Source of the DNA: Blasia pusilla
Taxonomy: Eukaryota
Assembly (NCBI GenBank): GCA_050084515.1
Contig: CM114271.1
Coordinates: forward strand, 35,836,001 to 35,900,000
DNA length: 64,000 bases
Direction of reading: 5' to 3'
Part shown: in pieces, positions 1 to 64,000 of the stretch
How the letters are laid out: each line of letters opens with the position of its first letter
Position numbering within the stretch: position 1 is the stretch's first letter
Notes under the pieces: generated by a model
The model's input: only the letters and a program-made list of their open reading frames with translations
Databases searched by the model: none
Told to the model about the DNA's origin: nothing
Position numbers and translations under genes: made by a program

Positions 1-212
1 TGCACTGTGGGGCTGAAGCTAAGTGGCCCTCTACCACCAGAGATCTCTGCCACATCCCCTGTCTCACTGCCCTCCTCTCCATCTAGTCTCCGGGCTGATG
101 GTGTGGGTCTCTCTCCTCTCACAATCCCATCATATGCCTCGCGACCACTACTAGACACATATCTTGGAGCCCAATACATCCTCCAAGCATCGATCTCTAT
201 TGAATATAGTGA

Positions 213-461
213 TCAAAACTCCATGTAGTCATCCATCGGAGGACCCTCCAAGTGCTGGAACAACCCTTGCCATGCCATGAAAGGGTTGAACCGTGTCGGG
301 GTCCGTATCTCCTGGAAATCGCACCACGTGTCGAACTCCTGGATAAAATCATCTAAGTCCATGATGCCCATTTGCACCCAAGAAACGACGCATGCCCCGA
401 TGGCCCATGTCGTCCATCTCCTGCCAAGTACTACTATCTCTGTCTGCGATCTTGTCACCAT
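213..461 (-). mobile_element. Ty3/Gypsy-like gag N-terminal fragment (degenerate)
   Basis: Translation ...DLDDFIQEFDTWCDFQE...LFQHLEGPPMDDYMEF resembles the start of a retrotransposon gag domain; it sits among LTR-like sequence. Confidence 0.5.
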
Positions 462-1439
462 ACCCAGTGTCTAGTGATGATGATCTTGTCACGGATGGAT
501 GTCGAGGTAGCTTTTTTTTGGTAACCCCTCGGTATCTCACTCCACTCTATGTCACACCACCACCACTACTCGCACTACCCCGTTCTTCCGAACCTTGGAA
601 GAATGCCGTGATGACAAACCGTGTCTCACCCGCTCAAGCACTCAGACTCACCGAGAGTCTCCCACACTCCTCACTAGCTCACCTATGCTAACATCAATCC
701 TGTGATGACATACCCGGCCTCACGCACACTCAACACTCGGGCTCACCATGAGCCTCCCAACTGCCTCACCTAACCTAGCGACACTCTCTCGGGTCATACA
801 CGCGACCCCTACTCGGCAACCACCGTATATCCACCAACATGCTACACATGAAAAGAATCTACACTCATCACCATCACTGCACCCATCTAGCACCAACTAC
901 TACCCGATACCCAGCACTCTCAATCACACACGACAAGTGCACAAAAGGGACTCGAATGGGTAACCTGATAACGCCCTCCAACCTACTGCACCGTCAACAT
1001 CCACTCCTCCACATGATATGACAACCTCCGCAACACCACACTCTCCTCAACCAACATGTGAAACCTCCCGTCAGTGTAGGTTCGTGTGTCCCCATCACAA
1101 CCCTCGCAATTCCCAGTCGGTGAAGAACTAATGAGTCGTCCTCCAACCTACTCGTAACGACCGACAAAGTCCTATCGCAAATCCCATCCACGCTCGCGAG
1201 ACACTAAGTCCTGCAAAACTCTCCACTGCGTAACCGAATTCAACCACGTCGGACCCCAACCATGTCTTCCCTTATGACTACGTCCGACTTTACCATGTCA
1301 CTCCCGTCAATTGTGGTACCATGTCGGACTGCCCTACCACGTTCAGCCCCTGCAACTCCACCACATCCACTCGGCCCTGACCACATCCACATGTGCCATA
1401 CCACGTCCATCACGGTGCCCTATGCACCTCCTTAAATGC

Positions 1440-1717
1440 GAAAAATGGGGGAGGAGGAACCTGGCCCACGGCCCTATGCAGGCCTCCCTTAGTACGGGAA
1501 AGGGGGGCGTGCGGCCCTATGCGTGCCTCCCACATTGCGGGGAGGGGGGGGGGGATTTAGGGTTTAGGTGCGCGCATGTGTTGTGTGATCTCCATGTATA
1601 TGTATGAGTTGATTTTTGTACATGTGTGGATCGACCCGTGTGTGGGGAAGATCGGTGTTGTATGGTGTAGATGTGACCAGCGATGTATGTTGTGTAGCAA
1701 TAGGTATGCGCACGACA
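1440..1717 (+). mobile_element. Partial LTR (3' portion) of a Gypsy-like family
   Basis: About 1575-1717 is a diverged direct repeat of about 3255-3396. It ends in CACGACA, like the LTR ends at 32013 and 32667. Confidence 0.55.
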
Positions 1718-2868
1718 GCCTGCCCTCGGAGCATGTACGCGGTATGTCCCCCACTCGATCATGGCAAGTTTTGGCGGCGAAGTTGATGGATATGCCATCT
1801 TGACCAACCATAGAGTGATCCATGATGACACCAGATATAGTATTGCTGGACAATTGAGTTGGAGTCTTTTGCTTGGTTAGTTCAATAGGTACGTTGTACC
1901 ATCCAAAGTGCGTTCTACGGGTGCGCAACCCTTGATGTTAGGAAAGGTGGTGTGTTTGGTGTTTCGGACATGAAATATTGAGCCTTGTCCCTTTCAGATA
2001 CAAAGCTCTATTAGGAGTGTGTCACCCACGTACTACATGGCTCGACAAGGGCAAGTTGTTAGACTCCAACCAAAGCATGAGTTAGATAGTGTGATGGTGT
2101 GTATTTGGGCAATCACGACACCGACAGAGTTGTATGATGTGTTAGTAGGAAGTATGGTGTTGTACCCTGTTGGTTTCATCCTTGATCTTTGGGAGGGGAT
2201 GGTTTCTTGTCGACCAGGGTAGCGATCTGATGATGGATGGGTGAGCCATTTACTTGTATGGTTTGCATGATGTAGTGGTGGTCGACCACGGGACGATACG
2301 GTAATCATATTGGAAACATTCACGTATGGTGTTAGCTAGCCAAGAGAGTTTTTGGAGGGGAACGTACATGTAGAAGACATCCCATAGCAGATAGGCCCAT
2401 GGAGAGACATGCCACGGTGGGTGTCTCTTCCCATGGTGCGGAGACCTCTTTACCATTTTTGGTTACCAGCGTTGACTTGTATGGTAGTGCAAATGAGCTC
2501 ATAAGGCAGGTATGGAATCGTCCCTATGTCTCGGAGCAGATACAGTCAAGTGACGGTTGTGCTCTTGGACTGGAGACTTTATATCTTTGATATCAGACTT
2601 GTTGTGTGGCAATGCTTGAAGAAGGGTGCGAGAGTGGTAGATCACTTCGGAGAGATCAACACGAAGGTTAGCTACAATATTGCAGGACAACATACATATA
2701 TATTGATATTTCTAGGTAGAGATAGATGAGATGGATCCACAAATGAGCATGTGTTGGAAGATGTTATCGGGAGACAACACCAACGGTGCTGGATATATAT
2801 ATGGTAGTAGGTCATGTCAAGTAGATGTGATGTGTACTATTTGGAGTTACGGTACCCAACTACCAACT

Positions 2869-3396
2869 AGCTAGGGGGCGGCCCATTATATATGATGTCA
2901 ATCATGAAGAACACAAAGTCCGAAGCCAAGGCCCTTTGTTGAAAGCCCAAGGCCGAGGTGACATGTTGATCGAGTGAACAGTAATTCGGTAATCTGTGCA
3001 TGCAAGTGATCATTTGGAGGTTATTTTGGGGGAAGAGGCTTTGGCTCTTCCCAAGGCTATGAGAGAGGGAGAGATGGATTTCCCAAGCCATTTATCTCAT
3101 GTTGGTCCTTAGGATTACCTCTCTTAATTTCTTGTGTATGTGTGGAACTCGGGTACTAGCGTATGGATTCCCTCATAGCGGAGGGTGGATGTGGCTTGAT
3201 ATCCCAATGTAGATTCAAGAGTAGAGTTGGGTGTGTGCGCCATTTTACCCTTATTTTGTTGTGTGGTCTCAATGTATATACATGAGTGTATTTTTTTCTT
3301 TTGTGGATCTATCTGTGTGTTGGGAAGATCAGTGTGGTGTGTTGTGTAGATGTGACCAGCGATATGGATTGTATAGCGATATACATGCGCATGACA
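2869..3396 (+). mobile_element. PPT-like tract plus LTR of a Gypsy-like family
   Basis: AGCTAGGGGGCG at 2869-2880 (same motif at 31892-31903), then TGTCA at 2896 through TGACA at 3396. The 3' part is homologous to 1575-1717 and 32630-32667. Confidence 0.55.
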
Positions 3397-3829
3397 AGCC
3401 TTTCCAGATGCACACATAAGTATTTGCGGATGGAAAGTTTGAAAAGAATCCTTACTCTAAACTTAGTCCCATCACTAATTTGACTCAAAGCCATCCACCC
3501 ACCCAAAGAAAATTTTAAAGTCAATCCTAATGTAAACCACCTACTCTAATTAACATCAAAATTCACTATTAATATTGATGAGGTTAAGAGCTATTGAGAG
3601 TTTTTTAAAAAAACAAGAATCTATATTATAAAAAAATTTGGTGGCATATGTCATATTGGAAAAACAACTTTAATCTCACCAAAATATAACATATTACTTT
3701 TATGAAGTGTATAACACTAATTCAAATGATTGCATCTAGTGATCTTACACCGAAATTTATATCAAACCTCCATAAGAACTAAGGTGGTGGTGGGTGGCTC
3801 ATGTTATAAAGATGGATCCTATGCGAGAG

Positions 3830-4150
3830 TTTGTGCGAGCCCATGTGGTGGCACAAGGAAGATTACTACAAGGACCGGCCGTGAAGAAGACTCATCTCTA
3901 TATTCGACTTCATGATGGACATTCCTCCCCCTAGCAATAGAGATATATAGGACTATGGGCAAAAATTTTGACTCCTTCTTCATGGATTGTGCTCATAATC
4001 TCCAATCGAGATGTGGATTGTCCTTGGCTACTTCGATTCTTTATTGTAAGCAACCGATCTCAATGATTTTGTAACGTGCCCAAGCCAATGGGCCTTTGAG
4101 GCGGGTTCAGGCCGTGGGAGATATCGATCCTAGAGGCCCTCTTATTATTA
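3830..4150 (+). mobile_element. 3' fragment of a CRE-like (restriction-like endonuclease) non-LTR retrotransposon
   Basis: Frameshifted reading AVKKTHLY..HDG/FLPLAIEIYRTMGKNFDSFFMDCAHNL...KQPISMIL*RAQA matches the RLE C-terminal pattern K..Y...FxPLAxE...QxISxxLQRxQA. Confidence 0.6.
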
Positions 4151-4587
4151 GTCATGTTTCTCTATGCCTATCTAATATTGTTTATGTTGATGTAAGTTTA
4201 GGGGATAGAAAGGATGCCTTTTTTTTCCCCCTAAACTCTTCACGTACTCAATTCTTTGAGTCCCACTATTTTGTTCTTATACTTTAACCTTAAACCCAGT
4301 GGGTTCCCATCTTCCTTCTATGGAGGCTTTATCTTTCTCCAATACAAACCAATTTAGGAATAATGTAGGAAAGCGACTACAAATCACTTCCTTCTCGTAG
4401 AAAATGCATCAATTCCCCCTTTCTTGCAGTTCCCCAAGCGTCCATGAGCGTCGTCATTAGCACAAGCAGTTTCTTCATTGGGTCTTAATTCGTCCTATCA
4501 GAGGACTCTTCCGGACAAAGTCTCTCTAGAGAGTGTCGCTCTTCTTTCCCGCCGCGTACAGGTCTGCGGTAGTGTACAGACGTACAG

Positions 4588-7500
4588 TTACGTCTCCCCT
4601 CTGTGGTACTGGTCTTGCGGAATGGTGAGAGCGTGTCTATCGATGCCAACGAGATATGGAGAGATGGGAATTGGATGGAAAGTGCGTTTCGGGTTTAGTT
4701 TAAACGAAACAGAGAGGATGAGGGCCGAATCCCGGGATCGTACAGGGATCTCTCTTGCATCGAGCGTGATGACCGCACCTGTTACGGGCAATGCTGAGGC
4801 TCGGAGAAATCTTGTAAAGTCTACGCGTCGGTAGTAGATGAGACGGGCTTCAAATCTACAAGATATCTCCTTCAAGTGTCGTTGGAGTTTCGGCCAATGA
4901 CGGAAAGCGTGTCGCGCCAAACAAGTTGACGTTCTTATTTCCTTTTCGCCGACGGGAGTATGAGCGACGGGAGTATGAGCGCTGTGCGAAATGAAGCTCT
5001 CTCGCTAAGTTTACGGTGCCTGATCCTGAATCGGTAGAGAAATCCGAGATGAGTTATATCGACCTGGTCTCACGGCGGTTTGTGTCGAGTTGATCTCCGA
5101 ATTTCCTTCACCGTGTCCGTGTTTGTTTCACTCCGACGTGCTGCAGCAGCAGCAGCTCTGCCATATTTACTTTAATTCCGTTGGGTTATCCCAACGTTTG
5201 CGGTTTGCCCACGTATCTCCCGTACTCTCTTCGTCCCTCTACAGAATACTAATTAGTACTGTTGCGATGCAGACTTGAGGAATACTCTTCGTTGCGTGGC
5301 TACCGATGATATCGAATGGTATGACAGGATTCCTTGTCACATTCCGCAAATTTTCTCACTAGAATCAATCGACTACCGCCCGGTGGGACCTCCTCTCGAT
5401 CGCTACATCCTGGATCAACATCCCTAGCGCATCTTGCTCGCCTACTTGCCTTGTACAAATCTGAGAGGAAGCTTCCTCTATCGCTGCAGGAGCGATAGCA
5501 ATCCCGATCCCAGGCGGCTGTAGCCTTGGGAATTGCTGACCCTGTGCAGCAACGAAGGGTTGTGTCTTTCATCGGTAGTGTTGGGGTCTCTCAATCGTTA
5601 CAATCAGGGTTGATCCAGTGCCTACAATGTTCCTAAACGCTCGTAACTGACTATCTCCTCTACGATAATACTGGATATTTCAATTCCCGCTTTACCGAAG
5701 ACCTCTACTAAACCCCGGTTCGTCCTAATTTCCCAAGGGCATCCATTGAGAAAGCAAGGACGGTCAACGTGCTTCAATATATGAGTAGGTTTGGCCTCAT
5801 CGCTCTTCTTACTGTACGGTAAATCCGGTCCAAAAGTCCGGATTCCAACATTCTGTCGCTCTTCTTCAATTCACGATGGACTGTACTAGAGGTGACAGAT
5901 CGGTGGTGGTGGTAGCGTGGGTTCCGCCTAGGAGACCGGGATATTATTGTCTGGATTCGCGACCGCAGCCTCCAGACTTCAGCCTCCTCCACCAGTTCAT
6001 CGTGGTGACCAGTCTGCCATCGCCTAGATAGGTAGGCTCTTCCTCTCCTGCTGTTGGTTTGCTCTCCCCCCACCAGCTTTCTACTTTTCACGCCTCACTT
6101 GCTATGTTGGGTACCTCACCTCGACAAAAACCAAATCGGCAAGTTGTATCGAATCCTCCACACCGTACTACCGTGTTTTCTCTCGTATGCCCAAGTTTCT
6201 GCATCTGGATTCTACGGCCTTCCATTACTCTTCAGCTCCATTGATTAGCGGTGATACTCTTCTTCTCTTCAGACGGATGCCGAGAATCTCTCATGGTAGA
6301 TGATAAGGAGGATGCATGGATTGTATCAGGTGCTGGTTCTTGAGACACTGTGCCCGTTCAGCATGTGGTCAGAATTAGATAGTGAGAAAGCACTCCTGTC
6401 TGAAGAAATTAAGGAAAGAGACCGGCCGAAACAAGAGACGAGTCCTTTTCTATATTTTACCTCGGCCGGTTTTATTCGGGCTCCGATTTGACCGGTTCAT
6501 GCCGACGGCGAACATCTTAAGAAGAGAAAAGAACACAAGCAAATCTCAGTCAAAGAACTTGTGGCTGGCGATGAAGACATTCTAGGAAGAGGGAATTTCT
6601 TGAACGAAGAAGGGCATGGTTTCCACAACGGAGGCGCAGGGTCAGATATTTCTAAGAAGAGAATGACTGAGAGGTGGAAGGGGAGAGAGATCGGAGGCGT
6701 TACCTGAGTACCATGACCTCTACAGCGCAGGGACCTCGTATTCTAGCTATCAACTGCGCTCGGCTTGACGATTTCCTCCGCCGTTGCAAGGGAGGATATC
6801 GTCGCTACAGCTACTTGCGGAACAAGACATGGACGACAACATCACATCAAGACGTAGTAGTGCGGAATCCCTAGAGATCTGATTCGCTGTTCAAGTGAAT
6901 TCATGTATAGGTCAAACATTCCGGGCTCCTCGCGTGTGCGGGTTATTCTTTGTCATCTTTTGCAGACTCGGAGCCGAGTGGCTCGTTAATAGAGATGGAT
7001 CAGCCAATAGCTTCGTAGTACCATGTAGGAGGACTCGAGAAGCTAGTAGTTGGGAAGTATTTCCCGCACGGCCCATGGGCTTGAAGGTACCGATTCCTAA
7101 TCTTCTTTCTGCGTATGGAGTAAAGAGCCATGCGCATTTTCGAAAGGGTCGAGAGGCGCTCCAGATTGGGTCGTTAGGGTTTTGAAGTAAGGGCCAAAAG
7201 TAAAGCACCGATTACCCAATAGCACCAGTGTGTCCTTGATGCAGCATTGAGTGCATCAAAGACTAATCAGCTCAACGATCAGACTTCATGATGCATCTCG
7301 ATCTGACCGGTATATCGAGCTCGTTTGCTAAACAGGATGGAGGGCAGCTCAACTACTTCAAATAATTGCCATACTTCATGCAATGACTCGTACTTCACGT
7401 TCATTAATGGTAGTCTAAACCAAATTCTCCCGTGAGGCTTCTTTGTGACTCTTATTCCGGCAGTTTAACAGCAAGAGACTGCCGAGAGTCCTGCATTCAC

Positions 7501-8700
7501 CCTTTCCCCGTCTCCCCTCATGCATGGAACCCTCTCATATTACGTCATAATGCATTGAAGCCTTTCATGCTTATCCTCGATCTTCTTCTCAACCTCATGG
7601 ATAAGATCTTCAGGTTCCCCGACATGGGTCCTTGGCACTAAAAGTACTTTCGTGCCACATTTTCATCCGTGTGGAGGCTTGTCTGTTTTGTTTAGTCGAC
7701 AAGCTCATACTCTTGGGTTAAAGACGGAAGCCTTTCAAGTGCAACAAGCATCTCATTCAGGGAAAATTCACTCATGGATAGTAACACGGGAATCGGAAGA
7801 AATCAGCAGGAAGAGTAACTATGGAAAACTCACACACTGATACGGCTGGTCCACCATCTCATTCAATCCTCAAACCACCCTTATTTCACACTCCCGCCAC
7901 CAAAGACCACTCCCATCGCCAATGACCATTCGGAGTCGTTGCACAAAGGAGGAAAACACAATCAGTCTCCAGCATCCAAGTTCACATACGCTTACGCATG
8001 CTTTCTCTGGATGGGCATCATCGTCCAGGGCATCCAATTCAGCATATTTCTCCTTCCCTGGTCATCTCGAGTCATAGCAAACAGTCATTCGCACTTAACT
8101 TCTAAGTCTTTTTGTATATTTGAACTCCCCTGGCCGAGGCCTAGTCTTAACGGAATGGACTATATATTCGGTTCGACATATTCGGACAGTCCTGTGAGCT
8201 CGTGAATCAGAGAAAAAAGTGAAACGATCTACAGCGACAACATCCTTCCCACGATCTTATTAGTTCACTTCATCTGCCATATTCAGCATGATTATTCTTT
8301 AATTTACAGGAAACAAATCAACACAAGCTGAAGCGGCCAATGAAAAGTCCCCCAAATGACAGTGAATGAAGTGGGAACCAGTGGTCCAGAGATATAGCCC
8401 AACAAGAGATTATCAATCACATTTAGGCAATCCAATGGACAACGATAGTGCGACAGACATGACTCTGTTGACAAACAGGACAGAAGTAGTCCATGCTGCA
8501 CTGCCATGAGTTGATGGCACATAAAGAATTGGTAATGGTCCGTCCATGGGCTTGGAGAAAGTCCACAGTGGAATATTTACAAATTGATTGCTTAGTGTTA
8601 GGCGTCTGCCAAACAAACTCTGAAGTGTAGGAAACTGTACAATGCTGTACCCTCCAACGTAAAATGTCTCGAAATTCGACTATTACATCGACTATTCGGG
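4588..8700 (-). pseudogene. Unassigned coding-like relic, possibly a multi-exon pseudogene
   Basis: Broken protein-like frames (e.g. NVGIRTFGPDLPYSKKSDEAKPTHILKHVDRPCFLNGCPWEIR; EPEDLIHEVEKKIEDKHERLQCIM) and an AG/GT-bounded mini-exon candidate near 7995-8058. No family recognised. Confidence 0.25.
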
Positions 8701-8867
8701 GCACAATAGAAGACTCACCCGAATCAATCGTTCAATTCTCGTCTTCCTATTTGTCTTTAAAAGTGATGTATGAAACTTTATTTTCGATCTGGGGATTCTG
8801 TCCACTCCTCTGTATCTCTGCTCTTCCCTCTTGACTCGATCTTTCTCCAGCTTATCAAATCTGCTCT

Positions 8868-8898
8868 CTACCTACCTATCTACCTACCTTCCTACCTC
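8868..8898 (+). repeat. Imperfect (CTAC)n microsatellite
   Basis: ctacctacctatctacctaccttcctacct. Confidence 0.7.
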
Positions 8899-9036
8899 CT
8901 ATTATCATAGAAACACAATCCGCATCAGGAGATGGAGATGGCTGGATCCACTTCTGTCGTCCCCGAACGTGACAAAACTGGGTCAATCTATCAGTGAGTA
9001 ACCTTGCCGTGGTCTGTAATCTATAAGCTGTGATGT

Positions 9037-10422
9037 CTATCTCGCCTCCATCGTTCTACTCATATTTATTTTACTGGAGATGAAGCTTCTCTCCCACAGT
9101 TCGGAGGCCGTCATTATTTTCGACAGCTCCAAGCTGACGGCCCTGATTTCGGGTCGATGGGTAGGGTTGTCGTCTATGCACGATTTGGCCAGAAGCGCAA
9201 CCTTCAATGCATAATCCAGAGGGTAAGAGTCTTTGAGAAGAGGATCCATCCACTGACGCAACTTCACTCTCGGCTCTCGATCGTTGAATATGGCCAGCAC
9301 AGAGTCGTGGAGAGAGCTTACTTTGATGACGTTGGAGCCAGGATCACCACGTTGGGTGCTAGGTTCCTGACCCGAGAGAATCTCGAGGAGCACAACACCG
9401 AAAGAGAAGACATCGGATTTTGTTGTCACCGCTGCATTCGACTTTGACTCTGGAGCCATGTAACAACGAGTACCATTGATCTTCCTGCTGCGGGAGTGAG
9501 TCAGTCGGGGTCTAACCACTGACGGTGATGGCAACCCTCCCTCCTCCGTGATTTCACTCGAACTCGAAGCAAGGTTGGCAGAGACGTCTGTAGATTCCTC
9601 TAGCTCTCGCGTAGCAAACTCTCCAGCCAAGTACGCCACACCAAAGTTGCAAATCCTTGCACGAAGAGTGTTTCCGTCCAGAAGAATGTTATTGCTTTTG
9701 ATATACTTGTGCACGAAAGGCTTGTGCGTGTCTTCATGCAGATATTCCAGCCCTCGCGCCACATCCAGGGCCACCTGAAGTCGCAGTTTCCATGTGCTAA
9801 GCACACAATAGCCAGGTGAATGAGGGCTACGCAAACATTCCCTCAGCTTGACGCCCTCAATGAGCTCGTATACCGCATACACATTCTCATCTCCATCAGG
9901 AGCGCATGCACCTATCATGGGAACGACATTCATGTGATGAACACTGCACAGCGTTTTCACCTCCGACGCCAAGTCGGTGAACATCTCACATTTCTTGTGT
10001 TTCGTGATGGCTACCTCCAGACTATTCCTCACAGTTCCTCGGTACACAGAGCCACCGATTCGACGGCTGGAGCTGAAGTTCTCCGTAGCACGTCTGAGCT
10101 CCCTATAGTGAAAAATGTAGGCTCCTCCACCGACCACATCCTTCACAGTTGCGAGCGAGTCCCTAGAGACCTGGGACTCTCTGGAATGGGATTGTTGGGA
10201 GTCCCTAGACAGCTGGGACTCTCTGGATAGTTTATTCGGCGTATAGCCCGCACTCACGCCTGAAAAATCCGAGCTGCTGCTATCATGTTGGTTAACCTTG
10301 CTGCTACGAGTCCCGGGCCAAGTTCTTGCCGAAGCTTCCCGACTCGAAGAACTGATCTTCAAAGTCGGCTTGCGCTTTACCAAGCACATGGTGGACCGGA
10401 GTATCTTTCGAAGTGAGGGCAT
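9037..10422 (-). CDS. LysM-RLK-related receptor-like cytoplasmic kinase, probable pseudokinase (At3g57120-like), intronless
   Basis: Uninterrupted ORF with kinase subdomains: IFHYRELRRATENF, RIGGSVYRG, VHKYIKSNNILL, CNFG, GTRCYMAPE, KSDVFSFGVVLLEILSG, WMDPLLKDSYP, RP. No signal peptide, LysM or TM segment. First ATG at 10422; alternative start MCLVKRK at 10389. Confidence 0.92.
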   Translation of the reverse strand: MPSLRKILRSTMCLVKRKPTLKISSSSREASARTWPGTRSSKVNQHDSSSSDFSGVSAGYTPNKLSRESQLSRDSQQSHSRESQVSRDSLATVKDVVGGGAYIFHYRELRRATENFSSSRRIGGSVYRGTVRNSLEVAITKHKKCEMFTDLASEVKTLCSVHHMNVVPMIGACAPDGDENVYAVYELIEGVKLRECLRSPHSPGYCVLSTWKLRLQVALDVARGLEYLHEDTHKPFVHKYIKSNNILLDGNTLRARICNFGVAYLAGEFATRELEESTDVSANLASSSSEITEEGGLPSPSVVRPRLTHSRSRKINGTRCYMAPESKSNAAVTTKSDVFSFGVVLLEILSGQEPSTQRGDPGSNVIKVSSLHDSVLAIFNDREPRVKLRQWMDPLLKDSYPLDYALKVALLAKSCIDDNPTHRPEIRAVSLELSKIMTASELWERSFISSKINMSRTMEAR

Positions 10423-13400
10423 AGTATCAACCCGTACATAATTCACATCTGAAAACCTTGTAAAGCATTCAAGTAAGCCCACCTCTCAGTTCCTCCACTC
10501 TTATTGTCACTCAACTGTGAAGTACTACGCACCTCCACTATCCTGGTAGAAGCGCAGAAGCAAACTGCTGCTCTGCCTGATCCCTTGCGAACCCCTACCG
10601 CTGCTCTCGTCATTGCCGACAAACAATCAATGAACTACATAGTCCGAAGGCGTATTTTCTCGCTTAGCCAGCGAGGTACTCATCCCCTCCTCTCCTCACA
10701 CGTACGGCCTCCTCACAAGATCTGGATCTCGATGGTCGCGGCGACAAGCAAGACTCAAGCCACGGAGTACACACTGTCCGTCATGGATTCGAATCGGCGT
10801 GCTCAAATTTCTACTCGACGCTTGCAGATCTCCAATCCTTTTCGCCTACTGCCTCTCGAAGAAATCACAATCTGAACGGTGCCATACCTCTGCTCCAGCG
10901 TCCTCTCAACCTCGTGAGACACTCTTGCTTCTCCATAACAACCATGTCAATCTGCGTATGCGTGACTACCTCAGAGCCACCAATCCTTCACCGCTTAAGC
11001 CTTCTACTTCCCAAGTATGCCTTCCCCCACCCACAGTGCGCAGCCCCGGGGATACTTTCCCTTTCTTTTCAACTCTTCACGCTTCACAAAGCTTCAAACC
11101 GGAAGCTTATATTCAAAGTGATACACTCCCCACGGGACGACATTATTATTCACGGAGATAGTCAATCCTTTTCACTCATTTCCGCGAATCGAATACCCGC
11201 GCTTCGCCTCTTCCTTCCTGCGTCTCCGTACCCCGGCTCCAATTTGTCAGCTTCTTGCCGAAATGTTTCAGGACTGTCGGTTGTGGGAATACAGCCCGCA
11301 CCGCACGACCGCGCCCGGCGCCGAGATGCGAAGAACAGACACAAAACGCGGGCGGGCGAGGAGGCGGGCAGGCACCACACTCAACCTCTGGCGCCAGTCA
11401 CCCGATCACGGCCGCACACGCGTGGCTTCGCTGGTTGTGGCGACGCTGTCGTCTTGAGATCCAGCTAGTAATCCAAAACACAATACGTCGAGAATAGCCT
11501 CTGTGTATGAATAGGTATACCATACCTTAAGGATGTTCAATGCGGGTAGGGACAAACGACGCTTTTGAAAAAAAATTGTTCCGAAATGAGTTTCCCATTT
11601 TCTTATCTTTAAGATTTACTGAAGGTATATAAATTCGTGGATAGATATATCCGAGTTTTACTACGAAACTGTGAGTGTACATATCTCTACGAATGAATCA
11701 TCTATTATTTTCTATTCTCTCCGGAGTTTTTATGAATTTCCAACGCATATAAACGAATGGGGCTTTTAGCCTCAGCGATGCTATGATTCGGCACCGTGAA
11801 ATATCCACCTTGTCTCAACAAACGGGCATATTCAAATGACGGGGGTGTTATATTTGGCGAATCACTTCCTCTATTTTTTTCATAATATCATTTGTAGCTG
11901 CGCCTCTTCGACACCTCACTTAGTATGACTTTTTCTGTTTGAATCGGTTGTTGAATTCCCCACTAAAACCCTTAATTATGAACCCGGAGCTTGGAGACAC
12001 GGCCTTGAATGATTCATCTTGTCTTGGCGAGACCGTAGGTGGTAGCGAAACGGTAGCGACAACCCCAGTTACCGAGCCACGCAAGCGGCAAGCTATGTAC
12101 CGCGTCTCCGAAGGCTTGCTTCGAGGTCCCAACATCAGTCCCCCCCAAAAGGTCTTCAAGGCGTCCAACGCCATTGACCGACGCGGGTGAATAAAGCTCA
12201 CGGTCCCGGCCCTGAACTTCGTGGAACTATTAATTATTTATGATTATTATTACGTTTATTTATTATTGTCCTCATTCAGCTAAACTCCTCCTCGCAGCCT
12301 TCCTTCAATCCGACGGCGATAAGTTTGCCCGGTGGGGAACTAACTCATTATGACTCGACGGGAATCGCGCAAGATCCTAAAGATGCTAGCAAGCACGGAC
12401 ACACTGGCTTCGCTCATATGGCTTTCAGATTAGCACCGCTGCCCAGTGCCCACCGCAGCAGCTAAAGGTGAGAGTACGGCAGTGAGTTTCCTCGGTGAGT
12501 GGTGGAGCGCGAACGTGTCCATCGAGGAATGGTGGAACTTTATGAGTTGGTGAGAAGATCCGCCATCTGCCACCTCCCTACGCCTCCCCGCTTACCTTTA
12601 GGTCTATTTGTTGGGTTCCCCAACCTTTTCTCTACATATATTTTATTCCCTTACCTTGGATCCCGAAGTATCTGGATAGAGAGAAGTGATAGGGGTTTAC
12701 CACCTTCTGACCCGACCATGACCGTCTGAGATCGGAATCAACCGCTCCGTGTCTGTATGCAACGTCTTTCGAAGCCATCGTCACAACTGTGTGATAGCGG
12801 GTCACGGGAGACGAAGAAAGAATGAATTCAGAGAGAATCGACCGTTCTCGCGAGGGAGAGGGGGTGGTGAAACGAAATTTACGAAATGAGCGAGACGCTT
12901 CTGGGGATGGAAGAACGGAGTGAATGTGGCGGGCTTAAATTTAGGTCATCTGGTGAAGGGGTGGAAAGAACCGTAAAGACTCGAGATTCACAGCTATGGG
13001 CGTTCGAAGCATCATTATTAGCATTACTGTACTTCTTAGCCCTAGAGGAACTATTTATTATGGCCCTCATGTTATCGGCTGTACTGGTTGTTAGTTTGGC
13101 CACAAGCATAAAAGTAAATCGATGCAAGTGCTTCACCAATAGGAAATGGACGGCTGCAGCGCTTGTTGTTGCTCGCTTTACCAAGGTGGGACGGGCTAAG
13201 ACCTATAAACTCCGTTGCAGGTAGGATTTCTACAATAGGCGATTTTCCTGGAAAAGTAGTTCTTTCTTCCTCCTCTTTTCAATATGTGAGGCTACACTCC
13301 TGAGAAACTTCCGCTTCCATCTCTGTAGGTTGGCAGTCCTACTTTCGTGGGAAACAGCTGCCGTTCAGACACATCCCAGTCGTATGTCATTCTTTCTCTA

Positions 13401-14689
13401 TCCTCGAGCCTAGAACAGAAGTCACAATCTACGATCGGCAACATATTATTGCACGATCATTCTGCCAGCGGCAAAAGTCTTCCCACTTCGTTGCGTTTGC
13501 TCCAAGTTTGTTCTGCTGTGTGGTTGTTTTCTCATGCCCACTTCCGCACGCCTAAATGTAGCTTCTCGATCAACTCGAGAGTGGCTATGTGCAACATCAG
13601 CCCGCATGTGTTCTTCCGTCATTATGCCATACGTACTTTCACAGCTTCTGGCTTAGCCAAAACTTTCCCAGTTCCACGCCATCTTCTTCCAAATTATTAT
13701 TTCCTTACTTTCCGTCTCAAATTGCGCTTGACAGACCAGGAACACAGCAACAGTCCGGAGTGAGACTTTGTTCGGTTCTGTAGAAGTCAGTTCTCATCCA
13801 CATCCAACCCCACCACGTCGTTCGCTTGCCGGCTGTTTTCTTGTCGGTAAATCCTGCTCCTAACTTTTAACCGTAGTTCACTTTGTGTGATTTTCTTTTC
13901 ATCGGTAAGAGCGTAAGTACTTACGTGAAAGTACCACATTTTCCGGAGGTTATCACGTTTCTAAATTCTGTTCCAAAGGTCAGAATAGAGTCTAGATTCC
14001 CATGCTATGCACGCCTAGGGGAAATAGGGTCACTTTATCACTACCCGATCTAAGTCATTTCATCACTATCCCATGCTACAAGAATGCAACAGTATTCTTG
14101 TAGTGATGAAATGATTTAGATGGTTTTTTCTCATAATACACACCAATGATTGGGGAGATCCGCGGTTACGTGTTGTGCTGGCCGGCAGATTTTCCGATTT
14201 TCCGATCTGATTTTGATGTTTCCGGCAGGGTTTCCGGCAGGGTTTACGATGGTTCTGGAAGCTGACCGGATTTCGGGGGGTTCGCCGGAATTTCACTGTT
14301 TACCGGCAGAAATGTACCGGATTCTGACGCCGGACATGAGGGGCTGCCGGTTCTAAGCCGGAAAGAGGTTTCCGGTGGTCGGTTTTTGGGCCCCGTCATA
14401 TTCCGGCAGCCGGAATATTTTGGTAGCCTCTGATTGGCTAGTAGAAGGGACGGTCGGATGATGTCGAGGAGGAGAGGCTACATCAGGACCGTCCCATTTA
14501 CGTTTTACCCCCCCCCCCCTCCGCCGTTTCAGGTCATCATTCTGAGCCGTCCGATCCCGATCGGACGCTCAGCACGGAGGGTCGAGCCTCTTGGGGCCCG
14601 GCCGAGGGGGTGGAGATCCCACGCTGGCCCCTTCGAGCCCTCATTCTTCGATTTTCTTCCTGGCTGATGACTCTTCCTCGCTCGCCGTT

Positions 14690-15050
14690 CGTCGCTCGCT
14701 CTCGGAGACTCGGACGCTGGCTCTCGGTCGCTCTCTTGGACGCTTCGTAGCTCGCTCTCGGACGCTGGATCTCTCGAACGCTGGCTCTCGGAGGCTCTCT
14801 CGGACGCTGGCTCTCGGACACTCTCTCGGACGCTGGCTCTCGGACACTGGCTCTCGGACGCTGACTCTCCGACGTTGGCTCTCGGACGCTCTCTCGGACG
14901 CTTCGTAGCTCGCTCTCGGACGCTGGATCTCTCGGACGCTGGCTCTCTGACGCTCTCTCGGACACTGGCTCTCGGACGCTCTCTTGGACGCTGGCTCTCG
15001 GACGCTCTCTCGGACGCAGGCTCTCAGACGTTCGCTGCTCGGACGCTCGT
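14690..15050 (+). repeat. Minisatellite array of CTCTCGGACG(CTGG) units inside the hAT element
   Basis: More than 20 short units; CTTCGTAGCT recurs at about 14743 and 14901, suggesting a ~158-bp higher-order duplication. Confidence 0.9.
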
Positions 15051-15277
15051 TCCTTGGAGACGCTGCCTGATTTTTTTTCATGTATCGCTCGAGCCTCGGA
15101 CTCGGTCCCTTGACGATCGTTCTTGCGCCGCTTTCGTTTTCGTTGGGACTTTGGGACGCTCAGACGTTGGTTGCTCGCTCAGACCTTCCTTGTATTTTCA
15201 CAATTCTTGTTTTCACCTTGCTTGCTCGGTCGGACGATGCTCGGACCTTGCTTGCTTGCTCGCTCGGACCCTGGTTG

Positions 15278-15413
15278 CTCTGACGTTGGGACTCTGGAGT
15301 CTCGTAGCACTTGATGTTTGATAGCTCTTGGAATTCTCAGTTTCTCTCTGACGTTGGGACTCTGGAGTCTTGTAGCACTTGTTGTTTGATAGCTCTTGGA
15401 ATTATCAGTTTCT
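15278..15413 (+). repeat. Tandem ~68-bp duplication upstream of the hAT transposase
   Basis: ctctgacgttgggactctggagtct...tgtttgatagctcttggaatt.tcagtttctc occurs twice. Confidence 0.85.
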
Positions 15414-15494
15414 CGCCGAGTGCCTGGGAATTTGGGATTCTAAATTTCTTGGAGACATTGGTCTACCTCGGATTCTGGGAGTATCAGATCAGGG

Positions 15495-17715
15495 ATGGCA
15501 AAGAGACAGAAAACTATGACAGCTTTCCTAGGTAAGGAACAGGGAAACAAGGAGTCAGACATTATCCCATTATCTGGCTCTTCTGATGAAAAAGAAGAGC
15601 AAACTCCATCAAGAAGCAGTGGGGCTTTACCTGAGAAAGTTCGTGTTGTATGGAAGGATGTATGGTACTCATTGTATGATTGGATTGAATTTGATTCTGA
15701 CCTTGGTAGAATCTTTTGTAAAGTTTGTAGGAAGGGGAAGGGGAAGAGTGTCTTTGCCAGGGACGGTGCAATTAATTGTAAGGTTTCAGCCTTTAGTGAT
15801 CATGCCAAGTCTAATGAGCATATCAAGCTTGTATGGGCTGCAAATGGGGGTAAGAAGTCCATGGCCAAGGCCATTGCCACAACCAATCGAACCTACGAAG
15901 CCGCTCTGATGACATTGTTTAAATGGGCATACTTCCTTACGAAGGAGGCTATCCCATTTATCAAATTCTCTAGTCTTTGTAAGTTGTTAGTTTCTGTTAA
16001 TGCTCCCATTACCAAAGACCTATACCAAGATGAGAAGAGTTGTAGTGAAATGTCTTATTTCATTAGCCAAGTCTTACTTAGTAGAAGTCTTGCTAAAGTT
16101 CAAGCCTCTCCTTTCTTTGGAATTATGATCGATGAGTCGACTGACATATCCGTAACAGGGCATCTGTTCGTGTTCGCTACTTTCATTGAAGAGGGCCAAG
16201 CAGAATCTTGTTTTCTAGGATTAATTCGTTGCAAATGAAAATGTTCTAATGTTATTACCGAAACTTTGCTGCAACTACTGAAAGATGGAGGATTGGAATT
16301 CTCCAAAATCGTTGCATTTGGTTCTGACGGTGCCTCAACAATGGTAGGTAGCCAAAGAGGGGTAGCCTCTCAATTGAGGCAGAAGGTAAATCCCTACATT
16401 CTTTCAATTCATTGTGTAGCCCATAGAACAAATCTGGCCGCTTTATCAGCTGCCAAAGCTCTTGATTGTAAGTCAATCTCCTTTGAAGTTGACTGGATTC
16501 TCAATGTTGTAGCTAGCTACTTTAGAAGGTCCTTCAAGAGAAAAACAGGCTTGTTATCTTTGCAGGAAAAATTCAATGACTCCCAGCGAGTCATGAAGAG
16601 ATATCACAAGATTCAGTGGTTATCCCGTTGGCAAGCTGTGACCACATTGTGTGATTCTTTAGAATCGGTACTGACGTACTTCCGAGATATATCTTCTTCA
16701 GAGGATGATGGGAATGCTGCGAACTTGTTTAACAAGTTGAGATCATTCCAAATGATCTATCAATTGTAATTTTTTGGCTGACATTCTTTCCAAGCTTGCT
16801 AGTTTGAGTAAGATATTTCAATACCAGTTTGTAGATATTAGCACAATTGGGAGCATTTTCAATTCTGAGGTAGCTAGGATAACCATGAATTTTGTGATGG
16901 AAACTCATGACTTAAATTCTTCGACCTTCTCTGAAGAAACAGGTTACCATATACTTCCTGACTTTGGGCCACCTTGTGGTTATCTTCGTCGTTTACAGTC
17001 TGAGATTAGGGGAAACAAATTTCATAGCATATGTATGTCTCGGGATCGGACAGGAAGTGACTTAGAGGCTGCCTTGTTCTTTCAGAAAAGGTTTGTTGAA
17101 AGTGTGTGTGCAGCTTTACATGATCGATTTCGAGACAACAACCTCGTTGGTGCAATGAAAATCCTTAATCCTTTGCATATGCCATCACGGCAAGTGGGAT
17201 TGAGTAGTTGGGGATGTAAAGATTTAGATGATTTGTGTGGTTTTTTCGGAGCCTAGTTGCCATTGCAAGGTCACTTGCAACCTGCAATCATTAATTCTCC
17301 ACTTATAAAGCAAGAGTTTCAGTCTTTCAAAGTGATGGCCACCATTGAGTGGAAGGATCGCAACTTCGGAGACTTGTGGGCTATGGTGAGTTGGAGTCCC
17401 TCTCTACAATGTAAATTTTCTAATTTGTTGATTTTGGCAGATGTAGCTAGGGTCCATTGTGTTAGTACTGCCATATGTGAGAGAGCATTTTCCATTCAAA
17501 ATATGATCAAGACTAAATCTTGTAACACGTTGACCACCAAGTACTTGGATGCAGTTTTGAGGATTGCCTTGGAAGGACCGTCCTCTGATTATGAAGATAT
17601 ATTGTCTGAGTCTGTGGTCTTGTGGAAGAATTCTGCTCATTTTAGGTACTTGTTTGCAAATCCATATAGATATGTCTTCCCAACTGTGGAAGAGGAAGCT
17701 ACTCATACATCTTAG
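15495..17715 (+). pseudogene. hAT transposase (ZNF862/C17orf113-like), disrupted
   Basis: N-terminal CKVC...H...H zinc finger, IMIDESTDIS (D), FGSDGASTMVG (D), IHCVAHRTNLA (CxxH), WLSR, STAICERAFS (E, dimerisation domain). Broken near 16238, 16769 and 17256. Confidence 0.92.
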
Positions 17716-17773
17716 CCTTTGTGTTTTAGAAAGAAGGAGTAGGACCCTTCTAGAATGCTTGGAGCAATGAGGC

Positions 17774-17940
17774 TCCAAGTATTGTAGAGGGGTAGGATCC
17801 TTGGCTCCCAACTGGTGGGAGAGTAACCAGGTTCAACTCCTGCCAAGGATGAGGATAAAATCCTTTGTAGGGAATAAGGAATTTAAGATCTTTGGCTCCC
17901 AATAGGTGGAAGGCTTGCCAGGTTCAACTCATGGCAAGAA
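17774..17940 (+). other. Two tandem tRNA-like (tRNA-Glu-like) degenerate units
   Basis: Units start TCC at 17774 and 17861. Each has GATC.TTGGCTCCCAA and the B-box CCAGGTTCAACTC. Unit 1 has the T-arm CAGG-TTCAACT-CCTG and ends CAAGGA. Confidence 0.5.
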
Positions 17941-18404
17941 TGATGATGTAGGAAGTTGGAAGTAGGAGTTACTTGAAATGAAACTGAGGGAAAAGGGTTG
18001 GGAAGTTGGGTACTATGGAAGTTGAGTACCAGGGAAACTTGAAGGAAACTTCAAGTTAGTGACAGAAAAAAATCAATTGAAGTTGCTGACAAAGAATCAA
18101 TGGAACCGGAAATGTGGCTAGGCCAAATAAAGTTGGCAGAAATGTGGCTGGGAAAAGAAAAAGTATCAGAAATAGACCGAAAGGAAAAAAAATTCCCGGA
18201 GAAAAAAGGTTCAGAAAAATACCAGCAATTGAAAAAATTTCCGGTCACCGCCAGTAAAGAAAAAAAAACCGGGAAATTTGACATTTCCCGATATTGGACT
18301 GACAAATAAAAAAAAACTTCCCGAACCCTGATACACACCCTCATGCAATACTCTCTAAAGTTGGTAGATACCTTTTAATAATGATGTGCACATTCACTAA
18401 TTGA

Positions 18405-18740
18405 ATTATAAGTTAATTTTAATTAATGAAATAATTTTTTCTTCAAATTCATTTTCCTTTCTTCAAATATCACATGTGAATTAATACGATTATTTTTTAA
18501 AATAATCATATTATTCATTTCAAATTTTAAATATAATTTTTATTTTCTAAAATCTTAGAAGAATAATAAAATTTCACTGTTCTAAGTAATTACCATCCTC
18601 CCTTCAAATTTAAATGACATCCTAATCCTCTAAATATTTTTATCTTTCTTTAAAATTTAAATAAAATCTACTCTTTCTGCATTAAAATCTATTTTCTCTT
18701 TCCAACAAATCAAGACATAAATTCTAAATTTTGGGTTGTT
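18405..18740 (+). repeat. AT-rich dispersed repeat (second copy at about 33740-34070)
   Basis: Shared blocks ttttaattaa.gaaat, aaattcattttcct, aaatatcacatgtgaa and aaattctaaa.tttggg occur in the same order in both copies. Confidence 0.75.
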
Positions 18741-19140
18741 TATCGTAGTTATTCCAAAATAAAATTCTCTATTGGAGTACCATGATCCGTGAGGATAAGT
18801 TTTGAATCTCTTGAGATTCTGCCATCAAATGGCATATGCGTTCTTTTTATGATTATTACTTGACGATATGCTTGTGTTAACTAAGCACGATTAAAAAAAA
18901 AAAAAAAACTGGAATTTTACTTGAAGGGATTTGGAGACTAGAGATGGAATGGACTTTTAAACTCCCAAAATCGTCCGAATTCAACTTGTGTGTACGTCTT
19001 TCTAATTCTAAATAGTCCTTCAAATTAGTTTTCATCTCATAATTTTGACAATTTTGTTTCATAATGGCCTATGCTCTTTTACTTACTAGTGCATAGATAG
19101 ATATAAAATATGCGTGAATATTAGAATAGGTTCATTGGGG

Positions 19141-19300
19141 AGATCCTGGATTAGGAATAATGATAACCAGTTAAAATCTGAAATATCTGTTTCATTTAAA
19201 ATTGGTCATGAAAAACTTGGCAGGAAACGGAAGGTTTTCTTCATATGGATATCTGAAAACCGAGTTTTACAGCACTGGTCCCGTGAAAAAACTCCACTGA
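19141..19300 (+). repeat. Dispersed repeat, inverted copy of about 28560-28725
   Basis: gaaatatctgtttcatttaaaattggtc...caggaaacggaaggtttt...atctgaaaaccg matches the reverse complement of the 28.6-kb copy. Confidence 0.8.
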
Positions 19301-20374
19301 CTCCCGTGAAAAGTAAGCATATATGGACACATAAAATCTATTATTCTGGAAGGACTAAAACCACTCCACTTCCTAATTCTTTTGTTTGGAGTCGAGGAAA
19401 CTTATAGACTGAAAGAAATCCAACTGACCAGTGGCACCTCTGCCCTCAGTCGGGGACGTCTTCCAGATCCGTCCAGACGCACTTCAAATGTCGGAACTTT
19501 GGATAGGACCATCGTCTCGGCCATCTGACTGACGCAGAAACGTCAATATGATGTGGATGGCCAAGAAAGTCTTTGCGTACGGAAAGGATGAATGACATCC
19601 CAAACGAGGCCGGAAGTAACCAAAACGCAAGTTATATTAATATTTAAATAACCTTTATACAATTTTCGAGCTCGTTCTTTCCAAGAAAAATACGCGACGG
19701 GTGCAATAGTTTAGAATCCTTGATGACATGGCCTACACCAATTGGAAATTTAAGGCAGATAACAAATTCAGAAAATTAAAGTAGCACTTTTTTGCATGAT
19801 ACTCCTTAGAATGAGGTCGTATTTTAGGGGGGTGAAAAACGACACGTCAGGCTCAACATGTTTTTAGAATGGGTGATGTTGAAGTGATGATATGGCCTAC
19901 TAAAATTGGACGCGTTAAAATAGATGGAATATCTGTAAGGGCAAGGCATATGACTTATTCGAGCGCTTATATAAGACGACGATGAGAAAATTAGAATAGT
20001 ACTGTTTAGATGAAAGGAGCTATGACAACTTTTCTCTAAAAACGGTGCCATGATCGCATTCGTGGTGGCATAGTGAAATTGCACGTGCAAATAAACTACA
20101 ATACTTATGACAAAAATAATTTAATATCTCTGTTTAAAAAACTTAAATGGCCTTAATTTTTCATTATATCTTCTAGCTTACTTTTATCTGCTTTAAGAAA
20201 TTATGTGGTGGCGTGTTTCAAAATGTGCAAAATATAGTGAAGTAACGAAAGGATAGTGAAATCACGTAAATTAGGATAGCACTTTGACTTTTGAAATGAA
20301 ATCAAATCAATTAAAAGTTTCTCCATGCTTCACCCCTTTATGACAAAACTATTACTATTCATTTTTAAAGTAAA

Positions 20375-23300
20375 CTAGGATTACGGTGCCCGTGCGATGC
20401 ACTAGGCCACAAAATTTGGTATCGCACGAAAGTTGTCATATAAAAATTTCTTTATAAACCACATTGGGTGTGAATTTATTTTTTTTGTGAAGGGAGGTTT
20501 CACTTTCCAACATTATTTTAATAGAACTCCTAGAACTCACTCTTGACAAAGCAACGTAAAGTTGACCATGTGAAAAAACACTGGTCGGAAGATAAAAACC
20601 TACATTACGTAGATTTTGGCCTTGGGATTTATTGATAGTCATAGCAAAAGCCTGCCTAACAAGGAATTGGAATCTTCGTAGATCAAATGGTAAACCACGG
20701 TAAGATGCAATTAAAGGGATACCTGGAATAAAAATTCGGTCCCCGATGTTCTTCCCGATCATGATCTCCGCATCAATAATTGTTCTTGAGAGTCCACGAA
20801 CAACCAATCGAGTTCCATTAGCTTGTCCTTTAGAACCATTCATATTCCGCAAGAGCATGATCGGAGCACCGATTTTCAAGGTAAGACGATTTGGAGGCAG
20901 ACCGGAAGGGAGACATGTATTCAAGAACTCGGTAGGATAAATATGACACATACCTTCATCAGCAATAGAGTCATGACTTAGATATGTGCGTTCCTGAAAG
21001 CAAACATATACATGTACAAATCTTAGTAAGAAGATAGCTTGAAATATTTGCAAATGCGAGTAAAGTTGAAGTAGAAATTTATACATGCTTAGATATTAAC
21101 TCTCTAATGCATCGAGACATGACTTCAACATTAATATCATTGACATGTATATTTCATCGAGTCAAAATTGAAGTATCCCTTAAGAAATCTATGTCATTAA
21201 ACCTATGTGTATGATTTCCATATATTGTGTTAATAAGATCTGTTATCTTATTTGTATCACATACCATATCATATGTTAAGTCAATGATATCTTCCCCTAG
21301 ATGAGAATCATGCGGAATACTGCCTTCTCGCACCTTCAACAACCAATCAGCAAAATTTGTTTGATCATGACGAATAGCACCTTTTAAACATTGCACTCTC
21401 ATATTGGCTTTAAGTTTGAAAACCTTGACATGAGGCCATAAGTAGGATCTCTTTATCGTTGCTTTAACTATTTGCGCCCGTTCACCATGATGAACAATGG
21501 GAAGAACTTGGCAAAAATCACCACCAAAAATACATAGTTAACCACCAGAAATTATATCCCTCAAAGGCAATGAAATAACCCCCATGATGTCTTGAAAATT
21601 TTGATTCATAGCCTCAAAGGTATGTCGATGAGCCATGGGTGCCTCATCCCAAATGATGAGCGATGCCTTCTGGATAACACGTGCCTCCTCACTATTGATA
21701 CTTATCCTACATGTGGAGGTTTCATCAAGGATTAGAGGAATCTTAAAGTGTGAGTGAGTTGTACGACCACCATGCAATAACAATGCAGCAATTCCAGACA
21801 ATGCGACAACCAAAGCTATACCTCCCCTAGATCGTACACTTGAAAGAAGGAGATTGTACAAAAAAGTCTTTCCAGTTCCACCTCGGCCATCAATGAAGAA
21901 TAATTTAAATGTGGGTGAAGCACAATCTTGAGTAGTTTGGATTTCTTGATGTACAATATCCCAAACAATCCTTTGACCATCATTTAATTGAGCCTCTCCA
22001 AGATTGACTTCTTGAAGTAAATTCTCTTGATCGTAAATGTACTCCTCTGCTTCAAAATATGATGGCATATAGATTTCCAAATGGAATATGGGTTGGGGCA
22101 TGTCAGAAAATGTAGATATATGCTTTCCTTGGTCCTGTAAGTGATAATGCACTTCCAATAAAGCAATATTTATGATAGTGGCATTTAATGGCAAATTTGG
22201 AAGTTCACTTTAATTTTTTGCAAAGAAAGGTACAGAAAACATAAGCAAAAAAGTTGAGAAGAGAATAAAAAAAGAGTCCAAAGATTTAAATAGGAGAAGG
22301 TGTAACTAACCTAACGTTGTCTCCACAAAATATCCTCAGTGAGTGGTCCTAAAAATTTTTCCCATAGTGATGTCGGTCGAGCAGGAGTGTTATAGGCTAA
22401 AATGGCAGCAAAGAGTTGACGGAGTGAAGAGCCAACACGAATCTCATAAGCCTCTTGCAAGCAAATGAAAACCTCCCTATCATCTTGTAGAAGCCCTAAT
22501 TGAATAGCAGCTTCTTTAAAGGTCAGATATAGTACTCCATCAATCCTTCTAACATCTTCATAACAGGTTGAACCTCAAACATGATGTAGTAGCAATCTTA
22601 GCCAATGGCCTTCTTCTTCTCCTACATGCGCACAAAGTTAGAAATATGAAGTAGAGTATACATATTCTTGGCTACATCCATAGGACAGAGAGAACGAAGC
22701 AAAAGGATATGATGGTATTTAGCTGGGTGGGTAAGATACAATTGTCCAATAGGTTGGCCGCAACCATTACGCCCACGAACTCGACGTATCCAAATTTTAT
22801 TCCTCCAAGAATAGAAAGAGGGGAATTCAAGATATAAGTATCCTCAAGCCGGAGGATCCAAACGATTAGTTGCAAACCACTATATAAGGGTGGTTTGTGT
22901 GCTTCTTGCGAGAACCTGTGTAGGGGCCTTGTGATCATGATAGTATATCATTTGTGCATCAAGAAGATGCACAACCAATCTCACAATATTTGGCATCTCC
23001 TTGTGGAGAGAAACCTTGAATAGTCTCCAACATGCTTCCGAAGAAGAAACATATCTAAGGAAGTAGTGGAAGAAATGAATTAGATAATGAGGTTAGAAAC
23101 ATGTAGTACCAAAGTGTTCAAACTTGAAAAAGACAACAAAGAGTACATTACCTTGCAACAAGGAATTGAATAGTCTCATCAATCAGCAATTCGTTTCCTT
23201 ATGTATTTGTGTCATTTGAAACCCCAAAGGAAACAACATCGGAACCTTTGTATACATATTTGTAGAAGTATTTCACAACGGAGATACTATTGGTGATCTC

Positions 23301-24480
23301 CAAATTATTGTGGCAATCAAATAGCGTACAAAGCAAAGGGTTTTGGAAATCCTTTAGTACACTTTTTGATGACATTCTCCATGCATGGCGCATTAGGATT
23401 CAAATGTCCACATGGCCCATGCATCATGCAATTAGACACGGTACAATAGAGCCTTGGATGAGTAATGGGATTAGGGATCTCAGTAGATATGATGCCATCA
23501 AAATCTGCTGTTGTACGTGGTTTTTCCTCCGCAGCCACAATAACCAAAACATGCACATATAGCAGTCCTCTCTTTTGGAACTCCACCACATAGATACATC
23601 CAACTACTTTGCCCAAAATGTGTTTGTTCAAGAGAAGATGCAGTAATTAATTTTTTTTCTTCTCAAATACTTGTGCAACTAAATCAGGACAATCAGCTGC
23701 ACTTTGACCAAGAAACAAAGCTGATGTTATTTCCGGCCATTTCGCATTATATGTCATGGTCAAGAAATAGTAGGGCTTCCCGAAGTGTCAAAAAATTGCC
23801 ATAGCATCTTGATACATGTGACGTGGGCCTCCAGTGAAAGAAGACGGCAATATTACTCGTCGACCAAATGTCCTTCCATCACCATCATTCCTGAACAGAT
23901 CATCCTTCATGCCTTGATATAGTTCAACATGCAACTCCTTTTGATTTAAACGAATCCATAATAACCGTTTCATCTTAACAGTTGCATAAACATCCACCAT
24001 GTACTCTTGTGTCAATCGACCAAACCGGAGTAGTCAATTGTCATCTTCACAAAGACATCTAGTTTGAAGGCAAAATGATGCAAATTGCAACCCAGTAACA
24101 GTCTTTGCACGCCGTCTTCCGACCTCGTCATTGCAATTAGTAGAAGGGTAATCTTCTTGTTGAACTTCTTCATAATTGTGGGTATTGGTTGGGATGTCAC
24201 CTTGAGTCGAGTGAGACACACTCTTGGATGCCAAACAGCCTCTCTAGAAAGGAATAAAAGCACAAAATGAAGAGGGATGTAGGCCTCATTCAAATCGGAT
24301 ATACGACGTACTTCTCCCCCATGTAAATATATAAGAATGTCATGCTTTTCTATAACTTCTGTCTCATCACGAGGAAGAATTGTAGTTGTTCCCTTCTTCT
24401 TTTCATTATGGGTTCTTTTCATGCTATCTCAACAACACCACCTTGAAATGTAAGACAAATCGTTGGAGTGGCAAGTGAAT
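20375..24480 (-). mobile_element. Helitron with degenerate Rep/PIF1 helicase; 3' terminus recognisable, 5' end not located
   Basis: ILPSSFTGGPRHMYQDAMAI, HUH region VVEFQKRGLLYVHVL, KYFYKYVYKG, Walker A DGRGGTGKTFLYN, IIWDEAPM, FAMTINKSQGQ, VFSHGQLYVALSR. On the minus strand it ends with a hairpin (20388-20407) then CTAG (20375-20378) followed by T. Confidence 0.93.
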
Positions 24481-26989
24481 ATATCGGGATTCTTTGTTGA
24501 AAAATAAATTTCTCTAGTATTTTATGAAGTTTTCATAAAATAGTAGATCACACTTGTTAAGATTAGAATGGATTCTTTGTGCGTGGATTTTTTCTTCTAC
24601 AAGATTGAACCTCCTCGATCTAGCATCCATACAAATGTTTGCTAATATTGGAGCTTCAACATTGATCGATGTTGTAGGTTAGAGGAGACACAAAATAATG
24701 TTTCAAGATATGGGAGCTTCTAAAAGATGTGGCACAACTATTGAAAGAATATTTTTATGGATCTAGGATCTTATTTAATGGTGTTGTTAAGTGGAAATAA
24801 CAGATTAGAAGGTAATATGTACATATGTTAGTGCATCACACACGCGTTCTTATGAATAAGTCTTTGTTTATAGAGCTTCGTCTCACTTTCACTCTTCAAA
24901 AAGAGCATTTTTGTCACTAGATGTTCAAAATATCCATGATTATATTCCATCAAAGTCGTGTTGGAAGTTCTTCAAGGCTCCCTTTGTCATGTCCTTTATA
25001 GTGGAATAAAGAGTGTCCACGTATGTGATGCTTCTCAAGGGAGATTAGAGGTAAATCCCAATAAGTGAAGGATGACCTATTGAGAAGTAGGATTACTTGC
25101 AAGCACAATTGTTTCCTTGGTTTGGGCCCATTTGAAGCGTGTTTGAAGAAGTTACTATTTCAAGTAAGTTCTTTCTTTTAGAGAGTTAAATTTCTATTTT
25201 TGGAAACTAGATATTTTGATAGTTATTTTCTTCCATGTTTGGAATTAATGGTTGAATTTGTTAGGTTAGTGTTTTGTGTGTTAGATTGGAGACAATGGTG
25301 TATGTTATGTAGAGTTGTGTGAGTAGACGACACCCTTGTTCCTTCAATGGTCAGTGTGCATACTCTTTGTTTTCAACTTCCGTCTTATTTTGCAAGAGTG
25401 ATCTTTCTTTTTACGCCCTTACGTGTTAGATCATAGGTGTCTCCTAGAGTGTGGTATAGGGGCCGTAAGATCCCCTACAACCTAGATCATTATAAAAGCC
25501 ATACAAAAAATTCCGACATCAGAGGGTGTTTAATGTAGAATGGAGTGGGACATTGCGGAGTGCTAGTCTACCCCCTCTAGACCTCATGCTACAAACGGGA
25601 GAAAACTATAAAAAAATAATGATAAGGACATCCGAGACTATGTGTTGTAGTAAGAGATACGCTAATGAAATCCTCTCCCACTCCATTGTGGGTTTTATTT
25701 TCCCACGCCCAATTGTCATAATTGTGTCCCCAAGGGCTTTGATGTATGGGTTTTTCTCATGCTATATAGGAGGGATACTCAAAGGCCCTCACCTCACCTA
25801 AAATATGTGGATTACAAAAAAAATCACTATAATCCAAATGGGATGGCTTCTTTGTTGAGGATGATAGTAAGAAATCGTGATAAGGATGATAAATCCTCTT
25901 CTTGTTGGTACTAATTTTTATGGTTGCACAAAAATGGTCAAGTTCGTTTGTTGGACGGACATGGACACATAAGTTTGGACATGCCCGTGGACATGGATCG
26001 CAAAAGGTTTACTAACCGTTTATGGTGGAAGGCATGGTAAGGGTGGACGAGGAAATAATGAGGGAAGAGGAAGAAACAAGAAAGTGCGAATCGTGAAAGT
26101 TACTAGGGGATGAGAAAGAAGGGGAAGATGAGGCCTACACGGTCAAGTCTTTCTATAGGACAGACGTAAGTCCATGGACATGTCCACGGATACACACTTT
26201 GTCCATATGAAACCTTGCTAATTTTATTTTCTATGATTCATTATAAAATTGGAATCAATTTTTATTAAATTCTAAAACCATTTTGGGTATACTTCAACCC
26301 ATAAGGAATCCTTGGTTTTAAAAAATGTAGCATTCATTAAAGATTTTACATTACTTATCTCATCAAAGAAGTATAGTATGGAATAATACCCATGAATTCT
26401 TGATTTTTGATTTCTTTAAAGAAGAAAATTACTATCCCATTACTAGGTCCTCATTTCATATCCTATTTGATTTCATGTTTTGCCACAAAAAATCCTTTCT
26501 CAAATATTCTTATCCCATACTTTATCCGAGCTCTACGAAGAGTAATACGGCTACTTCAATAGGTCCCATTTCATGTCATATTTTATCCCAGCTGCCTATT
26601 TTTTTTCAAGCATGGAACAAATATGGGATATCCAAAATTGGATCCCTCAAGCTGCAATGGTGTGGGCTCCTACCAGCCCCATTGCTGTGAAGTAGGCACT
26701 CGCATGCCATGTACTTCGCGGTAATGATACAACAAATGGAGAAATAGAGGGTAGAAATGCATATTTTGAATTACCGGTTAATTTGGTTCTTTCTCTCTTT
26801 TGGAGTTCCTTACAAACTGCAGATGAGGTTCCCAATCAAATCGCGAGAATATGGATATCCGCCGCCCAATACAGATTCGTAATCGTTCTTTCTCTCAGTT
26901 TGGTGTTTGGATGAGTTGGAGAACGGCAGACGGAGCAGAATTGAAGGCCGCCTGAGAAAAAGAAAAAGAGGACGGGCACTGTGTATCAT

Positions 26990-27778
26990 CTAAGAATTTT
27001 GTGCTGCCGACATTGTACAAAAGACAATATGTCCACTGAGCTGCGTACAGTGTAGCTCTATCCGTGTAAAACACAAAGATAACTCTCTGCGAGCTATTCC
27101 GATACCCGCAACCTTTCCCGAGTCAACGTTTGCTTTCGCATCTTCGGCTTTATGGGATGGACTGGAGCGATTCAATAGAACCCTTCCTACCCGCGAACCG
27201 AGATTGTCTGGAGAAACCAGTTTGAACTTTGAAGGCATGAACGATCCATTCAAATCCGTTGGGGAATTAGAGGATCCGGCAGGGCGGAACTTCAGAGAGG
27301 GTAGCCGTCGACAATTGGCGAGAGTGCCGAGTCAGTCGATTCAACGAATGAACTGGGGGTGATCTGATCTGTTTCCAAAACTCTAGGTTTTGGAAACGTC
27401 AGTGCCAGCGCCAAACCGTCGGCGCTGAATAGTCTGTCCAGCAAACTCTGTCCCTCGGTGGAGTGGTGATTCCGTCTTCTCCTCTAAAGGGTTATAGTTC
27501 GATTCGAGCCTTGCTGAGTCCGAGAGCTTTTTCCTCTGTTCTCCGACCAAAGCTCAGCCTCAAAAGTCCAGAATACACTCTTTAGCAACTACTGACGGAT
27601 TCTGGTACGCATGTTCATGGGAATGGGAGCACAGAGCAAAGTCGTCATTGAATGCGGAAAACAGTGCAACGGGTTTCATAGGTGCGGGGGCGGGGAGGGG
27701 GGTGGGGTAGGTATTGAGGCTACTCAATGATGATGGTCCAGGAGTCCCAGCTAAAACATTGCGTCCAGAAGGAATCAT
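26990..27778 (-). pseudogene. Unassigned Ser/Pro-rich coding-like relic
   Basis: An ATG-initiated 72-aa ORF continues through stops and frameshifts into the 26990-27253 frame. No recognised domain. Confidence 0.2.
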
Positions 27779-28559
27779 TGGTTGCCAACGACTGGCAATA
27801 GTTCATAAGTTACAACAAGTGTCGCTGTCCTACTCCAGGGAAAAATTTTCCCGTCGAAATAATTGTTGACAATTTCTCATATTCTATCATTTTAGATCAC
27901 ATTCAATAAATTTTCGGCTGCCTCATCTAATTTTTCCCGTACGAACGGGAATTCAAAGTGGTAGTTCATATTGATTGGGAGCTCTGTTTCTCGTGGAGGA
28001 TAGGACTCGAAGGCAGCTTTCCTAAAGCCTCAACATGTGGTTCTGTAGTTGACATTCTTCCTCCATCTACCAATCGTCTAGACGCCAGTCCGGCTTGCGA
28101 GCGCCCAGCAAGACAGTGCGGTCATGGTAGTAGTTGTTCTTCGAGAGAACACATAAAAGGTTCTCAAAGTTCGTTCCACGTGGCTCTATCCGCCGGCGCC
28201 CCGGCCCTGGCGTGCCGCGTGTGGTACCTTTCCGTCCAGATGGGAGTTAGACACGACGGCCTCTGGATATCGACACAACTGCGCGTTCCGATCCACATAA
28301 CTGATGCCTCTGGAAAGTACGGATCGAAGGAGCCGATATGAAATGGAAGCAGCGGCCCATCCCATCCCCTCCACCGCTCAGTCGCGCTGGCAGGACCCAC
28401 AGCTAATATGCTTCGCGGCCATCACCACTCCAGCTTGAATGAACCAGGTTCAAGATCCCCAACATCCGCTCCTGCAAAAACGAAGAGCAGGGAGCTGCTG
28501 CTGATCTCAACAATTACTACAGCGGTCAAAGTCGGCTCCACTTTGCCCGCGATGCAGGC

Positions 28560-28725
28560 TCCGCGGTGTTTTTGCACGGGAACCGGGAACGGTAAAACCG
28601 GCTTTCGAACCGGTTTTCAGATACCCCATACAAAGAAACCTCCGTTTCCTGTCAGTTTTCCCCCGACCAATTTTAAACGAAACGGATATTTCTGAGTTTA
28701 ATCGACTACTCGTAACCCCGGATCC
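28560..28725 (-). repeat. Dispersed repeat, CpG-rich copy of 19141-19300
   Basis: Alignable by eye; the ORF track gives similar peptides (LNSEISVSFKIGRGK vs LKSEISVSFKIGHEK). Confidence 0.8.
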
Positions 28726-29226
28726 GCACACCCGCGGCAATGTGATGTGCTGTGCAGACAGCCGTCGACGAGCGACCTGGAGTCCTGGCTCACGCGAGAG
28801 GGTCCCACGAGGGCCGCCGTGAGAAGCCGACGAGGGTTGTCCAAAGATGAATGGGGAATGCCCCCTTCTTTCTTTTCTGGTCTTGTTGTGGCCTTCAGGT
28901 TTTGACTCTTTGAGTCCCCCTCTTTTGTACTTCCGATGGGTTTTCCATCACACGTTTTTATCGAAGTGCATCTTTCTTTTAAGATGACGCGAAAACGGCC
29001 GTAAGAATCCCACTAACGCCACCTGCGTGGGTTGAGCCGAGCGGCTCTTTTCTTTCGGAGCAAAGGCGCAAGGAAGGATTTGGGGATGCCGGTTAAGTGG
29101 TTTGGGTCGGCTTTAGTGTGTCAGAAAGTTGTGGTGGTGTAATGATGAATATTTTTATGGCGTGTAATTTTTTAAAATATAGAGCCAGCAATGGGGGCAA
29201 CCATAGGGGGTAAGAGAGTGTTAAGA

Positions 29227-29745
29227 TTAGAGAGATATGTCGCGGAGTATATTCTGAACCCGCGAACCCAAGCACGTTGCCGCCAGGTATTGCCGATCAC
29301 CGTCGTTTACTTGAAAACGGGCTATGACGAGATCACCAGGAAAGACGCCACTCAGAGTCAGCCATGCGCCAAGGTCTAGGTTGCGTCGGTACTTGTCGAG
29401 AATGAGGGGCGGGATAAATAAGGTTGTCGCGGAGCTAACTGGGGCGGCCGCCAAAACCGCCGCCCAAGGAGTCGGCGCCGCAAAGTGTGTAGTGGTATCT
29501 AGAACCACAGCAAGTAGAGGAAGATCAGTCAAGGTCAGGTGGACCGCCGTGAGTACTCAGAACCGGGCGCGAGTTCGGGTACGGAAGTACGTCCTAGTCG
29601 CGGAGCGTGAAAGAGCCGAACCGCCGCGGCCGTCTCGGAACCCGACAGGAGTCGAGTTCAGTATAACCACGATACGGGGGTCGAAACGGGCGCCGTTTTC
29701 GGAGTTCTTGGGTGCGTTGGAAAGCTGGGAAGCGGGCGCTTCCAT
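29227..29745 (-). pseudogene. Unassigned GC-rich ORF remnant split by frameshifts
   Basis: MEAPASQ...RIVVILNSTPVGFRDG leads, after frame breaks, into TDLPLLAVVLDTT...ARFQVNDGDRQYLAATCLGSRVQNILRDISL*. A TATA-like TTTATAAATA lies upstream on the minus strand near 30340-30349. Confidence 0.3.
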
Positions 29746-30394
29746 TGCAGGGTCGCACGCAGTGAGATCAGATCTGTAGCGATCAGCGTTGAAGCGCAAA
29801 GAGGAAGGGGTGCTGTGAAATCGAGGATCACGCGACCTGTCAGCTCGAGGCGGAGTCTCGGGAGGTGGTGTGTAGCGCCTGGTTGAGTAGAGCGAGCGAG
29901 CGAGCTTGGGCCAGATTGCTGCAAAGGTGTTTGAAGCTAGATCAGATTGTTATCAGCTCAGGGTCTGTTGGATTAGAGTGTCTTGGCCTTGGAGTGAGAG
30001 GGTGAGGATCTGCAATTCAGCATTGTAGTGAGTCACGCGGAAGCGCCGTCGAAATCAGGTTGGCTGGCTGAGTTCTGAGTGTGGTTCCCTGGATTGCTCC
30101 TAATGCGGAGAACCGAGCCCTGGTGATTAGAAATCAGAGAGTGTGAGTGGGTATAGCCGGAGCCAAACTTCGAGAGGTTTGGTGGCGCGCCGGGAGGTTG
30201 AGTTGTCAAGCGGTGCAGCTTGTAGTCTTGCTGGTATTGTTGCTTGGTGATTGCAGGTTTGCAGCTTGGGAAAAACAGCGAAGAAATTCTCGGCGTCAAG
30301 ATATTCGTAGTGGGAAAAATGAGGGTGTGGGAGGGGAATATTTATAAAGGGTGAATTTTTATTTTTTGAACTTTCTCCGAGTTTTCAATTACAG

Positions 30395-30886
30395 GGATTC
30401 ACAGATGCTAATTGGGTGGGAAGCGTGTGTGATCGACATTTAACATCTTGTTATTCATTTACTTTGGGAAGCGCAGTTATAAGTTGGGCTTCAAAAAAAC
30501 AACCTACAGTTGCTTTATGTTCAACAGAGGCTGAGTACAGAAGAGCAACCAATACATCATATGAGGCGGTGTGGCTTCATCGATTACTTGTTAAGATTGG
30601 TGTTAGTAACTTAGAACCTAATGTAATATATGCATACAATATTAGTAGCATCAAGCTTGCTAATAACCTTGTATTTCATGCTCGTACAAAGCATGTTAAG
30701 GTGCACTATCATTTTATCAGAGAGAAAGTGCTTGCAAGAGAAATTGATTTTGTGTATATAGGTACAAATCAGCAATTTGCTGACATTTTTACAAAGTTAT
30801 TGTCTAGAGATAAGTTTGAGGTGTTTAGAAATGATTTAGGCATTAGAGATATCGATATGAGCTTGAGGGGGAGTATTGAAGACTGA
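30395..30886 (+). mobile_element. Ty1/Copia RNase H fragment ending at the PPT
   Basis: GFTDANW...ISWASKKQPTVALCSTEAEY...FHARTKHVKVHYHFIREKV...QQFADIFTK...LRGS; PPT TGAGGGGGAG at about 30864-30873. Confidence 0.95.
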
Positions 30887-31180
30887 TTTCTGAAGATTGA
30901 GTATTGAAGACTCACACGAAGTAGGGAAGCTTAATCTTGGTTAGTCAATTAAGCATGATTATCTTAACTAGGGTTAGTTAATCACAGTTAGGCTAACTCG
31001 AGACTATGGTTAAAGATAGGGTTAGGGTTGCTTGTACATACCCTATATAATTGAGAAGAGGACCAGCCTCCACTCATTCTCTCATTGCAAATTTTGTTCT
31101 CCATGTGGTGTGTGTCTGTGTGTGTATGTGTGTGTGTGTGTGTGTGAGCCGTTTTCCACCAGTTATGCTTGTTTAACAGT
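30874..31180 (+). mobile_element. Copia 3' LTR (partial) containing a (TG)n tract
   Basis: Starts directly after the PPT; CTATATAA TATA-like box near 31043; (TG)n at about 31107-31146. Confidence 0.6.
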
Positions 31181-31184
31181 TTTC

Positions 31185-31728
31185 TACATTGATGACCAAA
31201 ATGTATGGATGCGAGCAAGTTCTTAGAGGGTTGAGTTATTTCAGAGATTGATGCCCATGGCATTTGAGAACTTGGAGATTGCGCAACATCGGGATACGTT
31301 GAGGTATGCGACTATTCGGGGAGGTGATTATGGATCTACTATCCGGAGGTTCCATCAGGGAGACTATGTCTACTTTCAACAGACGACACCCACCACGTTG
31401 GATGTGACTGCAGGGCGCACTATCTTGAGAGTGCGTGAGATTTTTCCATTTGGTGTTCTCTTCTTGGAGGGGCGCGATGGTATGGTTTGGAAGGACCATG
31501 TGCGTAATTGTGCGTCATGTAACCTTCCGAACATTAACGGTACAGTTGATCCAAGCTTAGCAGTAGTTTCTGCAGGCTTACGATGTATGTTGTGTGGTTC
31601 AGCCCGTGATACAACCATTATGCTAGTCTCTGATGGATGTTCGAGAGGATGACATATCGCTTGTTTAATGCCACCTCTCACTAGGATTCCTCAGGGACGA
31701 TGGATGTGTCCCAGATGTATATAGAGTA
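31185..31728 (+). mobile_element. Ty3/Gypsy integrase C-terminus fused to a PHD finger (degenerate)
   Basis: MPMAFENLEIAQHRDTLRY...RFHQGDYVY... then CMLC...MLVSDGCSRG*HIACLMPPLTRIPQGRWMCPRC, a C4HC3 PHD with one Cys-to-Ser change and one Trp-to-stop. A PPT-like tract follows at about 31892. Confidence 0.85.
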
Positions 31729-31904
31729 GGTAGTTCTAGATTCTGACTTGTGTCTGTGACATGGATGACAAGAAGGCGACTCACGATGGGGCCACATGAG
31801 CACCCGACCTTTTTGCTCTTAGCGTCCAAGAGATGTATGTTATGGTAGGTAGGGATAGATGGCTATCTGGGATTAGAGGGACCTAACCACCAGCTAGGGG
31901 GCGA

Positions 31905-32667
31905 TTGGAGATATTTTGGTAGTTCTCATCTCATTTTTGGATGCCATAAGTTAGGATGGTATCGTGCATGTTTGTGTGTGTGTTTGGTGACAGCGATGTG
32001 TATGTGCACGACAAGTGTCATGTCTTTTAGGATAGATCGATGTGATCTAGAAGAGCGCCTTCGCAAGTAGTGGAGGATAGGCTCAGGAGGTCTAGGATGA
32101 CCTTCTGAGGCCTTGGGAAACATGAGAGAGTAGGTTTCTCCTTCGTTTTAGCTCATTTGGAGTCATATTGAGAAACTTACTATTTTGGGTAAGTATCATT
32201 TTCAATATATGGTTGAATTTCTATTTTGGGAAGTGACCCTTGACCTCCTACATCAGGTCAAAAGCTAAGGATGTGACTTGGGACCGTAGGTTACCATGGA
32301 GAGAGCTTGGGAGAGAGGAGGGGTAAACCTCAAGAAGAGAGAGCTTGAGAGCTTGAGAGCTCATTCTTTCATTGTTGAACCTCTTGACATGAGGCGGCGG
32401 AGCTATGGTCCCTTTCCTTGTGAGTGTAACCCAATCCTCTCATTAGGAGAGTGAAGTTTGGTTTGGCATTGAGAGAGACATGTGAGAGTGCACACATGTG
32501 AGAGCTATGGTGTTGTGAGAAAGATTTGACCTTATTTTAATTGGAGATATTTTGGTACTTCTTGTCTTGTTGTTTAGGTGCCATGAGTTAGCATGGGATC
32601 GTGCGTGTTTGTGTATATGTTTGGTGACAACCATGTATGTTGTGTAACGATGTGTATGCGCACGACA
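31905..32667 (+). mobile_element. Truncated LTR (31905-32013) joined head-to-tail to a complete ~652-bp LTR (32016-32667)
   Basis: 31905-32013 duplicates 32541-32667. Termini are TGTCATG...CACGACA and the junction reads CACGACA-AG-TGTCATG. Confidence 0.65.
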
Positions 32668-33739
32668 TCATCCTTCTAGAATTAAGTCTTCTAAACAAAA
32701 AAAAGATAAAGTTATGTCCTACATGCGCTCAACCTAGATTTTCTCAAGAGGAGGGTAGATTTGGTTTTGCTTGGTTGATTGAGGTAATTTAAAGAGTGAG
32801 TTTCCTAAGTAGTTTTATGGTACGATATTATGGTGTGATGATATGAACATATATGTAAGGAATTCTTTTTTGCATTCCATCTCCAATTAGAAATGTATCT
32901 ACATAATCTGCTTATGTGTACTATATGTTTTACAAAAGTTATGACATTTGTTGAGAGCCTTAAAAATGGTAAATTTTTATAGTATAAGTTCGCTTGGAAG
33001 AGCCTAATCTAGGATGGGTCCATATCAAATTTCCATTGCTATAAATGGTTACCAAAATAAATTACTACAAAAGTAACTTTTTGCTATGATGAGTTATAAA
33101 TATCAAATCCAATTTTTTTTTGGAATTATCGCCGAGTTAGACATAGTCACTCGGTTAATTATTTTCCGTTTTCGTAAAAGTTTCATAGAATTGGTTATCG
33201 ACATTTTATGTTTCCATCCTTCCCCAATCCATTGGACTAACACTCGCTCTTAAGTTATGACATGTTGGAGTGGTCGATCTTGTAGTATCTTGAATGACTA
33301 AAATTAGTTAATTAGTGAAACTAGTAAGGTGACTGTGCGATGCATGGAAAATAAAAAAGTGTTTGAAGAGCTTTTGTTAGTGTATAGCCTGTGAAGGGAA
33401 AGGATTAATGATGCTGCACACAAATTTAAATTTTTTTCTTGTTGCCCATAACATGTGAAACATTTTCTTGCTGTCCAATTGCCATGTGTCAATAGAAGAG
33501 CCTTAAAAAACAAGTGTCAATAATAGTTTTAAAAATTATGCTTAAAATTTGAAATTTTATTTAATTTTAAAATTTAAGAATAATTTCCGCTTTTTTAAAT
33601 CTTTAAAGAGTAGAAAATTTTCACCTTTAAATAATATTCATCTTCCCGAAATAATTTCAATACTCCGTAAAAGCTCAAACAATAACTTTTCTTTCCCTTC
33701 CACTCTTCCCACCAAAATAACATTCACTAACCAAAATCT

Positions 33740-34070
33740 TAGCTAATTTTAATTAACGAAATCATTTTTATTTTCCATTTAAATTCATTTTCCTCTCCCA
33801 AAATATCACATGTGAAGTAATTTGATTATTTTAAAATGAATAATCAAATTATGTATTTAAAAATTTAAATGTAATTTTTATTTTCTATAATCGTAGTAAA
33901 GTAATAATATTTTACTCTTTTTAGTAATTAAAATCCTCTATTCATATCCCAATCTCGTAAGTAATTTTATCCTTCCATAAAATTAAAAAAATATACACCT
34001 TCTCCATTAACATTTATTTTCTCTTTCCATTAAATATGAATTGACTTCAAAATTCTAAAAATTTGGGTAT
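33740..34070 (+). repeat. AT-rich dispersed repeat (copy of 18405-18740)
   Basis: Same ordered blocks as the 18.4-kb copy. Confidence 0.75.
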
Positions 34071-34079
34071 TTCATAAAA

Positions 34080-34720
34080 ATAAATTATTTAATTTTATTA
34101 AAATTTATAATCTCCCAGTATAGTATTAAATTAATTATTCATTGATTAATATATTTTCTTCCTATTCCACTCAAATCCCTATCCGTTGTTGTCCCTATTT
34201 ATTTTTACCCATCTAATATGGCTCAAGCACCAAATTTAAACATGTTGCCTATTTTGCCGTATTGACTCACTATCTTGTCGTATTGTGCATATGGGGTGGC
34301 CAATTATTATACAGATTTACCATAGTTATTCATTTTATTCATATTTATAATCACCCATTATCATATTAAATAATTTATTAATATATTTTCTCCCTCTTCC
34401 ACTCGAATTCCTTTTGCTTTTCTATCCTATTTACTTTTACCTAGCTAATAGGGCTCAAGCAACAAATTCAAACCTGTCGTCTATTTGTTTTAATTGTCTC
34501 ATTATTCTGTCGTATTATGCATATGGGGTCACCAATTATTATATAGATTTATCAAAGTTTATTTTAATTTATTAATATTTATAATCACCCACTATAGTAT
34601 TAAAGAAATTATTAATTGATTAATATATTTTCTTCCTATTCCACTCAAATCCTTATCCATCTTTGTCCCTATTTATCTTTATCCATCTAATATGGTTCAA
34701 GCAACGAATTCAAATACCTA
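34080..34720 (+). repeat. Tandem repeat, ~240-bp unit, about 2.7 copies
   Basis: atttataatc.ccc...attaatatattttct...ttccactc.aat...ctaata.gg.tcaagca recurs near 34100, 34345 and 34580. Confidence 0.85.
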
Positions 34721-37045
34721 TTTTGTACCAATATATATATATACTGAACTCACACTAAGTCGGGATAAGTGATTTCTAAGACATTAACTTGCCTTTTGAG
34801 TGCCAAACCAATGGGCCTTTTGAGACGGCTTGGGAGAAAGTAATTATGAATCATGGGTGTAGGTTAGACTGGTAAGTTTTTGCCTGTGTGATGCACGGTG
34901 AGATGATTGGGAATGAAAAGACACATATGGAGGATAATAATATGAAATTAGTGGACATACGTTGAATATAATTTAGTCTTAAAAAGGATGACAAAAAAGA
35001 AGAAAGATATATATTTTTTTATAATACATCTAACTTGGCTCAAGACAAATTTTCATATATTTTATTTTATTAATTATGGGAAATAGAATTTATCCCTTTT
35101 CCAATCCCCATCCTTCAATAAGCAAAAGAAAATCACTTATTTTGATGATTTTTTTCCCAAAAGAGGGATTAAAAATTTCTCCAAATCTAACTTGAAAATT
35201 AAAAATAATGTATAAAAAATATGTCTTCCATTGTTTTGAAGAATGACTCTTTTCCCATTAGTTTCCTATTCTTCTTTTATCTTGTTTTTCCAAAAAAACT
35301 TTAAATATTCCTCAAAATTAAACTTTAAACTAGTTTTTATCATAATTTATTGGAACGAACTTTGAAAAAATGATTTTAAATTTCCAAATGAAATTAATTT
35401 TTTTATAGATAGTAAATTTTCTGCTTATTATAGGGTAAAATTAAAAGAAAAGGGTAGTGAACTTCATTCATTTGTGCTAACGCTTAATAGTAAGATGATG
35501 ATTGTAAATTAATGTAGAGAAAAAATAAATCCAAATGAACTTTTCTTCATTTGAGTACTCTCATGAGATGTTGCCTTTGTATCGCTTAAAGATTGATTTA
35601 AATGGAATTTAATATCTCCAAATCCAGATTTTCCTTAAAAGGAGCTTTTGTTTTTTAGTAAGTTCTACAAAGGAGTTACAGGAGCAAGTTTCAAGATCCG
35701 CTTTTGTGAGTGAACGAAGAGGCGATGGCATACATTTGCCGAGCTCGTCGGTTTTTCTCCGTCACTAAATAGAGTTTGATCGGGAATTTCCAGATCTTTG
35801 CCGGGTTTTCTCATTTTTAAGTAGAAAACTGCATTTTCCAGGTTGGCTTTTTGCCGAGCTTTTGCTAGTCAGCTCGGAAATTCTTGAATTTTACCGGCTG
35901 GCATTATAAAGAATGCCGGTTCTATGCGTTTAGGGCGATTGAGGTGTACCGTCTAGTTTCGCTACCGACTGCTGTCCATGACATGTAGAGTTTACGCTCG
36001 ATTTCAGCCATTGTGGGAGAGCTGTGCAGAGATTTGGATCTATTTTGGAGGTCTGGGGAACCGGTCACTTCGGTTTGGTGGTTTGTTGAGTTTCGATCAG
36101 TTCATGCACTCACCACACCGTAAACAGAAACGGCAGTGAAGCGATCGATATGGGTTACGTTCAGGATCTCTGCAACGTCTGATTTGCTTGCGCTTGAGGT
36201 CTCCGAAGAAGGCCGATCATTCGGAGTGGCGCAAACTCCACGTCTTTGTCCAACTGAAAATTCGCAACAAGATCGTCCATTTATCTATCGACACACGGAG
36301 TCCACGTCCGCTCAATGCTGAAAAGACATTTCTTCTGGGCTCGCAAGGTTCATTGTAGTTCTCCTAGCGTACAAACGACCGAGTGGAACTCGTTTCTAGT
36401 TAAGAAAACGAATAAGATCCGGACAAAAGCTTCATAACTCACCCGATTCCAAACGAAGCAGTAAGGAGTGGGAATACCTTAAAATTTGGCGAGGCAAACC
36501 AGGTGGAAAGTGATACGCGCTTTAATGGGGACTTAGAAATGAGGCCAGCGCATCAAAATCGAGCGTGAAATTGTTGTCAAAGTCCCCGAGTATCAAATAT
36601 TTGGAAGTTTCCCACGGGAAAATTTTCCCAGCGACTTTCTTTCCTCTCATACGAAAGGCTTGGTCGAAAAACGACAGCATTGAATAACGTAACGTCTTTC
36701 TGCTGTGCGAGTCAGTTCTTATGACATATGACCACAGCGAAACTGTGGTTTCAACACGACTGCTACACGTACGACATACGGTGGGGAAAGTAGTCAAGAA
36801 GTGACTGGTGATCTTCCAGGATTCTAATAATCTAATCCGATTCGCGCGTGGAAATCATCCGACACTCCGCTTGGGGTGAGGGCGGAGTGAGGTTGGATGG
36901 AACGGAACTTCTGAAATTTGGACGTTTCGTTGGGGAGAGAAGACTGAAGCTAACGAGGGTAGCAGGTCATCGCCATGGAAGAGTAAGCGTCATGGCTTGT
37001 GAAACGCGAGATTAGTAGCGTCCTGAGAAAAGACGTTACTACTCG

Positions 37046-37202
37046 TGACTCCGTCAGGCCGTTGATCGACATAGGTCTTCGAGGCTCAAGGTCTTCGTGC
37101 GGTTGTCCCTCGTGGTCGTGACGCCGTCAGGCCCTCCTTGCTCTCGATCGACATAGGTCGTCGGGGGCTCAGGGTCTTCAATCTGTTGTGTCCCTCGTGG
37201 TC
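37046..37202 (+). repeat. Diverged tandem duplication of ~75-80 bp
   Basis: ccgtcaggcc...gatcgacataggtc...ggctca.ggtcttc...tgtccctcgtggtc occurs twice. Confidence 0.8.
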
Positions 37203-38775
37203 AAAAGCTTGTCAACGCCCGGAGCCCACAGGTGTCGTCACAGCACGATTCGTGTTCCATCACTAGAGCTTCTAAGTCGCAAGACACTACTTCAATCTGT
37301 GTTAGGGGCAATGGGTTGCGTTGCGATGAGATCGGTTAGATCGGGTTAGTTGAGGTGGAGTGGGGTGGGTGCCTGAAAGCACCTACCATCCAAACCCAGA
37401 ATAAGTTTCTAGATCGGTGGAAACACGAGGTGGTCACCGCAGGAGAACTGGAAATTCGGAATTTTCTCAATAGCGTTACGCCCGCGACGTGTCTGGACAG
37501 AATTCCGAGTCTCGATTTCGGAAACGTGGAATCGGGCATTGAACAGTGTGCGAACGGCGTCGTCTGCGAAATCCTTTTGGCCGACCGAATGATATTATGA
37601 CGACGGTGCGCAAGGGTTACGCAGATCTGCCCCAGGAAAATTCCCACATCGCCTACTTCGCGGCCCCAGCTTAACACGGTGAGTTCACCTACATGGAACG
37701 AGCACCGCATGTGAGCTTGTTCCGATGCTTAGAAGCAATCGGCTCCAGCAACGCAAGGCAAGGTTGTCTGCGACATGACCGATGACCCCAGCCCAAAACG
37801 CCGTAGCTGACTATCACCAATGGAAATAACCACGCGTGCGTCGCAGGTTTGAACGAGTTCAGTGAGACCAACGCACAGTCCGCATGTGACGCGATTCGCG
37901 CCAAACACGATGGGATCGCCTATGGAAAGAGCGACGCGTGTGTTCAACGATTCAACATGGGACACCACCCCCGACTATCCTAAAGGACGAATCTGAGGGG
38001 CGTATCTTCCGCAGCACCCTCACTCTCCGGCACATTGCGGTTCGAAATCCTTCCCTCGGCCTGTGAAAGGACAGAGACCAGCCCGGGGAAACAAACGACG
38101 GGCAAGTCAGTCAGCAATGTTGGCAAGTCTCTGCCTACGTGAAACACTTTGTAGAAAACCCTGTACATTTGAAGTCGTCTCCGCCTACTTTTAACCTCTC
38201 ACTGTCTGCGTCACCCACCCTGCGATATGCAACTAAGAGTTCCTTGTCCAGCCCCCACAAGTCCCACCATCTTTCTGCCCCGCACATCATCGTGGCACTC
38301 GAGATCCAGACAAATGACTCGCGCGATAATGAGTAGTGTAGAATTACGTTGGGCTGGTTGCCACGCAGGCTCAGGGCTTTGACTCATCCAAGTCACGACT
38401 CTGTATGATTTGGAATTCCCGATCGCACTGTTCGAAGTATCCGCTAGCGATAGGTACCGTGAGAATTGGCAGAGCCATTCAACTCTCCGAAATCTCGACC
38501 GTTTCCACTTATGAATTGCCCTGACCCTCGAACTAGAGCGAAGCAAAAAGAAGACACATGCAACTTTAATGAAGAGTAGCTATTGAGCGTTTTTGCTTCC
38601 TTCCTCGCGGCTCACGCCGAAGGAAGGAAGAAAAAAGGCTCAAAACTCACTACACGCGTCCTGGATCCGTATCAAAACATTAAAACCGCTGCGGGATATT
38701 TAACAAGCCAAATCCTCGCTTGCCTACTGGGGTTGATTCCTTGATCATTTGCGAACGATAGAGAAATGTTTTAAT

Positions 38776-38830
38776 CCAGGATCTGGAGGATATGACAGAT
38801 CCAGGACCTGTCATATCCTCCAGATCCTGG
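38776..38830. repeat. Perfect 23-bp inverted repeat with a 9-nt spacer
   Basis: CCAGGATCTGGAGGATATGACAG-atccaggac-CTGTCATATCCTCCAGATCCTGG. Confidence 0.95.
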
Positions 38831-39468
38831 CTCCGGACCATACAGATGATGTTTTCCACTTTAGATGAACTTCAAAACAATTTACAAATAAATGATGGTG
38901 CACGATGTCCTCCAAAGAATAAGTTCTTTTAAAAACTTTACGGTGCAACGTAAAGTCTGGTCTGGCCGGAGTTTCTGTGGTACTAAACAGAAAGAAGGTC
39001 TAACTTAGCCGGTGCGAATGGCATTTGGGTGTAAACGTAGACCAATCCTGTGTCCCTCGTTTTCAATCCTGCAAGTTTGAAGTATCTACAATACCCAGCC
39101 GGCACAGCAGATGCTAGATTCCGGAACCGCACCTACAAGGCTCAGGAACCCATTCGATCACAGGTGTGTAGTCTCCTCGGCAATCTACATGGAGATATCC
39201 TTTAACCAGGTTCCCGTTATTATAGGGGTCAAGGACCAAAATGGTCCGTATGTTACACTAACATTGGTACACATGACCCAACTTAACCCCTTTTCTCCGA
39301 GCTCTACTTTGGTGTCTCTTAATTTCCAGCCACTTCTTTTATGTGTTCACTGGAGAGAATGTCTCATACTTCACAGCAAGAGGAAGTCCTAGGCTCTCGA
39401 CTGTAACCTCCATTGTGCTTCACACACAATTCGTAGGAGATATGGTACAAATGTAAGTGCTACCTGCT

Positions 39469-42400
39469 TTACTCGACATCAGGGTTTTGTTCTGGATAGT
39501 AGAAGCCATTCTCAAGAGAACTGCGTACAATATCCGGTGGGATGTCTTCCAGATTGGCTCCCCTTTCCAAGTCATCAAAGTGAGTAAAGAAAGATGATCC
39601 CGACGTCAGCCATTCATAGTTTAGTTCCCCTGGCTTTGCTTCCTTCTGCCTGAAACACGAAAGATATTCAACTATATTGATAAATGATAAGTAAAGACAT
39701 GCTGAAGGGAGTCGCTGGACCAATCCAGCTGGCTGACAGATCGCTTGGTCCAACTTTACGAGTTTCCAAACCAAACTGAAAATGGGATAGAGAATGGACT
39801 TACCACTCTTGATCTTGAATCATCTCTTCAGTCATCCCAAATGCCCTTAGCTCCTCATGTGTGTGGTGCATGGTCAAACTATATCTGATAGAGGTAATCA
39901 TGTTCAGCAGTGGAAACCAGTTTGTGTCAGTTCATTTCAGCCATAAAAGGAAATCTTAACTAGATGCATTTGCAACGAGCCTTAGCAAAACCCTTGTCAT
40001 GGCTCCGGGATACATGGCAGTTGATTGTGGAGTCAGGGTTGAACCAAAGATCTTACCTGCCACCAGGGCCTAGTTCCATGATCATCATACCAGTGTTGCC
40101 GAAGTTCCACAGGCCCTCAAACTGCTGAACCGTCCACTTATACCATCTCATGAGAAAGACCCGAAGGGTAAGGCCATGAGATACCAACACCAAATTCATG
40201 TTCTTCACCCTTGATTCTGGGCGCTGGAACCTACCGACATCAATGTCTGCTCTGAGGGTTTCCCTGAAACCTGGATCAAAGCCAGTCATCGCAAAAGTAA
40301 TCAGACGTACTCCACCGCTTAGAACCTGGAGAGAAGAATCGCGTCAGCACAAAATATGCCACATTCATCTTAGGGGTGCATCTGCCGTCTCAGTGCTGTG
40401 GCAAGGGAAGTCCTTTTTCAGAAAGGATGAAGTTAATGTGATAGAGAATAGATCTCGGGACAAGATCTTTATGACTTAAAAAAACAAAAGGAACACAGGA
40501 TGGACTCAGTTTCAGCCGACCTTGTGAGCTTGCAGAGTAATTGCGGAGATCATGGAGAAATGTTAGGAATATTTGTTAAGGTATGCTATGAATGACCTCA
40601 GAAAATCGCTGAGCTGAAAATTCCCCCCTTTTGAAGTTTAAAACCAAACATCAATCACCAGAAATATATAAACTGAATCTATGACAAGCTCAGGAAAACG
40701 GTGTGAAGGAAAGTCATTGCTAGGAAGGGCTTGAGAGACTGTACTCATTAAGTAGTGCCTGTCGTAGCCTTGCGACCAGAGACCGCGCGCCACGGTTGGA
40801 CGGTGCTTGAGACTGGGATGGGTGTAGAAAGAGGAAGAAGTGAAGAAGGTACCATATGGGAGGAGGAGACACTCTCATATAGTGTGAATGCTGACCAAAC
40901 AACATCTTGGTGCAGAGCTTCCAAGTGTCAACCAAGAAGCTCTTCACCATACTACCTACTTCACCTGATTGGGATCCCCAATAAACATTACTTACCAGTG
41001 CAGCAGCTTTGGGCAATGAATCTAGGCTACTGAATGTGTTGAGAAATTCTGGTGTTACCAGCTTAGCAATATCAGCATATGCGCTTGCTCTGTGTGTTGT
41101 GAATTTTGTGCAGGAGACCAAGTAGTGACTAGAGGTTTCATCCCCATTGTCACACAAGGCGCAGGAGTTTAGTTGTGTTCCCATCCTGCTTTTCTTGTGG
41201 TTCAAGGGGATTGCCCCTGTCCTAAACTTGAACTTAAAGGCTTGAGAGAGAGTTCACGGAAAAAGTGATCTACAGCCAAATTTAGGCACATCTAGAGGTC
41301 ATTGTAGATCTATTGTAGTCATAACCTTCAAAAGGCACATGCAAGAAGGCCTATGAATTGTCAGCTACGATCCCTTCGGCCTAATTTTGAAGCATTGACG
41401 ACTTACTTGCCTGTTATCCTGTCGTAGACATCGGCAGCAGATTCACCATTTGGAAATCGATAGAAGAATCGTCCATACCGCAGACGTACAGCCTTCTCCA
41501 CCCGCATTTTCTCCCTATCCTGAAAGTTTCCTGCCATATGACACTACTCGCCGTATCAACCCGAATTGCTCCAACAAAAAAACAAAGAAGAATAATTTCT
41601 TGTTTCTTTTATTTGCATGCCCTCACTGCCTATTTTTCTTAATAATCAGAACATATGAAATTCTTAAGCATATAGTCAACTTCCCATGGGTTGTCAGAAC
41701 TCACTCACTCCACCCTATCCTCAGCCCCAAAATTGCTTTTGGATTGTTTCCTGTCATGGGGAGAAACAAAAGAGAGGTTGAATGACTTAATTTCTAGTCC
41801 AAAGGAAGCCTATTTGCTTATGGGAACTCTTTCAAGTTTGTGCCTAAGTATCACTTCTGTTGGCACCTTGCATGACCAGATTTCAAGGTTCTAAGCTTGG
41901 ACTTTCTGTGAAAAGGGATATTTTTTAGTGGAGGATTTGGAGTTCTCTTTAGTGTAAATCAGAAGCAGTTCACAAACATGCTGGACATAACAACATTTTC
42001 TTTCCGGAGTATGGGTCATCCATAGCCTGAGTAGGGTCTGCCATTTTCCTGAGCCAGAGACCATCCCTGAAGTCAGGAGCACTTGATTGACCTTGTAACC
42101 TCCTTGGAAGGAACTTCCGACAATTCGGCTAAACCACTGGATAAGATTGAAGAAAGGGACATATTTTGAGGTACAATAGCAGCAACATAAGCAAACAATC
42201 TTTCATTCTAATTTCAGAAAAGAATGAGTTGGCAAATGATGCCAAGCAGGCATAAGCACAGAGTTGCCTGCATAACTAATATCCCTTAGATGGAGGTATG
42301 GGAAACAGTGGGCTGAAGAAACAGATTTTCAAAACACTCTCGTGTAGCTTAGTCTAGACTTTCCGGAACCATTCAAAGTCAGTCCTGAGAGATCGCTTCA

Positions 42401-43567
42401 AAGACCTGAACTGAGTTCTTTACCGAAGAAAATTCAGGTTAATATGAAATGAATAACCAGAGACTTCTAACAATTCCGTGTAGCCACCACTGTGCTGGAA
42501 GACTTGAGGAAACTCCTCTGAGATTTCTTCATTAACTTGAGCAGATCTCCTTAACGAAGAAAGCAGAGTAAGGTTGAAGGAAGCCACATCACAGAAATGA
42601 AATTGACCAGACCAGGCCCGACAAACAGTATGGATGTAATGGGAGATGTATAGTATCCTCGGAGGCCACGGAGGAAAAAATCACAAAGAGAGAAGGACTC
42701 TTGAGATTGATTTATTTCATAAGCTCAACTCTACTGACCAAACGAAAACTAGAAGAATGTAAATATGAGTAACGGAAACTGAGATTTCCTCGGTAAGTGA
42801 ACACCCTAACCAGCACAACTTACATCCGAAAGATGATGAACTGAAGCTTTCGAAGTCCAACAATATTAAAAAACTTGGAACCGGGAGATTGGAAATGGCA
42901 AAGACATACCAAAGTCCTGTTCACGCAGACGAGGTTCTTCTCGCACACCAGCTATGCGGTGACGCTCAAAGGCTAGTCCTATACCCCGAAGGGTTTGCAG
43001 CGTGCGCCTGTATGGTGACACATAAAAATACACTTTCCAGTCGTCTCCTTCGTCAGCTTCTATCATCTCCTTCATCTTGTCTCCACAGCGAATGGCTTGT
43101 TTCCATCCCTCCTCTGTGAGACTTATCTTAGAATCCGGAATTCTCGTGTACGCACTCTCATCCACATTCCCTTCACTCTGACCGTGCCGCACCAGAATTA
43201 TTCGCTTGGGCCGGAGTGAATAAGCCATCGAATGAAGTTGATTGGCGGGAATTTCCAGGTTGCAAGAGGAAGGAAGAACCTCGTGATTCGACGAGTTTGT
43301 GCTTCCGTTTACGAACGGAATGTCCGAGTTGCCTTTGCCGTGTACCTTACCCCGCCAATTCTCAGACGGGACAGAATAGGACTGAAAACGCGTGTGATCC
43401 GATGGCGTTTCAGCTGAAGCCTTCCAAAATCCACCCACAAACGTCCTCCATCTCCTGCTGTGCACTTTCACTCTAGGGCCCTCGCAAAACCCTCTGCCGT
43501 GACACACATGAGGGTTCCCAATTTCCTGTCTCAATGGCAATCTCCTCGACACAAGTTGCTCCCCCAT
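39469..43567 (-). CDS. Phosphoglycerate mutase-like protein (AT74-type histidine phosphatase), 5 exons: 43567-42910, 41530-41411, 40270-40057, 39884-39804, 39649-39469
   Basis: RPKRIILVRHGQSEGN, VSPYRRTLQT, EEPRLREQDFG|NFQD...RFFYRFPNGESAADVYDRIT|GFRETLRADID...VLVSHGLTLRVFLMRWYKW. All splice phases join in frame. The long N-terminal extension may be a transit peptide. Confidence 0.93.
40739..41238 (-). mobile_element. 5'-truncated LINE fragment in intron 2 of the PGM-like gene
   Basis: FKFRTGAIPL...CALCDNGDETSSHYLVSC is a LINE C-terminal Cys/His motif. It is flanked by the direct repeat GGCTTGAGAGA at 40728-40738 and 41239-41249 (TSD). Confidence 0.85.
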
Positions 43568-44926
43568 CACTCCCACTCACTCTCACTCTCACTCTCTACC
43601 GTCGCTCTCACTCACCGTCCAAGGCATAGGCACTAAAGAACTCCGTGTCTCCTCCTTTTGTTTCTATAATTATGTCCGCCGCGAGAGATTAGCAGTTGGT
43701 GTGGTGAACCAAGGTGTCCTAGGTGCACCGAACAGCCAGGTCACAACCTGTCGATGAGAGGGGAGTTTCAATTTGCGTCTGAAATGCGGTCGGTGTTTAG
43801 GCGCTCGGCGTAAGCTTCCAACTGCAGAATGTGCACGTGCTGGCTCTCCCGGACAATCGAATAGCATCGAGGCACAATCCCCTCCATCCGAATATATTGT
43901 TCGGTGCGACTTTCTCCAAGAGTCTTGGGCACAGTGCCACCCCTCCCTCTCCCCTCTCCCTCTGTTTCGGTGATTACTCACTCCTTGTCCGTACTTTGGC
44001 CGAGCAGGTGTGGTGCTGCCGCTAGTGATCGGTGTCCTCGTCACTGTGGGTCCCGAGTCCTGGACAAAGGAAACGGTGTGGTGCCAAAGTGCAAACACCT
44101 GTATGAAATCTCGGAATACAATTGAGGCAAAGAGACGTATCGGTTGCTGGGTACGAGGGAAGGCAGTGATGGCTGACTGGACGGGTCTTACTCACTCGCG
44201 TGCTGGTTGGCAGCCCGTCTGGACCGTGGATCGGGAAAGGAGGACGAATGCGGGTAGGCCCGGCCTAGCTTGATAAATTTTGGAGCTTGTGCCATCAGTG
44301 TGCAACGCTAGATTCCAGACCACATTCACATATGGCAGGTTTGCAACCGCGATTTGTACAGTAATCGTAAACTTTGGCGAACTGCGTCAGAACTTTACCG
44401 GAAAGTATACAGTTGGGAACAAGCCCTAAAACCTGAAACGAGAAACGTGACTGGCAGATCACGGTGCCGTAAAGTGTCGTGGTTTCTTTCCACAGTGACG
44501 AACAGATATCACTTTCTGAGCGACAAATGTTCATGAGTTTCGCTTTTCGGACGCAGAAGAGGGAACAAAATGATCGCTCTAGTGTAAGCGTCGATATTAC
44601 TAACGTCACCAGTGGAGAATTTCGGAATTGGTTGTAAGGAGCAGGCACTCTGTGGACGAGTAGTGGCTCTGGTGAGGAAGAAATCAGTGGGAATTGATCG
44701 GTTGGGAGGATTTCTGCGGTATAGAGGCAAGCGAGTAGGCCGGAAGAAGTCTCGAGAGGAGGAGAAATGCTGAGGAGATGGTCTAAATGACGGAGCACAA
44801 TGGGGATTGAGAATTATGGGCTGAGTAGTTGTTTGGCCGTGTAGGGTAGATTGAAGTTTGTGAAGTCGGTGGAACTCCGTTTGCACAAATGTCGTAGTGC
44901 ACAGGGAAGTGCACTTAGAAGGCCCG

Positions 44927-47900
44927 ATGGAGGCAGGTGGCAAGGAGATTGCGGGAATCGATATGAATATCTGTTATCAATGTGGACTGGTGTGCGAGAA
45001 CAGTGTCACCTATTGCCATAGCTGCTACGATCAACGTTCAGAGAGCGATTTTCGGAACGAGCAGAGGTGGAGGAATGCAGAAAGCGACTTACAGCTAGTA
45101 GAAGCCAACTTACAGAAGGAAAGAGCCGTTACGCAGCGGCTGGAGGCCACTCTTGCATCTTACCGGGAGATGCTGCTTCAAGGAATTCATGCCGATGTTA
45201 CAATCGAGACTGGGGATGTCGATAAAACCCCTTCCCACCGCGCCATTTTGGTTTGGTTCTCATCCTCTCTCAGGCTACATAATTCCAGGGGCCCAAAATT
45301 TGAGAAATTGGGACCTCTCGATGTCGAGTCGAAAGAATCTATCAGCCATTCGGCCACATCGTTGCAAGTATCTGCAGTCACGTAGGGATTTCGTAGTCAT
45401 GGTAGTAGATTTGTGAATTTTGAAATGCGCTACTGGGAGTGGATCATCCATTATCCCATAATTCGCTCTGATCGTCTTGCTCGAGCAGTTACTGGCCCGC
45501 AAAGTAGGAGACCACATCGTTTTTTGAAGCTAAATTCAAATTAGTTGGGCTCTGTTTTCGGTTTTGTGAGTTCGCCCCTCCTTTCATCTAATGATACAGA
45601 GGGGGGGAAAGTGACGGGGTGGGGGGCGTGTGGGCAGATGTGAATCTAATCCCTCCACTTTGCGAGAAATTGGCCAGTGATGTCCAGCAACACTTGGTCA
45701 TAGGGATCCAATGCCCCAAAGTAAGCTCTGAATAAACAGACATTGCATTCTACCAATGCCTACTTATCGGATTCAAAATTTCCCCACATTCCCTCAGTGC
45801 CTCTCCTTTGACTTGGGATCCACTATCTGCTGACTGATCCAGAGACTCTACAAGACGCAGCCGACTGGATTTCTATGCTGACCAATCTCACCGAGTCAAG
45901 TGAGTGTCAGGTAGTTTAAGTTCAGATGTCCAGTAGGTGACTGATGTCCCACACGCAGGTTGTTGAAGTGCTATTATCGAGGAATTGATTGACACTGGAA
46001 TGTCTCCTTCACGTGTTAAGGACATGTGGAAGTTCCTCGGACTGATTCTCTCCTTCAGTCACCACACAAAGCTAGAAAGCTGATCTCGGAGATGCAGCTG
46101 GTCAGTTTCTTCATATCTAGTTTCCTTGACGAACGTAAGAAGGAGCAAACAAATGCCATCCCTACATGAGTCCAGGGAGGGATTTAAACAAAACTGACTT
46201 AACTCATGGGGGATCATACGAAGTTCCCAAGAGGAGGGAATATATGAGCGAATTAGATAGTGTCTCTGAAAGCGTGAATATTCCACCATGAAATTAGCTC
46301 ATTCTGAACGTGATGGGACTGTGTCTGACGCACGACATAAACTAGAATAATTTTGCGCTCTATCCTTTCTTAACTGGATCAGATTGATCGCCTAACAGCA
46401 TTCAATTAGAGACAGTGAAACGTGTGTGGAATGAAATGACTGTAGATTAGTGTACGAAGGCACAAGCTTGCCTTTTGTCGTATGCCCACGGCATTAATGG
46501 TGCTCTCTATTAATCCCATAATTAGAAGTGGGATCAAAATCTGCTGTGCTCCTCAATCGCAGGTGGTTAGCAGTTGGATTCTTAGCCTTCTACTGAAATG
46601 GGCAAGGTGTTGCTCTGTGCAAAAGGAAAGACAAAACTGCATGACACCATGCATTTCTGCCAATAATACCACTCTCAAGTCATGCATGAGATGCTCCAAG
46701 TCGCTCATACAGGACAATCTGATCCAAAGATGGAGCATTGATGAATGTAAACCAGGGAGAGAAGTGCTAGATAGTTATCTTCTGTTTGGTGGACATCGTA
46801 TGTATGGTGTTTGCATCTGCTTCTTTCTTAGCTCCAATAGTGCAATGAAGTACTGAACTGAAGATTTGACATCACATCCTTTCGTTGGGCTCAGTGCTCA
46901 TGTGATAACAGAGGTCACATCTTGTATATCAGTTTTTATGGGTGCAATCTTCTTCTGCCATATCAAAGATGATCTCCTACCATCTGCAAATGACATCTCA
47001 AAGTGATTATGGATTTTGGGCTATTTCACAACTGTTTCATGAAAGTCATAAGATAACCAGAGACATTGCAGCAGTAAGTGTACCTCTTGCCACTGTCTCT
47101 GAATGAACTAAGATCTATATTGATTGTGGTTCAATCTTCCAAGAAACTCTAAAAGCTAGCATTCAACATGGGACAGTCGTTTTAGATTCTTTACCTCAAG
47201 GAAAATTTCCTTTTCATGAGAAGTAGTCTGAAGTCTATTGGCAGAGCTTGGTATCGGGTTATCCTTGATTCGCAGGGTTCTTCCTTACGCCACCAATGAC
47301 CGGTTCCTTCTGCTTTACTGTAGCACCTTTCAGGAGAAACAATATTCTTACTAAGGGGTAATAACACACCCCATGGATTTATATTGTACTGACTTTCTGC
47401 TCTGCATTTCATCTATAGATTTTCAGCTCCCATGTAACTGGAGACTGTCTTCAGCTGCTTAATGTCGTATTGCTCTCTTGCTTTAGGATAAACCTTGTAG
47501 TTAGCTGGGGTATTACTTGTTCCATTACTTTCCTATTTGCTTCTTCTGTATCAACTGTCTCTCATATTCCCCCCATGTTTTTTAACGTGTTTCGCCAAAG
47601 CAATACAAACGATTTGCTACCTGTTTCCTCAGTTTCTCCTGGGTCCCAGGACCTGCATGCTTGGAGACCAGACGTACTTTTGCTGTTAAATTTACCGTAC
47701 CAGCATGTTCCTGGCAGGCAAGCAGATCTCCTGTGTTCAAGGCAATGTTTGAGCACGAGCTGAAGGAAAAGACCTGCGCTGTAATTCGGGTTGCAGATGT
47801 ACCCACTCCTGCTATGCGTGCTCTCTTGCTCTATATTTACACTGGTAAGCTTTTTTACCACCAATATCTCGATAGGTGAAGATGGGTTTACCTCTGCTGT

Positions 47901-48341
47901 ACCTTGTTTTTTGTTTCATAGAGAAGTATGGAGGAGAAAGTCTGGGTTTGTTTAATCTGACACCTTAATATTCCTTTATGTACTCTGTCCTAATCAAGCC
48001 TTTATCCAAACGCTGGCTTTGGAACAGGTGAGCATGATACGAAGGCGATGCAAGAGCATGGTATGGCATTGCTTGCAGCTGCACACAAGTATGACATTCC
48101 GGATCTCAAAAGAGTCTGTGAAACAGCTGTCGCGAGCATGGTGCAACCTTTCAATGCTTTGGAAACTCTCCACCAAGCGCGGCTCTATGACGCTAACTGG
48201 GTTAAAAAGGCATGTGTGGAATGCATTGCCCGCAACGTAAAGCAGGTGGCCTTTACAGAGGAGCTCCGTAGTCTTATATTTCGGAACGAGGATCCAGAAT
48301 CAGTACTTGAAATCATACAAAGTATTGCAAATGGTCATTAG
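44927..48341 (+). CDS. BTB/POZ domain protein (At3g56230/At1g01640-like), 3 exons: 44927-45250, 47718-47844, 48028-48341
   Basis: CxxC...CxxCY N-terminus and coiled coil, then HADVTI...SHRAIL|ASRSPVFKAMF...MRALLLYIYT|G...LLAAAHKYDIPDLKRVCE...NALETL. GT-AG introns keep the frame. Confidence 0.92.
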
Positions 48342-50149
48342 CTTTCTCTCTCATGCCCCCTTCTCTACTTCTCCTTGCCTCACCTCTACTAAAAAAAGTA
48401 CGTTGAAATGCACAAATTATCTTCTGGTGCATTTTGCAATTGTGCCACCACTTTTATCATACTTTTTAGAGTGTATTCTTCAAAGGGTGTAGTGCCTGTC
48501 AGCTCAATGAATGGTAAAACAATGAAAGTCGTTACCTTTTGATTCATTTAGTCAGGCAGTTGTCCACTTCACGGTTCAGGTCAAGTTTGTTGTTTCAAGT
48601 GACAGTGGGGACTTTTTCCTGACTTGCTGTCTCCTTGTTGCGATATTTTATTGTAGTGTTGCGAAGTTGGAATAAAAGTAGAGGATGTATAGCCTGGGCG
48701 TTTGATGAACTCATTCGTCTTCATTTTCCAAGTTTAAACCCTAGGTGGATTGGAAGACCCTTCAAATGGTGACACTAGCAGACCCAAGTAATTGGATTAC
48801 TCATTCCTTTGGTGTGGGTTGTCATCATCAAATCCAAATTTGCAAGGAATTGTCTCTAGTTCTACTCGACTGGTGGCTTAATTCTAGATGCTTACTACTT
48901 GACTACTAAATTTAAATGGCACTCCGTAGTATTGGTCCCTCAAATTCCAGGCCGTCACAATTTACCGGGTTAGATTTTTTGCAAAGGGAAGTAAAGATCA
49001 AGGAATCCATGGATGACTAAAAGGCTGGTTACTGAGAGGCTTTGGCAACTCATACCTTTCTTAGTTTGTTTTTGGCAGTGAAATAGTGCAGCACTTCTCG
49101 TGCATGGCTTTTGACATTTACTAACAATGCACCTTCCATGTTTGTCGAATATTTTTGCGTTCCTATCTCCATCCGTTGCTCTTCTCGGTTTCTCCTTTCC
49201 AGCCAGATCCACTATCTGCACTCTGCCTTGTCAAGAAGGCGAGAGATACTTGCATTCAACGGCAGGCTCCAGCATTTATACTGAGGAATTTGTTGTTCCT
49301 AAGATGAAGAATAAAACAGTAAGTCGTCTGGTTTTGAATTTCGTCCAGAACTAGCATGATACACTCAAGCATCGTTTTGATAACAGTGGAATTGGAGATT
49401 CTTAACATGACTCCACACCTGAAAAAATATGATCAACTGCACAATTTGAGAGTCGAGAGTGTCGTTTCAAAATCGTAACACCTCCAAGTTATTTTGCAGA
49501 TTGCAGTTGATCAAAGTTGCGCTCCTGATGTGTTGTGGTTAAATGGATGGAATCTGAGCCCCACTAACTGCTGTGGTTTTTGAACCTTCAACTGTTACTG
49601 TGGACCTCCACAGGAAGGTCATTCTATTCATGGTAACCACCTCTTTAAGGAGACCTCTCTAGCCCCACGCTACGATTCTTGCTGCTATCTAAACCTAACA
49701 GTAGCAGTGCTAACTCACGATTATCCCGGTTGAAAGTCCAACAAACAGGAGCAAATCCACACCTCTTGCTGAGAAATCATCACCTCTTCCAAGAATTCCG
49801 TCATTTGTGCCCCGGTTTTGGTTGTGCACAAGCAGCGCTGGAGCATGTGCGGAAGTGTCGATGATTGTTTCTGGTTTTACGTACATGCAACTTCCAGGCG
49901 CATCCGATCACGGCTCCATTTTGGATAATCATGGAAGGCACATTACGTTCGTACCACAAACATGCCATGGGCTAATCGAGCAGCCCACGCTTTTCCACTA
50001 TGCATTTAACACCAGATTTTCATTTTATTAGAGAGAAAATGGAAAATCCCCATTCATTGTAGATACCATAATAAATACTAGAGGGAGGCAAAATCCCCCA
50101 AAAAAAAGGAGATCCCCATTGCTAATGGGTCAATTGCCACATATGATCA

Positions 50150-52200
50150 AGAAGACTAGCTCTAGACAATTGAGATCCTTCAATTGAAGGTCTAGGACCT
50201 CTAGTATAGCATATGCTCTATGAAAGAGCCATGCAAATATTTTGTTGGAGGTTGGTGATGACCCAACCCTTCCACCAAGATAGGTAACTACTCACCTCAT
50301 ACTTCCTCCTTGTTATTCTTGTAAGAAACTCCACAAAATGTGGATGGACACAATTGAATATCTCCATCGCCAAAGAACACATCTTTCTTTGAATACAATC
50401 TCGCCTTCCTATTTTTCGCCACGGTAGCAACATACATATGACCCCCACTATCAACTACTTCTCTAAGTTAGAATTGACCATGTCCACCATTTATGCTACC
50501 CCATCATGGCGTAAGTAGAAATATACGTTGTGGTATGAAATACCTCTCTTAAAAAATGGTAGAAGTCCCTTCATCTCCTTTTGGAATGTTGTTATATGCT
50601 CAAGCTCAAGATGACTCATGAGTTCCATGGGGATTCTTGAGACTCTGCCCAAGATCAAGATAACTCATGTAATTTACTATAGCAATATTTAGAATGGCAT
50701 GCCAGAAAGTAATGTGTTTGCATAGCTTACCATATAGGAGAAGGTGATAAACCTTTGTATATATTCTATGGAAAGCACATCTTGTCCCTACCTTTATATC
50801 AAGAGAGAGGGATTAGGCTCTCTTCTTCTCTTTGTGCATATTTTGCTCTTCTTATTTATGCAAGCAAGCTCTCTCCTTTGTACAGATGTGTATGTGTGAA
50901 TGTTGATATTGTAGAGCTAGTGGTTTCTATAGGATGTGTATGTCCAATAATAGCATGGTTGATAGAATTGTATCCCTTACAATATCATAAGCTACAATTA
51001 TTCATCTCCATGGGAACAAGCACTCATCCATGAGCATGACCTCTTCTTGGAATGAATAAACCTCCACGAAAATACCCTGATGGACATAATGTCTCTTAAA
51101 AAGACCTTGAAGTGGAAATCTATCAACGAAGATTGAAGCTCAAATTGACTAGAGATAAATAAGTAGGAGAAAATTTTGAGAACTACCCTAGCCTCATCTA
51201 GAAGGGAATATCTATATGTTGTGAGAGAAGAACGTAGGGGAAAAGATTCCTCCTCTACATAAGACATATATTATAGTAGCAGGGGTCCATCTCAAAATCT
51301 ATAAAAGAATATGGAGCAAAGAAGGGGTGCTTCCATGATCCAACTCCCTTAAAAGCTAGAGGTGTTGCTCAGTCCATTTAGAAAAGACCCGCTCTACCAC
51401 CAAATGTGATCAACCAAGAGGATTGTTGACAAGCTAGCACGCCCATGGGAAAGTCAAAAGAGATAGAGCCTAAAAGCTCCCTAAGCACTTGTAGCTCGCT
51501 ATGTATTTTTACAATCCTAATGAGATATCCATTATATCTAGGGAACGAAGAAGAAAAGATGCTTCCACCGTAGAGAGCAAAGGCTTCAACCATAGAGTAG
51601 CTACCCAATAATTAGCCAATGTTAAGAGGGTGCAAACCAAGAGATCTTCCTTATGAGCATTGATGGTGGACTCCAAAATCATGACCTCCTCCTTGAAGCC
51701 ACCCATTATGGATGTCTATCGAGAGAAGCCCTAAAAACCCCAATGCAACCGTCTTACAAAAACTAGGTTAGCCACACCAAACTGATGTGGCAAATGGTAC
51801 GATTGGAAGACTTCAAGATATTTTGAAGAAATAAGGTGAATCACCAACTTCATAAAAAACCTCGCTTATGGGCGGATGGATGTATGGGCGATTGGATGAA
51901 TCCCTCCACCTGATTTAGATAGAGCCAAAATTTTCCCCATCCCCAAGAATTGGGCAATTGATATTGAAAGCCTCCCCCAAGCTAGGTGAGAGGCAACCTT
52001 GAGAAACTCAAAGAAGCCATTAGTGGAATTCTCTGGAGGAAATCAATCCTAAGGTGTTTGTACTCCATGCCTGACAAACCTCTAGAAGCAACACGTGAAG
52101 ATTGTCCAAGTGCTTGTGAAAAGAGGAACATACCTAGGAAAAACCATATCAAGGCGGAAGTCATACATAAAAGATGGAATGTCAAATACTAGGTATGTCC
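50150..52200 (-). mobile_element. Degenerate CRE-like (RLE) non-LTR retrotransposon, apparently with an internal RT deletion
   Basis: ILALSKSGGGIHPIA...HLPHQFGVA...RASLDRHP (start of RT), ELLGSISF...GVLACQQSS.LI.FGG, and C-terminal SLAMEIFNCVHPHFVEFL...LQQNICMAL (RLE). Confidence 0.7.
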
Positions 52201-53639
52201 TGACTCTCATAACCAAACACATCTTATAGCAGCTAGACCCAAGATACATTTGGGATGAATAAGGTGGCATTGAATCTGACCTGCTTGTTAGGATTTGATT
52301 CCAATGCATTATTGATCGAGAAAAATGCAGAAGTAGAAGTCCCGAAGTAGATCCAAAACTGTTAGAATGATAGTTTTGGTTGAGAATTATAGGGATTGGC
52401 CTAAGAGGGACTTTTTGGATGAATGAGGGACCTAAATTCTCTAGAACTATGTATATGAGGAAGGTTCTCATAGGGACTTTGGAGCTTAAACCCCATCTTG
52501 GGGATCATATAGATTGAACTAAAGGTATAGAGTGGATCAAGACACTGGCATTGAGATTTTGACACCAAGCCGAGTCCAAGTAGTCTAGTTTAAACCTTGA
52601 CCCGAGAATCAAATATTGAGTTATGATTATAGACTCGTTCAAGGCCCATTGGGCAATTGGGACTGCAAGCATGCAAGCATTGTTCTAGGTCCTCTAGTCC
52701 AACAAGGAAGTTAACATTTGTCCCAAGTCTTGAATGACTTGTCTATGTTAGGGAGTGAGAGGTTAATTTAGTATATAAGCTTGTTTAGGACTAGTAAGCT
52801 TGAGAGATGACCTGAGAGCCAAACTTGGAAGACCTAATGTTTCTTGACCCAAAACATGGCTAATATGAGACTATGTGCTTGGATGAAAATCTTTAATGAG
52901 AGCATGTCTTGCTAAATACAAGGTTTTGACAAACTAAAAATTAAAATTCAAAAGAGTAGGTGCACGACAATATGAGGATATAGCCTCCTAAAGGTGTCGA
53001 GAGTATCAAGCATTGGGGGTGCAAAAATATATGAGAGGGTGAAGAGTGTGCTCCACTCATAAGTACTCATGAGCATATCATAGTGCCCTACAATATCGCA
53101 ACATGGTTGCTAAAAGGTTATCCGTAGGAAAATCAAACAAAGAGCTACCTTTGACACAAGCCATGTAATTACTTGGAAGAGACTCTCAATTACCTGTACG
53201 AAATTACCTTAATTGGACCAAAAACCTTTCTATGGTCAACCTTCCCATCCGAAGTATAGCAGAGATACCAATATGGAAGGAGAAGTATAGATATCAAGAG
53301 AGCTCATCTATAAGATCAAGTGCACTCCTAACTAAGGAGAGAAGGAAACCACAATAAGGTCATCTCAAATAGCATGGGGAATCATGTGGAATAACATCAT
53401 GTAGGAAAAATCTATGGTATTTTCACGGATGATTCCCATGTGGAATAACGTCACGCAGAAAAGATCTATGGTATTTTCAAGGTAAGGAAATTTGGTTTCT
53501 CGACTACACATCCCAACCCATTTACCTAAAAATGGGACAACTGGTGAGGTTCCAAGCATGGCTACAACACGTTGTGACAAAGATATGATCCCCTTAATTA
53601 ATCATACCAAAGAGAGAGCCCATACACTAGAATAATAAG

Positions 53640-54262
53640 GTGACTTTCATGACTTGAAAATATGACTCCATATAGTCATATTTTACAAACCATGACTAAA
53701 TATGATTCATGACTCCACCACTCTTAAAAGACAAGTCATATTTATCATGACTATAGTCATTTAATTTAATCAAGTCATATATAAATGATTCGTGACTAAG
53801 TATGTATAGTATATGACATGGAGAAAAAGACCAAATTTATAGGTGATTACACGTCATCATTCCGACGTGGATTACCACGTCACTTGTACATAATAGATAA
53901 TAAGACAAACGACTAAATTTTTTGACAAATTATCAGAGGCCCATAATGACTCATAGTGATATGCAAGTGTGACTCGTAGAGTTATTTCATGACTCCCCAA
54001 AACAATTTCATTTACTCACAAAGTCATGTCATGACTCAATGATGACTTATGATATTACTCATTGAGTCTCTTCAATTAGTCATGTAGTCATTTATTTGGT
54101 GGTGAATAGCATATGTATGACTCATAGATATAGTAAATGACTCAAGCAATGACTTGGAGAGTAATTCATTGACTAAAGAGTTGTGCCATATATGACACAA
54201 TGAGTCATCATTTGACTAGATTATAATCACTTTGGGAGGGCATTGCAACCATAATGACTCTT
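53640..54262. repeat. CACTA subterminal repeat region (ATGACT/AGTCAT in both orientations)
   Basis: Dense (A)TGACT(C) and AGTCAT motifs directly inside the CACTA terminus. Confidence 0.85.
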
Positions 54263-54616
54263 GAGTTTTTTCTTAAAGGAAAAACCCGTGAACTATTAAT
54301 TCAAGTGGACTGGGTATTTTTTATGGTTTGACAAGTAGGTGCTGGTAGATCTTCATTTGTTTCTATGTCAATTTAAACCCCATTTAATGAGTGATTCAAA
54401 AAAGCAATTCCGTTGAAATTTGAAATGTAAATAACCAAGAACAACAATTTAACACCTCAAAGGAGAAGACAAAATTTAATCGATTGTCAAGTGGTGTTTT
54501 TCACAACTTCTCTTCTGAATTCTGTCAAAATTGAACCAGAAACAGGGTTCAAATTCCCTTGTAGGGTCTAGAGAAGAGTTAAACAGAAACATAAAGTATA
54601 AATCTGAACACCAAGT

Positions 54617-56700
54617 CTAATAGAAGTAGATTACTCTACTCTCTTTTTCAGATTTTTTTTCAGGCCAGAGTACAACTGATCGTACAACATCACCCAACAC
54701 ATATTGTGGCGGCTCATCTTCCTCATTTGCTTTCCATAACTTGAAACTAGGCTCAATGGCCTCAATCAAGCAACAAGAGAGTGTCCCTATTGGGGTTTCC
54801 TTCCCATGGAACCGATCTTTCCTTGGAAGACCACTAACCACCACATGATCGATAACATGTCGTGTATTCCTTGGTTTGGTAAAATCAACCTTGTCTCCAA
54901 CCTGCAACTGATATGAAAAAATAAGAATAAGTACATTTGCCAAAAATCATCAACAATTGGATAAAGTCCAAGATTGTGAAGTCACAAAAATTGTACCTTT
55001 TTGTAAGACCAGCCATTAAGTGGTAACATCCCTGTGAACTTGACTTCATCCATGTTTAAAATCTGCTAACAACAATATCTGAAATGTCAATTATATTGCA
55101 AGGAAACTCTAGAATTGGGGATTTAGTAAGTACTCTTGTTTTCTTCCTCTCGCCACCTGACTTTGGTTCACTCTCATTTCCATCACTCACAACATCAGAT
55201 TGCACCTTAGTTGTCTTCAACTTTTTCTTCATTGGAGAAGAAAGTAATGATTGGATGCCAACTTCAGAAGGTTGATTCCCTAGTTGAGCACCTTGCTCTA
55301 GCGCCAATCCTTTCCCTAACACATGAGAAGACTATAAACCTGAGAAGAAAATTTATGAACAAAATAATTTCAAAGTACTTGTCCTCAAGGCATGAAAGAA
55401 TCCCATTTCAACAAATCAGGAGTGACTAATATGATGCCTATTTGATTCACTCACCCTTAGCTGTCGATGCACCCGCACCATCTTCATTGGAGATGAATAT
55501 TGTTGGGGTCTTCCTTTTCTTATTCAAACCTTCATGAGAAATACATGTGAGTCTTTTGTGTAAGCTTTGAAAAGAAACATGACTAAACCTCACTACTACG
55601 TAGTAAACATTTGCATAAGGCACTATGGGAAAAATCTGCCCATATACTTACCTGTTTCAAGGTGCATATACTCTGAACCCTTATGAATTTTGGTGGGCTC
55701 GATAATTTGATTCAAAAGTTTTGATTTTGGAGGATGAAGAACACCTAAACATCTCATATATCTTAGACTTTGACACTAGATGAAAAAACCTGATATTGGA
55801 AAACTTGCAAGCTTAAACTACTTTATATGTGGCTCTACAACAAAAATACTAAAGATTGGGAATATCACAACAATCTTCAACCAAATTTTCCCAAGAAAAA
55901 ATCCTACAAGTTTCTATTTCTAAGTGGTGTGGTGCTCTGTCATGTCAATCTGACCTGAATTATTTTGAGTGACCATCTTTGCCAAATCAGCCACCCCCAA
56001 CTTTGCAAGGTCGGTCAACTGTGTAGTCAAAGTACTAAGCTATAGATTTGTATTTTTTGTACATAATAATATACCTTTGCACCTACGTTTATTTGAGTTC
56101 CACTAGCCTCAGGTGTAGGAGCATCCAACTCCTTGGAAGTCGTAGATGTTATGCTCTCCTATTTGTGTCATAGATTTAGAACAAGAAGGGATGTGTGAAG
56201 GCAAAAAGAAAGTAGTAATGGCATTTGTGTAGCATGTAAATCAAAAAACCTGATATAAAGTGCTAAATTTTTACAAGCAACAAAAAAAACAGCAAGATCT
56301 TTAGCATGGTATGCATGTTCTCTTGAAATCAAAATCAGAAGTCTTGTCTAGGGTTAGATGGATGAATGCAAAAGGAAACTTACAACCCCAAAATAACCAT
56401 GTGCACCAGAACAACCAAAAGAATTGGTCTTCTCCACTTGTTGCCTTGCAGCCCTCATCACCTTGGCTTTTGTTTGAGTCTGTATTTGACAACCAGTAAT
56501 CTACCAACCGCTCCCATTGTGGAGCTCTTGTTGCAGGATGGCATTCAACTAAACGCAAACTCCCTTTGTTTACCCAATAACTCTTCATTACATACCTCTC
56601 TGTCTTCAACAAGGTTGCAATCTTCTTCCTCAATAAATCTGGAGATAACCTTGATGCTCCAGCATACTCCCAAGACTCCTCCATGTGGTTTCGGACAATG
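54617..56700 (-). pseudogene. CACTA second ORF (TnpA-like), 3' exons
   Basis: IVRNHMEESWEY...KTERY...P....QWERLVDYW and the terminal exon ...FHGKETP...PQYVLGDVVRSVVLWP are typical of En/Spm ORF2 products. Confidence 0.65.
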
Positions 56701-59500
56701 GCCAGCTTTTGAAGTTGCTTGGGAAGCATGTCTTGCCACCCAAAAACAATGCGCCCCAAAGTCATCATGTACCTAAGAGACTCATGGTGAAGTTGGGGTT
56801 GAGTTACGATACCATCCATACTTGTCCACGTGGTTGCGTATTATTCCGAGGGGACTACCATGCTCTTAATCAATGTCTAAAGTGCTATGCAGAAAGATTT
56901 AGACAAGTTGGAAAGTCATTGGTACCTTGCAAAGTTCTTCGTCATTTCCCAATCATTCCTAGATTGCAATGCATGTTCAAATCGAACATCTTTTCTGAGT
57001 TGATGTGTTGGGGTCCTCTTAACCAAAGCAGAGATGGTTTAGTTCGACATACAACAGACTTCAGGGCTTGGAAGCATGTAGACCATATATATCTTGATTT
57101 TAGGAGTGAGAAGAGAAATTATAGATTTGGATTAGCATTAGATGGGGTGAATCCATTCTCGGAGAAGGCGAGTTCATGGTCAACTTGGCCAGTGTTATTA
57201 GTGAATTAAAATTTATCTCATTGGTTGCAAAAAAAAGGTTTTTTTTCTAGTTGGCTTTAATCATCCCTGGAAAAGAGAGTGTCAATAGCGAGAACATTAA
57301 CACTTTCTTGGCTCCCTTGGTAGAGGAGTTTGCAAAGCTGTGGGAAGGTGTTGATTTCCATGATGTGAGGAAATTGGATGGACAGGTGAAATTCACCTTC
57401 AAAGCCTTGATTATGTGGACCATCAATGACTACCCTGCATATGGATTGATCTCAGGATAAAGCCATGGTGGAAAGCTAGCCTCCATAGTGTGTGGGCCTC
57501 AAGTAGATTTTGATTTCTCTAAAGAATGTGGCAAACCAATATTTCTTGGTCATTGTCGTTATCTCAAACAAAACCATCATTGGCGAGGAAGGAAGTATGG
57601 ATCACTTTTCAATGGGAAAGGAGAGTCTAGGCCACCTCCCAGAAGGATTACAGCAATGGAGCATATTCAATGGGCAGAGGATAAACAAAAATACCATGAG
57701 AGAGGGGGTAGAGAAGACGATCTTGATGACCCTTACAAGAAAACCGGAAGTAAGCATATTGGAATCCTATTTTCATTGCCCTATTGGGAAGTATCCTACT
57801 TGATTGTAAGTTTTTGCATCATATAAGGAAGCTTTATTTTCGGTATATCAAAGTACACTGGATTTGTGCTAAACTATATCTAATTCGATAGCATTTATTG
57901 ATTCGACATACCTTAGATGTCATGCATGTAGAGAAGAATATTTCTGAAATTGTTATGAAAGCACTGTTTAGGATACATGATACAGTGAAAGTGAGGCGAG
58001 ATATGGAAAAAAGACAAATTTGATCCCATTTATGGCTTTAACCTCATCATTCTAGAAGTGGAAGTATTGTCAAACTTGTAGCTAACTAGGTTCTCACCGC
58101 TAGTGAAATGGCCATTTTCTTGGGAAGGGTTGAATCTTTGAAAGTGCCAACTGGCTATAGTGGTGAGTTGAAAAAACTTGTGGTGAAGAAGAGATTGGGG
58201 AACATGAAGTCTCATGACTACCATGTATTTATCCAAAAAATTCTACCTTTTTGTCTTCGAGATCTCATGAGCAAAGATGTGAGGACCACGGTTCTAAGAT
58301 TATGTAGAGGAATCTTTCACAAAAAATTTGGGACCGTACAGATTATCCCCAACTTCATGAAGACGTAGCTTTCACCTTGTGTTTGCTTGAGATGTATTTT
58401 CCTCCAGCCTTTTTTAATGTAATGACCCATCTGCTTATTCATCTAGTGGAGGGGCTAGACATGTGTGGGCCAATAGCATATAGATGGATGTATCCTTTTG
58501 AAAGGTATATGGGAGTTATGAAGAAATACATGAGGTCAAACACGCCCAGAAGCATGTATGGCCGAGGCCTACATTTTAGATGAAGCTATGGGATTTGTGA
58601 CAAAATATTTGAAAAGGTTTGAGCCAATTCATACTTAAGTATGGGATGATGGTGAGGAAGGTGGTGTTTCTGGGGAAGAATTAGAGGATGTAGCAGTCCA
58701 AGTTCGACTTTCGCGATCTACTATCGACATGGCACATCAATACATTTTGCATAATAGTGAATATATGGTGAAGTGGCACAAGTAAGGCCTCAAACCCTTC
58801 AACACATAGTGGCTAGCTTTCTTGCATTTCCAACTTCAGATGTACATGTCCAACCCTCATCCACACACATTGATAGAGGCTTATATTTTACAGGTTATTC
58901 AAACAGGAAAAGAAGAGAGACAACACCTTAGCAAATGTCTCATTTTCGGATTGGGTACAACCAGCCATCATCCACACCTGTGATAGACTGAAACAATCTC
59001 TTGACCAAGAGGCTCTTGCCTTCTCTATATCCCCAACAAGCAAAGTGTGATCGTACAGAAGCATGAGAGCTTACGGTAATCATTATAGGATAAAAAATGT
59101 TGGAACTATACCCTTCTCTACATATGATAGTGGCATTGGAGCCATGTTTGTGGGCAATGATGATTTCAATCCATCCCGCCCAAGCTGCTCTTATTCGTAT
59201 GTGGGAGTTTTTGGTTGACATTTTAGTTTTTGATTATCAGATTATTGGGGAGCTAGTAGTTCTTATGAGAGGTTGTTGGACTAGGGTAGATTGGTCATCT
59301 CGTAGACCATCTATGAAGCGAGACAACGAAGGGTTTTTCCTTGCCAATTTGAGAGATGTGGAGCCACAAAGATCATGAACCTTTTGTCTTCCCTTCGCAA
59401 GTTGAACAAGTTTTTTATGGTGATGTTGGTGATGGAAGTGGATGGAGAGTGGTATTGAAGAAAGAAGCCCGATCTCGTAGATGATTTGCGAGAGACGAAG
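56701..59500 (+). pseudogene. CACTA TnpD/TNP2 transposase core (inside the inverted segment), disrupted
   Basis: LGLSYDTIHTCPRGCVLFR, LRHFPIIPRL, FGLALDGVNPF, STWPV, WTINDYPAYGLISG, HTLDVMHVEKN, MKSHDYHV, FPPAFFNVMTHLLIHL, RWMYPFERYM; many stops and frameshifts. Confidence 0.95.
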
Positions 59501-60169
59501 ATGCATCCAATGAACTTTTGCGAAAATATTGCTTTCGTTTATGGGTTCTCCACGGGCAGTGCTTCCACATTAAATGGGAATGCTAGGGAACACTTCTCTC
59601 ATATCTCTTCATCTTTCTCCAAGTGTAACAGTGAACTTTGAAAACCGAAATAATTTGGATTTCTCTGGATTAGAAATTCCTACAAATTTTCCTACAATCA
59701 TACAATCTCCTTATGTAGCTCCTAGTATAGAGTTAAGTGATGCTGAAATTAATATCTCAATGAAGGATTTCAGTACTGTGGATGTAGTGTTAACATCTGT
59801 AAATCTAGGACATGAGAGTTCAGACTCAGATAATTCAAAAAACTATGATTCTGAATAATACCTATTGTAGTTTGATCACTTGATGTAATGCACTTTGCTG
59901 ACTTTTTCATCTCAAAAATTTAATTGAAGTCAATTTCTGTCATGTAGAGGTAAGTAGTGTGTTTGCAATGCATTGCCTCTCATAGAAGGATGTTCCTAAT
60001 TTTATTATTTATTTATACTTCTTATTAGGGTATGTTGTATGGTAGTTGTTGATAACATTCCCTATGTGATGTTATGGGAAGGGACAATAGATTGGCAATG
60101 AGTACCAAGGACTTTGAATGGACCTAGGATGCTACTTGCAATGTTCAAACAACTCAGGGGAAGGCGGAT

Positions 60170-60955
60170 TTGGATGCCCTTCTGATGAGTGAGGGATTCT
60201 ATGATGCTCAAGACGAGTTACCAGATGGGACAGAACACTATATTTGGGTTCTTAGAATGGAAAGGAGTGCAACCAGGAGTGCTTTAGAAGTGAATTTTGT
60301 TGGGAGGTACAATGATGTTAGTGACCCATGTTGGCAACCCTTCAAGGAAGACAATGACAAAGGCATTGACTCAACTAACAAGTTCCGTGAGTGGACTTGT
60401 GATGGTACTAGAATTGCAAAAGTGGAAGAGGGAGAGACAAGGGCAGATCTGGAAGCAATCTTACAAAGTGATGGAAAATGTGATGCTCAAGGAGAGTTAC
60501 CCTATGGAAAAGAACAACAAATCTGGTTTCTTGGAAGGAAGCGCGAAAGAGACAAATATGTCGTTCACGTTGCATGTTTCTCAAAAGACACATGTAAAAT
60601 AGAACATGCCACTCAGGAGGTGGAACAAAGTGACTTTTATGATGCAATGTTGGATGGTGCAATTGCAAAGGTAAATCTTGAAGAAACATTTAAAGAGGGC
60701 GACGAAAAGGCTGGTTTAATTCTTAAATATTGTGCAAAGAGAGCATCGAGTCGGGAGGATCAATGTGAAGATGGGCGTTTGGACGTCTCTGCACACTTCA
60801 CTAACTCCATTGAAATAACCTTGTTGGTTGGAAACCCAACAATTCAAATGGCCAATAGAGGACCAGACAAAGGAGTAGGCTTAAATTTTGACCCTGATTC
60901 TGCTTATGATTCTGATACTAACTCATACGCAAAATTACAAATCTCGCAAGATTAG
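60170..60955 (+). CDS. Hypothetical 261-aa ORF inside the CACTA element, with an internal duplication
   Basis: Open frame; DLDALLMSEGFYDAQDELPDGTEHYIWVL recurs as DLEAILQSDGKCDAQGELPYGKEQQIWFL. Confidence 0.4.
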   Translation: MDALLMSEGFYDAQDELPDGTEHYIWVLRMERSATRSALEVNFVGRYNDVSDPCWQPFKEDNDKGIDSTNKFREWTCDGTRIAKVEEGETRADLEAILQSDGKCDAQGELPYGKEQQIWFLGRKRERDKYVVHVACFSKDTCKIEHATQEVEQSDFYDAMLDGAIAKVNLEETFKEGDEKAGLILKYCAKRASSREDQCEDGRLDVSAHFTNSIEITLLVGNPTIQMANRGPDKGVGLNFDPDSAYDSDTNSYAKLQISQD

Positions 60956-61120
60956 ACAAAGGAAGGGGCTTGAGGCAAGCATTGTTCAAGGGTTCAAGGA
61001 ATTGTATAGCTTCTACATAGCCTATATTGTGGTTTTTCTTGTGGTGTTCTTTATGGTTATTTTTTTCTTATTATTGGGCTTTCTGTTTCAGTTTAAAAGT
61101 AGATTAGGGTTTAGGTAAGG

Positions 61121-63063
61121 TTGAAGACTTGCAAGTGTATTATCCAAGGTGCTGAGAAGGCTATACATGTTGCATATGTTGGTAGCGGTGATCTCTGCCA
61201 TAAAACAAAGTCCTCCAAAAAGAGGCCTAGCTTGGTGGTGGTGGATCCGACATTACCTTCTCGGCGAGGTGCAAGAATTTCCTCATCCTCACAACCACGG
61301 AATTTCATTGAGGAGGGATCTACAATGCATGAGGACGAGGACGTGGATCCGAACTACAAGATGGAAGAAGAACCCATGTGTTCAAGTGGAGGTGATGAAG
61401 ATTGCCCAAATCTGCCCCCGCAAGTATATAATTATCCCTTCCATTCGTATTATTTTGTCATTTATTGATATTTTCACTTGAAAAAGTTCCTTTGTGGAAT
61501 CCAAATTAATTGTTGGGATTGTTTATTTCTTTATGTGTTGACTAGATGTACAGGTTTCCCTTGGACCAGGTCCTTCTAGATCAATCGCTCCTGGTTCAGA
61601 TTCATTCCGGTTGACTCATGGTAGATCCGGGGTGGTAGACCCTGGAAATGTAAGTTTTCTTGCACTTATTTCCTTGTTACCTTAAAACTATGAGCTCAGC
61701 TTGTCTTCAATTACATCAAGTAGTTTCAAAATATTAGGTTGACACTTTCAGATTACTAGTATTTTATTCTTCATTTTAATTGATTAAATTTTTGGATATC
61801 CCAATTATGTTCATCATGTAGATGCAACCTGGAGTGGATCCAAAAGCACCATATACATAAGGTCTGGATTCTTCAAATCCAATGCATGTGGGAGGTAAAG
61901 CTTACAAACTCGTCGCCATACCTAGAGGGCCCTCACCCATAGGGTCTGAGAGTCCACCAGTCATGTTGCCCCCACAAGCACGCAACACGTCTTGGAGTAG
62001 TGATTCGCAACGTGCTTCTTTTGAGAACTCAGAGAAATGGCATGAGTATCAATGGCGTTCACAAGGTGATGGTTTGTTTGGTAGATCAGTTGCCCCTCCG
62101 GGATATAAAGGTCACACATCCCATGATGAGACCTCCTCAAGAAGAGAATGGGATGATGAGTGGAGAGGAAGAGAAACTCCCCATCTATATGGGATTGGGT
62201 TGAATGGTATGGGCTTGCCCCAGAACAAGAGTTCAAATTGGGCAAGGGAGGGAAGATCCCAATCTCAAATGTTTGGGAACTTTCCACGACCAAGCTTGGA
62301 AATGTATGCGGGATATCCCAAAGGATCAGATCCTTATGGTGTCCAAAGCCATGTACATGGAAGTGATCCAGGAAAAATTGGATTTGGACCATCGGAAAGT
62401 TATAATCTGGGGAATCAGCAAAGACGTAGTAGGGACTTCATTCCAAACTATATATATCATAGTCAAGGCATCTCACAGCCATATCAGAATTCTAGTCATA
62501 ACAAAGATCCAGCAGAGACCAACCAAGCACCCCATGGATATACTGAGTAGAAATGCTCTAAACACCCACCGTATGATGTAAGTACTATCTGATTTTAGGT
62601 AAAGATTTCCTTGTTGTTTTAAAACCTTGCATATGTTGATGTTGAGTGAATTCCAAATCCTTGATTGGATTAGACCTAATTTACAAGTTTCCAAATGTTA
62701 GTATTTAACATTCTTTCTTGTTTATTTTTTTAGAGATCTATGGAGTTTACAACCACTAGGAGTCAATCATGTACTACTCGACCTGGTACACATTCCATTC
62801 ATGTTTTAGGTGCCACGTTTCATAACCAGGAGCGTTTGTATCAGTCCACCCCATCTCCAACAACTCACACTTTGGAAGTAGATTGCGCAAGGTCCTCTCC
62901 CCAGTCTCTTTCTACCATAAGTCTCGCTTAGTGCGACGAGATCCATTTCCTCGTTTACCTACATGGATCATAGTGAAGATCAAGCAAACAAGGGTTCATC
63001 AAGAACATCATATTGTAACAATATCAGAATAATCTGTTACTCTTGAAGAAACTAGTTTGCAAA
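61121..63063 (+). pseudogene. CACTA second ORF (TnpA-like), 5' exons in the inverted segment
   Basis: Exon-like low-complexity frames (61121-61468, 61882-62550, about 62735-63063) separated by AT-rich GT-AG introns. The last reads ...EETSLQT and joins IVRNHMEE at 56700 on the minus strand. Confidence 0.55.
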
Positions 63064-63732
63064 CTATAGCTATGTTGGGTAAATTATGTGCTCGTGTAAT
63101 ATTAAATAGGTGCATAACAAATGCCAACATTGATACTCTAGCACTGGAATAAAGAGGCTTACATGCATCAGCCATATCATCGTCTATATTTTTAGGGTCT
63201 TCATCCATGTCCATCTGATCATTGTTCCCATCTATTTCCCCACTATCCGATCTGCCTTCTTTGTCATGAAGATCACCGTATTGGGAAAAAAGTTCATTCA
63301 ATATTTTGTGCATATCAACTTCGTTATCTACGCCTTCTTGGTATGCTAGAGGTTGAGATTTGGTGAGATCTGCTGGCCCATCATGGTCTGCATATTCACA
63401 CGTTTAGCAAAATTCATGACAATGGCTTCATGTACTATTCTCTCATGCTCATCTTGTTTCAACTAGTCATCATCAGAGGAGTCCCATTATTCTCTACCTT
63501 TCCATATCCTACATAGAGAGAAACGTCGGTTTTTTCGTAAATGTTCCTCCACTTTGGGCAAGGAAATACTTCTTTGTCCTTTGCATACACTACAAGGACA
63601 CCTAACTTGCTTTATACCATCCCTTCTAGCATGAGCCTGCTCTCGGCACGAAATTTTAAAGTCATGTCGTGAAATTCTATCCATATGATTATGTGGTTGT
63701 CTACCCTTGCTGGCGCTCGGCGACTGGCTCAT
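63064..63732 (-). pseudogene. CACTA TnpD transposase N-terminus (transposase-associated domain)
   Basis: VRCPCSVCKGQRSISLPKVEEHLRKN, then DACKPLYSSARVSMLAFVMHLFNITRAHNLPNIAI, which normally precedes xQLLKLL...LPxxN. Confidence 0.85.
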
Positions 63733-64000
63733 GGTGATTTTGGCTAGTCATTAGGGGATGCAGAGCTTCTAATGAACCTCAAAATAGAAAAGAAAATGAT
63801 GATTAGCTCTATTGATCATATGGAGTTTTATGATTTCAATGACTTAAACATTCATCAATTTCAAATTTTGATAGAATTATAAGAGAATGAAAGTATATGT
63901 GTATTTTTCAGAGACTATAAGCTCCACTTGTCAACTGCAATACCACAAGATACATACATTATCCGGTCAATTTCAATGATTATTATGTCTGACATCTACA

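What the first reader, a model, noticed from the sequence alone, without database searches (positions are those of the whole stretch)
17774..17940. Tandem tRNA-like units immediately after a hAT transposase stop codon
Seen: about 60 bp past the transposase stop (17715), inside the TSD-bounded element, are two ~87-91-bp units. Each begins TCC and contains GATC.TTGGCTCCCAA and CCAGGTTCAACTC. Unit 1 has an A-box-like TATTGTAGAGGGGTAGGAT, the T-arm CAGG-TTCAACT-CCTG and ends CAAGGA. Known: this layout follows eukaryotic tRNA-Glu (TCC...TAGGATxCTCGGCTCTCAC...GGTTCGAxTCC...GGA), and tRNA A/B boxes recruit TFIIIC, can insulate chromatin and guide RNase P/Z cleavage. Inference: a cut-and-paste DNA transposon may carry tRNA-derived cassettes as a Pol III promoter, an anti-silencing barrier or an mRNA 3' processing signal. 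A decayed tandem SINE head is the simpler alternative.
Basis: partly seen in the sequence, partly recalled or inferred. Interest (0 to 1): 0.7.

Follow-up and report, generated by a model that had tools for sequence, protein, structure and literature searches.

The report
tRNA mimic behind a transposase gene
A large family of cut-and-paste transposons in this plant genome keeps, right after the transposase stop codon, a long RNA hairpin followed by a small conserved tRNA-shaped structure. It probably lets the host's tRNA-trimming enzyme cut the transposase message, but the cutting itself has not been shown.

Summary
The feature is real, and it is neither a tRNA gene nor a SINE. Behind the stop codon of a dead hAT transposase (element 14144-18330, 8-bp target duplication) lie a 21-bp hairpin (17744-17793) and a 54-nt tRNA-like structure (17797-17850). 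The structure has 8 acceptor plus 4 T-stem pairs (12 stacked), an intact T loop, a D-like arm with GG at positions 18-19, and no anticodon arm. A second, decayed unit follows (17888-17941).

The cassette is present in 77 of 83 and in 29 of 30 related hAT copies. It also occurs in subfamilies with about 50% protein identity and in metagenome hATs. Two-sided changes appear at 10 of 17 pairs, while the flanks have diverged to background. It is absent from 30 copies of another hAT family, and short elements with the same ends have no room for it.

It keeps the features that plant RNase P (PRORP) is reported to read. Best reading (0.55): RNase P cuts there and leaves a hairpin-capped transposase mRNA, as in MALAT1/mascRNA. 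tRNA-Glu ancestry is plausible for the main clade, but the fold has been re-registered. RNA-seq was too thin to test cleavage. Eight paper searches listed nothing that appeared to describe this.

The parts
14136..14143 (+). Left target-site duplication (ATACACAC)
14144..14157 (+). 5' terminal inverted repeat, imperfect (9 of 15 match to the 3' end in this copy; 12-13 of 14 in three other copies)
15495..17715 (+). hAT transposase gene with no intron apparent, broken in this copy: stop at 16236-16238, frameshift near 16760, stop at 17254-17256. Intact relatives are 728-751 aa with zf-C17orf113, DUF4371 and a weak hAT dimerisation match.
17744..17793 (+). Long hairpin (21 bp, one mismatch in this copy), starting 28 nt after the stop and ending 3 nt before the tRNA-like unit.
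17797..17850 (+). tRNA-like unit 1: acceptor 17797-17804 paired with 17843-17850 (8 bp); D-like arm 17805-17821 with GG at 17814-17815; 6-nt linker in place of an anticodon arm; T arm 17828-17842 (4 bp, 7-nt loop). Predicted RNase P cut between 17796 and 17797 (inferred).
   Evidence: (82.5 bits)
17888..17941 (+). tRNA-like unit 2: a tandem copy without the long hairpin. It is decayed in this copy (4 of 17 pairs broken) and near-intact in many sister copies.
   Evidence: (55.9 bits)
18317..18330 (-). 3' terminal inverted repeat
18331..18338 (+). Right target-site duplication (ATACACAC)

Best explanation
The cassette is an RNA 3'-end processing signal for the transposase transcript. Shown here by comparison: a sense-strand hairpin plus a tRNA-elbow mimic (12 stacked acceptor+T pairs, canonical T loop, D-like loop with G18/G19, no anticodon arm) is held by selection just behind the stop codon across this hAT clade. 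Inferred: nuclear protein-only RNase P (PRORP) binds the elbow and cuts 12 bp away, at the first base of the unit. This leaves a transposase mRNA that ends 3-6 nt after a stable hairpin instead of in poly(A). RNase Z may then release a 53-58-nt tRNA-like RNA. Further inferred: the cut ends transcription before the 3' terminus and host flank, and the hairpin protects the new end; tandem units are back-up cut sites. The purpose is not resolved. It could be protection from decay or silencing, or it could damp transposase output.
For: Presence: 77 of 83 transposase-bearing loci; 29 of 30 loci picked by a fern protein without reference to the cassette; 4 of 11 metagenome motif hits lie behind hAT transposase matches (39-52% identity), and a fifth shares their flanks. 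Structure: 96.5% of 540 cells paired, 10 of 17 pairs with two-sided changes in all three helices, 0 of 500 shuffles as high, slid controls 37-57% paired (alignment fitted to the model, related rows). T loop TTCAAHT in 32 of 32 and D-loop GG in 28 of 32. Among 19 subfamily representatives, A1-U72 in 19, GG at positions 18-19 in 16, and the helix stops at exactly 12 bp in 18. Hairpin z -3.9 to -8.3 in 17 of 17 own-genome representatives, ending 3-6 nt before the unit; the downstream control gave z -2.1 to +2.2. Identity between subfamilies: unit 0.89, downstream 55 nt 0.53, shuffled 0.52 (105 pairs). PRORP is reported to need the D/T loops (G18, C56, purine 57), to ignore the anticodon arm, and to measure the combined acceptor+T length (PMC3562450 passages; PMC4797305 passages and section 15). 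A PRORP gene is in this genome.
Against: No cleavage was observed. Three RNA-seq runs gave 48, 47 and 36 reads on a sister element, almost all partial matches from other subfamilies, with no pile of ends at the cassette. One assembled contig runs 33 nt past the unit. An 8+4 split with no linker between acceptor and D stem was not among the PRORP substrates in the passages I read. Only one PRORP locus was found, and its nuclear targeting was not tested. The hairpin is weak in the two metagenome lineages (z -0.2 and -2.6), and the opposite strand folds more stably in 3 of 17 own-genome cases. In 300-nt context the predicted acceptor stem has probability about 0 for both window units and for unit 2 of L013, though 0.9 or more for L013 unit 1. 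A message without poly(A) must still be exported and translated. The T loop also matches the B-box motif (recalled), so TFIIIC binding is not excluded.
Confidence: 0.55

Rival explanations
1. The tRNA mimic stays on the mRNA. Either it is not cut, or only RNase Z cuts, so that the message ends in hairpin plus tRNA-like unit. It then acts as a protein-binding, stabilising or transport signal, for example moving transposase mRNA between cells toward meristem or germ-line cells.
For: It rests on the same structural conservation. One RNA contig continues past the unit. A review states that tRNA-like structures can trigger mRNA movement in plants (PMC6747330 passage). The hairpin ends only 0-6 nt from the acceptor stem and might hinder RNase P.
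Against: The helix is held at 12 bp with an unpaired -1 base in 18 of 19 lineages, which is the geometry an RNase P ruler needs. The base after the stem varies (A, G, T) and no CCA is encoded there, so no aminoacylation identity is kept. Tandem units without a hairpin fit back-up cut sites better than a terminal cap.
Confidence: 0.2
2. It works mainly as DNA: a tRNA-Glu-derived A/B-box pair or lone B box that binds TFIIIC, acting as a Pol III promoter or as a barrier against silencing. The RNA pairing is secondary.
For: The T loop matches the B-box motif (recalled) in 32 of 32 units. In the 15 main-clade representatives an A-box-like stretch scores 5-6 of 7 at 50-54 nt from T54, and the 5' part matches tRNA-Glu at 21-26 of 32 bases. 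Units were duplicated in several subfamilies.
Against: Acceptor and D-like stems covary (8 of 13 pairs), which TFIIIC would not require. The A-box-like stretch lacks G10 throughout the main clade, changes in step with its hairpin partner, and scores 3-5 in the four distant lineages. The first TTTT lies anywhere from 2 to 616 nt downstream.
Confidence: 0.15
3. It is a subterminal DNA element needed in cis for transposition (a transposase-binding or cruciform site).
For: It lies 400-500 bp inside the 3' end and is rich in palindromes.
Against: A roughly 180-bp element with this family's ends and its own 8-bp duplication has no cassette. Of 41 listed relatives, 36 cover at least 150 of 191 query bases within 215 bp (these loci were not cut out, and which transposase moves them is untested). 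The model scores 82 bits on the sense strand against 12-15 on the other.
Confidence: 0.04
4. It is a decayed tRNA-derived SINE head or tRNA pseudogene riding along neutrally.
For: The tRNA-Glu similarity is above shuffles in the main clade. The window's unit 2 is decayed.
Against: It is more conserved than the transposase gene (0.89 against 0.70-0.88 coding identity between clusters) and carries compensatory changes. Of 20 sampled motif matches, 19 have transposase upstream and the 20th has a hAT-like 3' flank. No SINE tail was seen in the flanks read.
Confidence: 0.03

Closest known systems
MALAT1 mascRNA / NEAT1 (MEN-beta) menRNA
   Same: A small tRNA mimic of 57-58 nt inside a long transcript, downstream of a protective 3' structure. 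It has two D-loop guanines docking on a T loop and lacks the linker residues of tRNA. It is cut by RNase P and then RNase Z (PMC11693755, first half of text; PMC13541005 passages).
   Different: Those lie in vertebrate lncRNAs, have a 7-bp acceptor and a full T arm, keep an anticodon-like arm, and are protected by a triple helix. This one is behind a protein-coding transposase gene in plants, with 8+4 pairs, no anticodon arm and a plain hairpin. Cleavage is not shown, and there is no Rfam match.
Plant mitochondrial t-elements (nad6, orf138, ccmC)
   Same: tRNA-like structures that separate or end mRNAs; the nad6 and orf138 elements are cut by PRORP1 in vitro (PMC3858429 passages).
   Different: They are organellar and belong to host genes. 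This one is nuclear, mobile, present in hundreds of copies, and keeps a D-like arm.
ENE/dENE elements behind transposase genes (rice hAT TWIFB1)
   Same: A structured RNA element 3' of a hAT transposase ORF that governs mRNA fate (review PMC13541005 passages; the primary paper was not held).
   Different: ENEs are U-rich loops that clamp the poly(A) tail. This element is a tRNA mimic that would instead remove the tail.
tRNA-Glu gene or tRNA-derived SINE
   Same: Sequence resemblance over the hairpin 3' arm, the acceptor 5' strand and the T arm in the main clade.
   Different: It cannot fold in that register, is not called by ARAGORN or Rfam, has no anticodon arm, and was not found free-standing.
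hAT superfamily, ZNF862/C17orf113-like clade
   Same: 8-bp target duplication, 14-bp terminal repeats and domain set. Named relatives occur in Riccia (46-50%) and Adiantum (32-36%).
   Different: It carries the cassette, which a second hAT family in the same genome lacks (0 of 30).

Membership tests
hAT DNA transposon (host element) | 8-bp target-site duplication | tested here: met
   Window; L242, L243 exact, L246 7 of 8; L240. No convincing pair was found for L244 and L245.
hAT DNA transposon (host element) | Short terminal inverted repeats | tested here: met
   12-13 of 14 in three copies; 9 of 15 in the window copy.
hAT DNA transposon (host element) | hAT transposase domains | tested here: met
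   Dimer_Tnp_hAT 18.7-21.7 bits (cut-off 21.4, passed by 1 of 3), DUF4371 and zf-C17orf113; homologs carry PF05699; no solved-structure match.
tRNA gene | Cloverleaf with anticodon arm, scoring with tRNA models | tested here: not met
   ARAGORN 0; no RF00005 match at E<=10; a 3-8-nt linker replaces the anticodon arm.
tRNA-derived SINE | Dispersed independent insertions with own duplication and tail | tested here: not met
   19 of 20 sampled matches (of 220) have transposase upstream; the 20th has a hAT-like 3' flank.
Pol III type 2 promoter | B box | tested here: met
   T loop matches the recalled motif in 32 of 32.
Pol III type 2 promoter | Intact A box at tRNA-like spacing | tested here: inconclusive
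   5-6 of 7 in 15 main-clade representatives and 3-5 in 4 distant ones in that register; host tRNAs score 7 in 32 of 35.
Pol III type 2 promoter | TFIIIC/Pol III occupancy | not testable with these tools
   No ChIP data.
mascRNA-like / t-element RNase P substrate | About 12 stacked acceptor+T pairs with a 7-nt T loop (C56, purine 57, A58) | tested here: met
mascRNA-like / t-element RNase P substrate | D-loop guanines placed to form the elbow | tested here: met
   GG at 18-19 in 16 of 19; the 3D contact itself was not tested.
mascRNA-like / t-element RNase P substrate | Cleavage by RNase P/Z in vivo or in vitro | tested here: inconclusive
   RNA-seq too shallow, no end pile at the cassette.
mascRNA/menRNA family proper | Rfam family match and upstream triple helix | tested here: not met
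   No such Rfam match at E<=10; the upstream element is a hairpin.

The most novel reading that the evidence does not exclude
An old clade of plant hAT transposons refolded a captured tRNA-Glu into an anticodon-less tRNA mimic. The host's nuclear RNase P cuts it, so the transposase mRNA is ended without polyadenylation and capped by a hairpin. This would be a MALAT1-like maturation route used by a nuclear protein-coding message and by a DNA transposon, letting it avoid read-through RNA and poly(A)-linked decay or silencing.
Probability: 0.4. Interest if true: 0.9.

Novelty: new variant of a known kind. Interest (0 to 1): 0.75.

Why it matters
RNase P-made 3' ends of long RNAs are known from vertebrate lncRNAs and plant mitochondria. 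A nuclear, protein-coding transposase message using one would extend that route and show a new way for a DNA transposon to manage its RNA. Even if the mechanism differs, this is a covariation-supported RNA family absent from Rfam, present in hundreds of copies and in more than one organism. It gives an exact predicted cut site (17796/17797) and a natural minimal substrate for testing PRORP and RNase Z. It could also serve as a portable poly(A)-independent terminator in plants.

Tried and rejected
- ARAGORN and Rfam found no tRNA or other family. Relaxed ARAGORN gave only low-threshold calls.
- The tRNA-Glu cloverleaf register was rejected by inspection: the would-be anticodon stem has no partner.
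- RNAalifold on MAFFT alignment A1 kept the hairpin and acceptor stem but paired the D-loop with the T arm instead. I preferred the D/T-arm fold because distant lineages show two-sided changes in it. I did not count the alternative on the wider set.
- Hammerhead and HDV-like ribozyme cores were considered by eye and not seen; Rfam gave no match.
- The fixed-register part had a bug (0 of 32 in every row) and is discarded. Only its sliding-window, A-box and T-tract parts are used.
- The coding identity (0.68) is rough because some protein matches were short. One search is used instead.
- The run search listed no RNA holder of the stretch. Laying four runs was inconclusive.
- Tracing the expressed copy found one locus matching 1 of 6 read-end motifs, so the source is unresolved.
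- Viral contigs held no relative, and no solved structure matched.
- The RNA model could not be run genome-wide, so copy numbers rest on exact motifs (220 and 65 matches) and on fetched loci.
- Earlier-findings look-ups gave nothing relevant.
- Paper searches (listings and abstract starts only, 40 of 74 listed) showed no description of this element. Subscription journals and repeat libraries such as Repbase or Dfam were not searchable. No supplements were read.

Full report
1. Setting. The window lies in a 390-Mb genome of 26 contigs. It is a land plant by inference from protein relatives: the nearest named ones are in Riccia and Adiantum. The finding sits in a hAT element, 14144-18330, bounded by an 8-bp duplication. 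Its transposase gene (15495-17715) is broken by two stops and a frameshift. Intact relatives encode 728-751 aa with zf-C17orf113, DUF4371 and a marginal hAT dimerisation match. Three other copies show 14-bp terminal repeats (12-13 matches) with 8-bp duplications; the same script found no convincing ends for three more, one of which was resolved by eye.

2. The observation. Two units 91 bp apart share 64 nt at 80% identity. Neither ARAGORN nor Rfam calls a tRNA. Unit 1 does resemble the host's tRNA-Glu: score 55 against a shuffle mean of 28.8 for the best of 35 distinct host tRNAs, 0 of 300 as high. Four other copies gave 44.5-55, with 0-1 of 300. Unit 2 of a sister copy gave 13 of 300 and matched Gly best. 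The stretch read as an A box is the 3' arm of a 21-bp hairpin, 17744-17793.

3. What folds. The local fold of 17731-17860 gives the hairpin, 3 unpaired bases, and a three-way junction at 17797-17850. The junction has 8 acceptor pairs stacked on a 4-bp T stem, a D-like arm and a 6-nt linker where the anticodon arm would be. Counting from the first acceptor base, positions 14-20 read like a D loop with GG at 18-19. This is not the tRNA-Glu register: the old D-arm strand is locked in the hairpin, and the old anticodon-stem strand now serves as acceptor 5' strand. Against this, in a 300-nt context the acceptor stem has near-zero predicted probability for both window units and for unit 2 of L013, though 0.9 or more for L013 unit 1. 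RNAalifold also offered a different inner pairing on the first alignment.

4. Distribution. A protein search listed 150 of 1296 candidates. Of 84 loci examined (72 picked by protein, 12 by the cassette), 83 matched the transposase and 77 of these had the core, in 11 clusters with 70-88% coding identity; six lacked it, three visibly broken in or just after the hairpin. Of 30 loci picked by a fern protein, 29 carry it by covariance model. Four of these belong to two lineages at about 50% protein identity that were not in the model. An exact 21-base motif occurs 220 times. Of the first 20 matches on contig 1 not already in the protein list, 19 have transposase upstream and one has a hAT-like 3' flank. 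A variant motif from one distant lineage occurs 65 times. In metagenome contigs, 4 of 11 motif hits follow hAT transposase matches (39-52% identity) and a fifth shares their flanks. Three look like bacterial tRNA-Arg genes and three are unexplained. A second hAT family in the genome lacks the unit: 0 of 30 by model and by a generic descriptor that finds 23 of 30 in-clade loci (these 30 are essentially one family). Short elements with the same ends have no room for it.

5. Tandem units. In the window's subfamily, 29 of 32 loci have two units (30 of them were retrieved with a two-unit query). Duplicates also occur in other subfamilies at different spacings, and one locus has three. On the transposase tree these fall in at least three separate groups (several forks weak). 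The second units inspected lack the long hairpin.

6. Selection on RNA structure. On 32 units from 25 loci, 96.5% of 540 cells pair and 10 of 17 pairs show two-sided changes (4 acceptor, 4 D-like, 2 T). No shuffle of 500 reaches these values, and slid controls pair at 37-57%. The alignment was fitted to the structure and rows are related, so this is not a probability. The changes are however visible without fitting: the distant lineages swap the acceptor stem on both sides, and the metagenome lineages swap the D-like stem. The T loop is TTCAAHT in 32 of 32. Among 19 subfamily representatives, A1-U72 is kept in 19, GG at 18-19 in 16, and the helix ends at exactly 12 bp in 18. A hairpin with z -3.9 to -8.3 ends 3-6 nt upstream in 17 of 17 own-genome representatives. 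It is weak in the two metagenome ones (-0.2, -2.6), downstream sequence is unstructured, and the sense strand is the more stable in 14 of 17. Between 15 main-clade representatives the unit is 0.89 identical, the hairpin 0.72, the downstream 55 nt 0.53 and shuffled 0.52.

7. Origin. The 5' part matches tRNA-Glu at 21-26 of 32 bases in all 15 main-clade representatives (0 of 100 shuffles each, but not independent). It matches weakly in one distant lineage (21; 3 of 100) and not in three. Capture and refolding of a tRNA-Glu is plausible, not proven.

8. Mechanism. PRORP ignores the anticodon arm and needs G18, C56 and a purine at 57 (PMC3562450, passages). It places its cut by the combined acceptor+T length, accepts 12 or 13 pairs, and needs the base before the stem to be unpaired or meltable (PMC4797305, passages and first part of section 15). 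The cassette conserves these features and drops the rest. A PRORP gene is present (one locus). The layout (protective structure, short gap, tRNA mimic) parallels MALAT1/mascRNA (PMC11693755, first half) and mitochondrial t-elements (PMC3858429, passages). Structured RNA elements behind hAT transposase genes have a precedent in ENEs (PMC13541005, passages). I infer an RNase P cut at 17796/17797 (0.55). Rivals: an uncut or RNase Z-only mimic, including a mobility signal (0.2; PMC6747330 passage); a TFIIIC/Pol III element (0.15); a cis element for transposition (0.04); a neutral SINE relic (0.03). That the element is a selected tRNA-like RNA structure, whatever it does, I put at about 0.9.

9. 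RNA data. Three raw RNA-seq runs laid on an intact-frame sister element gave 48, 47 and 36 reads, nearly all partial matches at 90-95%. Over the ORF they lie in one orientation only, which is sense if the library is of the usual stranded type. There was no end pile at the cassette, and one contig from a fourth run continues 33 nt beyond it. This neither supports nor excludes cleavage.

10. Novelty. There is no Rfam family, and eight paper searches listed nothing that appeared to describe it (listings only; subscription journals and repeat libraries not covered). The A-box and B-box consensus motifs and the tRNA numbering used here are recalled. I file it as a new variant of a known kind, an RNase P-type tRNA mimic in a new host and with a new fold. 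It is not a member of the tRNA, SINE or mascRNA families. Interest 0.75.

Noticed in passing
L041-L050, 3' of the tRNA-Glu genes: All 10 host tRNA-Glu genes fetched carry a conserved 3' trailer before the T run: GCTCCCGAG in 9, a variant in 1, then GACTAC or a close variant. It is complementary to the tRNA's own anticodon stem and D-arm side. Rfam found nothing but the tRNA in the 5 tested. Unexplained; the genes were picked by one 3'-end pattern.
   Followed up: partly
L066-L070, 3' of tRNA-Gly(TCC) genes: 4 of 8 genes share a trailer motif GGCAATGAAGAA and a fifth has a box-C-like variant; possibly tRNA-snoRNA dicistrons. No Rfam snoRNA match at E<=0.01 in the 4 tested.
   Followed up: partly
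L240:4729-4904: A roughly 180-bp MITE-like element with this hAT family's ends and an 8-bp duplication; 301 candidates in the genome, 41 rows listed. RNA-seq reads from related copies map to it.
   Followed up: partly
L193, L198, L200: Apparent bacterial tRNA-Arg(CCT) genes whose last 21 bases equal the cassette's T arm and acceptor 3' strand. This shows the 3' half is a natural tRNA sequence; it is probably convergence.
   Followed up: no
window 14669-15036: A GC-rich minisatellite (13/26-bp period) in the 5' untranslated part of the element, plus a 68-bp tandem duplication at 15278-15413.
   Followed up: no
window 14048-14121: An inverted repeat with 21-nt arms (95%) just outside the element's left end; possibly a small MITE.
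   Followed up: no
window 20436-22209 (-): Fragmented PIF1 helicase frames, likely a Helitron remnant.
   Followed up: no
window 9037-10485 (-) and 42866-43576 (-): A protein kinase frame and a histidine phosphatase frame.
   Followed up: no
L013:1564-1624 (-), unit 2 of the window's subfamily: Unit 2 has a linker unlike unit 1 of the same subfamily and like that of other subfamilies, so it may come from an older duplication or from recombination between subfamilies.
   Followed up: no
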